Shown: one piece after another, positions 1 through 64,000 of the stretch | How the letters are laid out: every line of letters begins with the position of its first letter | How positions within the stretch are numbered: position 1 is the first letter of the stretch | NCBI GenBank assembly: GCA_964016885.1 | Contig: OZ024740.1 | Span: forward strand, 59,768,001-59,832,000 | Direction of reading: 5' to 3' | Source of the DNA: Eledone cirrhosa | Lineage: Eukaryota | DNA: 64,000 bases | Translations under genes and position numbers: made by a program | The notes under the pieces: model-generated | What the model saw: only the letters and a program-made list of their open reading frames with translations | Database searches by the model: none | Told to the model about the DNA's origin: nothing

Positions 1-215
1 ATGGTTTATGATTTAGGCACAAGGTCAACAATTTTAGTGGAAGGGGAAAGTCGATTAAATTGACCCCAGCGCGTAACTGGTACTTTATTTTACCGATCCC
101 ATAAAGATGAAAGGTAAAGATAATCTAGGCAGGATTTGAACTCAGAACGTAAAGGGGCGTAATTATGCTGCGAAGCATTGTGTCCAATGCTCTACTGATA
201 CTGCTAATCCACTAA
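1..215 (-). mobile_element. tRNA-derived SINE (Meta/Sauria-like central domain), truncated by window edge
   Basis: Reverse complement has the B-box gagttcaaatcc and the core cctttcatc...gataaaataaagtaccag shared with about 10 other copies in the window. Confidence 0.75.
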
Positions 216-576
216 TAAGAGTGCTTACCAATTGAAATGTTATCTTTCATGTAGTAATATGATTTCAAGGCAAGATTTAGATTTAAATTTCAGCACTTTA
301 ATAGCAGTGGTTTCTGGCATGTTGGTGCTACAATGGTTAGGAAGTGAGATCAATAGCAAAGCTGACTGCAAAGAAAGAGTTTAGAATGAATCATGATACT
401 TACCTAAAAAGAAATTGGCTTTGGAATCAAGTAAATAATTTAATAATGATAATAATCTTTAAAGTACCAGAGAATTAGATTCCATAAGATTTGGTTATTT
501 AAGAACCGAATTTAGTTTATTAGAAACTAACTTTTAAGTCTTTAGTTATATATAAAGTTTAATTTACATTGTTGTT

Positions 577-706
<130 letters not shown>

Positions 707-1550
707 TTAGATATAAGAAGGCTTCGTTTTATGTTCTATTTCATTGATGTCATCAACAATGTCTTCTCTCGTGACAAATTCCAGTATTTGGAACATAACC
801 AAAACTTTAATAAACTCATTAATGTCCATTGAATGGCCAAACCTTTGTCTTACACTCCTATTTAGTTTTAACTCTGGATATTCTCATTCTGAATCTATAG
901 AATACCCAACAAAAGACTGCACATTTTCCAAAAACATGTATTTAAAAGCAAAACAAATTTTAGAAACAAACAAGAAATTAGAACTGTTCACTGAGCTGTA
1001 GTATGCTTAAATAGAATAATAAAATAAATCAAATTAAATAGAATATGCTAATAATAAAATAATAAAGAATATGGTAATATGGTAGTAATAAAATCTGTGT
1101 TTTTTTACTGGGTACCCTATATACTTTTATGAGTCTTTATAACAAATGAAAGACTAAAAATCAATATTTTGGCTTGACACATGGCATTATAGAATCACTG
1201 TGATTAAGTAATTAAGATGCTGGAGTATTGGGAGATAATATGTAAATCTTACATCACATTTCACATCTACTTCATGCAGTTATTTACTGTAAGAAACTAC
1301 TCTTACTTATTATAGTTTATAAACCATACAACCATTCCCTAACCCCTTCATTACTATGTTTCTAATGACAGACACTAACTATGATTTCCATAGAATTTTT
1401 TTTAATAAGTGAGAATTTGAAGGTATGTAATAATATGACTAATTTTCTTATTTTCAAGCTGATTGTTCAGAGGACATACAATATATACTCAGAAATATGT
1501 GGCAAAAACAGAAAAAATAATCAATGATGAAATAGAGGGTAGAGTTATAT

Positions 1551-1764
1551 TTAACCCTTTAGCATTTACATTACTCTATATTTACTATTGTATTTTTGCA
1601 GTATTTGATATAGTCTCACATAATATCAAATCTACGAGATTTTGATATTTATTTGGAAAATAATAGCTTAACGTCAGTATGAGGGGCTAGTTATGGCTGG
1701 TTTGAACAGAAAGAGGTGAGAGAATTCAGGCCAGATATGGCTGGTTTAAATGCTAAAGGGTTAA
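1551..1764. mobile_element. piggyBac-type MITE
   Basis: TTAA-ccctttagcattta ... taaatgctaaaggg-TTAA: terminal inverted repeats with TTAA target duplication. Confidence 0.8.
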
Positions 1765-3186
1765 AGTTAATATTTTGCTTGATTTTCACTAACTTCATTA
1801 TCTACATTAAAAAGGCACCTAAATATCTAGAGTCACACATACAGAAACTTCTGGTAATGACAATATTTTTAAAACTGTTATCATCTTACATATAATGCAC
1901 ACATTTAGAAAATATACCTGAAAACTATGTAATTTTACAGAAATTGCAAGGAAAAAATTGAGGTGGAAGACAGTACACTGTAGTTGTGCACACGCACACA
2001 CGCATACACACCTTTGCTACGATAAATAAAAAAACTAACCAACATACTTTTATAAATATACTGAAACATTGACACTCACACACAGTCACACACATGCCCA
2101 TACATAAATATTTAATCATGCTTAAACAGTGACACACACACATACATTTACAAAGACTTATGATCACATAAATGTGAACAGATTACATATATATATTTTA
2201 CACACATGCATTTCATTCAATTTGTATGTTAAATAAAAATCTGTTGCTTTTTGTAGATAGCGGTAGTGGTGTCTTCTCAAAGGAAGTAAACAAAAATTCG
2301 AGAAACTTGTTGAAACTTTATAAAACAGATGAAATGGTTTAAAAAAATCATTATGGGATGGAGCTGTGAAAAGAAAGCTATACTCAAAACAACACTTAAG
2401 AACATTTTAGATATCAAAACTTCATAAAAATATTCTCCACTTATGGGAATTTAATGTTCTGATCAGCTTCCTTGGTTTATATAAAAGATTTTAAGTTTTG
2501 TCCATTTTCTGATATAAAATATGTAGGGAGAATCAGCTTATATTTGGATTGGTTTATGCATGAATATATACAGTAATTTAACAAAGGTTCCTACATAAAA
2601 TTACAATGGATGGTTTTATATAGATATTAACACTTTAAAACACATAGTTCCTGTATGACCAAGGCATGGCCAGCCGACAACAACAGGACAACCCGTCTAA
2701 CCCATGCTAGCGTGGAAGAACGGACGTAAAACGGTGATGATGATGATGAGTTCTATACCATAAAACCAGAGACAATTTTAAATGGTTTGGTATAATAAAA
2801 GGGTTAAAATACCTCTGAACTATCTCTGAACTATCTGGTTTTTTTAAAATGGAAACAATGAATGATGCAACTCAAACCACACTATAACTGATGATCTTGG
2901 CTGGAAATGGCTTTAATCATAGATAAAAGCTTCATAAAAGCAAGGATGGGGTAGAAGAGGTGGTTGCTTAACAACAACAACAACGGGTGTTTAATTTGCC
3001 AATTTGTGGTGTCTGTTCTGGCTATTTTTACTCTGAATTCAAATCCCATCGAGATCAACTTTCAGGATCGATAAAGTAAAGTACCAGTCAAGTGAGGTAT
3101 ATTTGTAAAAGCATTGGGCACTATGTTTTGTGGTGTTTCTTCTAGTTCTTTCTGTTCAAATCCCAGGCCTACTAGACTAACAGACT

Positions 3187-3384
3187 TACGAGAGTGGACT
3201 GAAAAGTTCATAGGCTGTCTATGAAGAAGTGATATTAGAGCTGTGAAATCTTGCATGCATTAATTTCAACTCTTCTTATCAATAACTGCATTGTTTCTTT
3301 TCAGGAACTATGTTGAAAAATAAACCTCATTTGGTCATTCCATGAGAGTATCTTGGTCAGCCGACTTTTCAGCTGACCCTCGTA
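3187..3384. mobile_element. Tc1/mariner-type MITE
   Basis: TA-cgagagtggactgaaaagt ... acttttcagctgaccctcg-TA imperfect TIRs with TA target duplication. Confidence 0.65.
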
Positions 3385-4075
3385 ATCTGTCAACCATAGC
3401 CTTGGGGTTTCTGTTGCAAGCATTCAGGCCAGGTCTCTGGTTTGAAGATACCTTCCTTCCAGCAGTCTCTCAGACTCAAAAAAAGGGTCATACATGAGCA
3501 CTGCAGGACTAAGCAGTAAAAAAAGGGCAATAGCAGCAGTAGCAGCAGCAATACATGTTCTGATAATTAGAGCAGATATCTAAATTTATAGAATCAGATA
3601 AAATATACAACTATTAAAAATATATATAAATAAACTCAAAAAAAACAAAAAAAAAACGAATTAAATAAAAAAAAAACACAGATAAAGTTTAAGTGAAGTC
3701 AATATACTCTAATTTTTATCAGTCAGTGTTTGAAAATAAACTATCAATAATTGTAAATATATTTATCTCATTCATTTCCCAATATCTTCTATTGAGCAAA
3801 TGTATGCAAGAAAAGCCACACTATTTTTGAATGAAATACAGTGAGCCAAAACTGAAATAGTAGAATAGCATAGTCAGCAGAGTGTGCCAAATAGTGACAA
3901 CAACCACACTGGGCAAAAGATTGATTACCGACTATCTTCCAGACACTGTTTGAAAGTTGCCTAACCAAATGATCGATACCTAATTAAAATAAAATCTAAT
4001 ATATTGCTGTATTGAACATAAAGCTTTCACTATTGGATTTAAGATAGTATGATTCTGCATGATTCTGTGCAAACA

Positions 4076-4155
<80 letters not shown>

Positions 4156-4669
4156 TTGCAAAATACATTATATATACATCCATATATATATATGTATATA
4201 TATATTCATATATATATATATATATTCATATATATATATATATATATATTCATATATATATATATTCATATATATATATATATTTAAACGATGATGATGA
4301 TGATGATGATGATATATATATATATATATATATATATAAACGGAAAAAATGAAACGAAATTTCATTTCTCACTCTTATAAATATACATATATATATATAT
4401 TCATATATATATATATGAATATATATATATATATATTCATATATATATATATATGAATATATATATAAATATTCATATATATATATATTCATATATATAT
4501 ATATTCATATATATATATATATTCATATATATATATATATTCATATATATATATATATGAATATATATATTCATATATATATATATATGAATATATATAT
4601 TCATATATATATATATGAACATATATATATATGTATGTATGTATATATATATGTATGTATGTATATATG

Positions 4670-4720
<51 letters not shown>

Positions 4721-4762
4721 ACGTGTCTGTTTCTATATGAAAGTGTATGTGAATATCTCTCT

Positions 4763-4818
<56 letters not shown>

Positions 4819-5220
4819 ATGTATATGTATTCATACATATACATAAAAATATTAAATATATACACATTTTTAAATATGCATGTGTGTGTGATTGTGTATG
4901 TGTGTGTGTTTTGTGTGCGTGTGTTGTGTGAGTGTAGTGTGTATGTGGTGTGTGTGTGAGAGTGTGTATGTGTGAGTGGTGTGTGTGAGTGTAGTGTGTA
5001 TGTGTGTGGTGTGAGTGTGTGTGGTGTGTGTGACTGTAGTGTGTATGTGAGTGGTGTGTGGTGTGAGTGGTGTGTGGTGTGTGTCGTGCGTGGTGTGTAT
5101 GTGAGAGTGTATGTGTGAGTGTAGTGTGTATGTGTGTATGGTGTGAGTGTGTGTGTGTGTGGTATGTGTGTGGTGTGAGGGTGTGTGTGAGTGTGAGTGT
5201 GTGAGTGGTGTGTGTGTATG
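4076..5220. repeat. Large compound microsatellite block (CT, TA, GAT, TG variants)
   Basis: Direct reading; explains the YI/HT low-complexity ORFs. Confidence 0.95.
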
Positions 5221-5289
5221 AGTTAATATGTGTTGGTTCTGGTGATAAATGTTCCAGTTGTTCAAACAATAAGACAGTCTGCTTGTGAA

Positions 5290-6250
5290 ATTAACATGCA
5301 AGTGGCAGAGCATTCCACAAGCACATATTCTTTGGATAATTCACAGGGAGATTCAGCATGACATAGTGGATGATAAAACTGAACCTTTGAATCACAGGTA
5401 CCATCATTTTTAGGTCTACTTCTCCATGTTTGAATGGGTTGAGCATGTACTCTTCAGCAAGTTCCTCCATCTGCCATGTTTCTTCATCATCTGCTCTGTA
5501 AGGTTCAGCATTCATAGATCAGCTCTCACCACTTCTGCTTACATCTCCCTCAATCTTCCACTTTTAGACCTTCCTTCCACTTGTAAATCCTGGTACTTCA
5601 TCCAATGATCATCCTTACTCATCACATGTTCACACCAGTGCAATCTTTTCTCTTGCACACTACATTTTTTTCTCCATCAACTCATCTGTGTTTTGTTGTT
5701 CATGCTCACTAAAATTACACATGCAGCAGAGCATGCTGGCTTAATTTCTTTCAAAGCTTTGCATATCCTCTGTATTGTGTCCATGTCACACTACCATGCA
5801 ATACCGCACATCATACACAGGCACCATATAATCTAGCCTTCACTTGAAAAGAGAATCCCTTTGTTACCAGCAGAGGTTGTAGCTGCCTGAACATTTTCCA
5901 CCCTATTTTTCCCCTGGTTACTCTACTTTTGGAGCACCCTAATTTTCTCACCTAGATAGCAAAAGCTAGCAACTATTTCCATGGAAGCTGGATGGGAAAG
6001 AGTTTATCTTATCCATGCTCTTACTGTTAAATACTTCTGTACATCTACCACACAAAATCTTTTTTTTTTCTGTAAATTTGCCTGTGATTATGCTATGTCT
6101 CTTGTGCATCGAAATTTACACAAAATACAATATCAGGAATATCTACCTACTCCTTTTCAGCAAATTGAGCATGGTCATTTCCCTGATGATAGCATGATCC
6201 TGTCTTCTTTCCTACATGCTAAGACTTTGATGTTTGTTAATTTACCCTAA
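5290..6250 (-). mobile_element. Degenerate RTE-clade LINE 3' fragment
   Basis: Minus strand shows decayed RTE C-terminal coding (CYLG, LHWCEHV, GRSKSG-like motifs); broken frames. Confidence 0.55.
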
Positions 6251-6319
6251 CACTTTTTATTTCTCTATATATGTATGTTACCCTAACACTTTTTATTTCT
6301 CTATATATGTTATATGTAT

Positions 6320-7400
6320 GTTATGAGGAACAGTCAAGCTAGATGAGATGCCGTTTGGTTTTATGCCATGAAGAGGTACTAGTGATGTTCTTTCACTTGT
6401 GAGACACCTACAAAAGAACTATTTAAGAATAAGTGTTTATACTTAGCATTAGTGTATCTGGAGAAGCACTTTGACATGGTTATCTGCTCTCTAATTTGCT
6501 GAGTGTGGAAGAATAGCTTATGAGGTCATTAAAGCTAAATGTAGAGAGTAAACCAGCAAGGTGAGAATTGACAATGAGTACAGTGATGAATTTCAAGTAT
6601 ACTGTAGATGGGGGATCCACTAGGGTTCAGTCCTCAGTCCACTTCTGTTTATCATGACAGAGGAGTTTAGGACTGGCTCTCTGTGGGGACTCCTGTATGC
6701 TAATGACCTGTGAAAGAATTAAAACCAAAATTCCAAACATAGAGGCAAAAACCTAGAATCGAAGTGCCTTAGAGTGGATTTAGTAAATATTAGAGTCTTA
6801 ATAAGTAGGAAAACAGACAGTACTCTGATATCATCTGAAGAAATGCCTTGTTTGATATGTTGAAAAGGGTTGAACAGAAATTGCATAAGGTGAATACAGT
6901 GCGATTTATGAATACATAAGCGTTGTAGTGGGATTAAAGGCAAGTTAATGGAGAAGGTGGTCTTTGTCTGCAACAGATGTACAGAAGAAATAAACACTAA
7001 GAGCACACATAAAATAGATTGCCTCAATTGCCAGGGAAGCTTCCTAGAAATTATTGACAGAAAGCTAGGATAAGAACAGACTAGTTTAGGGAACTCACAC
7101 CTCTGCTGAAAACAAAAGACTTTTCTCTGAGAGTGAGTGGTATGCATATGATGCTTACATGTGAACCGCAATGCTACATGGCAATGATACATGGGCCCTG
7201 ACTGCAGAAACTCTGAGAAAGATAGAAAAAAGATTGAGCGAACGTGTTCCAGCAGATGAACAAAATAGTAAAAGCAAAAAGCGAGAAAAATTTAGCATTA
7301 GAGGAATCTGATGTAGTGTGCAAAAAAGAAGATTGCACCGGTATAGATATGTGATGCAAAGAAACCTCAGTTAATAGGACCTGTGGTATTGGTAGACGAA
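6320..7400 (+). mobile_element. Degenerate RTE-clade LINE RT fragment
   Basis: Decayed RT motifs: tagggttcagtcctcagtccacttctgttt (xGSVLSPLLF) and ctcctgtatgctaatgacctg (LLYANDL, YADD-like). Confidence 0.65.
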
Positions 7401-7639
7401 GCAATGAAAGACGAAGCAATGAAAGTCGAAGCAATGAAAGATTGGTTAGCTCAGTTAGAGTGTTTTGCTAATGACACAGATGTTATGGGTTCAATCACAA
7501 TACTGACCAGCTTTCAGTTTTCTACTTTATTTTTATTTCCTTATAATTTCTGGTTTCTCCTCACCCCAAGCAGATAAATCTTTTGCCTTTTACTAAAGGT
7601 TTCCATGGGGAGGAACAATTTAATGAGTCTATAGACTTA

Positions 7640-7858
7640 GGGCAGTCGATTGGCAGTACTGATAGAGTGTTGGACAAAATACTTTGTGGCATAGAATTAT
7701 GGGCCTTTACATTCTGAGTTCAAATCCCTCCGAGGTTAATTTTGCCTTTCATCCTTACGGGGGTCGATAAAATAAAGCACCAGTAATGCACTGGGGTCAA
7801 TTTAATCAATTCCCCTCCTTTGAATTGCTGCCCTTGTGCCTAAAGAAGAAACAATTAT
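7640..7858 (+). mobile_element. tRNA-derived SINE
   Basis: B-box gagttcaaatccc and shared core. Confidence 0.8.
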
Positions 7859-10361
7859 TTAGGTGAACACATTTATGTTATAGGTTTGACACCTCCCACA
7901 GAAATCCCCTTTTTTTCTCATTATTTGAACATATAACAGAATTAGATTTTCTTTATTTTAAACATTAAGGTAAATACAGTCTGAATTAAATTACTAGTTA
8001 ACTATTTCTTTATTCTTCATTTATATTTTCTTTAAATCATTGAGTGTAGGGACACGAGTGTAGATAAAATGTCTTGTTTAAATGTATATATCTTATCACA
8101 TGAATGTCAAATGAATTTTGTCATTACATTAATAAATAAATACAAGAGACCAGTAACAGAGCATTTAGCTTAGTTGGACAGAGCGACTTACTTCATAATA
8201 CTTAACTGATCATAGGTGCAAACCATGAGTGCATTGGTTTTTGATAACATTGTTATTAGTTTTAGTTTCATTTATTATTTAAAGGTCTCTTTTTTGTTAT
8301 GTGTTTGAATCTCACTGAGATTGAATCTATCTTTGTTTTTATGTAAATATAAAGTATACTTTAATCTTTGCTTGAATCGGTAAACAAAATATATATTGTA
8401 TTAAAGTTCTCGTTAACTTTTTTGGTGGGTGAGTGATGGGGGATTTGTCAAACATTAAGAACTCCTTGAAAACAGTTTCACAATCTTTTATATTTTTCTA
8501 AATATTTATCTGTGCGTATATCACATCTTCTCTCCCATAATGCTTCAAGCATCTCTTCCTGCTATCTATTAAACTCCCATTTCATCTATCCCACTTTCTT
8601 TTATATGTAGTTATTGCTTGCTTCTCTGCTACCACCACAGAACTGAATCAATGAATTTTACAGCTCTACCTCTCACAGACACTTCTCTTTCTCCTATTAT
8701 TACCACATCTTACTTCCTTTCACCCACTTCTTTCTAGGTGTTTTATTTTTTGTCTTTCTTTCCTCTCATGCTTTTTGTCTTCCATTCTATCTCGTATACA
8801 TTCAATTTCTCCTTAAGTGTAAATCTGTATGTTTTGTTTCTCTAATATAATATTGCATTTGTATCATTTGCTACATAGGCACGAGGTTAGAAATGTTGGT
8901 AGAAGAGACAGTTGATTATATCAACTAGTATTTTATCAACTTGAAGAGGATGAAAGGCATTAATAATAACACAAAATAATAATAACACAAAAAATTGTTT
9001 TACAATTATAATGTCTACTCCACTGTTGTTCCTTCAATATCATTTTAACTTCTACTGATACTCCCTGTCTCATACTATTACATTTTACTTCAAATTACCT
9101 GCTTCTCTCCTTCTCTTTTATTCTTGCTCTTTTCTTTCTCTTACACACACTTTATATATCTCCTATTCTTTCAATTAATCTTAGCTGTTGATCTGTACTC
9201 TTCTGCCAGTCAAATTTGACATTCAGTGTTCATATTTGTGTCCCTTTTTACCTTGCAATTGCATTTCTATATATAGTTACATTTCTTCAATTTCTTTTCG
9301 ACTTAAAATTACTTTTGATTAATGATGTTTCCATCAATAACACTATGGAAAAGATGCCCCACACTTACAAAGACCTCGGCTGTCAAATGCAAGCAAGCTT
9401 TCAGTGAAGCAGAAACAGAGGAACAGTAATTTTCCTTTGCCTATGACCAATTTTATGTAGGATGCTCATGAGCTGGAAACTTCACCCTAAATCTCTTTAT
9501 TTTGTAAAACCAAAAACATTGTGCTTCTTGAGTTGCTGTCATGACAGTGTTCAGGATTCCTAAGTCTATGATGGATACAAATTAAATATCATAAAGCTGT
9601 GATTCATCACAATTCATTATTGTTTCAAATATTGTCTATGGCTAACTGCATTGTCATTTCAGGACACTCCGGTTTACATATGTTATAAGAATGATTTTAT
9701 TCCCAATGGTGGTTTACCTGTAGTTACTGCTAATATTTTTTTTTTTATTCTTTTAAATATTAAAATATTTCATGAAAAAAAAATTCAATAATAGTTTCAA
9801 ACAAATCAAAACTGTTTTCATTTTCACTTAATTCTGTTTGAATTGGTTATATGACATTTACATAATGTTTCTTTCTCTCTTATATCTATATATCATCATC
9901 ATTTCTGTTTAACATCAATTTTTCCATGCTTGCATGGGTTAGAGGAGTCGTCCATGCCGGGAGACAAGTCTGGCCAGCGTTGGCCATGTGTCACACCTTG
10001 CTCCGGCAAGTACTGAAATTTTGGCCAGGTATTTTACAGCTGGATGCCCTTCCTAACACTAGTATATTATATGAAGGTAGACAACCAGTTAGGGCATTGT
10101 AACTGGTAGATCTCGAAGTATCCTGAGGTAAGCACTCAACATCCTCAGGCATCCCAGATTACATCTGATGGTCCAAGTGAAGCATATAATATAACACCTT
10201 CCACCCACCGGATTGAGCACTTATTGATGTAACTGAAAGTGTGATGGATATTTCTTCACTCTAGCAACAGCTTGCAAACCCACAACCATGGATTTTTATT
10301 TTGCCTGTTTTCTATGTCCCATCACTGCCTTTTTGATAATATCATGATGATATATATTATT

Positions 10362-10645
10362 GTGGTAGATTGGCAGTATCGGTAGAGCATCAGACACCAT
10401 GCTTTGTAGCATAGAGTTATGGCCCTTTACATTCTGAGTTCAAATCCCGCTGTGGTTAACTTTGCCTTTCATCCTTACGGGGTTGATAAAATAAAGCACC
10501 AGTAATGCACTGGGGTCAATTTAATCAATTTTCCCCTCCCCCAAAATTACTGGCCTTGTGCCTAAAGTAGAAACAATTCGATAAAATAAAGTACCAGTAA
10601 TGCACTGGGTAATTGCTGGCCTTGTGCCAAAAGTAGAAACAATTA
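10362..10645 (+). mobile_element. tRNA-derived SINE with duplicated 3' tail
   Basis: Same family; the 3' segment gataaaataaagtaccag...gaaacaatt is repeated. Confidence 0.8.
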
Positions 10646-11093
10646 TTATTATTATTATGATATCTCAGTCATTGCTATTATTTAACCAGGAAATTTGCCC
10701 TAATGAACATCAAGCCACTACCTGCAGCCTCAGATATTCAGGACATATCAAAAGGTCCTTCTGGCATGCCTTCTGGAGTGTTCCAAAAAAAGGGGGCTGG
10801 GCTAATGTTCTTTAACCAGCCTTGGAAACTCTTCGAGATAGTACTTAGTGGAGATGACCTTGATCTCATGACAGTCCCAAATCCTTTTCAGTTTCTGCTT
10901 GAAATCCTAGTCAGTGGTGGCTCGTGGCTAAAATTAGTTGGGGTGGTGCTTTAGAAATGTTTTGCCATTGTTTTAATTTTGTGTAAAATGAAACAAAGAT
11001 ATAAAATGAAAATTTATACATAAACTTGATAAAATCCTAAACAAAAAAATGTTTTACTTACTAATAAATTGTTACAGTTCAAGCTTGATCCAT

Positions 11094-11414
11094 TCATTTA
11101 AAAATTAAATCCATTCTTCTTGTTTTACTTTGAGCGAAAAGGTTAATAATTTTCTCCTTGCTATCTGGATGACTATTGAGGAAATTTTTCTCTATTGAAA
11201 GAACAGCAAGTGCATTTAGTCTTTTAGGATTCATAGTGCTCCTTAGAAAAGTTTTTATTCTTTTCAGTGTGGAAAAGTAGCGTTCTGGCTTTGATATAAA
11301 CATGGGAATTGTCAAGAGGATTTTTATCATTTTCGTAATTTCACTAAAAACGCCATCTAGATTATTTTCAAAGATAAATTTCAGCAGCTCAGTTAATTTG
11401 CAATATTCATGCAT
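11094..11414 (-). pseudogene. hAT transposase C-terminal dimerisation domain fragment
   Basis: ILLTIPM...ERYFSTLKRIKTFLRSTMNPKRLNALAVLSIE. Confidence 0.85.
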
Positions 11415-12312
11415 ATTGGATCTTCAATAGAATACTTTTAGTTCAGTTCCTTTGCTTCTTCCATGAGTGTCTTTGAAGGATTCTCACAATACTATGGGTT
11501 TCTTATTTCTAAAATATCAGTTTTCAAATCTGTTATATATACACTAATTTCTCAAGATTGCATTTAGTGGTAAAATACTTCAACATGAGGCATAATCGGA
11601 TAAAAAAGCTCTAACCAAAATATGAAATTATCCTCATTCAAGTATTTTAAAATTCCTGTTGTTTTTGCAATGGTTTGATCTGCATTTAATGTTCACTGAA
11701 TTTCAGTAAAGCAGCTTTTTAAAGGTTGCATAAAGTTCTACCCTGTAGAGCAAAGATTCTCAACCCATTTCGTCGAAACGCCCCCTTTTGCCCCTCGAAA
11801 TCACGACCCCCCCCCCCCCCCCCCCCCCACACCACTCTATTTTTCCATTTTTAAATATACTACTGATTTTGATATAAATAGATTACTGGGCCAAATCAAG
11901 TTATGTTAGAATCTTTAAAAAATACTCTTACAAAATACAAAAAGTTTCAGTCCAAAACAAAAGCAAACTATTTCAAATTATATATTTTTGAAAAATAGAC
12001 GTGAATGTTCTCAAAGATTTGATCTCAGTCGAAAAAGCTTTTTATTTTTAAATTCTATATTTCACTGTTAGCTGTTGTAAAATTTTGAGTGGATAGACAA
12101 TTCTACAATTCAAACTGTAAAAAATACAAAAGATGCAAAATATGAAGAATTTCTTACCTTTCTCTGAAATCACAAATTCAGGGGGGAAATAATACCTTGC
12201 AAAATAAAATACCTCGTAGTAAAATAAAATACTTAGTAGCAACGAATGAATTGAGAAGCTTGGTGACAGTGAGAAAGCAATATCTGTATTTCTTATATAT
12301 ATACATAGATAG

Positions 12313-12363
<51 letters not shown>

Positions 12364-12571
12364 CACACACATATATATATATACATACACATACACAAAC
12401 TTGGTTTTGGTACAGAAATAATTTTGTCACCAATTTATATTGCCAAGTCAAAGGCCAAATAACAACGCCATATATATATATAAGTGAAGAGAGAAAGAGG
12501 GAGGGACAGAGAGAGTAAGAAATGTGTGTGTTTGTGTGTGTTTGGTACACGTCTATCTATCTATCTATCTA

Positions 12572-13536
12572 TGGCACCTCGAGTGCCTACAGGCGCTCAC
12601 AGCCCTCTACCAAACGGAAACGGCAATCAGCGGAGACTCCACTTCGACATTCTATAGGAGATTAGTGGAGGATAAGTGCGACGACGTTCTTGGGGAAACT
12701 CTAGGCATCGAAGAGGACGAACTGACCAGTCTGTTCGGGAGGACTTTCCGTCCAGGGCCTATGGATAACTTCCAGAGGTCTCTGGCCTGGCAGTGCTGCC
12801 GAGGAGCTCTACCAGTTCGAGACAAAATCTAAAGGTACGGACGCCCTGGCAGAGATCCTGCCAAAAGGACCTGTCCAAGATGCGAGCAGGACATCGAAAC
12901 CGTTCTGTACGCAATTCTTCAGTGCCCAGGAGTAACCGACCTGTGGAATTATGCCGAACAGCTGCTGTCACATGTGGGACGCATCCAGTTATCAGCCGAG
13001 TCCATCATGATGATCACCCCGCCGCTTTCATTTAAGAACGAAGGAGAGGCAGTTTCCCTCTGTCTGGTGGCTATGGCGAAAGAGGTAATATGGTGGACGA
13101 GGTTAAAAGGACTGAGAGCAAACACCTTTCTCTTCAGACAACAACTTATCCCCTTCTTTAAGTATCACTTCAGAAGGAAGGTGAGAGTGGAGAGAGAAGT
13201 GCTACACCCCAGTAAATTCGCTAAAAGGTGGGTGAATGTGGCGAAAATTGCCCGAGTGAATGGGCCTTCTCTGTATATAAACCTGTAGGTTGAGGAAGAT
13301 AAACAGAGGGAAGACAGGAACACCTACAAAACGTGTTCCTGGTGTTGAGGGCTGTTCTATCCACGGGGTGTAAAACAACCCTGCAGTAACGTTCCCCCCT
13401 ATTGGGGATTTCAATTGTTATTTTATTATATACAGTTTATTGTTATTTATTAATTTTAAAGTTATTTTTATGTAAAACCCCGCCGTCACGTCTTGTAATG
13501 TCCCATTTTTGTACTCCCCTGTGGCAAATAAAGAAA
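12572..13536 (+). mobile_element. Tx1/L1-clade LINE 3' fragment (zf-RVT/CCHC region and 3'UTR)
   Basis: WQCCRGALPVRDKI...TCPRCEQDIETVLYAILQCP; ends ggcaaataaagaaa; flanked on both sides by (TATC)n. Confidence 0.75.
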
Positions 13537-13563
13537 GATATCTATCAATCTATCTATCTCCAA

Positions 13564-13968
13564 CAGGGGGCTCAAATATGCGGCCCGCGAACTACTTTTC
13601 TGTGGCCTGTGGTAGAACCAATATTTCATATTGCATTATAACTGGTGAAAATAAGGCGGTGAGCTGGTGGAATCGTTAGCACATCTGGCGACATGTTTAA
13701 TGGTACTTCTTCTGTTTTTACGTTCTGAGTTCAAATTCCGCCGATCTCAACTTTGCCTTTCATCCTTTTGGGGTCAATGAATTAAGTACCAGTTGTGTAC
13801 TAGGATCGATGTAATCGACTGAACCCTAAACTCCAAATTTCATGCCGTGTTCGTACAGTAGAAATGATTATAACTGGTGAAAATCTTCACCCACCACCAC
13901 GTTTGGCCCACTGTGCCTCTCCTCCAGGACGTAATGGCCCTTTTGCGTCCTTGAGTTTGAGACCCCTC
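13564..13968. mobile_element. hAT (Charlie-like) MITE interrupted by a SINE
   Basis: Ends cagggggctcaaa / tttgagacccctc; internal gcggcccgc motif. Confidence 0.6.
13653..13866 (+). mobile_element. tRNA-derived SINE with 18-bp TSD
   Basis: attataactggtgaaaat duplicated at 13635-13652 and 13867-13884. Confidence 0.9.
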
Positions 13969-14139
13969 TTCTACACATACACACACACACACACACAGAT
14001 ATATACTTTACTTTTTTTCTGTCTTTGGACTACGCCCATGCTGGAGCATCAACTTGGTAAGTTATGGGGACGTCAACAAACCAACAAGCATTGGTGGGAG
14101 AGCAAACACAAACGCAAAGACACACACAGACATATATAC

Positions 14140-14759
14140 ATATATACGACGGAAAAAATGAAACGAAATTTCATTTCCCACTCTTAGTACGGCTGTTACT
14201 TAAATATAAGTATGTACACGTACATACATATATGTATACAGACGTACAGTAGTATGTATATATATATACATACATGCACACATATATATATGTACGTATG
14301 GATTCACCGAACATTTATTATAATGCTCGATGTGTTTGTAAACAAACATCCCGTATTAAGCCGTAGTGTCTAGCAACCATCGTTGCTCGTTTACTCAACA
14401 CTGACAAAGGAACGCTGTACTAGTGTCAAGCTTATTAGCTATCGTCAGCAACGTATACCTTCCTGCCAGATTGTTGAACGTATATACTTACCTTATACAT
14501 ATTAACGGCTGAGTAGCCCAATTTGCATAAGTTAATAAGCTTGAAACTAGTACAGCGTTCCTTTGTCAGTGTTGAGCAAACGAGCAACGTTGGTTGCTAG
14601 ACACTACGGCTTAATACGGGATGTTTGTTTACAAACACATCGAGCATTATAATAAATGTTCGGTGAATCCATACGTACATATATATATGTGTGCATGTAT
14701 GTATATATATATACATATTACTGTACGTCTGTATACATATATGTATGTACGTGTACATA

Positions 14760-14766
<7 letters not shown>
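14140..14766 (-). mobile_element. Penelope-type terminal repeat (family D) with inverted partial copy 14533-14766
   Basis: About 230-bp inverted duplication; related copies at 26330-26575, 52740-53220 and 4340-4378; contains an HHR. Confidence 0.7.
14412..14454 (-). ncRNA. Type I hammerhead ribozyme, core-mutated (GACA for GAAA)
   Basis: acgttg CTGACGA t-agct-aata-agct-t GACA ctag TA cagcgt. Confidence 0.75.
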
Positions 14767-14808
<42 letters not shown>

Positions 14809-14821
14809 ATAATATATATAT

Positions 14822-14915
<94 letters not shown>

Positions 14916-15015
14916 GATTTATATATATATATATTACCTGTACACTAGACACAGAGCTCTGGTTAGAAACCATTAGTAACAAAAACAAATCCTCCATTCC
15001 CATTATGCCAAACCC

Positions 15016-15906
15016 ATGACTTCCAAATATCTGATCCACCGAAACTCAGCTGTTTCGGACCACACCAAAATCAACATACTGATTGCGCATTTGGTACGGG
15101 TGATGAGAAACGTGTCCCGCATGTGCAACCCCGAAGAACTAGAGAGACACATACAACACTTCATCCACCGTATGCAGTTCTCTGGTTACAATCAGAGAGA
15201 TAAAATCAGAGTGTATAGAGGAGCCAGAACCAAATGGGAAAAAATGGTAAATAATGATACAAATGGGACCTGCCCCTTATATAGGAGCAAATTTTGGAAT
15301 AGAATAGAAAGAACTAGGAATAAGGCTAATAGAATAAACTCATGGTATGATAGCAATAAATACCAGAGTGTAATGTTCATCGATACAACCCCTAGAGGTG
15401 AATTAGCTTACAAATTTAGAAGGGCCCTAGATAAACATAAACTCAATATTAAGATAGTAGAAAGACCAGGTACCTCCATAAAAACACTTATTAGCAATTC
15501 ATACCCTTTTCAAAGACCTCACTGTATAGATAAGAAATGTATAATCTGTAAACTAAGCCCCTATATTAACTGTAAAACTAGAAATGTAGTATATAGCATA
15601 AGATGTACTGAAGGACAATGTAGAGATAAGAATATAGTGTACATAGGTGAGACAGCTCGTAGTATAGGAGAACGGATAAATGAACACTGGCGAGAGCTTC
15701 AAGATAGAAAAGAATCATCTGTACTCTACCAACATGCTAAAATAGAACATAAGGGTAAATTAGAGAACATAGAAATAAAAATAGAATCTACACACAGAAA
15801 AGACGCACTGTTTAGACAAATCACAGGGGCAATAAACATAAATGAACTCCAACCAAAATTAAATAGAAAACATGAATGGAATAGCAACATCACAACTTAC
15901 AATTAA
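15016..15906 (+). CDS. Penelope-like element ORF, 5'-truncated (RT thumb plus GIY-YIG endonuclease); element spans about 14940-16340
   Basis: Cys cluster, NVVYSIRC...VYIGETARSIGERINEH, open for 296 aa. Confidence 0.85.
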   Translation: MTSKYLIHRNSAVSDHTKINILIAHLVRVMRNVSRMCNPEELERHIQHFIHRMQFSGYNQRDKIRVYRGARTKWEKMVNNDTNGTCPLYRSKFWNRIERTRNKANRINSWYDSNKYQSVMFIDTTPRGELAYKFRRALDKHKLNIKIVERPGTSIKTLISNSYPFQRPHCIDKKCIICKLSPYINCKTRNVVYSIRCTEGQCRDKNIVYIGETARSIGERINEHWRELQDRKESSVLYQHAKIEHKGKLENIEIKIESTHRKDALFRQITGAININELQPKLNRKHEWNSNITTYN

Positions 15907-16386
15907 GGACAAAATGAAAACACACACACACATAGAACAAACAACCAACCAGTAACATGTAAATAAACAAATAAATAAACAAATATAAACACACAGAGAC
16001 ACCCGGATGTAACACATGCGCAAACTAAGCACACAACACACACACAAACAAGATGGCGTAGGACAGACCAAAGGAGAGGCACAAAAACAAAGAAAACAAT
16101 CCCAGTCACTGAAGAGGCCACAGAATGTGTTACAAAAGAACTTTGACAATATATGAACAACCGTCCGGTTGTAGAACCAACCAACCAACCGGAAATTTAT
16201 AAATTTAATTTATAATAAATTGGAGTGAAAGCAACTGGTGCGTGTGTTTCTTATTGGCTACATGACCCTCCCAAAGCATAACAATATCGGTTTCAACACA
16301 CGTTTTCAGATAAAGAATCTTTCTAAACAAATTCAGAAACGAAATATATATATATATATATGTATGTATAAATGTATATTTATATA

Positions 16387-16503
<117 letters not shown>

Positions 16504-16530
16504 ATGTATGAATGTAGATTTATATATATA

Positions 16531-16562
<32 letters not shown>

Positions 16563-16564
<2 letters not shown>

Positions 16565-18441
16565 TGGTTACATAACAGTTAGTTCACGAAAGTCCGAAAA
16601 GTTTCTAGTTGATAAGAAAATTAGGATGTTGTGATTCAATCCGGAGCTTTGTAGTTATGTAAGAGGTGTTTCGAGACGTGTGGACAACGTGTGAAGAATT
16701 CATTTCTCGTGTTTAGGCAATCACTATTGCATAATCTCTTTAGAATATTTATTCGTTCATCAATACATAGTCCACACGACGGATTTCCCCTTGCGTATGG
16801 CTTGGACTTAGTGATGGATTTCCATTGAACAGAGTAGTCTTTACTTGAGTCCTTGCGGGACCATACGTGAACGCGAGTTTCGTGGATGAACGTCTGTCCG
16901 GGTACCTAAAGTTCGACTGGTGGTTCAGGAAGCGTTCATTAAATCGGCCCTCCGCCATACCCACATAGGATTTGACTTCCTGTGGTTGATTTGGTCGGTT
17001 GGAAGTGACCACAGCTTCATTAATTACAGCGGGTGTGTTGCATTGCTGTTGAAGGGGACAAGCTTCGGGCTTACGGCAAGAGCACCCTGGTGGGGTGTTG
17101 CCCTTGGGATCGTTTGACAGTGCTGACATATGCGACTTGGCTGGCCTATTTATTTTAGATATATTATGTGTTAGATTCCCGGACTTCCACACGGGAATAT
17201 ACCGCGACGACGGACTGACCTTAGCTTCTACCTTCAATGAGTTAGGATTTAGGATAACAGTAGCTACCAACCTCTCTAGCGTAGATTTCTTAGACATTAA
17301 TTTAGACTTTCGCACACACACCTACAGACCCTTCCATAAGCTAAACAAAAATCTCAATTACATTCACAAGGACTCATGCCACCCTCCCACTGTTTTTAGA
17401 AACTTCGTAAATAATATCAGTACTAGAATCTCAAACCTCTCCTCTAATAAGGCTATCTTTGACAGGGCGGCACCCTACTATAAGACGGCGTTAGCTAACA
17501 GCGGCTTCTCGCAACCTATCACTTATTCTCCCACTATCAACAACAGCAAAGAAAGCGTAACAATAGACAAACTATCTGGTTCTCTCCTCCCTTCTCACTC
17601 AACGTTAAAACCAATATAGGCAAAAAATTCCTAGCCCTCTTAGATAGACACTTTCCCATACGTCATAAATACCGCTCCATCTTTAACCGACACAAAGTAA
17701 AACTAGGATACTCCTGCGCTAAGAACATGAAGGCCCACATCACCAACAGCCCTAAGAGCAACACCCCACCAGGGCGCTCTTGCCGTAAGCCCGAAGCTTG
17801 TCCCCTTCAACAGCAATGCAACACACCCGCTGTAATTTATGAAGCTGTGGTTACTTCCAACCGACCAAATCAACCACAGGAGGTCAAATCCACGAAACTC
17901 GCGAGCCACGTATGGTCCCGCAAGGACTCAAGTATAGACTACTCCATTCAATGGAAAGCCATCACTAAGTACAAGCCATACGCAAGGGGAAATCCGTCAT
18001 GTGGACTACGTATTGATGAACGAATAAATATTCTAAAGAGATTATGCAATAGTGATTGCCTAAACACGAGAAATGAGTTCTTCACACGTTGTCCACACGT
18101 CTCGAAACACCTCTTACATAACTACAAAGCTCCGGATTGAATCACAACAACTTCCTAATTTTCTTATCAACTAGAAACTTTTCGGACTTTCGCAGTTATC
18201 TCCCTTACACCTCTCGCACGCTTTCTTGTATTGCCTGTGTGGAGTGACGGTTTCTGCGCATGCGCGTTCGTACGGTTGTCCTTCCTGTTCCGTATAACCA
18301 TGTCCATTACGAGCTGAGGATCCGCTAAGGTGAAACAATTGTTATCGGTATGGTGAACTAACTGTTGTGTAACCACTTCTACCTAACTCGTCCCATGGAC
18401 TGAGTGCTCTACTACTACGGATATTACCTTCCAGTGTTCTA

Positions 18442-18443
<2 letters not shown>
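16563..18443 (+). mobile_element. Penelope-like element, 5'-truncated, with inverted 5' arm (16563-17104)
   Basis: RT motifs GSFDSADICDLAG, GIYRDDGL, DFLDINLD (17105-17619); GIY-YIG region 17727-18140; inserted in (TA)n. Confidence 0.9.
18310..18347 (+). ncRNA. Minimal type I hammerhead ribozyme in PLE terminal repeat
   Basis: cgag CTGAGGA t-cc-gctaa-gg-t GAAA caattg TT atcg (one stem I mismatch). Confidence 0.7.
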
Positions 18444-18494
<51 letters not shown>

Positions 18495-19199
18495 CTACAT
18501 ACATACATACATTTACGTATGTATATAGCTATGCATTTATACATTTGTATATATATATACATGCATTTATATTTAAGTGTGTAAGGATGCTGACATGATT
18601 TATGTTGTTTTTGTTTTTTTTTGGTAATGAGAAAATTCTGTCTCCAGATTTTATTACCTAGGGAGATTAAATACCACAGCTCTGGCTGAAAGCTAACCAG
18701 GTTCTCAACCTCATCAAACACTAACGCCGGTCTGTGTGTGTATATATATATGTGTGTGTGTATGTATGTATGTATATATGTATGTATGTATGTATGTACG
18801 TATGCATGTGTGTGTATGTTCGTATGTATGTATATGTATTCACCCACACCCTTCACCACCATTGCTTCTTTTTGTTGTCAATTCTGTTGAAGTTGTTCTT
18901 GTAACTGTTGTAAAAGTTGACGTTCTTATTTTCATTTTCTTTGACTTTTTTTTGTTTTTCTTTTATCTCCCTATTTATTTATTTTTGTTTCCTTCATTCA
19001 AATGCATTCACACTGGCTGTCTAAGAGACGTACAAATATGACTTATAAAACTTACCAAACTAAAGAGGCTCCCAGCCCCCCCCCCCCCCCCTCCAAAACG
19101 CCCCCTCGAGCCCCGAAATGCCCCCGGGGGAATATAGCCCCCGTTGAGAACTTTTGCTGTAGAGGATAGACGTGGAATACTGATGTCCATATGCTTCTT

Positions 19200-20685
19200 G
19201 AGAATGGATACACTTTATGGTGATCTTGAGAAGAATGTTGGAATAACGAAAATGTTTGAGAAAAATATTCTTGCAGTCTGTGTAATACTTACTGCATTTC
19301 TCATTATTAAATTAAGTTCCTGTGCATAACAGTGAATGAAATGAGCATTACTATAAACTCCTGATTTTTTTGCTTTTCATGACATTTGCACCATCAAATG
19401 TCTGGGCTTTCAGTTTTTGTTCATTTTCTTGAAGGATTACGTCTAAGTACTCTAGAATACGTTTTGATATGCCATCTGCAGTTTGATTTTCTGGAATAAA
19501 GAATCCCCCAAAACACTCAAATATTTCTTCATACATGTACCGTACAACAATAACCATTTGAGTGTGTTCCAAAAGATCTGTTATGTCATCAGCCATGAAA
19601 GCTACAGACGAAGCTTCTCTAATTTCTGTCCTTATCTCCTCGTGGTATATTTGTAGCAGGCAATCAAGTATCTCATTCTGAATGGTCTTAGAAACAGCTT
19701 TGAGCTTACTGGTTTCTAAGGGATTCTTCAAATCTTTCTTCTTTCTTTCCTTTATCATTATTGTTCAATAAATTTATATTATTATATTTTTATACGGCCC
19801 CTGCCATTCTCAGTTCAAATCCCGCCGAGGTTAACTTTGTCTTTAAAATAAAGTACTAGTAATGCACTGGGTAATTACTAGCCTTGTGCCAAAAGTAGAA
19901 ACAATTGTTATATTTTTATACACGATTTAGATATTATATTTGTAATGTCCATCTGAATGAATTGCAAGCAATTTATAATGTTATTTACGTATTTATAATG
20001 TTATTTATGTATATATTTAAAACATATCTGCAATGTTATTGTAAATTTATACAATTGTAAATAAAAATAACTTCTGTTAAATTTATTTAGATGCAAAATT
20101 TATTAAACCTCTAAATACCCCTGGATTTACTGAATCATCTTTTTTATCATGTCCATGTAAGTGAGTTTCAAAGTTTCTACAAAATAAAATACAGTCTATT
20201 ATTTTGGATAAAATTACACGGTTCTTTTTAACCTTCATGTTATGCTCATTGATTGAAAGTCTGTATGCCTTAGTAAGTTTCTCTTTAATATTTACGTTTC
20301 CTAAAAGTGACAGTGAAACCACATTTTCAACTTACTTCTTTGACGTCTCATGTTTTTCAGTTTTTTCTTTCATTTTGTTTATATTTCTAAAATCGTCTAT
20401 TGTCCACGTTACATCACCTCCAAACAGCAAATACTGGAAGCAAAACAATGCATTTTTCACTTCACAGCTGCAGAGCCAACTTTTCCGTTGGTACCATTCA
20501 GAATTAAAGCTACGAATATACCTCTTGTTGTTGCTTATTCCTGGCTGAGATATTTGAATATCAGGTGTTGAACGGCCTCTTTGCTTAACTGTAACTTTCT
20601 CATGGAGAGACAACTGTGAAAACTTATACTGTTGAAGTTCACTTACTGTCACAAAACTTATTTCTTGGGGATGCAAGGAGGTCAT
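19200..20685 (-). pseudogene. hAT transposase N-terminal and central fragments
   Basis: RSFNSEWYQRKSWL...LFCFQYLLF (TTF zinc finger), GHD...NPGVFRGL, SKTIQNEIL, FMADDITD, QTFDGANVM. Confidence 0.85.
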
Positions 20686-21379
20686 GGTTAAATTATTTTA
20701 ATTTTTAATACAATAAAACAACTGAAAAAAACTATGAATTAAATAGAATAGCTGGAACCATGATAATCATCTACAGTTTATCACATTCAAGAATATGGTA
20801 CATGGTTTTTAAGCACAACACACACTGAGTCAAAAATAAACACCACCTTACACTTGGACAATAGAGTCGGCACTGCGTGAGCGACAGTGCTGTCTCTAAC
20901 TAGCGTTCAGCTTCTTTCCTCGAACATGTGCACATGCGCACAACAGCCAAACACTGCATCACTGGAACTGTGAAGCACACAGGTCCATACAAGAATTTTA
21001 TAATTTTTCATTAAGCTTAAGGATTCAATAATATATTAGTATAAAGAAAGACTCATTATATTGAATGTTATCGATAATATCGAGTGAAAATAGGGGGTGC
21101 TGCAGTGCCGCAGTGCCTATACACGAGCCACCACTGATTCTGGTACCAGTTAATTTTCTCCTTCTCCTTTTCTTGCACTCTTGTGTCAAAGAGGCAAGCT
21201 ACATCTATAACCAAGCAACATATTTTTCCCTGTCAAAAACCACCAGATCAGGCCTATTGTGTTCTAATTATTTGTCCATTTCTATCACTGACTCTCGCTT
21301 ATGCTCCTAGCATTTCTCAGTTTGCATAAATGCCAGTGAACAACCTTTCCTGTGATGCCATGTCTCCAGCCTTTATAGT

Positions 21380-22250
21380 GAGTCTGGGCTAGGTGTTTAC
21401 ACTCGGATACGATGTGAGCCACAGTTTCCTCTCTCTCTCTCCACAGATCCTACACAGCAGGCTAGCTTCCCCCTTGTCAATATGGTGGTTCATCCATCAT
21501 CGGATAGAATTTGTGATATTCGTTCTGACTCTCCGCTCCATCGAAACCTCAGGCGAAAGGTGTGGGTGAATACATATACATACATACGAACATACACACA
21601 CATGCATACGTACATACATACATACATACATACATACATACATACATACATACATACATACATACATGGTGGCTGCCAACTCGTTTTCGAGTACGGCCAC
21701 TACTTTATATCCACGTAGGAGAACCCCCACCGATGCGCTGAACGAGTGTGACTTTTTAGTCCAGCCAGCGACTTGAAAACCCTGGTACAAACACTACACT
21801 TGTGACAATTACTGACACATAGTGCTGGGCCCATGGTACCATGTGATGACAAGTGCAGAGAGATCTCCAGATATAAAGCAATGCCTGTGCCGTGAAGCTT
21901 TTATAGTGAGCAAAGGCACTGCACAAAGCCAGTCCCACTCTCTTAACCAAGATGATATTTACCAAAAAGAAGAACAAGTCAACATCATTGGATACCATCA
22001 GGGTTGCAGGTGTTATATCAGAGTTTTCCTTCTCCTAGAATTCTGCCTTGACAAAGGCTAAGGGGTCATCTCTCCCGGTGATTTTGGATGGCCATTGACT
22101 CTTAAGAGCTCCTTTGCCCTTTGACAGGTTTTGTTTTTAGTCCTGCAGGATGTCCAAAGTCACCCTCCTCACCAAGAAACCTTGGTGGGGTTGCCAGTTT
22201 AGTCGCCAACGACCCGACCATACATACATACATACATACATACATACAAT
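21380..22250 (+). mobile_element. Fragments of a retroposon family with (CATA)n tails
   Basis: Two segments ending in (CATA)n; homologous pieces at 40244-40320 and 44930-45160. Confidence 0.45.
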
Positions 22251-22643
22251 TTCGTGTCCTATATTTCCCCATTGTTTTTCTCCCTTCGCTTTGACCTGAC
22301 CCCGGATAGATAGGGTGGCTGAATGAGATGGGGGCACATAGTGACAGGGCTACAGGGAGTGATGCCAGGATTGACCAATACTACAAGTTGGTATATGTGA
22401 CTAAAGTGTCACTGATAATGGCCGCGACAGGAATGCCACTGACAGCTAGTGCCATGGGTGGGTGGTGATGGTAGTGGTGGTGGGGTAACATCCTTACAAT
22501 GCTATAAATAGGTACTGATGCAGTCTCTAGTTTATAGGGGAGCTGATATTGAGAGAAGAGAGATTGGATTTTATCAGTTCCCTTTATCTCTCCACCATGG
22601 GTTCTCCTGAGAACCAGGGGTGGATAAAATAATGTTCAGAAGA

Positions 22644-22707
22644 CCATCTGAAGAGGCCGGGTTAATACACTGTACAGTCGTTAAGCCCGTCAAAACATTT
22701 GTAATGG
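22644..22707 (+). ncRNA. Type I hammerhead relic (G12 to A)
   Basis: ccat CTGAAGA ggccgggttaa...ttaagcccgtc AAAA catttg TA atgg. Confidence 0.6.
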
Positions 22708-22759
22708 AAAATTTCCGAATGAATTGTTGTAAAAACCCATTATGCATACTTATTTTTCA

Positions 22760-22795
<36 letters not shown>

Positions 22796-22799
22796 TTGT

Positions 22800-22943
22800 G
22801 TATCCCGGGTTCAATCGGGGGTAACCACAGTAAGTAAGGTATTCAATACATAGCAGTGTATATATATTTAATATAGAAATGGCTTCTACAGGACTAGAAC
22901 TGTTTCATTCGAAGGAAATTCTCAGGAAAGCTTTCCTTCGAAT
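22800..22943 (-). mobile_element. PLE terminal-repeat fragment (family C) with core-mutated HHR at 22882-22931
   Basis: Homologous to 25572-25710; core reads CTGAGAA. Confidence 0.6.
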
Positions 22944-22949
22944 ATATAC

Positions 22950-25513
22950 TAATATATATATATAAATTAATAAAAATAATGAATAAAAACAAAGAAACAG
23001 TTCTTTATATTAAAAAATTCATCATTTTACGATCGTTTCTAGGATATATATGTGTGTGTTGGTATGTATATCGTATAGATCTATGTAAAATGTTTACAAA
23101 CTATCAGAGGGAATATACATACCTACACATATATATGCTGTCTTCAGAAATAATGATATTTGTTTATTGAAAAAAACCAACAAAGATTTAATATAATAGG
23201 TCTGTTTGGAAACAGGTTTTGAATTGACCAATAGAAAAGTAGTTAGAGGTCAAGTTGATAGAATAGTAGTAGTAGAAATTTAATTTAGGGGTAGAGGAAT
23301 ACAGACTTCAGTTTTGAATGGAAAGAGTATTTTGAATGAAAAGATTACTTTGGGGATGAAAATAGGTCAAGCCGGTGAAAGGTACACGAAAATTTGATGT
23401 TATTAAAGAATAATGCTAATGTTAAAATCTAAGGAGAATAAAATTTTACGATAAATGTGTTAGTGAAAAATAACAATCTTATTTAAAACATAAGGAATTT
23501 AGATCTATAAAAAGAAATTAAATTAATTTAATTGATAGGTATATTTATAGGGATAAATTTATATTAATTCATATAGATATGATAAATAAGAGTTAGATGT
23601 TATTAAAGAATGTTGTTAAAAACGAAGGAAAAAATATGGGGGGGGGGATACATGTATTAGTGAGAAATAACAAGCTTATATAGATTACAAGGAATTTAGA
23701 TTCATAACAGGAAATTAAAATAGTTTATATGTATACTTATTGGTATAAATTTTAGGAAAAGATAGCTGTAAAAGGGAAATAAAATTATGCAATTCTTAAT
23801 AGTAGAATATTAATTATAGGTTAACTAATTTAAAAAAATTAATTATAATAATTTGTAAAATATAAGTGTATATTAATTAGGTTTATAATATTTGAAAGTT
23901 TTTCTAATTCTATGATTGCACGATATTATTAATTCTTGTCGCTTATTTAATAGGATATCCTTAGATTTCATTATTTCAAAAAGTTCCTGGGAACATAATC
24001 TACATTCATATCTATTATTTTGATAAGGGGTGGCCCTTTTGAGCACACTCCAGGTCAGGTTATAATCGATATTCTTTTTTCTATAATTATTACTTATTTC
24101 AGCTAAGGATGTTGTATTAGCTAATGCGGCATTTTTAAAACTGTGTTGGTGGGTATTGAATCTTACTTTAAATTGGTTAGAAGTAGCTCCTATATATGAA
24201 TAAGTTGAGTCCTTAGTGCTAATTTTACATTTATATACTATGTTATTAATAAGGCAATTTCCTTTTAATGGGAAATTTGCTTTGTTTCTACAGTTACAAC
24301 CTTTCGTGAATGTTATATCAGGGGAGTTAGTCAAATTAGGTGTGGAATTTTCTCGACTTGTTGTATGTGAATGAGATGGTGGTTTGCTGTGGTTTATTTT
24401 AGTATTATGGTTAGTTTGATGTGTTGGTTGTATATTCATGTTTTTTTTTTACATTTATATGCATTGTAGGCACTTATATTTTGTTGTATATTTTAGGTTG
24501 TGGAATAGGAGAATTTGACCGTTGATCTATTTAAAATGTGATGGCATTTATGGTTTGGCGGGAAGTTTTTCTCTAGGATAGTAAACAAATTTTGTTAGGT
24601 ATATTATCTTTAATTTGTAGATTTAATGGAGCATTATACCAAGTAACTCGTCTATTAAAGTTTCGATGTTGTTTTTTTATTTTTATACGATGTATCCTGA
24701 TGTTTACTAAGAGAATTAGTATTAGTGATTTTATTACACATATGTTTAGTTTGATTCACTGATTTAGGTGTTTTAGCCTGATTATTAGGAATTTTGTTAG
24801 AATGTTATTAACATATATTGGAATATTAGGATGAATGGCTTTTTGAAAGTTATTATATTGTATATTAGAAGAGGTAGAGAAATTAAGTTTTAAGTTGGTA
24901 TTTTTGGGTATAGTGTGAGTGGCATTTATGTGTGTATATTTCATTTGGTGTTTGTTGGTAATATTGGGTTGTATGTTTGTAGTTTTATTGGTACAAGGTA
25001 TATATACTAATTTGTCTTTGTGGCCGCTTCTAGCTAAAGCTTCGTTATAAAAGGTCGCATTTTTATCGAATACATCCTGGTTAGATGAAAGGTTAGAAAT
25101 TCTGAGTGAAATATTACATGCTAGGTTTTTAGGAAAGTTCTAATAAGTTTTTATTTTTTTCAATTTCTGATAGGCTAAGGTTAGTGGAAAGAAGAAGACA
25201 GTCATCACGATATAAACCACCTTTAAGGTGGGGAAAAGAAGCATTTATGTTAAATAGAAGAAAGAGGCCCACAAGATCGGTAATTTGGGCAAAATCACTA
25301 GAGCCCATAGTAATGTCGAATAGATTACTATATGTATTTCTGTATTTTTGGACCAGAAAACAGCTGGTGATATGCATGTAAGTAAATATTCTCTTTATCT
25401 GATATTTTGTAACTAACCTTACATTGATCAATAACGGAGTATAGCTACAATGTATTATCATCACCTAGAAACGATCGTAAAGCAGTGAAGTATATCTCTA
25501 ATGACTTGATTTT
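22950..25513 (-). mobile_element. Penelope-like element family A, 5'-truncated, with inverted 5' piece 25361-25513
   Basis: RT motifs FDITMGSSDFAQITDLVG, GLYRDD (25129-25360); GIY-YIG ORF 23873-24439 (CNC..CL..IVYKC..YIGAT). Confidence 0.9.
23020..23155 (-). ncRNA. Type I hammerhead with about 100-nt extended stem II
   Basis: cattattt CTGAAGA [101 nt] GAAA cgatcg TA aaatgatg. Confidence 0.75.
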
Positions 25514-25530
25514 TTATTTCATTGTTTTAA

Positions 25531-25573
<43 letters not shown>

Positions 25574-25655
25574 GTTATTCCGGGTTGAATCGGAGGTAAC
25601 CACAGTAAGTAAGGTACTCAATACATTGCAGAGTATAAAAGTTTTAATATAGATG

Positions 25656-25706
25656 AGATTCTACAGGACTAGAACTGTTTCATTCTTTAGAAATCATCAG
25701 GAATCT
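25656..25706 (-). ncRNA. Type I hammerhead ribozyme
   Basis: Reverse complement of 26049-26099. Confidence 0.8.
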
Positions 25707-26048
25707 GGGTATCAAAAAATAAATATGGTATTTATAGGTCTCTACAAGTGGTAGGAGAGGGTGGGGAGTGGGATGGGTGTAGGTCATTGGTTGATAGAAA
25801 AGGGAATTCATTAAAAGCTAATTCTACAAAGCTATAGTTTATTTTTATTAATTTTTGTTTTGTTTTTTAATTTTTGCTTTTATTTTTATTAATTTAACAA
25901 AAATTAATAAAAATAAACTATAGCTTTGTAGAATTAGCTTTTAATGAATTCCCTTTTCTATCAACCAATGACCTACACCCATCCCACTCCCCACCCTCTC
26001 CTACCACTTATAGAGACCTATAAATACCATATATATTTTTTGATACCC

Positions 26049-26099
26049 AGATTCCTGATGATTTCTAAAGAATGAAACAGTTCTAGTCCTGTAGAATCT
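26049..26099 (+). ncRNA. Type I hammerhead ribozyme
   Basis: agattc CTGATGA t-ttct-aa-agaa-t GAAA cag-ttctagtc-ctg TA gaatct. Confidence 0.8.
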
Positions 26100-26113
26100 C
26101 ATCTATATTAAAA

Positions 26114-26148
<35 letters not shown>

Positions 26149-26572
26149 CTTTTCCTGAGTCCAACCATTTTCGTTGCTCTGGTAATGCGGCTGGACTGCC
26201 AATCGCTATATTTGATTTGCTAAGCTGTCTAAACGTATTGTTATTACTCTGGGGTACTATTCACTATCGTGTGCTAAAGCTACATTCCGAATTTGCATTC
26301 GTTGGCTTGGCCGCAAACTAAGGCTTCTTTAATGCTGTACTAAAATTTGTATATATATACAGACGTACAGAAGTATGTATATATATACATACATGCACAC
26401 ATATATATATGTTCGGTAAACCCATACGTACATATATATATGTGTGTGCATGTATGTATATATATACATACTACTGTACGCCTGTATACATATATGTATG
26501 TGCGTATACATACTTATATTTAAGTAACAGCCGTACTAAGAGGGAGAAATGAAATTTCGTTTCATCTTTTCC

Positions 26573-26627
<55 letters not shown>

Positions 26628-26867
26628 AAAGCACCTACGTACGTTTCGCCCGAATATATATATATAATTGTTTCTACTTTAGGCACAAGGCCAGAAATAT
26701 ATATATATAATATATACATATATACATATAATATATATATATATATATAATATATATATATATATACATAGTGGTGGAACACTGGAAGGTAATATCCGTA
26801 GTGGTAGAGCACTCAGTCCAAGGGACGAGTTAGGTAGAAGTGGTTACACAACAGTTAGTTCACCATA

Positions 26868-26907
26868 CCGAGAACAATTGTTTCACCTTAGCGGATCTTC
26901 AGCTCGG
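26868..26907 (-). ncRNA. Minimal type I hammerhead ribozyme
   Basis: Reverse complement of 27885-27924. Confidence 0.8.
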
Positions 26908-27884
26908 GATGTGTATGGTTATAAGAACAGGAAGGACAACCGTACGAACGCGCATGCGCAGAAACTCGGTCACTTCACGCAGACAATACTAGACTGCGTG
27001 CGAGAGGTGTAAAGGAGATAACTGCGAAAGTCCGGAAAGTTTTTAGGTTGAAAATAAAATTAAAATAAAATAAAAAATAAAATTACAAAGAATCAGTCCG
27101 GAGCCTTGTAGTTATGCAATAGATGTTTGGTGACGTGTGGACAACGTGTGAAAAATTCTCTTCTCGTGTTTAGGCAATCACTATTGCGTAATCTCTTTAG
27201 TCAATACATAAGCCACGCGTCGGATTTCCCCTTGCGTATGGCTTGGACTTAGTGATGGCTTTCCATTGAATGGAGTAGCCTATACTTGAGTCCTTGAGGG
27301 ACCATACGTGGCTCGCGAGTTTCGTGGATGAACGTCTGTCCGGGTATCTGAAGGTAGACTGGTGGTTCAGGAAACGTTCCTTGAATCGGCCCTCCGCCAT
27401 GCCCACATAGGATTTGACCTCCTGTGGTTCGTTTGGTCGGTTGGAAGTGACCACAGCTTCATAGATTATAGCTGGTGAGTTGCATTGCTGTTGAAGGGGG
27501 CAAGCTTCAATGGAAAGCCATCACTAAATCCAAGCCATACGCAAGGGGAAATCCGACGTGTGGCTTATGTATTGACGAACGAATAACTATCCTAAAGAGA
27601 TAACGCAATAGTGATTTCCTAAACACGAGAAGTGAATTTTTCACACGTTGTCCACACGTCACCAAACATCTATTGCATAACTACAAGGCTCCGGACTGAT
27701 TCTTTGTAATTTTATTTTTTATTTTATTTTAATTTTATTTTCAACCTAAAAACTTTCCGGACTTTCGCAGTTATCTCCTTTACACCTCTCGCACGCAGTC
27801 TAGTATTGTCTGCGTGAAGTGACCGAGTTTCTGCGCATGCGCGTTCGTACGGTTGTCCTCCCTGTTCCTATAACCATACACATC

Positions 27885-27924
27885 CCGAGCTGAAGATCCG
27901 CTAAGGTGAAACAATTGTTCTCGG
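27885..27924 (+). ncRNA. Minimal type I hammerhead ribozyme
   Basis: ccgag CTGAAGA t-cc-gctaa-gg-t GAAA caattg TT ctcgg. Confidence 0.8.
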
Positions 27925-27952
27925 TATGGTGAACTAACTGTTGTGTAACCAC

Positions 27953-27988
<36 letters not shown>

Positions 27989-28098
27989 GGCCCTTGATAA
28001 ACCTGTTCTACATCATCCACTCTCATCCCAGGAACAGTATTTGATAGCGCTAGTTTGTGATTTAAATTCAGGAATTTTATATTCTTTGAATGAAAAGA

Positions 28099-28182
28099 AC
28101 CTTCTGACGAGAATCTCTCTTTGCAACGAGGGCCGTATGGCCTACGTTTTATTTTTGGGATTCGAAACCGATCGGTAAAGGT
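28099..28182 (+). ncRNA. Type I hammerhead ribozyme (array unit 1)
   Basis: acctt CTGACGA gaatctc...gggattc GAAA ccgatcgg TA aaggt; predicted cleavage after 28177. Confidence 0.88.
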
Positions 28183-28581
28183 AACTATAGTAGGTAAAGT
28201 CAATTTTTTAAAATTTATTTTGAAACTTTTTCATTATTTACTAAACCTTGTTTATATTTGTTCTGGCTCGTTAATTTATTAACCCGCCATTGAACCACAC
28301 TGGCACTGGGTTGGACAATACATGCGTACCTTGGCGCCTTGTGCGTGAAAGGACGTATTTCATATTACTACTACCTCCACATACGTTGAGAACAAACCGG
28401 GTCATTCCGACTGCTGCTGATAACAGCGGTGGCTAGTTCGACCTACCTCCTTTTGCCTCTATCTTTACTACGGCCTCTGATAAACCTGTTCTACATCATC
28501 CACTCTCATCCCAGGAACAGTATTTGATAGCGCTAGTTTGTGATTTAAATTCAGGAATTTTATATTCTTTGAATGAAAAGA

Positions 28582-28665
28582 ACCTTCTGACGAGAATCTC
28601 TCTTTGCAACGAGGGCCGTATGGCCTACGTTTTATTTTTGGGATTCGAAACCGATCGGTAAAGGT
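28582..28665 (+). ncRNA. Type I hammerhead ribozyme (array unit 2)
   Basis: Same motif, +483 bp. Confidence 0.88.
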
Positions 28666-29064
28666 AACTATAGTAGGTAAAGTCAATTTTTTAAAATTTA
28701 TTTTGAAACTTTTTCATTATTTACTAAACCTTGTTTATATTTGTTCTGGCTCGTTAATTTATTAACCCGCCATTGAACCACACTGGCACTGGGTTGGACA
28801 ATACATGCGTACCTTGGCGCCTTGTGCGTGAAAGGACGTATTTCATATTACTACTACCTCCACATACGTTGAGAACAAACCGGGTCATTCCGACTGCTGC
28901 TGATAACAGCGGTGGCTAGTTCGACCTACCTCCTTTTGCCTCTATCTTTACTACGGCCTCTGATAAACCTGTTCTACATCATCCACTCTCATCCCAGGAA
29001 CAGTATTTGATAGCGCTAGTTTGTGATTTAAATTCAGGAATTTTATATTCTTTGAATGAAAAGA

Positions 29065-29148
29065 ACCTTCTGACGAGAATCTCTCTTTGCAACGAGGGCC
29101 GTATGGCCAACGTTTTATTTTTGGGATTCGAAACCGATCGGTAAAGGT
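29065..29148 (+). ncRNA. Type I hammerhead ribozyme (array unit 3)
   Basis: Same motif, +966 bp. Confidence 0.88.
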
Positions 29149-29547
29149 AACTATAGTAGGTAAAGTCAATTTTTTAAAATTTATTTTGAAACTTTTTCAT
29201 TATTTACTAAACCTTGTTTATATTTGTTCTGGCTCGTTAATTTATTAACCCGCCATTGAACCACACTGGCACTGGGTTGGACAATACATGCGTACCTTGG
29301 CGCCTTGTGCGTGAAAGGACGTATTTCATATTACTACTACCTCCACATACGTTGAGAACAAACCGGGTCATTCCGACTGCTGCTGATAACAGCGGTGGCT
29401 AGTTCGACCTACCTCCTTTTGCCTCTATCTTTACTACGGCCCTTGATAAACCTGTTCTACATCATCCACTCTCATCCCAGGAACAGTATTTGATAGCGCT
29501 AGTTTGTGATTTAAATTCAGGAATTTTATATTCTTTGAATGAAAAGA

Positions 29548-29631
29548 ACCTTCTGACGAGAATCTCTCTTTGCAACGAGGGCCGTATGGCCTACGTTTTA
29601 TTTTTGGGATTCGAAACCGATCGGTAAAGGT
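29548..29631 (+). ncRNA. Type I hammerhead ribozyme (array unit 4)
   Basis: Same motif, +1449 bp. Confidence 0.88.
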
Positions 29632-29698
29632 AACTATAGTAGGTAAAGTCAATTTTTTAAAATTTATTTTGAAACTTTTTCATTATTTACTAAACATT

Positions 29699-29759
<61 letters not shown>

Positions 29760-29760
<1 letters not shown>

Positions 29761-29949
29761 CGAAGGAAATGTGGTAAGGAACCAGGTGGACCATAACGCA
29801 CCAAAGTACTCAATACTTAGGATAGTAGAGTGGGTAATAGGAACCAGTAAGACCCCGACGGCTGAGCTCAAGCCGTTTCGACGGCTAATTCACAGAATTA
29901 GCCGTCGAAACGGCTTGAGCTCAGCCGTCGGGGTCTTACTGGTTCCTAT
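29760..29949 (-). mobile_element. PLE-type terminal fragment (family E) ending in a perfect 55-bp-arm palindrome
   Basis: Homologous to 39085-39260 and 30510-30560; contains the 3' half of an HHR. Confidence 0.65.
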
Positions 29950-30001
29950 ATATATATATATATATATATATATTCGGGCGAAACGTACGTAGGTGCTTTT
30001 G

Positions 30002-30142
<141 letters not shown>

Positions 30143-30420
30143 TATAATATATATATATATTATATTCGGGCGAAACATACGTAGGTGCTTTTGTATAAAC
30201 ATGTTCTGACAGTATGTATTCTCCTTTGTAATCCTTTCATTTGTAACCGCTCTGCTTATATTCTCTCCCGCTAAATATTAACGCTTCCGATATTTAACCC
30301 TCTAGGCTCAAGTATTGAGCACAAATGCACCAGCTTTTGGCTATTAACAATATGTATCGCTTATCCCTTTAAGCCTCTACTCTCTCACGATACGAAAATA
30401 TTCTATATATATATATATAT

Positions 30421-30513
<93 letters not shown>

Positions 30514-30603
30514 CCTATTACCCACTCTACTACCCTAAGTATTGAGTACTCTGGTGCGATATAAATGAAAGGTAGAGTAAATATTACTGCATATAGTATA
30601 TAC

Positions 30604-30670
<67 letters not shown>

Positions 30671-31383
30671 AGCATCTTTACAAACTAGAAGCTGAAATAT
30701 GAACAACTACTTTAAAATATACATGTGTTTATGAATAATAGCTTCATTAGGTATTTGGGTTTCAAATATACATCAACAGATATAATCTATAGTTCTCTGG
30801 AATTTGAGAAAGTAAGTTATAGAAGACATTAATGGATTGTATATCTAGATAGATACATTGATAGATAGATATGATTTTTATTTTTATTTTTTGCTTTTAT
30901 TTCTCATTGCTTAATCTGGTGGAGAGGCAGTACCCATCCCTTTTGCAGGCTTCCTAAGCTTGGCATTTGTTTAATGCTCCTTAGCTTACTGATTAGTCAA
31001 GGGATGTGAGTGAATGATATCGGTGATAGTATCAGATAAAACCAAGTGGTACTTGTTTCAGTGAACAGGGAAGAATCAAGAAATATAAGTGTCAAGAAAT
31101 GAAAGCAAAAACTCAACTCAGATCTCAGCTACTGAAATATTTGATTCAACAGGCATCTGATAAATATATTTATGTAAATATATATACTTAAATGCACATG
31201 CGACAAAATGTCTACACAAAATCGTATCCACATATATTCCGTCTCGCTGTAAAATTAAGTTCTACAGTTAGACTATAGAATGAGATAGAAATATATATGT
31301 AAGTACAATTGTGTGTGCGCGGGCGAGCGAGCCTCCTAGCGTTTGTGCGTGAGTAGGCGCGCGTGTGTGTGTCTGTGTGTTTG

Positions 31384-31433
<50 letters not shown>

Positions 31434-31617
31434 AGAATATGTCTCATTATCAAACTCTCCTGAAAGATTTTTACAAGCAAAAGAGGGATGAGATGGTTGA
31501 ATATTACTGACTGTACTGCTTTCTAAAGATCATCCCCAAGAAGACTATACCGAGTTCATAAAGCTCTCCCCTCTCTATCTAGGTAGTTGGCTATCTCTAC
31601 AGTTCTCCTTCTTGGTC

Positions 31618-32300
31618 TCAGGAGCTTACCACCAGGCTCGTTGGATGGCTAAGGTCATATATATGATAAAGATATAAGTTTACACCACGTGAATCAAGAC
31701 ATCTACAAAAATCGCTTACTTTGTGGTTTTGGTGTATGTAAAATTCTGGAACGAAGCTATGGTTCCCAGATGTGCCCCAAAGAATGATCTCGATTTGACG
31801 AAGTTGGTGTTTATGTATGCTGAGCAACATACCAGAACTGTGGCAGAGTTGCTCCTTTTGCGTCACCTGTGGTACTTGTCAGAAGAGTTAGTAGGGTTGG
31901 CTTTCTTTGACGAAAAACTTGGACAGAATGAGAAGAAAAAAATGTTCCAAATTCTAACAAAAGAAAAAAGATACGGTTGAAGAAGGTCGAAGGAAAAGGA
32001 ATGGCTTTTGTCAACAAAGAAGTGAATGACTTCGTTACGAAGAAAACAAATAACTTTTTCCATCTGCTTGACATCGTCCAAAACAATTTAGATTTTTGCA
32101 CTGACGGCGATATCAGAGCATCTGTTGATTCTCTGACAGTTGTGAATGACACTGCTGAGCGAGGTATTTGTCTCATATAGAGGTTTAATGATTTACAAAG
32201 GATGGAAAGGAGAAACAGTTCCTCATAAAAATGGTTGCGGAGCAAAAGAAACACCTGTCCGAGAGGACAAAGAACGCCGTTTCCAGATATAAATTTAATT
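31618..32300 (+). pseudogene. Degenerate DNA transposase, probably hATm-like
   Basis: GAYHQARWMAKVIY, RHLWYLSEELVGLAFFD, VVNDTAERGI motifs. Confidence 0.6.
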
Positions 32301-32590
32301 TAAAAAAAAAAAATTTATGTTTCTCTCTTAAACCTCAATATTTAGAATGTATTCCTCCAGATTATTTTCGTTATATTCCATTCTGACATGTGGTTTCAAC
32401 ATTGGATTCAGTAAAGTGAACAGAAAGGACAATACACCACAGGTCAGCTCCAAAATATCGTCATAATAAAAATATGTGAAAGTGTGCAACCTCTATATAT
32501 TAATTGAATGACAAATAATTCAGCATCAACTCAAACACGGGCGTAATCAATGAGATTAATAGCGAATAGTTTGCAAAATCTAACGCCCTA

Positions 32591-32646
<56 letters not shown>

Positions 32647-32675
32647 GGTCCGATTTGACGAAAGTTGATTGTTTA

Positions 32676-32711
<36 letters not shown>

Positions 32712-32809
32712 GTGTGTGTATGCGTGCGTGCACTTATTCTTGAGAGGTTCGTGGGGGCAGAGTCGTTAAACAATCCTTCCAGTGGGTCCTGTCTCCAATA
32801 GATCCGACT

Positions 32810-33600
32810 GACACAAAAAACGTTCTTTACTAAGAACAAATCAGTATACCAAGCATTCATCGATCTGGTGGAATGTTTTGACAGAATAACTTACTTTTTA
32901 GTCTGATGGTCGTTAAGAAATCTAAATGTAGCTGTATGTGTTGCAAGCCATGTAAAGAGATAACGCCAATAAAGACAGAGTTGGCAACTGATTTAATAAG
33001 GAATTTGGCATGTATGTAGATATCCGTCATAAAAATATCTCTTGTTTATTACGTTCTCTAGACTATAACAGAGGAGTTTAAGACCGACTAACCATGGAAT
33101 TCCCGAAGGTCACTGACTTAAGTCTTATAACTGAATCTATCTAAAATAAAAGGAAGAATCTCTAAACGCGGAAGTAAAGCCTAGAATCAAGATGCTTCAA
33201 AGTACACCAAGCAAAGACAAAAGTTTTAGTTAGTAAAAACTGCTACCTTAGAATTAGTTATGTTTGATATGCAAACAAGAAGGTAGGAATTCCATATGGT
33301 GTATCCAATGTAAACTATGAGTCCATGAAAAGTATAGTAGTATGATGGGTAGGGTGACAGAGAAGGAAGAATTTGTATGGGGAAAATATACGGGAGTAGT
33401 TAGCATGAAAGGAATTTCCTCAAATATGTTAAAAGGTCTATAGAAAGGTTCAAAACTTTATTTATCAAGGTAACCTATTTAGCAGTGGAGAAGTGTGCTT
33501 AAAAAAATAGAAACTTGAGTAAAAACAAGGAGGAAAATGTTTATAACTATAGTGTAACACACCTTAATGTTGTTCTTGTTTAAGATTACTTAAGAGGGAA
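32810..33600 (+). mobile_element. Highly degenerate RTE LINE RT fragment
   Basis: Collinear similarity to 6400-7050 (AFIDL..FDR; gagtttaagac..ccatggaa). Confidence 0.5.
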
Positions 33601-33670
33601 AAGGTAATACTTAGCTCTGGTGGTGGTTATATGCCATATATTCATTGAACCAAGTAATGTTTCTCTTTCT

Positions 33671-33870
33671 ATAGGGTGGCTACTGAAAGACTGAATGGTA
33701 TAAAACAAAAATAACTTTTACTTATTTTTTTATTATTTTATTTGGAAATATAAGTAATGGATTTTTTTCAGTATTATATGTGAAAAACAAGGGATGCTCT
33801 ATAACTTGCAAAAAAAAAATGAAAATAAAAAAGATTGAAAACAAACGAGTTTTTCAGTGGCCACCCTGTA
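33671..33870. mobile_element. Tc1/mariner MITE
   Basis: agggtggctactgaaa / tttcagtggccaccctgta TIRs. Confidence 0.65.
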
Positions 33871-33924
33871 CTGTTATAAGTGGATGTTTCTTATATACTA
33901 TATTACCCCTTAGAGCGTTGTTAT

Positions 33925-33956
<32 letters not shown>

Positions 33957-34199
33957 TACATACATACACACACTATATAGGTGTGTGTGTGGCTGTGAGT
34001 CATGGTAAACGTTTAGTCTGTTTGGTATTGTTCAGCTTCAGATCAGCTCTTATGCCGTTACCATTCCATCATTTTAAGAGTGTTCAGGGTAATGTTATAT
34101 AAAGTGCCCTTTTCCTTAAGATGGTATAGTGATTTTTGAGAAATATTTGGCTAGTGTATACCATACATTACCATACATTTGTATGTATACATACATACC

Positions 34200-34900
34200 A
34201 ACATTTGGACTACTTGAATGGACGCTACATAATATCCTAGCCATTGATATTAAAACTCGAAAAGTACTAATTGAGACCGAAAATTTGCACATCAACATAT
34301 ATCGCCCCTAATCAAATCGTAAACAGGAAGGCACTGGCTTAACATCAATCCAAACAGCATTTGAATGTCACATTATACTCCTTCAACAACAATTACTAAC
34401 CACGAAGCATAGGATCCCATTAATAGAACAAGTCTGTTTATATGAGGCAGATAACACCATGTGAATTGGGAAATGCTACTGAATGATGACCAAAAATACA
34501 AACCCAGGTGAGTTACACAACAGACAAGTGGAGGACATGCTGTATGCTTATCAACAGAAAGCCAAGAATGGTTGTTGTCAGAAAACTTCAAAATTAGAAT
34601 AATATAGATAACCAAAATAGTCTATCTTGGACCAACAACCAGTATATTAGCTTTCACTTTGAAGGATATGCTTTTGCAATTAAAGAACATGGAATAACAA
34701 CGAAATACCTGATGTACCAAAATAATAGAGATACAGGTAAAAGACCTAAATGCAACAACCGATGCTGACTCTGGAGAATATACATCAAGGATGCCACCCA
34801 CATCATAAGTGGCTGCTCGAAGATTTTATCATGGGACTATCTACCTACAAAACATGTTGTAGTGGCTAAAACACTATATAATGCAATCCGTAGCAGAATA
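34200..34900 (+). mobile_element. Degenerate RLE-type (R4/Dong-like) non-LTR retrotransposon fragment
   Basis: IDIKTRKVL, RKQEGTGL and decayed C-x2-C..HIISGCS zinc-knuckle motifs. Confidence 0.5.
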
Positions 34901-35428
34901 GTCCTAAAGGTAAAAATGTCAAAAGTTATAGCGATGTAGATGGTGTACTCACACATAGTATGAAAATATAATCCATTAATTGAACAGTAAAAACATATGT
35001 AAAGCATTACAGAAGTTTAACATGTAATAACTCGATATACATGTATGTATGTATGCACACATATAATTCAAAACATGCAGATCTATATATGCAATGAAAT
35101 ACATAACTCCAGACAGCCAAATATACATAATTACTCAGTTTATGTTGTCGAAATTCCAATTTGGGTTAGAAACCGTCTCTAGATCTCTCGATCTCTCTTT
35201 CTCGGTGAGAAATTGGAAAAACTAAATCCTATCTAAACATATACATTATTGCCGCACTGTGCGCACCATCAGATTTAAGGTGTTTCTTAGAAATATATAC
35301 TAAGAAAAACTGAAAAAATCCTCCTACGTCACTATGGGTGTACTTTTTTTTACCACGCATGCTTTGGAAACTGAATTCTCGTCAAAAGTGTAAATGTGTA
35401 CTAAAACCAACAGAAAAATCAGTTTTCG

Positions 35429-36932
35429 ATAACATTGCCAGGTACCATAACGCTCCTGTCAACTCTACCAGTGATATAACATTGCCAGGTACCATGACGT
35501 TCCTGTCAACTCTACCAGTGATATAACATTGCCAGGTACCATGACGTTCCTGTCAACTCTACCAGTGATATAACATTGCCAGGTACCATGACGTTCCTGT
35601 CAACTCTACCAGTGATATAACATTGCCAGGTACCATGACGTTCCTGTCAACTCTACCAGTGATATAACATTGCCAGGTACCATAACGTTCCTGTCAACTC
35701 TACCAGTGATATAACATTGCCAGGTACCATAACGCTCCTGTCAACTCTACCAGTGATATAACATTGCCAGGTACCATAACGCTCCTGTCAACTCTACCAG
35801 TGATATAACATTGCCAGGTACCATAACGTTCCTGTCAACTCTACCAGTGATATAACATTGCCAGGTACCATGACGTTCCTGTCAACTCTACCAGTGATAT
35901 AACATTGCCAGGTACCATGACGTTCCTGTCAACTCTACCAGTGATATAACATTGCCAGGTACCATAACGTTCCTGTCAACTCTACCAGTGATATAACATT
36001 GCCAGGTACCATAACGCTCCTGTCAACTCTACGAGTGATATAACATTGCCAGGTACCATGACGTTCCTGTCAACTCTACCAGTGATATAACATTGCCAGG
36101 TACCATAACGTTCCTGTCAACTCTACCAGTGATATAACATTGCCAGGTACCATGACGTTCCTGTCAACTCTACCAGTGATATAACATTGCCAGGTACCAT
36201 GACGTTCCTGTCAACTCTACCAGTGATATAACATTGCCAGGTACCATGACGTTCCTGTCAACTCTACCAGTGATATAACATTGCCAGGTACCATGACGTT
36301 CCTGTCAACTCTACCAGTGATATAACATTGCCAGGTACCATGACGTTCCTGTCAACTCTACCAGTGATATAACATTGCCAGGTACCATGACGTTCCTGTC
36401 AACTCTACCAGTGATATAACATTGCCAGGTACCATAACGTTCCTGTCAACTCTACCAGTGATATAACATTGCCAGGTACCATGACGTTCCTGTCAACTCT
36501 ACCAGTGATATAACATTGCCAGGTACCATGACGTTCCTGTCAACTCTACCAGTGATATAACATTGCCAGGTACCATGACGTTCCTGTCAACTCTACCAGT
36601 GATATAACATTGCCAGGTACCATGACGTTCCTGTCAACTCTATCAGTGATATAACATTGCCAGGTACCATGACGTTCCTGTCAACTCTACCAGTGATATA
36701 ACATTGCCAGGTACCATAACGCTCCTGTCAACTCTACCAGTGATATAACATTGCCAGGTACCATAACGCTCCTGTCAACTCTACCAGTGATATAACATTG
36801 CCAGGTACCATGACGTTCCTGTCAACTCTACCAGTGATATAACATTGCCAGGTACCATGACGTTCCTGTCAACTCTACCAGTGATATAACATTGCCAGGT
36901 ACCATGACGTTCCTGTCAACTCTACCAGTGAT
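35429..36932. repeat. 47-bp minisatellite, 32 copies
   Basis: ataacattgccaggtaccat(g/a)acg(t/c)tcctgtcaactctaccagtgat; 1504 bp / 47 = 32. Confidence 0.95.
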
Positions 36933-36949
36933 GGGCAGTCAAGATCGCC

Positions 36950-38100
36950 AGACAGCTTTTAAACTTAAAATGAAACAATTTATAAAAGCATGGAAATTAG
37001 GTAGCTGAAGGACATTTTGGGTCACAGCCAAATAAAAGTACAATTCAGGAATGACAAAGGCAAGAGAAAAAACTACATACCTTAGGCAAAACGAAGTATA
37101 ATTGTTAGGTTCCATAGTTATAAAAAAATATGTTGAAATATGAATAATTGAAAAGCGTTATAACAATATAAACAAAAATGATAATTTGCGAAGCTAGAAA
37201 ATTGAAATTGTCAGTGGAATCAGTGATATTACAAGAACAAGGTCATAGGGCCATAGATTTATGGGTAGGCGTTGCTTGAGAATGTATGTAAGAAGGAAAC
37301 TTTCATAGCGATTATTACCTGATGCATACGAAAAAAATCATCATTGCATTTCATAGATTTGTTTTTAGAGTAAAACTACAGAGATTGAACTTGGTCAAAT
37401 AGCAAACATGGGTGAGATACCCTTTCCTTTTGATGTTTCTTATACGAAAAACATTGACAAAATTAAAAAAAGAAAAACCGACAGATTTAAAAGATGCAAA
37501 AACAATGTCAGAATATCAGGTTATGTTGAATTTTATGGGAAAAAAACTTTGACAAAAGATCAAATACCAAGTAGTGTATATATGTTCATTCCTACCACTA
37601 GAGTATGGCAGATGAAAATGAGATGAAAGCCTTGGCGGAAAAAGTGTTGGTCGAACTATTTGATGGTTTTGCTGAAGAAACTATCCCTATTAATGAAGAT
37701 CAGTGTAGAAGATAGATAACTTATACTACGAAAAACCATTTTGATAATTATAATACGAAAATAGTGGCGATACCTGGTGGACTGATTTTGTAATTGCAGC
37801 CTTTCCATGTTTCTATTAACATGCTAACCAAAACGCCACACATGAACTATGGACTAAATGGATAGTTTCTCCGTCACATCAGCTAGATTAAACATAACTT
37901 TTCGGCAAGCGTGTTAGAGGACCAAGACTAAATGGCATGCATTCTAATAAGTGTAAATAATCAAATCTTTTAAGAAATATAGAATTAGTAATTTCCTCAG
38001 TGATACTGAGATGGATTTCTACATAACTGGAACACATAGAATGGTAGCGATGAAAAGGATGAGAAAAGTATTTTTGATGATAGGGATTTTCCTATTTCAA
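36950..38100 (+). pseudogene. Degenerate pogo/Tigger DDE_1 transposase
   Basis: IANMGEIPFPFD (NMDE-like) and IPGGL..LQPFHVSIN motifs with many stops. Confidence 0.6.
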
Positions 38101-38139
38101 ATATTTTGCAACAATATATTTCTATTTGCCTTATTTTAA

Positions 38140-38280
38140 AGGGGCAGTGGATTGGCAGTGTCAGTAGAACGTCAGACAATATCATTTGCAGCATTGAGTT
38201 AGGGTCCTTTACGTTCTGAGTTCAAATCCCGCTGAGGTTAGCTTTGCTTTTCATCCTTACGGGGTCGATAAAATAAAATC
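38140..38280 (+). mobile_element. tRNA-derived SINE (3'-truncated)
   Basis: Family core. Confidence 0.75.
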
Positions 38281-38476
38281 TAACCTTGCCTAGGGTGCCA
38301 GATAGTCTGGCACCGGCCCTGGATATAAGATATATACATATTTAAAAAAATGATAATCACAATAAACTATTATTTACGTTGAACAAAACTATCATATAAG
38401 CAAAATATTCATTTAATCTATGTGTGTGTATGTATGTGTGTGTATGTGCGTGTATGTATGCATGTATGCATGGGTC

Positions 38477-38661
38477 CAGACCTGTCAACTCATCCCGTCC
38501 GACGGGGAGATCTCCCACCCACTTTGGAGTGGGTGAGAGATGTCTTCTCTTGTGAAAATGGGTATAGCTTTCATTATGTAAAATCTCCCCATTTTGCCTC
38601 CGTTTGGGGGCACGTTTTTCATGGCACCTCCCGTTTGGGTTTTTAGAAGTTGGCCGGTCTG
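38477..38661. mobile_element. hAT-type MITE
   Basis: cagacctgtcaact / agttggccggtctg TIRs; second copy at 56374-56567. Confidence 0.7.
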
Positions 38662-38849
38662 ATGGCTCTGAAACTCCTTGTGGAATCGTAAGGGTGCCGT
38701 AGTGACATACGGCATTTCTTGAGCCTTCTAAACCTGGCGGAACCCATCTTCTTTCTCTCCACGTCTGAACACAGACAATTTCTTTCCAGAGAAGTAGAGA
38801 GGGAGTGGAAAAGCGATATAGAGAAAGGATCGGTACCAGTATTGGGTTG

Positions 38850-38990
38850 GCACTTTTCTTTTTATCGGACTCGAAAGAATGAAAAGCAAAGTTGAGCTCA
38901 GCGGGATTTGAACTCAGGGCGTACAGATACGGAACGAATACCGCAAAGCATTTAACTCGACGTTCTAATGACTTCAATTTCGCCACGTAA
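38850..38990 (-). mobile_element. tRNA-derived SINE
   Basis: gggatttgaactc B-box on minus strand. Confidence 0.65.
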
Positions 38991-39259
38991 TATGAGTATA
39001 ACCAGTTTAAAACTCTAACCATATATATATACACACACACACACACACGCATATATACATATATATATATATATATGTGTATATAGGAAAACGTATGACC
39101 CGACGGCAGAGCTCAAGCCGTCCCGACGGCTATTTCCGTCGAAACGGCTTGAGCTCTGCCGTCGGGGTCATACTTTTTCCTATTTCCCACTCTACTACCC
39201 TAAGTATTGAGTACTCTGGTGCGTTATGGTCCATCTGGTTCCTTACCACAATTCCTTCG

Positions 39260-39388
<129 letters not shown>

Positions 39389-39498
39389 TCCAGTTCCTCA
39401 GTGAAATAACAACCCAAACAGGAACTAGGCACATCAGAGTATTGACAAAATTATACACCTCAACAACATATGTACTTGTCTATACCACACTAATTCGG

Positions 39499-39553
39499 AC
39501 TGCCTGAAGAGGTCACAGCAAAAGATTGCTGTCACCAAAATATATATAGCAGT
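39499..39553 (+). ncRNA. Type I hammerhead relic (G12 to A)
   Basis: actgc CTGAAGA ggtcacagcaa-aaga-ttgctgtcacc AAAA tatata TA gcagt. Confidence 0.7.
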
Positions 39554-39707
39554 AATAAACGAAGCTAAATTTTAAACTTTTGACTTATTTATTTTACTTT
39601 ATTTTACATTACTCCGGAGTAACCAAACCAACCTGCGCACTTCGTCGAGTGCTCCAGCCTGCATACTGAGGTGTGGTATACAACCAACATATACTCAAAA
39701 TCTATAT

Positions 39708-40222
39708 ATACCCATCTATTCATTTATTTATTTATTTATCTACTTATAACAGAAAATATTATATTAGAAACGAATTTTAAACAACTAATAATCGTAAATA
39801 CACGTACTATTAAGATATATACTTAGAATATATTTCCCTCAAATTAACCTTATATGAGTTTTATTCATCTTCTCTTGTTTATTTCTTCTCTCTATCTCTC
39901 TCGTAACATTTTTTATCTTTATCACCTTATATCTTTTCTCTCTCTCTTTCTCCAGTGCCATTTAAATAAACGGTTGTTTTTCAACTATTTACATATCATT
40001 TGCATATTCACACATAAGTTTGAATAATCCCTAATATATTTCCACTATCCAGTGAATTTCCAACCGATAAGGTATGATTTTCATGTGTATGTCTCTATTT
40101 ATAAAACAAACTTTGTATTTTATCTGATGAGGGCGTACCAATGTTGTCTTGGTACCCTTGAAATATATATAATAAAATAAATATGGTTTCATAAATATAG
40201 TTTCCATTTATTTAATATCATT
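39708..40222 (+). mobile_element. PLE family B terminal repeat
   Basis: Inverted near-identical copy of 42275-42792. Confidence 0.8.
40116..40179 (+). ncRNA. Type I hammerhead ribozyme
   Basis: tattttat CTGATGA gggcgtaccaa-tgttgtc-ttggtaccctt GAAA tatata TA ataaaata. Confidence 0.85.
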
Positions 40223-40320
40223 ATATATATATATATATATATATGGTGGCTGCCAACTCGTTTTCGAGTACGGCCACTACTTTATATCCATGTAGGAGAA
40301 CCCCCTACCGATGCGCTGAA

Positions 40321-42203
40321 TTTAACCGTTGATCTATTTAAGATTAAATAGATCAACGGTTAAATTCTCCTACTCAACAACCAAAAACATAAAACAAAAT
40401 ATAAGTGCCTATAATACATATAAATGTAAAAAAACCATGAGTATACCACCAGTACATCAAACTAACCATAATATCTCCTCAGATACAGGATTCACGAAAA
40501 GTTGTAATTGTAGAAACAAGGCAAACTGTCCATTAAAAGGAAATTGCCTTGTTAATAACATAGTATATAAATGTAAAGTTAACACTAAGGACTCAATTTA
40601 TTCATATATAGGAGCTACCTCTAACAAATTTAAGGTAAGATTTAATACCCACAAACATAGTTTTAAAAATGCCGCACTAGCTAAAACAACATCTCTAGCT
40701 GAAATAATTAATAGTTATAAAAAGAAGAATATAGATTATGACCTGACCTGGAGTGTGCTCAAAAGGGCCACCCCTTATCAAAATAGTAGATATGAATGTA
40801 GATTATGTTCCCAAGAACTTTTTGAAATAATGAAATCTAAGGATATCCTATTAAATAAGCGACAGGAATTAATAATATCGTGTAATCATAAACTGAGAAA
40901 AACCTTTAAATATTATAAACCTAATTAATATACACTTTAGAAATTAATATATAAACCATTTTTAATTTAGTTAACCTATAATTAATATTCTACTACTGAT
41001 GAACTACATAATTTTGCTTTCCTTCTTACAACTATCATTTCTTAAAACTGATACCATTAAGTAAACATATATAATGCTTTAACTTCAGGTTATGACTCTA
41101 TGTTCCTTGAAAACTATATATATTTATTATTTCTCACTAATAAATTTAATCCCCCCCCCCAATAATTATATGTATATGTAAGTGTGTGTGTGGGTGTATA
41201 TATATATGTATGTATGTATATGTGCATGTATGTATGTGTATATATGTACACATGTATATATATATATGTGTATATATATATATATATGTGTGTGTATATG
41301 TGTGTGTGTATGTGTATATGTATGTATATATATATATATCTATATATATATATAAGTATATATATATATATTATTTTTATATTCTTTTAATTTCCCCTCA
41401 TCTTTAACAGCACTTTTCAACTGCATCTAACTCTTATTTATCATATCTATATGTATTAGTATAATTTTATCAATATAAATATACCCATCAATTAAATTAA
41501 TTTATATTCTTTTCATAGATGTATTTTTTTCACTAACATCCTTATCGTAAAACTTTAGTCACCTTAGATACTTCTATTGGCATTAATATTTTATAACAGC
41601 AACTGCTTGTATACCTTTTACTGACCACCTGACCTATTTTCACCCCTAAAATAAGCTTCAATTACTACTATTTTACCATTTGGCCAATTATTAACTTTCT
41701 ATTGGTTAATTCTAAACCTCTTACCAAACAGACAGAATATATTAGATCTTTGTTGGTTTTATTCAATGAACAAATATAATTATTTCTGAGGTCAGCATAA
41801 GACCTATTTCTTCCCTAAAATAATCCTTCATTCATAATATTCTTTTCCATCCAAAACTGAAATCTACCTTCCTCTACCCATAATTTAAGGTTCTTCTACT
41901 ACTATATTACTATCTTGACCCTCACTATCTCTCTATTGGTCAATTCAAAACCTGTTCCCAAACAGACCTATTGTATTGAATCTTTGTTTTTTTTTCAATA
42001 AACAAATATCATTATTTCTGAAGACAGCATATATATGTGTAGGTATGTATATTCCCTCTGATAGTTTGTATAAATATTGTACATAGATCTATAGAATATG
42101 CATACAAACTCTAACACATATATATCCTAGAAACGATCGTAAAATGATGCATTTTTTTAATATAAGGAACTGTTTCTTTGTTTATTCATTATTTTATTAA
42201 TTA

Positions 42204-42208
<5 letters not shown>
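40321..42208 (+). mobile_element. Penelope-like element family A, 5'-truncated (GIY-YIG ORF 40329-40928)
   Basis: ORF closely matches 23873-24439; 19-bp fold-back at the 5' end (tttaaccgttgatctattt / aaatagatcaacggttaaa). Confidence 0.9.
42010..42149 (+). ncRNA. Type I hammerhead with 105-nt extended stem II
   Basis: cattattt CTGAAGA [105 nt] GAAA cgatcg TA aaatgatg. Confidence 0.75.
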
Positions 42209-42274
<66 letters not shown>

Positions 42275-42279
<5 letters not shown>

Positions 42280-44763
42280 ATATTAAATAAGTGGAAACTA
42301 TATTTATGAAACCATATTTATTTTATTATATATATTTCAAGGGTACCAAGACAACATTGGTACGCTTTCATCAGATAAAATACAAAGTTTGTTTTATAAA
42401 TAGAGACATACACATGAAAATCATACCTTGTCGGTTGGAAATTCACTGGATAGTGGAAATATATTAGGGATTATTCAAACTTATGTGTGAATATGCAAAT
42501 GAATATGTAAATAATTGAAAAACAACCGTTTATTTAAATGGCACTGGAGAAAGAGAGAGAGAAAAGATATAAGGGGATAAAGATATAAAATATTACGAGA
42601 GAGATAGAGAGAAGAAATAAACAAGAGAAGATGAATAAAACTCATATAACGTTAATTTGAGGGTAATATATTCTAAGTATATATCTTAATAGTACGTGTA
42701 TTTACGATTATTAGTTGTTTAAAATTCGTTTCTAATATAATATTTTCTGTTATAAGTAGATAAATAAATAAATAAATGAATAGATGGGTATATCATGTTA
42801 TAGATAATTGTTTTAATAAGTTATGAGGGATATTGGTTTTGTATTTGATGTAAATATTAAGTTAAATTAAATTAAATTAACTGAGTTAATAAGAATATTT
42901 ATATTTATATATTTCAAAATGGGAAGATACGAAAAAACACCGGTTTAGTTTATTTATTCGTTAGTATGAGACTATTTAGTCAAAATAAGTATAAATGTTG
43001 AAAAATATATTTAGCCAGAATCAGTTAGTGGTTATAAATCTAATAAAACATTGAAAAAATATTCAAAACTTTAGAAAAAAATTTTTTTTAATAATTTATA
43101 AGAGATAAGTAATTTTTAAAAGAGATAAAAAATTAAAGAAATAAAAAATAAAGAATTAAAAATTATTAAGATTAAAATTACAATTAAAATTAAAATTAAA
43201 ATTTAAAACAAATTAGAATTATATATGTATATATTTTATGAAACTTTAAGAAGTGAAATTATAGCAAATGTTATAGATATGATTTAGAGATATCAATATA
43301 TTAAAACCAAGTGGATAAGATTGTTATGGAAATAAGTAGAAATATTATAAGTGTAATTATAATTTATATATAGTTCTAAATGTTGAATTCAGGCGATGTC
43401 TACAAGAATTAAATAAATTCGTTCTTAGATTAATAGAGTTCTTACATTTAAGTATGAAAAAAATGTCCCCAACACACAATTTGCAGAATCTAGATAAAGC
43501 TGTGTTTTGGTACGCGGGTGCTTACGAAATTATTTACCAAGTTAATAAATAGTCCATATTCTTGCATTTTAAGTTCCATATCAGGTTTGAAAGAGAAATT
43601 GAAGATTTTTTATCAAATCTTCGGAAAGAGCATTTGTGATTATTCCAGCGACTTTTAAATTCTGTAGAAGTTGCACCTACATAGTTAAATATATTATCAC
43701 TGGTTTTGACTGTACATTTATAGACCACGTCCTTATCTAAACATTTATTTTGTAAAGGACAGTTTAATTTAATTCTACAGTTACATTTTGCGGAGTTGTT
43801 GTTATTCAGAACGGTACTATTGTGTTGGATACTGCTAGAGATATTACTGCTATTTTGGTTATTTTGGTTAGGGTTTAAATTTCTATTATTGATTCTATTT
43901 ATATTTTGTGCTATGTTCATAGTAGTAGAGTAGGATAGTTTTATAGTATGTCTGTTAAAGATTGAGTGGTATCTGTGGGCTTTAGGAAAACATTTGTCTA
44001 GTGCTTTAAAGAATAGCTTTGCTAAAGGTGTTTTAACGCTTAATGAGAATGGGGGTGAGTACCAAATAATATTTCTAGTTCTATTTCTTCTGTTAGTTTT
44101 AGAGTATAAGTTTGATTGTTTATTATAATTATAATTAATAGTAGGGTTATTTGCCTTATTACTGTTGTCGATGTATTTAATCTTATTTATATAGCCTGTT
44201 CTATTTAAAGCTTCATTATAACATTCTGCCTTATCGTCAAACATGTTTTTTTATTAGCGGAGATGCGTGAAATACGTTGTTGGATAGAATTGACAATAGT
44301 GTTCTTGATAGATCTAGGATGATTAGAGTTAAAACTTACATAGTTTAGATTCTCATTAATTTTATGGAATGGATAGTAGAGCCCTGTGTTAAGGTTTAAT
44401 GTTACGCCTAAAAAGTTAACAATTTTATAGTTATTCTCTATTTCTAACTTAAGGTTGTAGCTATTGAAGATATTATGGATTTTCTTTTTCTATTAATTTC
44501 ACAATTACTATGATTTTCAATTAAAAGCAGCATATCATCACGATATAAACCACGGGTCATCTCTGGTATTTTTCTATGCAGTGTATTATTAATAAATAGC
44601 CCCCACAAGATCCGTTATTTGCGCCGAGTCTGATGATCCCATGGTGATATCAAAATTATTTTTTCTATCGGCTCTAGTCCAGAGATGATTGTTGAATTCA
44701 ATTAAAGTTTTCCGTGCGGTTAAAATGATATGCATTTCTTCGCTATTTATTTTTTTTTTATGT

Positions 44764-44806
<43 letters not shown>

Positions 44807-44920
44807 TCTACTTATAACAGAAAATATTATATTAGAAACGAATTTTAAACAACTAATAATCGTAAATGCACGTACTATTAAGATATATACTTAGAATATA
44901 TTTCCTCAAAATTAACCGTA
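42275..44920 (-). mobile_element. Penelope-like element family B, 5'-truncated, with inverted piece at about 44780-44920
   Basis: RT motifs near 44520-44660 (FDITMGSSDSAQITDL, GLYRDD); GIY-YIG ORF 43534-44244. Confidence 0.9.
42319..42382 (-). ncRNA. Type I hammerhead ribozyme
   Basis: Reverse complement of 40116-40179 with stem II base aag/ctt. Confidence 0.85.
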
Positions 44921-45133
44921 TATGAGTTTGGTAGGGTTGCCGGTTCAGTCACCGACAACCCGACCATACACAGGTTGTACTGCGTTACATGTTACCAGTA
45001 GCGCTGAAGAGCGACCTGACATACATACATACATATATACACACACACATACATACATACATACATACATACATACATACATACATACACACATACATAC
45101 ATACATACATACATACATACATACATACATACA

Positions 45134-45164
<31 letters not shown>

Positions 45165-45924
45165 GTGAAGGTATGTGGCTTAGTGATAAGGATTTTCGGC
45201 TCACTATCGTAAGGTCACGAGTTCCATTTCTGGCGGCGCATTGTCTTTGGGCCAGATTTGAATTATTGCAACAACTGTTAAATGTCCAGAGCTTCTGAAG
45301 TGAGAATGTTTTGCTTCTTGGACACTTGTCCCTAAATCCAGCCCGGATCCCAACGACGCTCTCGGTGGCTTCAACGGAAGCAGTAGTAGAAGAGATAAGC
45401 ACTGAACATCGCTATCTGTCGCAGTTTGCATTTGGAGCTCATTTTCCAGAAAATAAACTGAAGAGTTTAAGATATCACATGGGTTTTGAGCAAAGGCGTA
45501 ACTAGGGAAATAGCACCTATATCAAGCAGTGAAATTGCACCCCTCGGATTCCATATTTTACATTATTTGATATTTATTCTCATCCACAAGGAGAACATTA
45601 GTGTATAGAATAAAATGCATTTTTCAAATCTACAAATTACTTGCAATAGATTAGAAATGAATACCTATACAATATCGTAACCGCTGAGTATTTCACCTCT
45701 GCACATATTTACATTTATTGACTGTCATATTTAATATGTATGAATGGTATAGTTATACTTTTATATGAAGTTTATAGAGGCTGTATCAGCAGAATTATTA
45801 GTACAGGTGTTGTGTCATATATTGATTGTTGCTTATAAGTTACATATATATAGCTTGTATTTGATTTTAATAATTATATCTTTATACATAATGTATTAGT
45901 TGTTAATAGTATTATTGTTTTATG

Positions 45925-46085
45925 TGGTGGATTGGTAGAGTTGTTAGACCGTCGGACAAATACAGTGTTTAATCTATTTGAGCTATTTACGTTCTGAGTT
46001 CAAATCCCGCTGAAGTCAGATTCACCTTTCAGCCTTTCGGAGTCGATAAACTATATAAACTTCTTGGCCTTATGCCAAGATTTGA
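45925..46085 (+). mobile_element. tRNA-derived SINE (degenerate)
   Basis: Family core. Confidence 0.6.
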
Positions 46086-46193
46086 AATCCCCACTTTTGT
46101 TTGGTTCTATGTCAGATCTGATCGAGTGAATGACGATCAAAAGGCATTCCAACCGTGGCTGTCACGTCGTTTTGTTGTTCTTTAGATTCATTG

Positions 46194-47142
46194 TACAGGG
46201 TTTTCCGAAAGTCTTGTCACCCCCTACCAAAAGGTAATGCGAAACAGTTTAGGTTCCCATCGCAGTATCGTCCTCTTCGGATGAGCTGGTTTGCAGAATC
46301 TTGCAGTAAAATCATGTCGCACATCCTCCATACTCTTGCCTGAATGCACACGGCCATGTGTCCATACACTTGCAAGCAGCCTCTCTTCCAAACTGTAGGA
46401 GCTCTGAAACAGAAAATGATATTATTATTATTATAAATGTTTAAAAAATGTTCGCTCTACATGGCTGAATACAATAAATGTAATCTGAGTTTTTCGAATA
46501 TTAATAATAATATTCGATTCGTTTGCAATTATGCAAACAAGCCTCATTTTTAAAGCCATGTCAGTAGAATGAGCCCCTCCTTCTTGCTCTTCTGTTGGCA
46601 TGTCAACAGAACGGTAGACACTAATGTTTCTGGGTATTACCCTTCATCAGTACAGCTCACTGTTCACCTGCCAACTGTCAGAGCTAGTGAAAATATATAT
46701 TTTCTATGTTCTGATCGACCTGATTTGCATATTAGCAGACTGGCTGATCAGTCAGATCTGCATATTAGCACTGATCAGCCAGATTTGCATATCAGCAGAC
46801 TGGCCAGTCAGTGACATGCTTTAAAATTGAGGCAGGTGAACAGTGAGCTGTACTGATGAAGGGGGATTCCCAGAAACATTAGTGTCTGCAGTTCTGTTTA
46901 CATGCCAACACAAGAACAAGAATGAGAGACTCATTCTATTGTCATGGCTTTTAAAATGAGGCTTGTTTGCATAATTGCAAACGAATCGAATGTTATTATT
47001 AATATTCGAAAAACTCAAATTACATTTATTATTATTATATATTTTAATTAATGACATTATATATTATATTATTAAAACAAAAAATAATGAAAGTTAAAAC
47101 AATATGTGACAAGGGGTAACAAGACTTTCGGACCACCCTGTA
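46194..47142. mobile_element. Tc1/mariner-ended element with internal fold-back arms
   Basis: tacagggttttccgaaagtcttgtcacccc / ggggtaacaagactttcggaccaccctgta; inner inverted arms about 46470-46672 and 46830-47030; partial second copy at 48930-49480. Confidence 0.75.
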
Positions 47143-47513
47143 TGATGTACAATATTATCAAATGTGTCTTTCTTAAGAATGGAATTTGGCTTCTATTTCT
47201 TTCATGCCTAGTTAATAGGTAGATACTTCCTCATTAGATAAAGTAAATTAGAAATATCGTATTTGAATGATCGATCATTAGAGTTGGAACTAATCTCATT
47301 AAATAATTGATTGATTGTTAATTTTTAAAAATATAGATTCATGATTCATATCTATTAACATTCCCAATAACAGTTATCTGAAACCACTGCCCTGTCTTGA
47401 TTGAGACCGTAAATATCCTAGATTCTATTCTTATTTATCTTTAATAATATATATTTTTTAATTCAAGTGAAAAACCAGAGATGATACTTCAAATAATTTT
47501 ATTAACTTTTACG

Positions 47514-47684
47514 TACCGTATTTCCCGGCGCCGAAGACGCTTCGTCCTCGAGGACGCACCCTAATTTTGACAAGCCAAAATTTGAAAAAAAATAATAAAC
47601 AACCTTCGACCTCCAGGACGCTTGGTAGATTTTTTAGACTTATTTCAGGAAAAAAGTAGCGGCTTTGACGTCGGGAAATATGGT
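47514..47684. mobile_element. pogo/Tigger-type MITE
   Basis: taccgtatttcccggcg / cgtcgggaaatatggta. Confidence 0.7.
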
Positions 47685-47976
47685 AAGTTTCAATCTTAAC
47701 GCAATCAAGTAACATTAAAATATCCTCAGAAAATCACTATAAGACCTAGAGAATGCAAGCCCCCCCCCCCCCCCCCCCACACACACACACAAACAAAAAC
47801 ACACTAAGTCATGGTCAATAAATTATAGAAACGAATATACAAGGCAGTTGATTACATCAGCAAAATAAAGCATTAGTCTTTATATATATATATATATATA
47901 TATATAAACAAGGTTTAGCAAATAATGAAAAAGTTTCAAAATAAATTTTAAAAAATTGACTTTACCTACTATAGTT

Positions 47977-48060
47977 ACCTTTACCGATCGGTTTCGAATC
48001 CCAAAAATAAAACGGAGACCATACGGCCTTCGTTGCAAAGAAAGATTCTCGTCAGAAGGT
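47977..48060 (-). ncRNA. Type I hammerhead ribozyme
   Basis: Same motif as 28099-28182. Confidence 0.85.
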
Positions 48061-48459
48061 TCTTTTCATTCAAAGAATATAAAATTCCTGAATTTAAATC
48101 ACAAACTAGCGCTATCAAAACTGTTCCTGGGATGAGAGTGGATGATGTAGAAACAGGTTTATCAAGGGCCGAAGCAAAGATAGAGGCAAAAGGAGGTAGG
48201 TCAAACTAGCCACAGCTATTGCTAGCAGCAGTCAGAACGACCAAATTTGTTCTCAACGTTAGTGGAGGTAGTAGTAATAGGAAATACGTTCCTTCACGCA
48301 CAAGGCGCCAAGGTACGCATGTATTGTCCAACCAAATGCCAGTGTGGTTCAATGGCGGGTTAATAAATTAACGAGCCAGAACAAATATAAACAAGGTTTA
48401 GCAAATAATGAAAAAGTTTCAAAATAAATTTTAAAAAATTGACTTTACCTACTATAGTT

Positions 48460-48543
48460 ACCTTTACCGATCGGTTTCGAATCCCAAAAATAAAACGGAG
48501 ACCATACGGCCTTCGTTGCAAAGAAAGATTCTCGTCAGAAGGT
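48460..48543 (-). ncRNA. Type I hammerhead ribozyme
   Basis: Same motif, 483 bp away. Confidence 0.85.
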
Positions 48544-48864
48544 TCTTTTCATTCAAAGAATATAAAATTGCTGAATTTAAATCACAAACTAGCGCTATCA
48601 AAACTGTTCCTGGGATGAGAGTGGATGATGTAGAAACAGGTTTATCAAGGGCCGAAGCAAAGGATTCGAAACCGATCGGTAAAGGTAACTATAGTAGGTA
48701 AAGTCAATTTTTTAAAATTTATTTTGAAACTTTTTCATTATTTGCTAAACCTTGTTTATATTTGTTCTGGCTCGTTAATTTATTAACCCGCCATTGAACC
48801 ACACTGGCATTTGGTTGGACAATACATGCGTACCTTGGCGCCTTGTGCGTGAAGGAACGTATTT

Positions 48865-48931
<67 letters not shown>

Positions 48932-49655
48932 TTGCTCTACATGGCTGAATACAATAAATGTAATCTGAGTTTTTCGAATATTAATAATAATATTCGATTC
49001 CTTTGCAATTATGCAAACAAGCCTCATTTTTAAAGCCATGTCAGTAGAATGAGCCCCTCGTTCTTCCTCTTGTATTGGCATATAAACAGAACTGCAGACA
49101 CTAATGTTTCTGGGTATCACCCTTCGTCAGTACAGCTCACTGTTCACCTGCCAACTGTCAGAGCTAGTGAAAATATATGATATTTTCTAAAAGTGACTGA
49201 CTGGCCTGATTTGCATATTAGCAGACAAGCTGATCAGTCAGGTCTGCATATTAGCAGATCCACTGATCAGCCAGATTTGCATATCAGCAGACTGGCCAGT
49301 CAGATTCCTGTATACGAGCGATAAATTGCCGGCTTTGCCATATTAAAAAAAAAATTACATGTCAACACAAGAGCAAGAACCAGGGGCTCATTCTACTGAC
49401 ATGGCTTTAAAAATGAGGCTTGTTTGCATAATTGCAAACGAATCGAATATTATTATTAATATTTGAAAAACTCAGATTACACACACATACACACACACAT
49501 ATATATATATATATGGATTGAGGGAGGCGAGGCTGTGTGATTACTGATAATGAGTGGTAGAAGGTAAAGCAACATAAACAAGAGATGGACAGTTTCCCTT
49601 CGTCAGCTGTTTACTACGGATCACGGATGTTTCGGCGCATTATATATATATATAC

Positions 49656-49705
<50 letters not shown>

Positions 49706-49866
49706 GAAAACATCCCGTTCTTAGAAGACGGCGGTGGAATTTGAAAATGGAATTAGTAACAACAAAAAATGCGGCGAAATTTACAAATTCAATTCAATTC
49801 TCTCTCTCTATATATATATATGTATGTATGTATATATATGTGTGTGCGTGCATGCGTGTGTCTGTG

Positions 49867-49949
49867 TACAGGGTGACCCCCAAAAATGTATACACACTTT
49901 GATTAGAATGTTGTTGAAGCGTGTATACATTTTTGGGGGACACCTTGTA
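49867..49949. mobile_element. Short Tc1/mariner MITE
   Basis: tacagggtgacccccaaaaatgtatacac / gtgtatacatttttgggggacaccttgta. Confidence 0.7.
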
Positions 49950-50086
49950 TACATACATATATATATATATATATATACAATCTCATCTCATTTCTAGGTT
50001 ATTACAACGATAAAGGATTCCTTTCCATGTGCACCAATGGCGTGAACAATCCATCGAAATATGAGTTAATAAAGAAGCCTTTAGGT

Positions 50087-50377
50087 CAGTCATGGGCAAC
50101 CTGCAGCCCGCAAAGCTTTCTGAATGGCTCGCCTAAGTCACCTAAGTGAAATCTTTCTAATTTTTTTACCCCAACTTTTCAGTCATAATTTATCTTTCTA
50201 TCATTTTTACGATTGAGGAAAACAACGTGTACGAATTCTGAAGAAACAAATCAAAATAACATAAGTTACCACCCTTCTTTTTAATGTGGGCACGAATATA
50301 AATTAGCGTTTGCGGCCCGCCTGATGATGAGCAATATCGAATGCGGCCCGCTTCTCGAAAAAGGTTGCCCATGCCTG
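50087..50377. mobile_element. hAT (Charlie-like) MITE
   Basis: cagtcatgggcaacct / aggttgcccatgcctg TIRs; perfect 8-bp TSD ctttaggt. Confidence 0.9.
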
Positions 50378-50404
50378 CTTTAGGTGATCGTTTAACCTGT
50401 TAGA

Positions 50405-50590
50405 AATAATTGTTTCTACTTTTGACACAAGGCCAGCAATTATCCCAGTATACTATTGGTATTTTATTTTATCGACCCGTAAGGATGAAAGGCAAAGTTA
50501 ACCTCGGCGGTATTTTGAACTCAGACCATAAAGGGCCGTAACTCTTTGCTGCAAAGCATGGCGTCCGACCCTCTACCGATACTGCCAATA
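50405..50590 (-). mobile_element. tRNA-derived SINE
   Basis: Family core on minus strand. Confidence 0.8.
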
Positions 50591-51339
50591 GCAGCCAAAT
50601 CTTCTTCAAAAATAGAACACGTTAGAAGCTGGTGGTAGTCTACGTCGGCAGAACTTATTATAGACTGAAGATTCGTGAGTTTCGATAAGTTTTGGTATGC
50701 TGTGGGGAGAAGATGAATCTGACGTTTCGTGACTGTCTCATTGTCTGAGAGAGAGAAAGAAAAATAATGTTTTTTTTCTCTCTCAGAGGAAGGGTCAGTC
50801 ACGAAGTTGTCAGATTTCTTTTCTCCCCACGGACATACGACTGATCTAAACTCATGAACATTAGATAATAGTCTGACACATGCAATACTTATTTACAAGA
50901 AAAAGAAAACTGACGAGATGGTCACGACTGGAATATTTTTTATCATAGACTCCCTGAATCAGGGCCAACCTAAAGCTAAACATCATCAGCAACAACAACA
51001 ACGTCTATTTCATTAAAGCAAACATCTGCAGAGTATCCACCATCTTATCCATTTTTACATTATGATAAATGTAAAAGTTTTGTGCCATTTGCACTGATGG
51101 AAGGTATGTCAGTATTGAAAACATCTCTAGAGAATCTTTTTAACTTTTGGACATCTTGATATATTTTATAATAGAAAAAATAACAACAAGCTTTGCCACA
51201 TTTGGTGGGGTTGGACTTGTGTGGGATGGATTTCTTTTCAATATTGCCCACGTAGAAAGTAACTAATGTCAGGTTAAGTGGAATAAAAACTGACAAAAAA
51301 AAATACAAACTAAATACACACACACACACATATATATAA

Positions 51340-51411
<72 letters not shown>

Positions 51412-51539
51412 AATTTTGTTTGGAACACGGCGAGCGAAATTTTAGAATTGAAATAAAAATAGAAGCCTCGCCGTAAATACAGTCTACAAAATATAGTCTA
51501 ATAATGGGAAAAAGATGGCTGTCAGTGGGTTTATACGTT

Positions 51540-51750
51540 CCATATCGGTAGAGGGTCGGACACCATGCTTCGCAGCATAGAGTTACGGCCCTTTATGATC
51601 TGAGTTCAAATCCCGCCGAGGTTAACTTTGCCTTTCATCCTTACGGGGTTGATAAAATAAAGTACCAGTCACGAGTCACGCACTGGGGTCGATTTAATCG
51701 ACTTTCCCCTCCCCTAAAATTGCTGACCTTGTGCCTATATAAAAAACCAT
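51540..51750 (+). mobile_element. tRNA-derived SINE
   Basis: Family core. Confidence 0.8.
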
Positions 51751-51777
51751 TATTATATAGTCAAGGTTACAGTGACG

Positions 51778-52590
51778 CTTCTTCTTCTTCTTCTTCTTCT
51801 TCTTCTTCTTCTTCTTCTTCTTCTTCTTCTTCTTCCATTCCAGTTATTCCTGAGAGGGTTGTGAGGGTATAGCCCTCAAATACTCCTTCCAGCTGTCTCC
51901 AATTGATCCGAGTGGGTCCCTCCCCATGCGAGACCAGCCAAGCTCATGGATGTTATCCAACCATCGTACTCGGGGTCTATCCATGGACCTCCTGCCTGCT
52001 GGTTTTGCCCGTAAAATCTGTCCATGGATTCTTTCTCGAGACGTTCTAACCACATGCCCATAGTATCGGAACTGTAATCTCTCAAATTCGGAGAAGTAGC
52101 GGCTCTTCCTGGAGCGACTCTCTAATCTTCAAGCTATGCACTCTATCGAGTAACGTTACTCCAGAGACGCTTCGGAGGAATCTCATTTTGGCCGCTTGTA
52201 CTCGCGATCGTATTCTTTCAGTCATTACCCAAGATTCATGACCATAGGTAAGGGTTGGCACGAATAGTGAATTGAAGATAGCGAATGCTGAAGCTGGCGC
52301 ATTATTGCCCCAGCTCGTGCAATTCTTACACTTAATTCGGCCTTCTGCCTTCTATCACTCGTGAACACGGTTCCGAGATACTTGAACGTCTCCAACTGCT
52401 TCAGTGGAACTTTATTCACATATAGAGTGCACTGCGCAGGTTTCCTCGAGAGGACGAGTGTCTCAGTTTTCGCAGAACTGATTTTCATTCCAGCCATGCA
52501 GCACTTGGCATTAAAACTTATGAAGTGCAAGTCGGTGATCATATTCTGTCGAGTTTATTAACGCCATGTCGTCTGCAAACGTCACCTGCG
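51778..52590 (-). mobile_element. RTE-clade LINE 3' fragment with (GAA)n tail
   Basis: FADD, FKYLG, RPRVRWLDNI motifs; related + strand piece at 54770-54962. Confidence 0.85.
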
Positions 52591-52673
52591 CATGTTAATC
52601 CTGTCCTTCCATATACTGTACCCATTGTGTTGTTATTTGTTTACCTTTTACACACACACGCGCGCGCGCACAG

Positions 52674-52742
<69 letters not shown>

Positions 52743-52950
52743 ATGGAAAAGAATGAAACGAAATTTGATACGGCTGATACCTAAATAAAAGTATGTATAT
52801 ATATACATACATGCACACATATATATATGTACGTATGGGTTTACCGAACATTTATTATAATGTTCGGTTTATTTGTAAACAAACAGCCCGAATTACGCCA
52901 TACAGTGCTCGGAAACCATGGTCGCCCTTTTGTTCAACACTAACACAGGA

Positions 52951-52993
52951 ACGATGTACAAGTTTCAAGCTTATTAGCTATCGTCAGCATCGT
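52951..52993 (-). ncRNA. Minimal type I hammerhead ribozyme (family D)
   Basis: acgatg CTGACGA t-agct-aata-agct-t GAAA cttg TA catcgt; stem I covaries with the 14412 copy. Confidence 0.85.
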
Positions 52994-53276
52994 ATACCAT
53001 TCTTTTCCATTTATCGTTTTCGGTATACCCGGCGGACTAACTCACTCGATATGCAAATTAGGCTGCTCAGCCGATAATATGCATAAGGAAAGTATATACT
53101 TTCAGACGTTCAATCATCTGACAGAAAGGTATACAATGTGTGTACGTATACATACTTATATATATATATTATATATAAGTATGTATACGTACACACATCG
53201 TATACCTTTCTGTCAGATGACATATATATATATATATATATGTATGTGTATCTATATATATATATGTATGTGTATC

Positions 53277-53352
<76 letters not shown>

Positions 53353-53466
53353 TAACAGATTAAATTTTAAGCAAAGAATCGCTGCTTTCACCTTTAACGG
53401 GATCTTCTGAAACTAAAAATATCAATCGAGCCCTCTTTGAATTTTAGTCTTCAAATTTATTATTAT

Positions 53467-53553
<87 letters not shown>

Positions 53554-56373
53554 CCTATACTCTATAGATGCCTATACTCTACCAACGCATTGAACAACTG
53601 TTAGAAAGCAAACATAATAATATTTTCTTGGTGGCTGCAGCTGCTAATGTTTTTTTGTTTTTTTGCGTATGCTTTTGTTTTTATTAGGTAGCCCCAGAAC
53701 AGATCTTACCAAGCCCTCCTATTACCAGAGTCGAAAAAGCCTGGGTATTTAGCACCCTAAGTTAGTACTACAATGTACGCCCCATTCTCCCAAAGCAAAA
53801 TAATTTCAACTTACAGTTTGGTAAGCTAACGAGCCTAGTTTTCGACACTTCTTACTCTGGCCACACTAAGACAATTACTAACCCGACATATTCCATTGCA
53901 CAGTCCAAATCTGGTGATTTATACAACGCTGGTAGACAGTAATGGTATTTAGCGATTTGTTTATTGGTCGCAGAAAATTGTATATATAATTTAATTATAC
54001 AAATTTGTATAAAACTCTGATCCTTTTAGTTTCAATAATGTATCTCCACGGTCTGCACCCTACTTGACTTTCTTGATGGTCTTAATGGTAGCATCACTTT
54101 AGCCTATGACGCATAGGCAGTTAACTGACCGACTAGTCGCGCCTCACAATTGTTTTTATGTCAAGCTGATGACCATACGATATACACCGACATAAAAAGA
54201 TGGAGGAACAGTGTGATATTCTGGTCATGTTACGCTCTCTCTACTGTTTAGTCTATTTCTGTACGTTCACAGATTCTAATAGTCATCAAAGAAGATAGAT
54301 TCAGTCAGAGCACAACACATCTTGTTCAATTGAACTCATTATTGGCGATGTGTCCCAGCCAGATCCATCGCCAAAGAAGGAGGGGGTCACTTAATTACAT
54401 TGGCACCTCCTCCCTTACCTTTCAATTGTGCACCCTCAAATTTAGAACATAAAGCTTATAAAACAAATCATCCCGAAATACGTCCCTTGGAATAGAGTGC
54501 CTATTCAGAATGTTCTGAAGGCACCTTACCACTTAACCAAACACCAAAAACTGACGACGGGCCCGGTCCCAGCACAGTATTGGAGGCTAGTCCACAATAG
54601 AGGCTACTGATGTAGTTTATGTCTGTGTTTGCGATTTTATGTTTGGTGCGTAGCTCGGAGATCAGAGTCACTCCAAGTAGAGCCGCTACGTCTCCGAATT
54701 GAGAGATCACAGCTCCAATACTATGTATATATAGTTAGAATGTCTCTGGAAAGAATCGTAGGATAGACTTTACAGGAAAACCAACTGGCAGGAGACCCAT
54801 GGGTAGACCTCGAACAAAATGTTTGGATAACATCCATGAACTCGGCTTATCTCGCTTGAGGATCCAACCGGATCAATTGGAGGCGGTTGCTTCTGACAGG
54901 ACCTGCTACAATGCGTGCTTGGGGACTCTGCCCGCACGACCTTCCCAAGAAGAAGTGGAAGAAACAATGTCTTTAGGATGCTATTGAAGCAGCGTTTTGG
55001 TGTAGTAATATGCGTTGTATTTTGTAGATTGGTTTTTTGTTTGTTTGTTTGTTTGTTTGTTTTTCCCATTTGGAATGATAGGAGCTGGAAATGAAATGAT
55101 CCAAACATTTTGTAGTATGTCATATCAATAATGTTCTTGTCTCAGATTTTAATAAAGCATCTATTTGCAACCAATGTCGAAATAATTGCCAGCATTGTTG
55201 ATAATATCTACAAATTACAAAGTATGCTTTGCTATCGCGAAAAATACCACAACGCATTAATCATCACCATATGATAGAATATGTCACGGATACAACCACT
55301 TGAGATGGGAAAAATGGATAAGCTTCTTTGAAAGATAATCAAAGCACGTTGAAAGTTCAATCTTATTACGCGCCCCGTAGACTTTCCATTATCTACAAAT
55401 TAATGAAATTACAATGACATATACGGCATTGACATATATTGTATAATAAGATTCTCAGCTTTTCCAACTAAAACTCTACCGATACAATTCGCAACCACAT
55501 ACAGTTAGTAAGTTTGTGGCGTATTATCACCACCACCACGTATATATAGTAGCGATACGACTGTTGCTACAAAACACATCTATCCATCTTTTTACCAAAG
55601 GTTACTGATGATGGCAGTCCTAAATGGGGAATCAGAAATTATACAATCTAGCAACTAATTATGTATATAAACATATTTGTACTAGATATATTTTAACCCG
55701 GAGCTGTACGGCAGCCTCCCAAAAGTCAGCTCTAAAGTGACACAGAGTAAACTGGGGTTAGCTGGACATGCTCACCGACATTCAGAGTTGACACTGCACT
55801 CAGTGATCCTGTTGGAGCCCTTACACGGATATACTGAAAAGAGAAATCGAGAATGCCATTTGTTGATGCCCTAAGGACAGATACTGGTCTCTGGGAGACG
55901 CGGGACATGACAACGATAATGAGGGACAGAAACCGCTGGAGAGAACTCGTCCATGGAAATCGGGAATTTTACCCGCCCTAGATAGAGATATTTGTAGTAT
56001 ATAACTTGTTTGACGAACAGAATAAGTAATATTCGGTTTCATCATTCAGTTTCTTCGCTAAAGTATATAATACAGTGATATTAGTGGTTATATTAACACG
56101 CGTGTGTGGGGTGGTGATGCACCATGGCCGAATGGTCAAGCGGTTCGTTTCGCAATCATTAGGTTATGAGTTCGATCTCACAGCGTGGCATCTTGGCAAG
56201 TGTCATTTACCATATCTTGGGATCTATCCATGCTTAGTGCACTTCAGCGAGATGTTAATTCAGAAGGTAAAACTAAATACCACAAGTTACTTTGTCCTGC
56301 GCTATAACGATTCTGCCATTTTTGAGAAGTCACATGAAAAATAAAATCATATATATCGAAATAAATATATATA

Positions 56374-56567
56374 CAGACCTGTCAACTCTCACCATCTAAT
56401 GGGGAGATCTCCCACCCACTTTGGCATGGGTGAGAGACGTCGTCTTTCGTGAAAATGAGTATAACTTTCATTATGTGGAATCTCCCCATTTTGCCTCATT
56501 TCTCCCTGTTTTAGGGCACTTTTTTTCATGGTACTCCACGTTTGGGTTTTTGACGTTGGCAGGTCTG
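56374..56567. mobile_element. hAT-type MITE
   Basis: Homologous to 38477-38661; TSD tatatata / tgtatata. Confidence 0.75.
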
Positions 56568-57049
56568 TGTATATAGATATATTCTATATATTTCCCGTGG
56601 ACATGGACTCATACAGGAGTTGGATTAACCATTAAGCAGCATAAGCATGTACTTAGGGTTTCCTATTCAGTTTTTAACCAGTAGAATATATTGAAGCATT
56701 GTCCTATATGCTGTATATGGGAGTATCATAATCTCTTCAGTGCTTAAGGCCTTTAATCTTAATCCATATTTCTAGCAAGCATATTCATATAAAATGTATA
56801 TATACAACGCCATCACCAACCCACAAAATAGATAAGCATTAAGAATGCTGGTTTTACACCACGTAGAAGCAACAAAAAGAATTAGAATATATCATAACCA
56901 TCAATAAGTTATGATATTCAAAGGCTTAAATGTTTAGTCTAGTTCTTCACAGAGATGCCCTACACTGGGTGTTTAATGAGAAAGCAGATACAGGAAATAA
57001 TTACAATTATTCAAAGACTTGTACCCTTAACGTATCATAACATCAATCT

Positions 57050-57270
57050 AAAGATTGTTAATTTTTTTTAATGTGACCTTCTACCTAAATAAGGCTACAT
57101 CCCAGCTACACCTGAACCTAACAGTTCCATACTTTATATAAACAATAAACCAAACCATTCGCCAAATATTCCCAAGAACCTACCCAACAATTTAAGTATG
57201 CGGATTTCATATCAATTTCTTCATTCATCAAATAATTATTTAAGAAGGAACCAAAATTTGTCTTGTAGAG
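57050..57270 (+). mobile_element. Old PLE RT-thumb fragment
   Basis: YINNKPNHSPNIPKNLPNNLSMRIS. Confidence 0.5.
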
Positions 57271-57894
57271 TCATAAGTATATATATATATATCCTTCTGT
57301 TATATATATTTTTTCTCTATCCCTTTTTTTCCCCAGTAGCTTCCTTTAGTTATTGACGCACTGGAGCAAGATATCTTGTCTTTAATGCGTAGAAATATCC
57401 ATGATCTCTAGCAGACAACTGATGAAGGAAAATTATCCCCCGTTCGTGCTTTCCTCTTATTTATACATACACCTTATCCAGCAACTACACAAAGCCAAAA
57501 ATGAAGCATATGATTTCTTGATAACCGACTTCCACGCCATGTCTAGTGCACTAGACATAGCAGATGTCTGATTTTAGTTCAGAACCCCCCCCCCCCCCAC
57601 ACACACACACACACCACCACCACCACCACCACACACACACTGACTGAAGGGACGTAGTTTTGGACGTGCAACTGGTGGACACGCAGGCTCTATTTTCAGC
57701 AATGCATTGCAATGACCAATACAAGATAATTATAATTATGAAGCTGGTTTACAAAACAGAGTAGTTTGTCTTTTACAACTGGTACATAAGACTTATAGAA
57801 AAGGTATCATATCCAAATGGCCAGATAGGATCGGATAGCTTCTATGAGGAATTCAATTTGACTCCAGTTTAGATGGTTCAATGTTTTCTTCTAT

Positions 57895-59457
57895 AATACA
57901 GTTCGTCAGAATTTACTAAATCGTATCCAAAAAGCAAGATACTATGGTCTGCTGATTGATTCGACCCCCTGACCAGGCGCACCGAGAACAACTGTCAAAA
58001 GTTGTGCGATATGTCGATGTTGATTTCAATATGAAGACGGTCGTTGTGAGGGAATCTTTTCTTGGATTCATTCAAGTAATCAAAAAAGATGCCGCAAGCC
58101 TTGTTGAAACAATCGTGAAAGAGCTAGAAAAAGATGATCTACCACTGCAGAACTGTCGATCGCAGTGCTATGACAATGCTGCCATACTGGCTGGGCACCG
58201 CAGTGGGGTTCAGCAGAGAATGAGAGAGAAGAATAATTTGATTCACTTCGTTAATTGCGATAACAATTCACTTACTCTGTTTGAAGACGATTGAGTGAAC
58301 TTTGCATTGCTCTCTCTATCTCTTTTCTGGCAGCCAAAAACGATTCTGCTATGATGAACTTTTTCAGTTGCATTGACTCGTTATACAACTTTTTTTCTCG
58401 TTCAACACGACGATGGGAAGCCCTTAAAGAAGTTGCTCCAGTGGGTGTTAAATATCCTTCCGACACGCGGTGGAGTGCTAGATGTACCGCAGTCAGACCG
58501 GTGGCGAATTATTTGACGCTGATTGTTCAAGTTCTCTAAAACATTAGTGATGATGAAACAGAGACATGCAAGAGTAGAAGTGATGCCAGTAATCTCCATA
58601 ATCGGATACTGAGTTATGAATTCCTGAACTTGATTGGATTCTGGAACACGATTCTCTCACAAATTGACGGGGTTCAAAAGAGACATCAAGATCCAAGAAT
58701 GAATTTTCACGATGCTGCAGCTGATATAGGAGCCCTTCAACTTTATTTTAAAGAAGAAGGAACATCCTTAATCCACGAGTCTCTTTAAATGGGCTTCGAC
58801 CTCTGCCAGAAATGGAATATCGATTTTCCGAGGAGGCGAGGAAGACGACAAACCAATACCGAAATTACTGAGGACGTCGAGGTGGCTGCCAAGAAAGAGA
58901 TAGAGAGAGCAATGCAAAGTTCACTCAATCGTCTTCAAACAGAAATGGAAGAACGGTTTATTTGACTTAAGGAAACCGACTCAAGTTTTGGCTTTCTTCT
59001 TGATGTCAACTATCTGTTTTATTTGGCTGCTCCTGATAACCTTGTCCTTAAACAAAGGTGCAACCGTCTTGCGGAACTATACAACTCCGACATTAACGGA
59101 AAGCAATTGTATGAGGAAATCTTGGACTGGCGATCTTTGCTGGCTACTAGGACAGCTGACCCAATTTTAAAGCCGGGAGCACTTCTCCAATTCATCATAC
59201 AATACGGCGATGAATGTGTTTTTCCCAATTTGCGAATCACCATTCAAATAATGTTGACAATTTCTATTTCAATTGCCAGTTACGAGAGGTCGTTCAGCAA
59301 GCTGAAGCTAATACATTCGTATTTGCGAACCTCAATGGGCCAACAACGGCTGACTGACCTCGCCCTTTTGAGTGTAGAAATCGAAGTTTGAACGAACTGA
59401 TTTCGAGGAAATTATCAAACAGTTTGCCTCATTAAAAGCCCGAAAAATCAAGTTGTA
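57895..59457 (+). pseudogene. Degenerate hAT transposase (ZMYM1-like)
   Basis: EQLSKVVRYV, QCYDNAA, SDTRWSAR, ERSFSKLKLIHSYLRTSMGQQRL. Confidence 0.9.
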
Positions 59458-59680
59458 ACCTTTTTTTTTTTAATTATAAATTTTTTATTATAAATTCTAC
59501 CAATCGAATTTCAACCTGAAAAAACACTTTCGAATTGTGAGGCAAGCGCTCAATAATTCAAAAGAATTAGAGCTTACAACTTACGTTAAAGGCCAAACAC
59601 ACTGAGATGGTGGTTAAACTAATTATCCACACAGCGAAGATTCGATCTCCTATTTCGGGTCAAACAGATATACAGATATA

Positions 59681-59740
<60 letters not shown>

Positions 59741-59793
59741 CATAATAAATATTAATCCTTCAATTACGAAATTGGTGTATTTATGTGATTTAT

Positions 59794-59895
<102 letters not shown>

Positions 59896-60549
59896 ATATA
59901 TATATATAACGATGGATGCATTTCTTGTACTTAACTCATTGAAGGCACCAAGAAAACCGACCTAGGGCTAAAATAGTGGATACGTGCTATTTCTGACTGC
60001 CTCAATCATTATACCTTCGGCCGTGAGACGACGCTAATGTTTCCGGCGTTATATATTTCCAATTTCTACCTTTAAGTTATGAAAACGTATTTATGAAAAA
60101 AGAAAAAAGATGATTTCTACTGATTCCAACAGTGCTGCCTACGTTTTATCTATAGCTTCTTCGGCCGTAAGGCAACACTACTGTTTCAAGTATGATAGAG
60201 AAACTTATACTAATTTACTGATGAAAGTCTTCTGATTGAAATGTTTTAATAAAAAACATTTTCTGTTCCATCGTATAAATTATGTAGGCTTCTAAGTAAT
60301 TTAAAATGTAATATCATTACAATGCTTTCAAAATTGCTTCCTAATTCAATACATAATACATACATACAGACACACACACACATATATATATATATAAATA
60401 TACATATACACGCACGCACGCACGCATACACACACACACACATATATATATATATAGATATATGCATATATATCATCGACAACTGTTTCTGACTGATGGT
60501 CGTTATCATGACAATGCTCTCCTATACACACACACACACTTATATATAT

Positions 60550-60738
60550 AATAATTGTTTCTACTTTTGGCACAAGGCCAGCAATTACCCAGTGCATTAC
60601 TGGTACTTTATTTTATCGACCCCAAAAGGATGAAAGGCAAAGTTACCCTCGGCGGGATTTGAACTCAGAATGGCAAGGGCCATAACTCTATACGTCAAAG
60701 CATGGCGTCCGACCCTCTACCGATACTGCCAATCCACC
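60550..60738 (-). mobile_element. tRNA-derived SINE
   Basis: Family core on minus strand. Confidence 0.8.
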
Positions 60739-60937
60739 AAGGACGATTTGTTAAGCTTTCATTACGTTTAAGGACGATCCCTCCCACACTTGCGGAGTCA
60801 AAATAAACGTAATGAAGGCTTAACAAATCATCCTTTTATATTACACTCTGTCTAGCTCTACACCTCGCCACTGACGTGAACCTAAACATCGAGTGCTCAC
60901 CTGGGTGAACCTACAGTAACTTCACGTTACACTTCCT

Positions 60938-60994
<57 letters not shown>

Positions 60995-61849
60995 CTCCAC
61001 TAGGCTGCTGAGTGCTTTATATCAGTTATACAAATTTTTAAGCTTGTTGAATCCCAACAAATTAAATATAACCTCTGCATATATATATATTAGAAAGTGA
61101 GGTTTTTTTTACAAAATGACAAATAACCGAGGTGTCCTACACGAGTGAAAGTATAAGGAAAGAAGATGAAATCGAAAATACAGCTGGAGTCTTTTTTTTT
61201 TTTTAATATATATTTATTTGGTTCCTTTTCCGGTTTCGCAGTTCTTCTGCTTTTCAAAAATAGAATTGAGATGGAGGGTCTGTGGTTTTTCTCACATCTG
61301 GTTGGTCTCTGAATGTTACTTGTTTTATATGGAAAAAAGTGGCTCGAAATGCCAGGTTTTTAGAGAAGTAATTTGGTTGGTTGGTGAATAAGTATAAATT
61401 TCGCGCCAGTTCGCGTTACAAAGTTCTTCAAACAAGGAGGGGGGGGGGGGGGGGCTCAGGTTGTTTTTTCATATATGAGTGAAGTTTGGTTGGTTGAAGC
61501 AGTCACGTGAATAAGCACATCAGCTTTCGTGCCAGTTTCTATTGAATTTCTTTTTACTTTTAAAAAAAGTGGCTCACGAAGGCTTTTTTTTAAATAAATG
61601 TAATTTGATTGGTTTAAATGAAATTATGACTGTCACGTGAACAAGTACATTACATTTGGCGCCCGTATTTGGGAATTTATTTTGTAGCCTTTTAGAGAAT
61701 TTTGTGCCAAACAAAAGATAATGGTCAAGAAAAATGGGATGGGGAGAATTGTTCTGGTTCAGTGAATATGGCTGGTGCGCTGGGGTGTCAGAATTCAGAC
61801 TTTCTATTGAAATAAAGAAAGTAGAGATATGTATGTTTATTTGTGTGCT

Positions 61850-61882
<33 letters not shown>

Positions 61883-62039
61883 GTGTGTGTGTGTGTGTGT
61901 ATGTGTGTGTGGGAGTATGGTTAGCATGTTAAGATGGAGAGAATATATATATATTTTGTGTGTGTGTGTATTATGTGTGTGTATATATATAACTGCACTA
62001 TCCACAAGTGTTTTTTAGCCTTCATATCATGTTCTCCTG

Positions 62040-62106
62040 TTTTATCTGATGAAAACACAAATATTATTGCATGATGATGTTTGTTTTTGAAATGCGCATA
62101 ATAAAA
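62040..62106 (+). ncRNA. Type I hammerhead ribozyme at the 3' end of a probable PLE terminal-repeat remnant (about 61090-62140)
   Basis: ttttat CTGATGA aaacacaaatattat...atgatgtttgttttt GAAA tgcgca TA ataaaa. Confidence 0.85.
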
Positions 62107-62138
62107 TACATGGAACTCCTTTAACCATCTTTTGATCT

Positions 62139-62186
<48 letters not shown>

Positions 62187-62217
62187 ATTAAGGCCAGTTA
62201 TTACAGCGGCACCATAC

Positions 62218-62264
62218 CATGTACGTACGTTTCGTTAGTCCCGAAGACCAACTTGTTCAACCTG
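62218..62264 (-). ncRNA. Degenerate hammerhead (5' core damaged)
   Basis: cagg ttgaacaa gttggtc-ttcgg-gactaac GAAA cgtacg TA catg. Confidence 0.5.
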
Positions 62265-62675
62265 TGCTGAAAATGAACCGAAAATTGTAGGAAAAAATAC
62301 AGAACAATGGGGAAAGAGAAGAGCCCCGAAACCAAGGCCGGATAATTTGGATTGTCTAGGGAAGACAATTTGACCGAAAAAAAGCGAAGAAAAGCTAAAT
62401 TAAGCCAGAAAAAAATTGATAGATTAAGAAAAATATACATCAATATTAAATAGTACTTAGAAACATGAGAACATCGCAAGAAGAACTCTTTACGTGTGTT
62501 AAGTGGTTAGTCATTGTTGTGAAGATTATTCAATATCTACCATTTCTCGTCATTGCATAATCTGTAAATATATGTGACTCTTTATGTCGGCTTATACATA
62601 TGGCTGTATGCATATATGATGTGTGCAAATGTATGTATGTTATGTGGACACATATAAACTGATTGTTTGAAATTC

Positions 62676-62748
<73 letters not shown>

Positions 62749-63810
62749 GTATATATATATATGTATTTTATACAAATAATGCAAAGATCGTGAAAGAAAA
62801 AAACATACTAAAACAACGAAAATGCAAATTACATAAACAGAAATCATATCGTCAGCTGGTCTATTGCATTTACACCTGGTTTCGACAACTTTAAGAAAAG
62901 ACCACATCATCTGGGAATATAAACAGTGTTAAAGACTAACTTTAAACAGTAGTTGAGAATCATACCCTACATTTTGGCAATGGAAAAGCTCTCTAGACAT
63001 TTTTCCAGAACATCAATAATTCAAATTAATAGATGTATGTAATTATATATAGAGAGATGATGATATATAGAGAGATGATGAGAACACAGTATTTTGTACA
63101 CACATACAAAGCATATATATCTCCGAAGAATAGTACAAATATCATACATAATTGATATGCTATGATACCTTAAATTTGTATATAACAGCTCCCAATCCTC
63201 ATTGGTAGAGCTGATGTGACTAATGTTTCGCACCTCTTTCTAGCGGAAATGACGTCCAGTCTTGTTTGTATCTGTAGCTTTGGGTTAAACGTTACTATAC
63301 CCACTGCTTTTCGCGTTGGGATAATTCGTGGAACCTAGCAAATATAGACAGGTATTTTGTACTATATACTGTATTGCAACTATATTTAATTGATTTATAT
63401 AAATAACGTAATTCCTCTGATGATTGATTCGCATCTCCCATAACTTAACCAAAATCGATAGTTGGTGATCGATGATCGATTACTTAAATCGATTTTAAGT
63501 TGTGGCTCTCATTGGATCTTGAAATGGCCACAAGGAATAAGAACATTTTCCATCTAAAGCACGTATTCTTTCTAGATATACATGCTTTGTATGTGTCTGT
63601 CTTCTCATAAGATACATGGTTCTTACTATCTATATATGTACATATATCTATAAATTTAAATTATATATATATCGATAGTCGACAGTCGATTGACAAGATC
63701 CCAGACCTCATTCACTTTGTCAATGTTTGATCTCTTTTTATTTATTTCAATTGACTTTTAATTTATATCATATATATGTATGTAATCCTCTTAGCTTCAT
63801 ACGGACGTAT

Positions 63811-63910
<100 letters not shown>

Positions 63911-64000
63911 ATTAATATATGGGTCTGATATATGTGTATGTGTGTGTGAAAGAGAGTTTGCATTCTTCAGAAACTCTGAGTACCTTAGAAGGTATACGCC

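Follow-up and report, generated by a model that had tools for sequence, protein, structure and literature searches.

The window, a 64,000-nucleotide stretch of the Eledone cirrhosa genome, contains two copies of one repeat family with a 483-bp unit, designated A1 and A2. Units were numbered u1 to u483, counted from window position 27988. E1 and E2 denote the two 3' end points at which copies of the family pass into (TA)n. The features of the two copies and their surroundings were as follows.

47902..48869: A2, the whole two-armed, head-to-head insertion within a (TA)n tract
47902..48662, minus strand: E1 arm of A2, about 1.6 units long, running from u476 to u270 of the following unit, with its 3' end at E1
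48662..48869, plus strand: E2 arm of A2 (the inverted 5' piece), u171-378, with its 3' end at E2
47881..47906: (TA)n target tract at the E1 end of A2
48867..48926: (TA)n target tract at the E2 end of A2
48277..48384, minus strand: 108-nt 'tail' between E1 (48385) and E2 (48277), with its inverted-arm copy at 48762-48869
48460..48543, minus strand: type I hammerhead, copy 1, predicted to cut between 48465 and 48464
47977..48060, minus strand: type I hammerhead, copy 2, predicted to cut between 47982 and 47981
47982..48464, minus strand: 483-nt monomer between the two predicted cuts, a putative circular RNA
27986..29706, plus strand: A1, a single-armed array of the same family, from u482 to u270 (3.6 units of 483 bp)
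28104, 28587, 29070 and 29553: the four hammerhead cores of A1, which ends at E1 and has (TA)n on both sides
26772..27959: neighbouring coding Penelope-like element of another family, 5'-truncated and two-armed (E2+E1), with its own hammerhead

A2 comprises two hammerheads flanking one full monomer, which is the minimum for release of a unit RNA. Its inverted piece of 208 nt matches u171-378 of the forward arm of A2 at 100% identity and joins it with a 1-nt overlap; an earlier note on this DNA had recognised a Penelope-style inverted 5' piece in this copy. A1 is inserted in the TA tail of the neighbouring coding element. The same note had given the two copies a common 3' point and 5' starts about 6 nt apart, and both observations were upheld: each copy ends at u270 (47902 in A2, 29706 in A1) and continues into (TA)n, and the starts at u476 and u482 are separated by 6 nt. 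Its statement that variants are common within an array and differ between arrays also held, with 1-4 differences between units inside one array and 7-11 between A1 and A2 over the first 265 columns. A single 35-bp match was all that the flanks of A1 and A2 shared, so the two are independent insertions and not one segmental duplication. The earlier note had divided the unit into a repeat (R, 270 bp) and an internal spacer (I, 213 bp). A second fixed 3' end, absent from its account, lies inside I at about u378, where the inverted piece stops. Contigs of runs X1 and X4 were compared with A2, and those of X1 had loose (TA)n ends both at E1 (48385) and at E2 (48277); X1 may be the assembly's own sample, so these ends do not count as independent support. 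Units 2 and 3 of A1 carry a 2-nt swap (28476-28477, 28959-28960) seen at no other sampled locus, suggesting that local duplication or conversion also occurs.

The hammerhead has a 5-bp stem I, a long stem II with an inner hairpin and a palindromic stem III, and is predicted to cut after u190. All 6 window units matched the type I hammerhead descriptor, and stems II and III were paired in at least 99.7% of cells across 43 monomers. In an Rfam scan of the window the hammerheads fell below gathering thresholds and only a U5 snRNA match passed (7545-7658, plus strand, 57 bits, its 3' part weak; either a gene or a pseudogene). A minisatellite of 47 bp (32 copies, 98% matches) occupies 35429-36932. 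The unit is non-coding: its longest Met-started frame is 25 aa at a GC content of 38.5%, and no ORF was found in the unit or in line with any arm among the fetched loci. The duplex of the stem III palindrome was computed at -18.6 kcal/mol, and four monomers folded as circles gave z values of -2.2 to -2.7 (30 shuffles each).

The earlier note had proposed selection on RNA structure from substitutions in the inner hairpin of stem II. Pairing is indeed kept there, but by one-sided changes (A-U/G-U and G-U/G-C) and not by a compensatory pair. Across the 43 monomers, pairing was kept by 10/11 shared variants and by 10/28 private variants (Fisher p=0.003), but covariation was thin: 1/79 pairs had changed on both sides, fewer than in shuffles, and this pair sits in the hairpin of I. 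Some selection on RNA structure therefore has moderate support, since the structure was drawn from the same sequences and transitions favour wobble pairs. Columns with shared variants numbered 3/79 from the cut to E1, among the least variable parts of the unit, versus 29/106 from E2 to u1. E1 lies a short way 3' of a predicted hairpin, as does E2 in most variants. I is not a spacer, because it holds the putative second priming site as well as the sole double-sided compensatory pair found.

Pattern searches of genome G000 (3.0 Gb) returned 1142 exact matches to the hammerhead core and 557 to the E1-(TA)n end, together with 144 E2-(TA)n ends (with a pattern that covers only part of the subfamilies) and 823 units reading through E1; reversed-pattern controls gave 0 matches. 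The 483-bp repeat is present at hundreds of TA-repeat sites. A total of 156 regions were parsed, comprising A1 and A2 themselves, 14 loci from the best hits and 140 from the pattern lists. These 140 were taken in positional order among the first 100 matches listed per pattern, and covered all loci of the hammerhead and E1 lists and part of the E2 list. After removal of 4 short off-target matches, 164 insertions with 251 arms were retained, a few of them from older subfamilies. In non-LTR retrozymes a target-site duplication, where one occurs, exceeds 4 bp; the insertions here lie in (TA)n, where such a duplication merges indistinguishably with the target.

The 3' ends of the 251 arms fell at E1 (142 arms, u267-274), at E2 (100 arms, u372-384) or elsewhere (9 arms), and 240/242 of the arms ending at E1 or E2 continued into TA. 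The tabulation of end points over genomic copies thus divided the earlier claim of fixed ends: the 3' end is indeed fixed, though at either of two sites 108 nt apart and not at E1 only, and 5' ends are scattered. That the family consists of independent mobile insertions was supported by the two fixed 3' sites across the 164 parsed insertions and by the unrelated flanks of A1 and A2. Tandem units lying within microsatellites might suggest a satellite that spread through segmental duplication or through DNA-level recombination among (TA)n tracts. The unrelated flanks of the window copies speak against this, and the combination of 3' ends that are fixed and 5' ends that vary, together with the asymmetry of the strands, the inverted arms and the conserved core of the ribozyme, points instead to reverse transcription; with the end polarity seen across 164 insertions, this explanation was refuted and is given next to no weight.

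Two-armed, head-to-head insertions made up 93 of the 164. Their ends were E1+E2 in 84, E1+E1 in 2 and E2+E2 in 0, the remaining 7 having an off-site end; an arm of L171 with an internal deletion had been split by the parser and was entered among these 7. Six of the 84 E1+E2 pairs have a very short partner arm. Independent choice of ends would give E1+E2 in at most 50% of pairs, compared with 84/86 observed (p=5e-23), and a tail is accordingly present on exactly one arm in 84/86. In the subset of 22 chosen by the hammerhead only, the counts were 17 E1+E2, 1 E1+E1, 0 E2+E2 and 4 off-site. At one locus of the family (L075), and at L204, L247, L249 and L252, the last 7-10 bases at the priming site are recopied directly, as many as four times, a pattern that resembles telomerase-like slippage when copying begins.

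Sister arms of one insertion were 0.8% apart, against a median of 4.7% to other loci. Sister pairs were closer than this median in 54/55 cases, and 12 were strictly closer than to every other locus, a number held down by young copies that are near-identical. Rare alleles occurred in both sister arms at 3 loci. One template per insertion, as the earlier note had supposed for each array, is supported by this similarity together with 16 mixed cells among 2286 diagnostic cells. Junctions (86 measured) had 0-6 nt of overlap in 65 cases, 8-9 nt in 2 and inserted bases in 19. The longer arm was either one (41 versus 37), and arm lengths were uncorrelated (rho -0.08).

Inverted arms of this kind have been attributed to a single priming event followed by self-priming or fold-back, with nuclease trimming of one end leaving a tail on one arm (Arkhipova et al. 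2013, PMC3846280; Craig et al. 2021, PMC8557442). The near-identity of sister arms agrees with this, and 8/78 junctions were near-palindromic, with starts within 11 nt, versus 3.7 expected (p=0.036), a slight excess through which fold-back may be a minor route. A folded-back arm would be a copy of the other, but neither arm is contained in the other in 31/78 pairs, each having sequence absent from its sister, and some pairs have no overlap at all (e.g. L088, L168, L169); one arm is not a copy of the other in these cases and simple fold-back is excluded there. The starts of the two arms were more than 30 nt apart in 69/78 pairs, and single-armed copies also end at E2 (16/71). The non-contained arms rule out fold-back as the sole source of the inverted arm, and we regard it as an improbable general explanation. 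The alternative that we prefer is that two arms are primed separately, at E1 and at E2 of the same RNA.

For the analysis of 5' ends, end-ascertained arms were used and A1 and A2 were excluded. The 190 arms started at 146 distinct positions. A defined start near u1, which the earlier note had predicted, was not borne out: 5/190 starts fell in u476-u1 versus 3.0 expected (p=0.19), and 11 in u472-u8 versus 6.8 expected (p=0.08). With A1 and A2 counted in, 11/119 E1 arms begin within about 10 nt of u1. Starts in u454-u1 numbered 18 versus 10.1 expected, roughly a twofold excess with an uncorrected p=0.015 in a window picked after the data were seen; this may reflect a start region or a pause of the reverse transcriptase. 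A constant-hazard scan for a 5' hot spot found none at 11 or 31 nt (p=0.11). At 21 nt, stops near the hammerhead cut (u185-203) were in excess, with 23 versus 9.8 expected (scan-corrected p=0.028), which indicates that some templates are linear; six of the u185-203 starts lie at a TA-rich spot that matches the target.

Without a fixed 5' end, R and I are not real modules, and 5' truncation near u1 in a partial tandem is enough to produce the R-I-R pseudo-LTR appearance. The model put forward in the earlier note, an LTR-like mini-element with a fixed 270-bp repeat, a 213-bp internal part and a start near u1, drew on two window copies that begin within 6 nt of each other, and the mild excess of starts in u454-u1 is in its favour. 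It does not accommodate the dispersion of starts over the 190 arms, the small share of E1 arms near u1, a second 3' end inside I or a hammerhead of type I instead of type III. The scattered 5' ends refute the fixed start and the LTR-like modules, and we consider this model extremely improbable. The scattered ends and at least 557 E1 ends genome-wide describe dispersed mobile copies without true LTRs.

More than one unit was present in 95 of the 251 arms, the longest having about 10 units, and both arms exceeded one unit at 10 loci. The predicted hammerhead cut site was read through in 227/250 passes. Arrays were uniform: mixed diagnostic cells amounted to 16/2286 at 56 loci, and within-locus variants comprised 123 singletons versus 4 shared. 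Across 50 loci, 43 distinct monomers were recovered. Read-through of the cut site together with uniform arrays of up to about 10 units favours a circular monomer as template. Divergence across the family combined with uniform arrays suggests a monomer bottleneck followed by re-multiplication, which a circle would give most simply; a circular template has been proposed for retrozymes (Cervera and de la Pena 2014, PMC4209133; PMC7229834). One array pass at L068 (2452-4093) carries several alleles common at other loci and looks mosaic, possibly through a template switch or conversion between subfamilies.

The same helper and paired priming could instead act on a linear, uncut multimeric transcript, with arrays lengthened or homogenised locally afterwards. 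Uncut RNA was the dominant substrate of Poseidon in vitro and cleavage was dispensable (PMC11167929), the cut-site read-through fits a linear template equally well, and neighbouring units share variants at A1 and at L180. A linear template can only shorten arrays, however, and would pass on unit mosaics, whereas mixed cells are rare and the monomer types many. Within-locus variants, moreover, are star-like and not nested as stepwise amplification predicts. We judge a linear template unlikely, though less so than the other alternatives considered here, and retain the circular monomer as the probable template.

Near these loci there are coding elements whose C-terminal nuclease region includes a CxCx5C linker (10 C-terminal regions aligned); a Pfam search found 0 families in 5/5 Penelope-like proteins. 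The Hydra clade is characterised by a C-terminal nuclease with a CxCx5C linker, a hammerhead and a (TA)n target (PMC8557442, section 11), and by that description the coding families here appear to match it in nuclease, linker, hammerheads and TA ends. Two autonomous families, A and B, were represented by many near-identical copies with open frames of 832 aa and about 745 aa. Head-to-head pairs were examined for 20 of about 26 noted (all but the longest and the last few). In 13/13 pairs of family A, one short and one long end were combined, lying mostly 43-52 nt and about 208 nt past the cut, respectively. In family B, with ends at about 49 and 139 nt, 5/7 pairs were short+long, one long+long and one short+short. 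Pairing was therefore heterotypic in 18/20 and homotypic in 2/20, with tails of about 165 nt in family A and 90 nt in family B. E1+E2 pairing was also observed in three further hammerhead families of the fetched DNA for which a linked ORF was not seen (5/5, 3/3 and 3/3) and in the coding neighbour of A1 (1/1). The Penelope dependence suggested in the earlier note gains support from this shared pairing of ends in two co-resident autonomous Hydra-like families.

When the unit was compared by blastn with 60 loci of families A and B over their 3' regions, in 1.5-kb windows that barely reach the hammerhead, no match was obtained. No arm was found joined to an ORF among the fetched loci. In the copies of family A printed (L187, L245-L257), the hammerhead core reads CCGAAGA for CUGANGA and lies about 1.45 kb past the stop codon; this is a position-4 variant that would escape standard descriptors. 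At least 5 other hammerhead-bearing Penelope-type families are present in the window, several of them as inverted two-armed copies in TA tracts and one starting just beyond the TA tract at the E2 end of A2. Elements of this kind were located as follows.

16560-18460, 25571-26119, 26772-27959, ~39390-42800, 46470-47030, 48940-49420 and 62046: other hammerhead-bearing Penelope-type elements

Further tandem hammerhead families were seen at L154:1453-3330, L084:4250-5620, L041:3700-4700 and L133/L170/L034, and their units measure about 470, 310, 480 and 530-570 bp. Just downstream of the ribozyme, two of them resemble the 483-bp family.

Taken together, we place at about 70% the probability that this 483-bp, non-coding, dispersed tandem element with a predicted hammerhead is mobilised by a Penelope-like (Hydra-type) reverse transcriptase-endonuclease that primes twice on one, probably circular, RNA, the circle being the weakest step. 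A copy with at least two hammerheads, such as A2, would be transcribed, cut and ligated into a 483-nt circle; the palindromic stem III would suit a dimeric ribozyme. The helper would nick both strands of the (TA)n target, in which the insertions are observed. The two nicked ends would then prime at E1 and E2 of the same RNA, helped by TA microhomology, and one priming site per subunit of a dimer is plausible. Rolling copying round the circle would yield the observed scattered stops and uniform arrays of up to about 10 units, and the two cDNA 3' ends would be joined by microhomology, in keeping with the observed overlaps of 0-6 nt, and filled in. Where one cDNA only was made, it would join the TA target to give a single-armed copy such as A1. 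We read the pairing of two fixed ends as genomic evidence of twin priming and of mobilisation by a Penelope-type enzyme.

The twin priming of L1, which Ostertag and Kazazian are said to have described in 2001, reportedly has the second target strand prime the same RNA, giving a head-to-head 5' inversion joined by microhomology. In L1 the second site is a variable internal one, located upstream of the first, and the arms are not known to overlap. In the present family, by contrast, the two sites have a fixed separation of 108 nt, and both arms may extend over a common sequence several units in length. TRIMs carry fixed terminal direct repeats at both ends, a PBS and a PPT. Fixed terminal direct repeats and a type III hammerhead were both sought in the 483-bp family and neither was found; the analogy to plant LTR retrozymes or TRIMs drawn in the earlier note did not hold. 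The likeness to plant LTR retrozymes lies in a hammerhead inside a direct repeat and a monomer released between two ribozymes; those elements differ in their type III hammerhead, fixed LTRs, PBS/PPT, 4-bp target duplication and Gypsy helper (10.64898/2026.07.22.740005, PMC7229834).

Metazoan non-LTR retrozymes (Cervera and de la Pena 2020, PMC7229834; Li, Clavereau and Pollet 2026, bioRxiv 10.64898/2026.07.22.740005) are likewise dispersed, non-coding tandem units of less than 50% GC with one type I hammerhead per unit and co-resident Penelope-like elements. The 483-bp unit is above the 150-450 bp range given in PMC7229834 and within the 51-972 bp range given in 10.64898/2026.07.22.740005. The hammerhead here differs in its long stem II and palindromic stem III, and no pLTR relative was found in families A and B (60 loci compared). 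Circular templates and mobilisation by Penelope were proposed for metazoan retrozymes from co-occurrence and pLTR similarity (PMC7229834; 10.64898/2026.07.22.740005), and Li et al. observed cleavage in only 1/9 predicted retrozymes (10.64898/2026.07.22.740005). In the available text of PMC7229834 the word 'inverted' occurs 0 times, and neither there nor in that of 10.64898/2026.07.22.740005 were retrozyme insertion ends, inverted arms or paired 3' sites found described; the supplements of the latter may contain ends. On sequence features, the family is classified as a putative non-LTR retrozyme, that is, a non-autonomous Penelope-type element, and not as an LTR or TRIM analogue.

With Penelope-like elements, and most of all with the Hydra clade, the family shares 5' truncation, partial tandems, a head-to-head inverted 5' copy, a tail on one end, the hammerhead, (TA)n targeting and microhomology junctions (PMC8557442, PMC3846280). 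It differs in having no ORF, and so does not qualify as an autonomous element, and in a tail of 108 nt compared with 30-40 bp reported for Penelope-like elements (PMC8557442, PMC3846280). That one of the inverted pLTRs can carry a tail is known in qualitative terms; this tail has been called optional and ascribed to nuclease resolution or self-priming (PMC8557442, PMC3846280), whereas here it is near-constant and the arms need not overlap. The origin of tandem and inverted Penelope-like insertions has been called undefined (PMC8557442). In the available text of the papers cited, no count of site pairing, argument from non-overlapping arms or such retrozyme ends was found, although some of this may be treated in Arkhipova 2006 and in Evgen'ev and Arkhipova 2005.

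The closest biochemical parallel concerns Poseidon of Anolis, for which both strands were cut and extended in vitro from two internal RNA start sites by a predicted dimer (Frangieh et al. 2024, PMC11167929). The likeness extends to two internal reverse transcription starts bracketing the tail, an AT-rich target and the predicted dimer. The Poseidon sites are adjacent and the same for both strands, and the initiation site is without target homology (PMC11167929), whereas both sites here end in target-matching, TA-like bases. As the Poseidon strands share start sites, strict pairing is not predicted by that system alone, and pairing within insertions was not found reported in the available text of PMC11167929.

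Penelope-type enzymes in general may prime in obligate pairs, acting as a dimer on one RNA at two fixed sites about 65-165 nt apart (the distance being family-specific), with one subunit for each nicked strand. On a ribozyme-derived circle both subunits would roll, giving two uniform multi-unit arms, and the retrozyme would copy the two-site geometry of its helper and not the helper's sequence. We offer this generalisation tentatively, at a little under even odds. The near-strict rule of one site per arm, together with arms that can be free of overlap, separates twin priming from self-priming. A short RNA, two mapped sites and intact candidate helpers of 832 and 745 aa make a direct in vitro test possible. 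The retrozyme has the integration signature of the resident autonomous elements, which provides a mechanistic link between them; if true, obligate paired priming would unite the Penelope tail, the inverted pLTR and retrozyme arrays in one mechanism.
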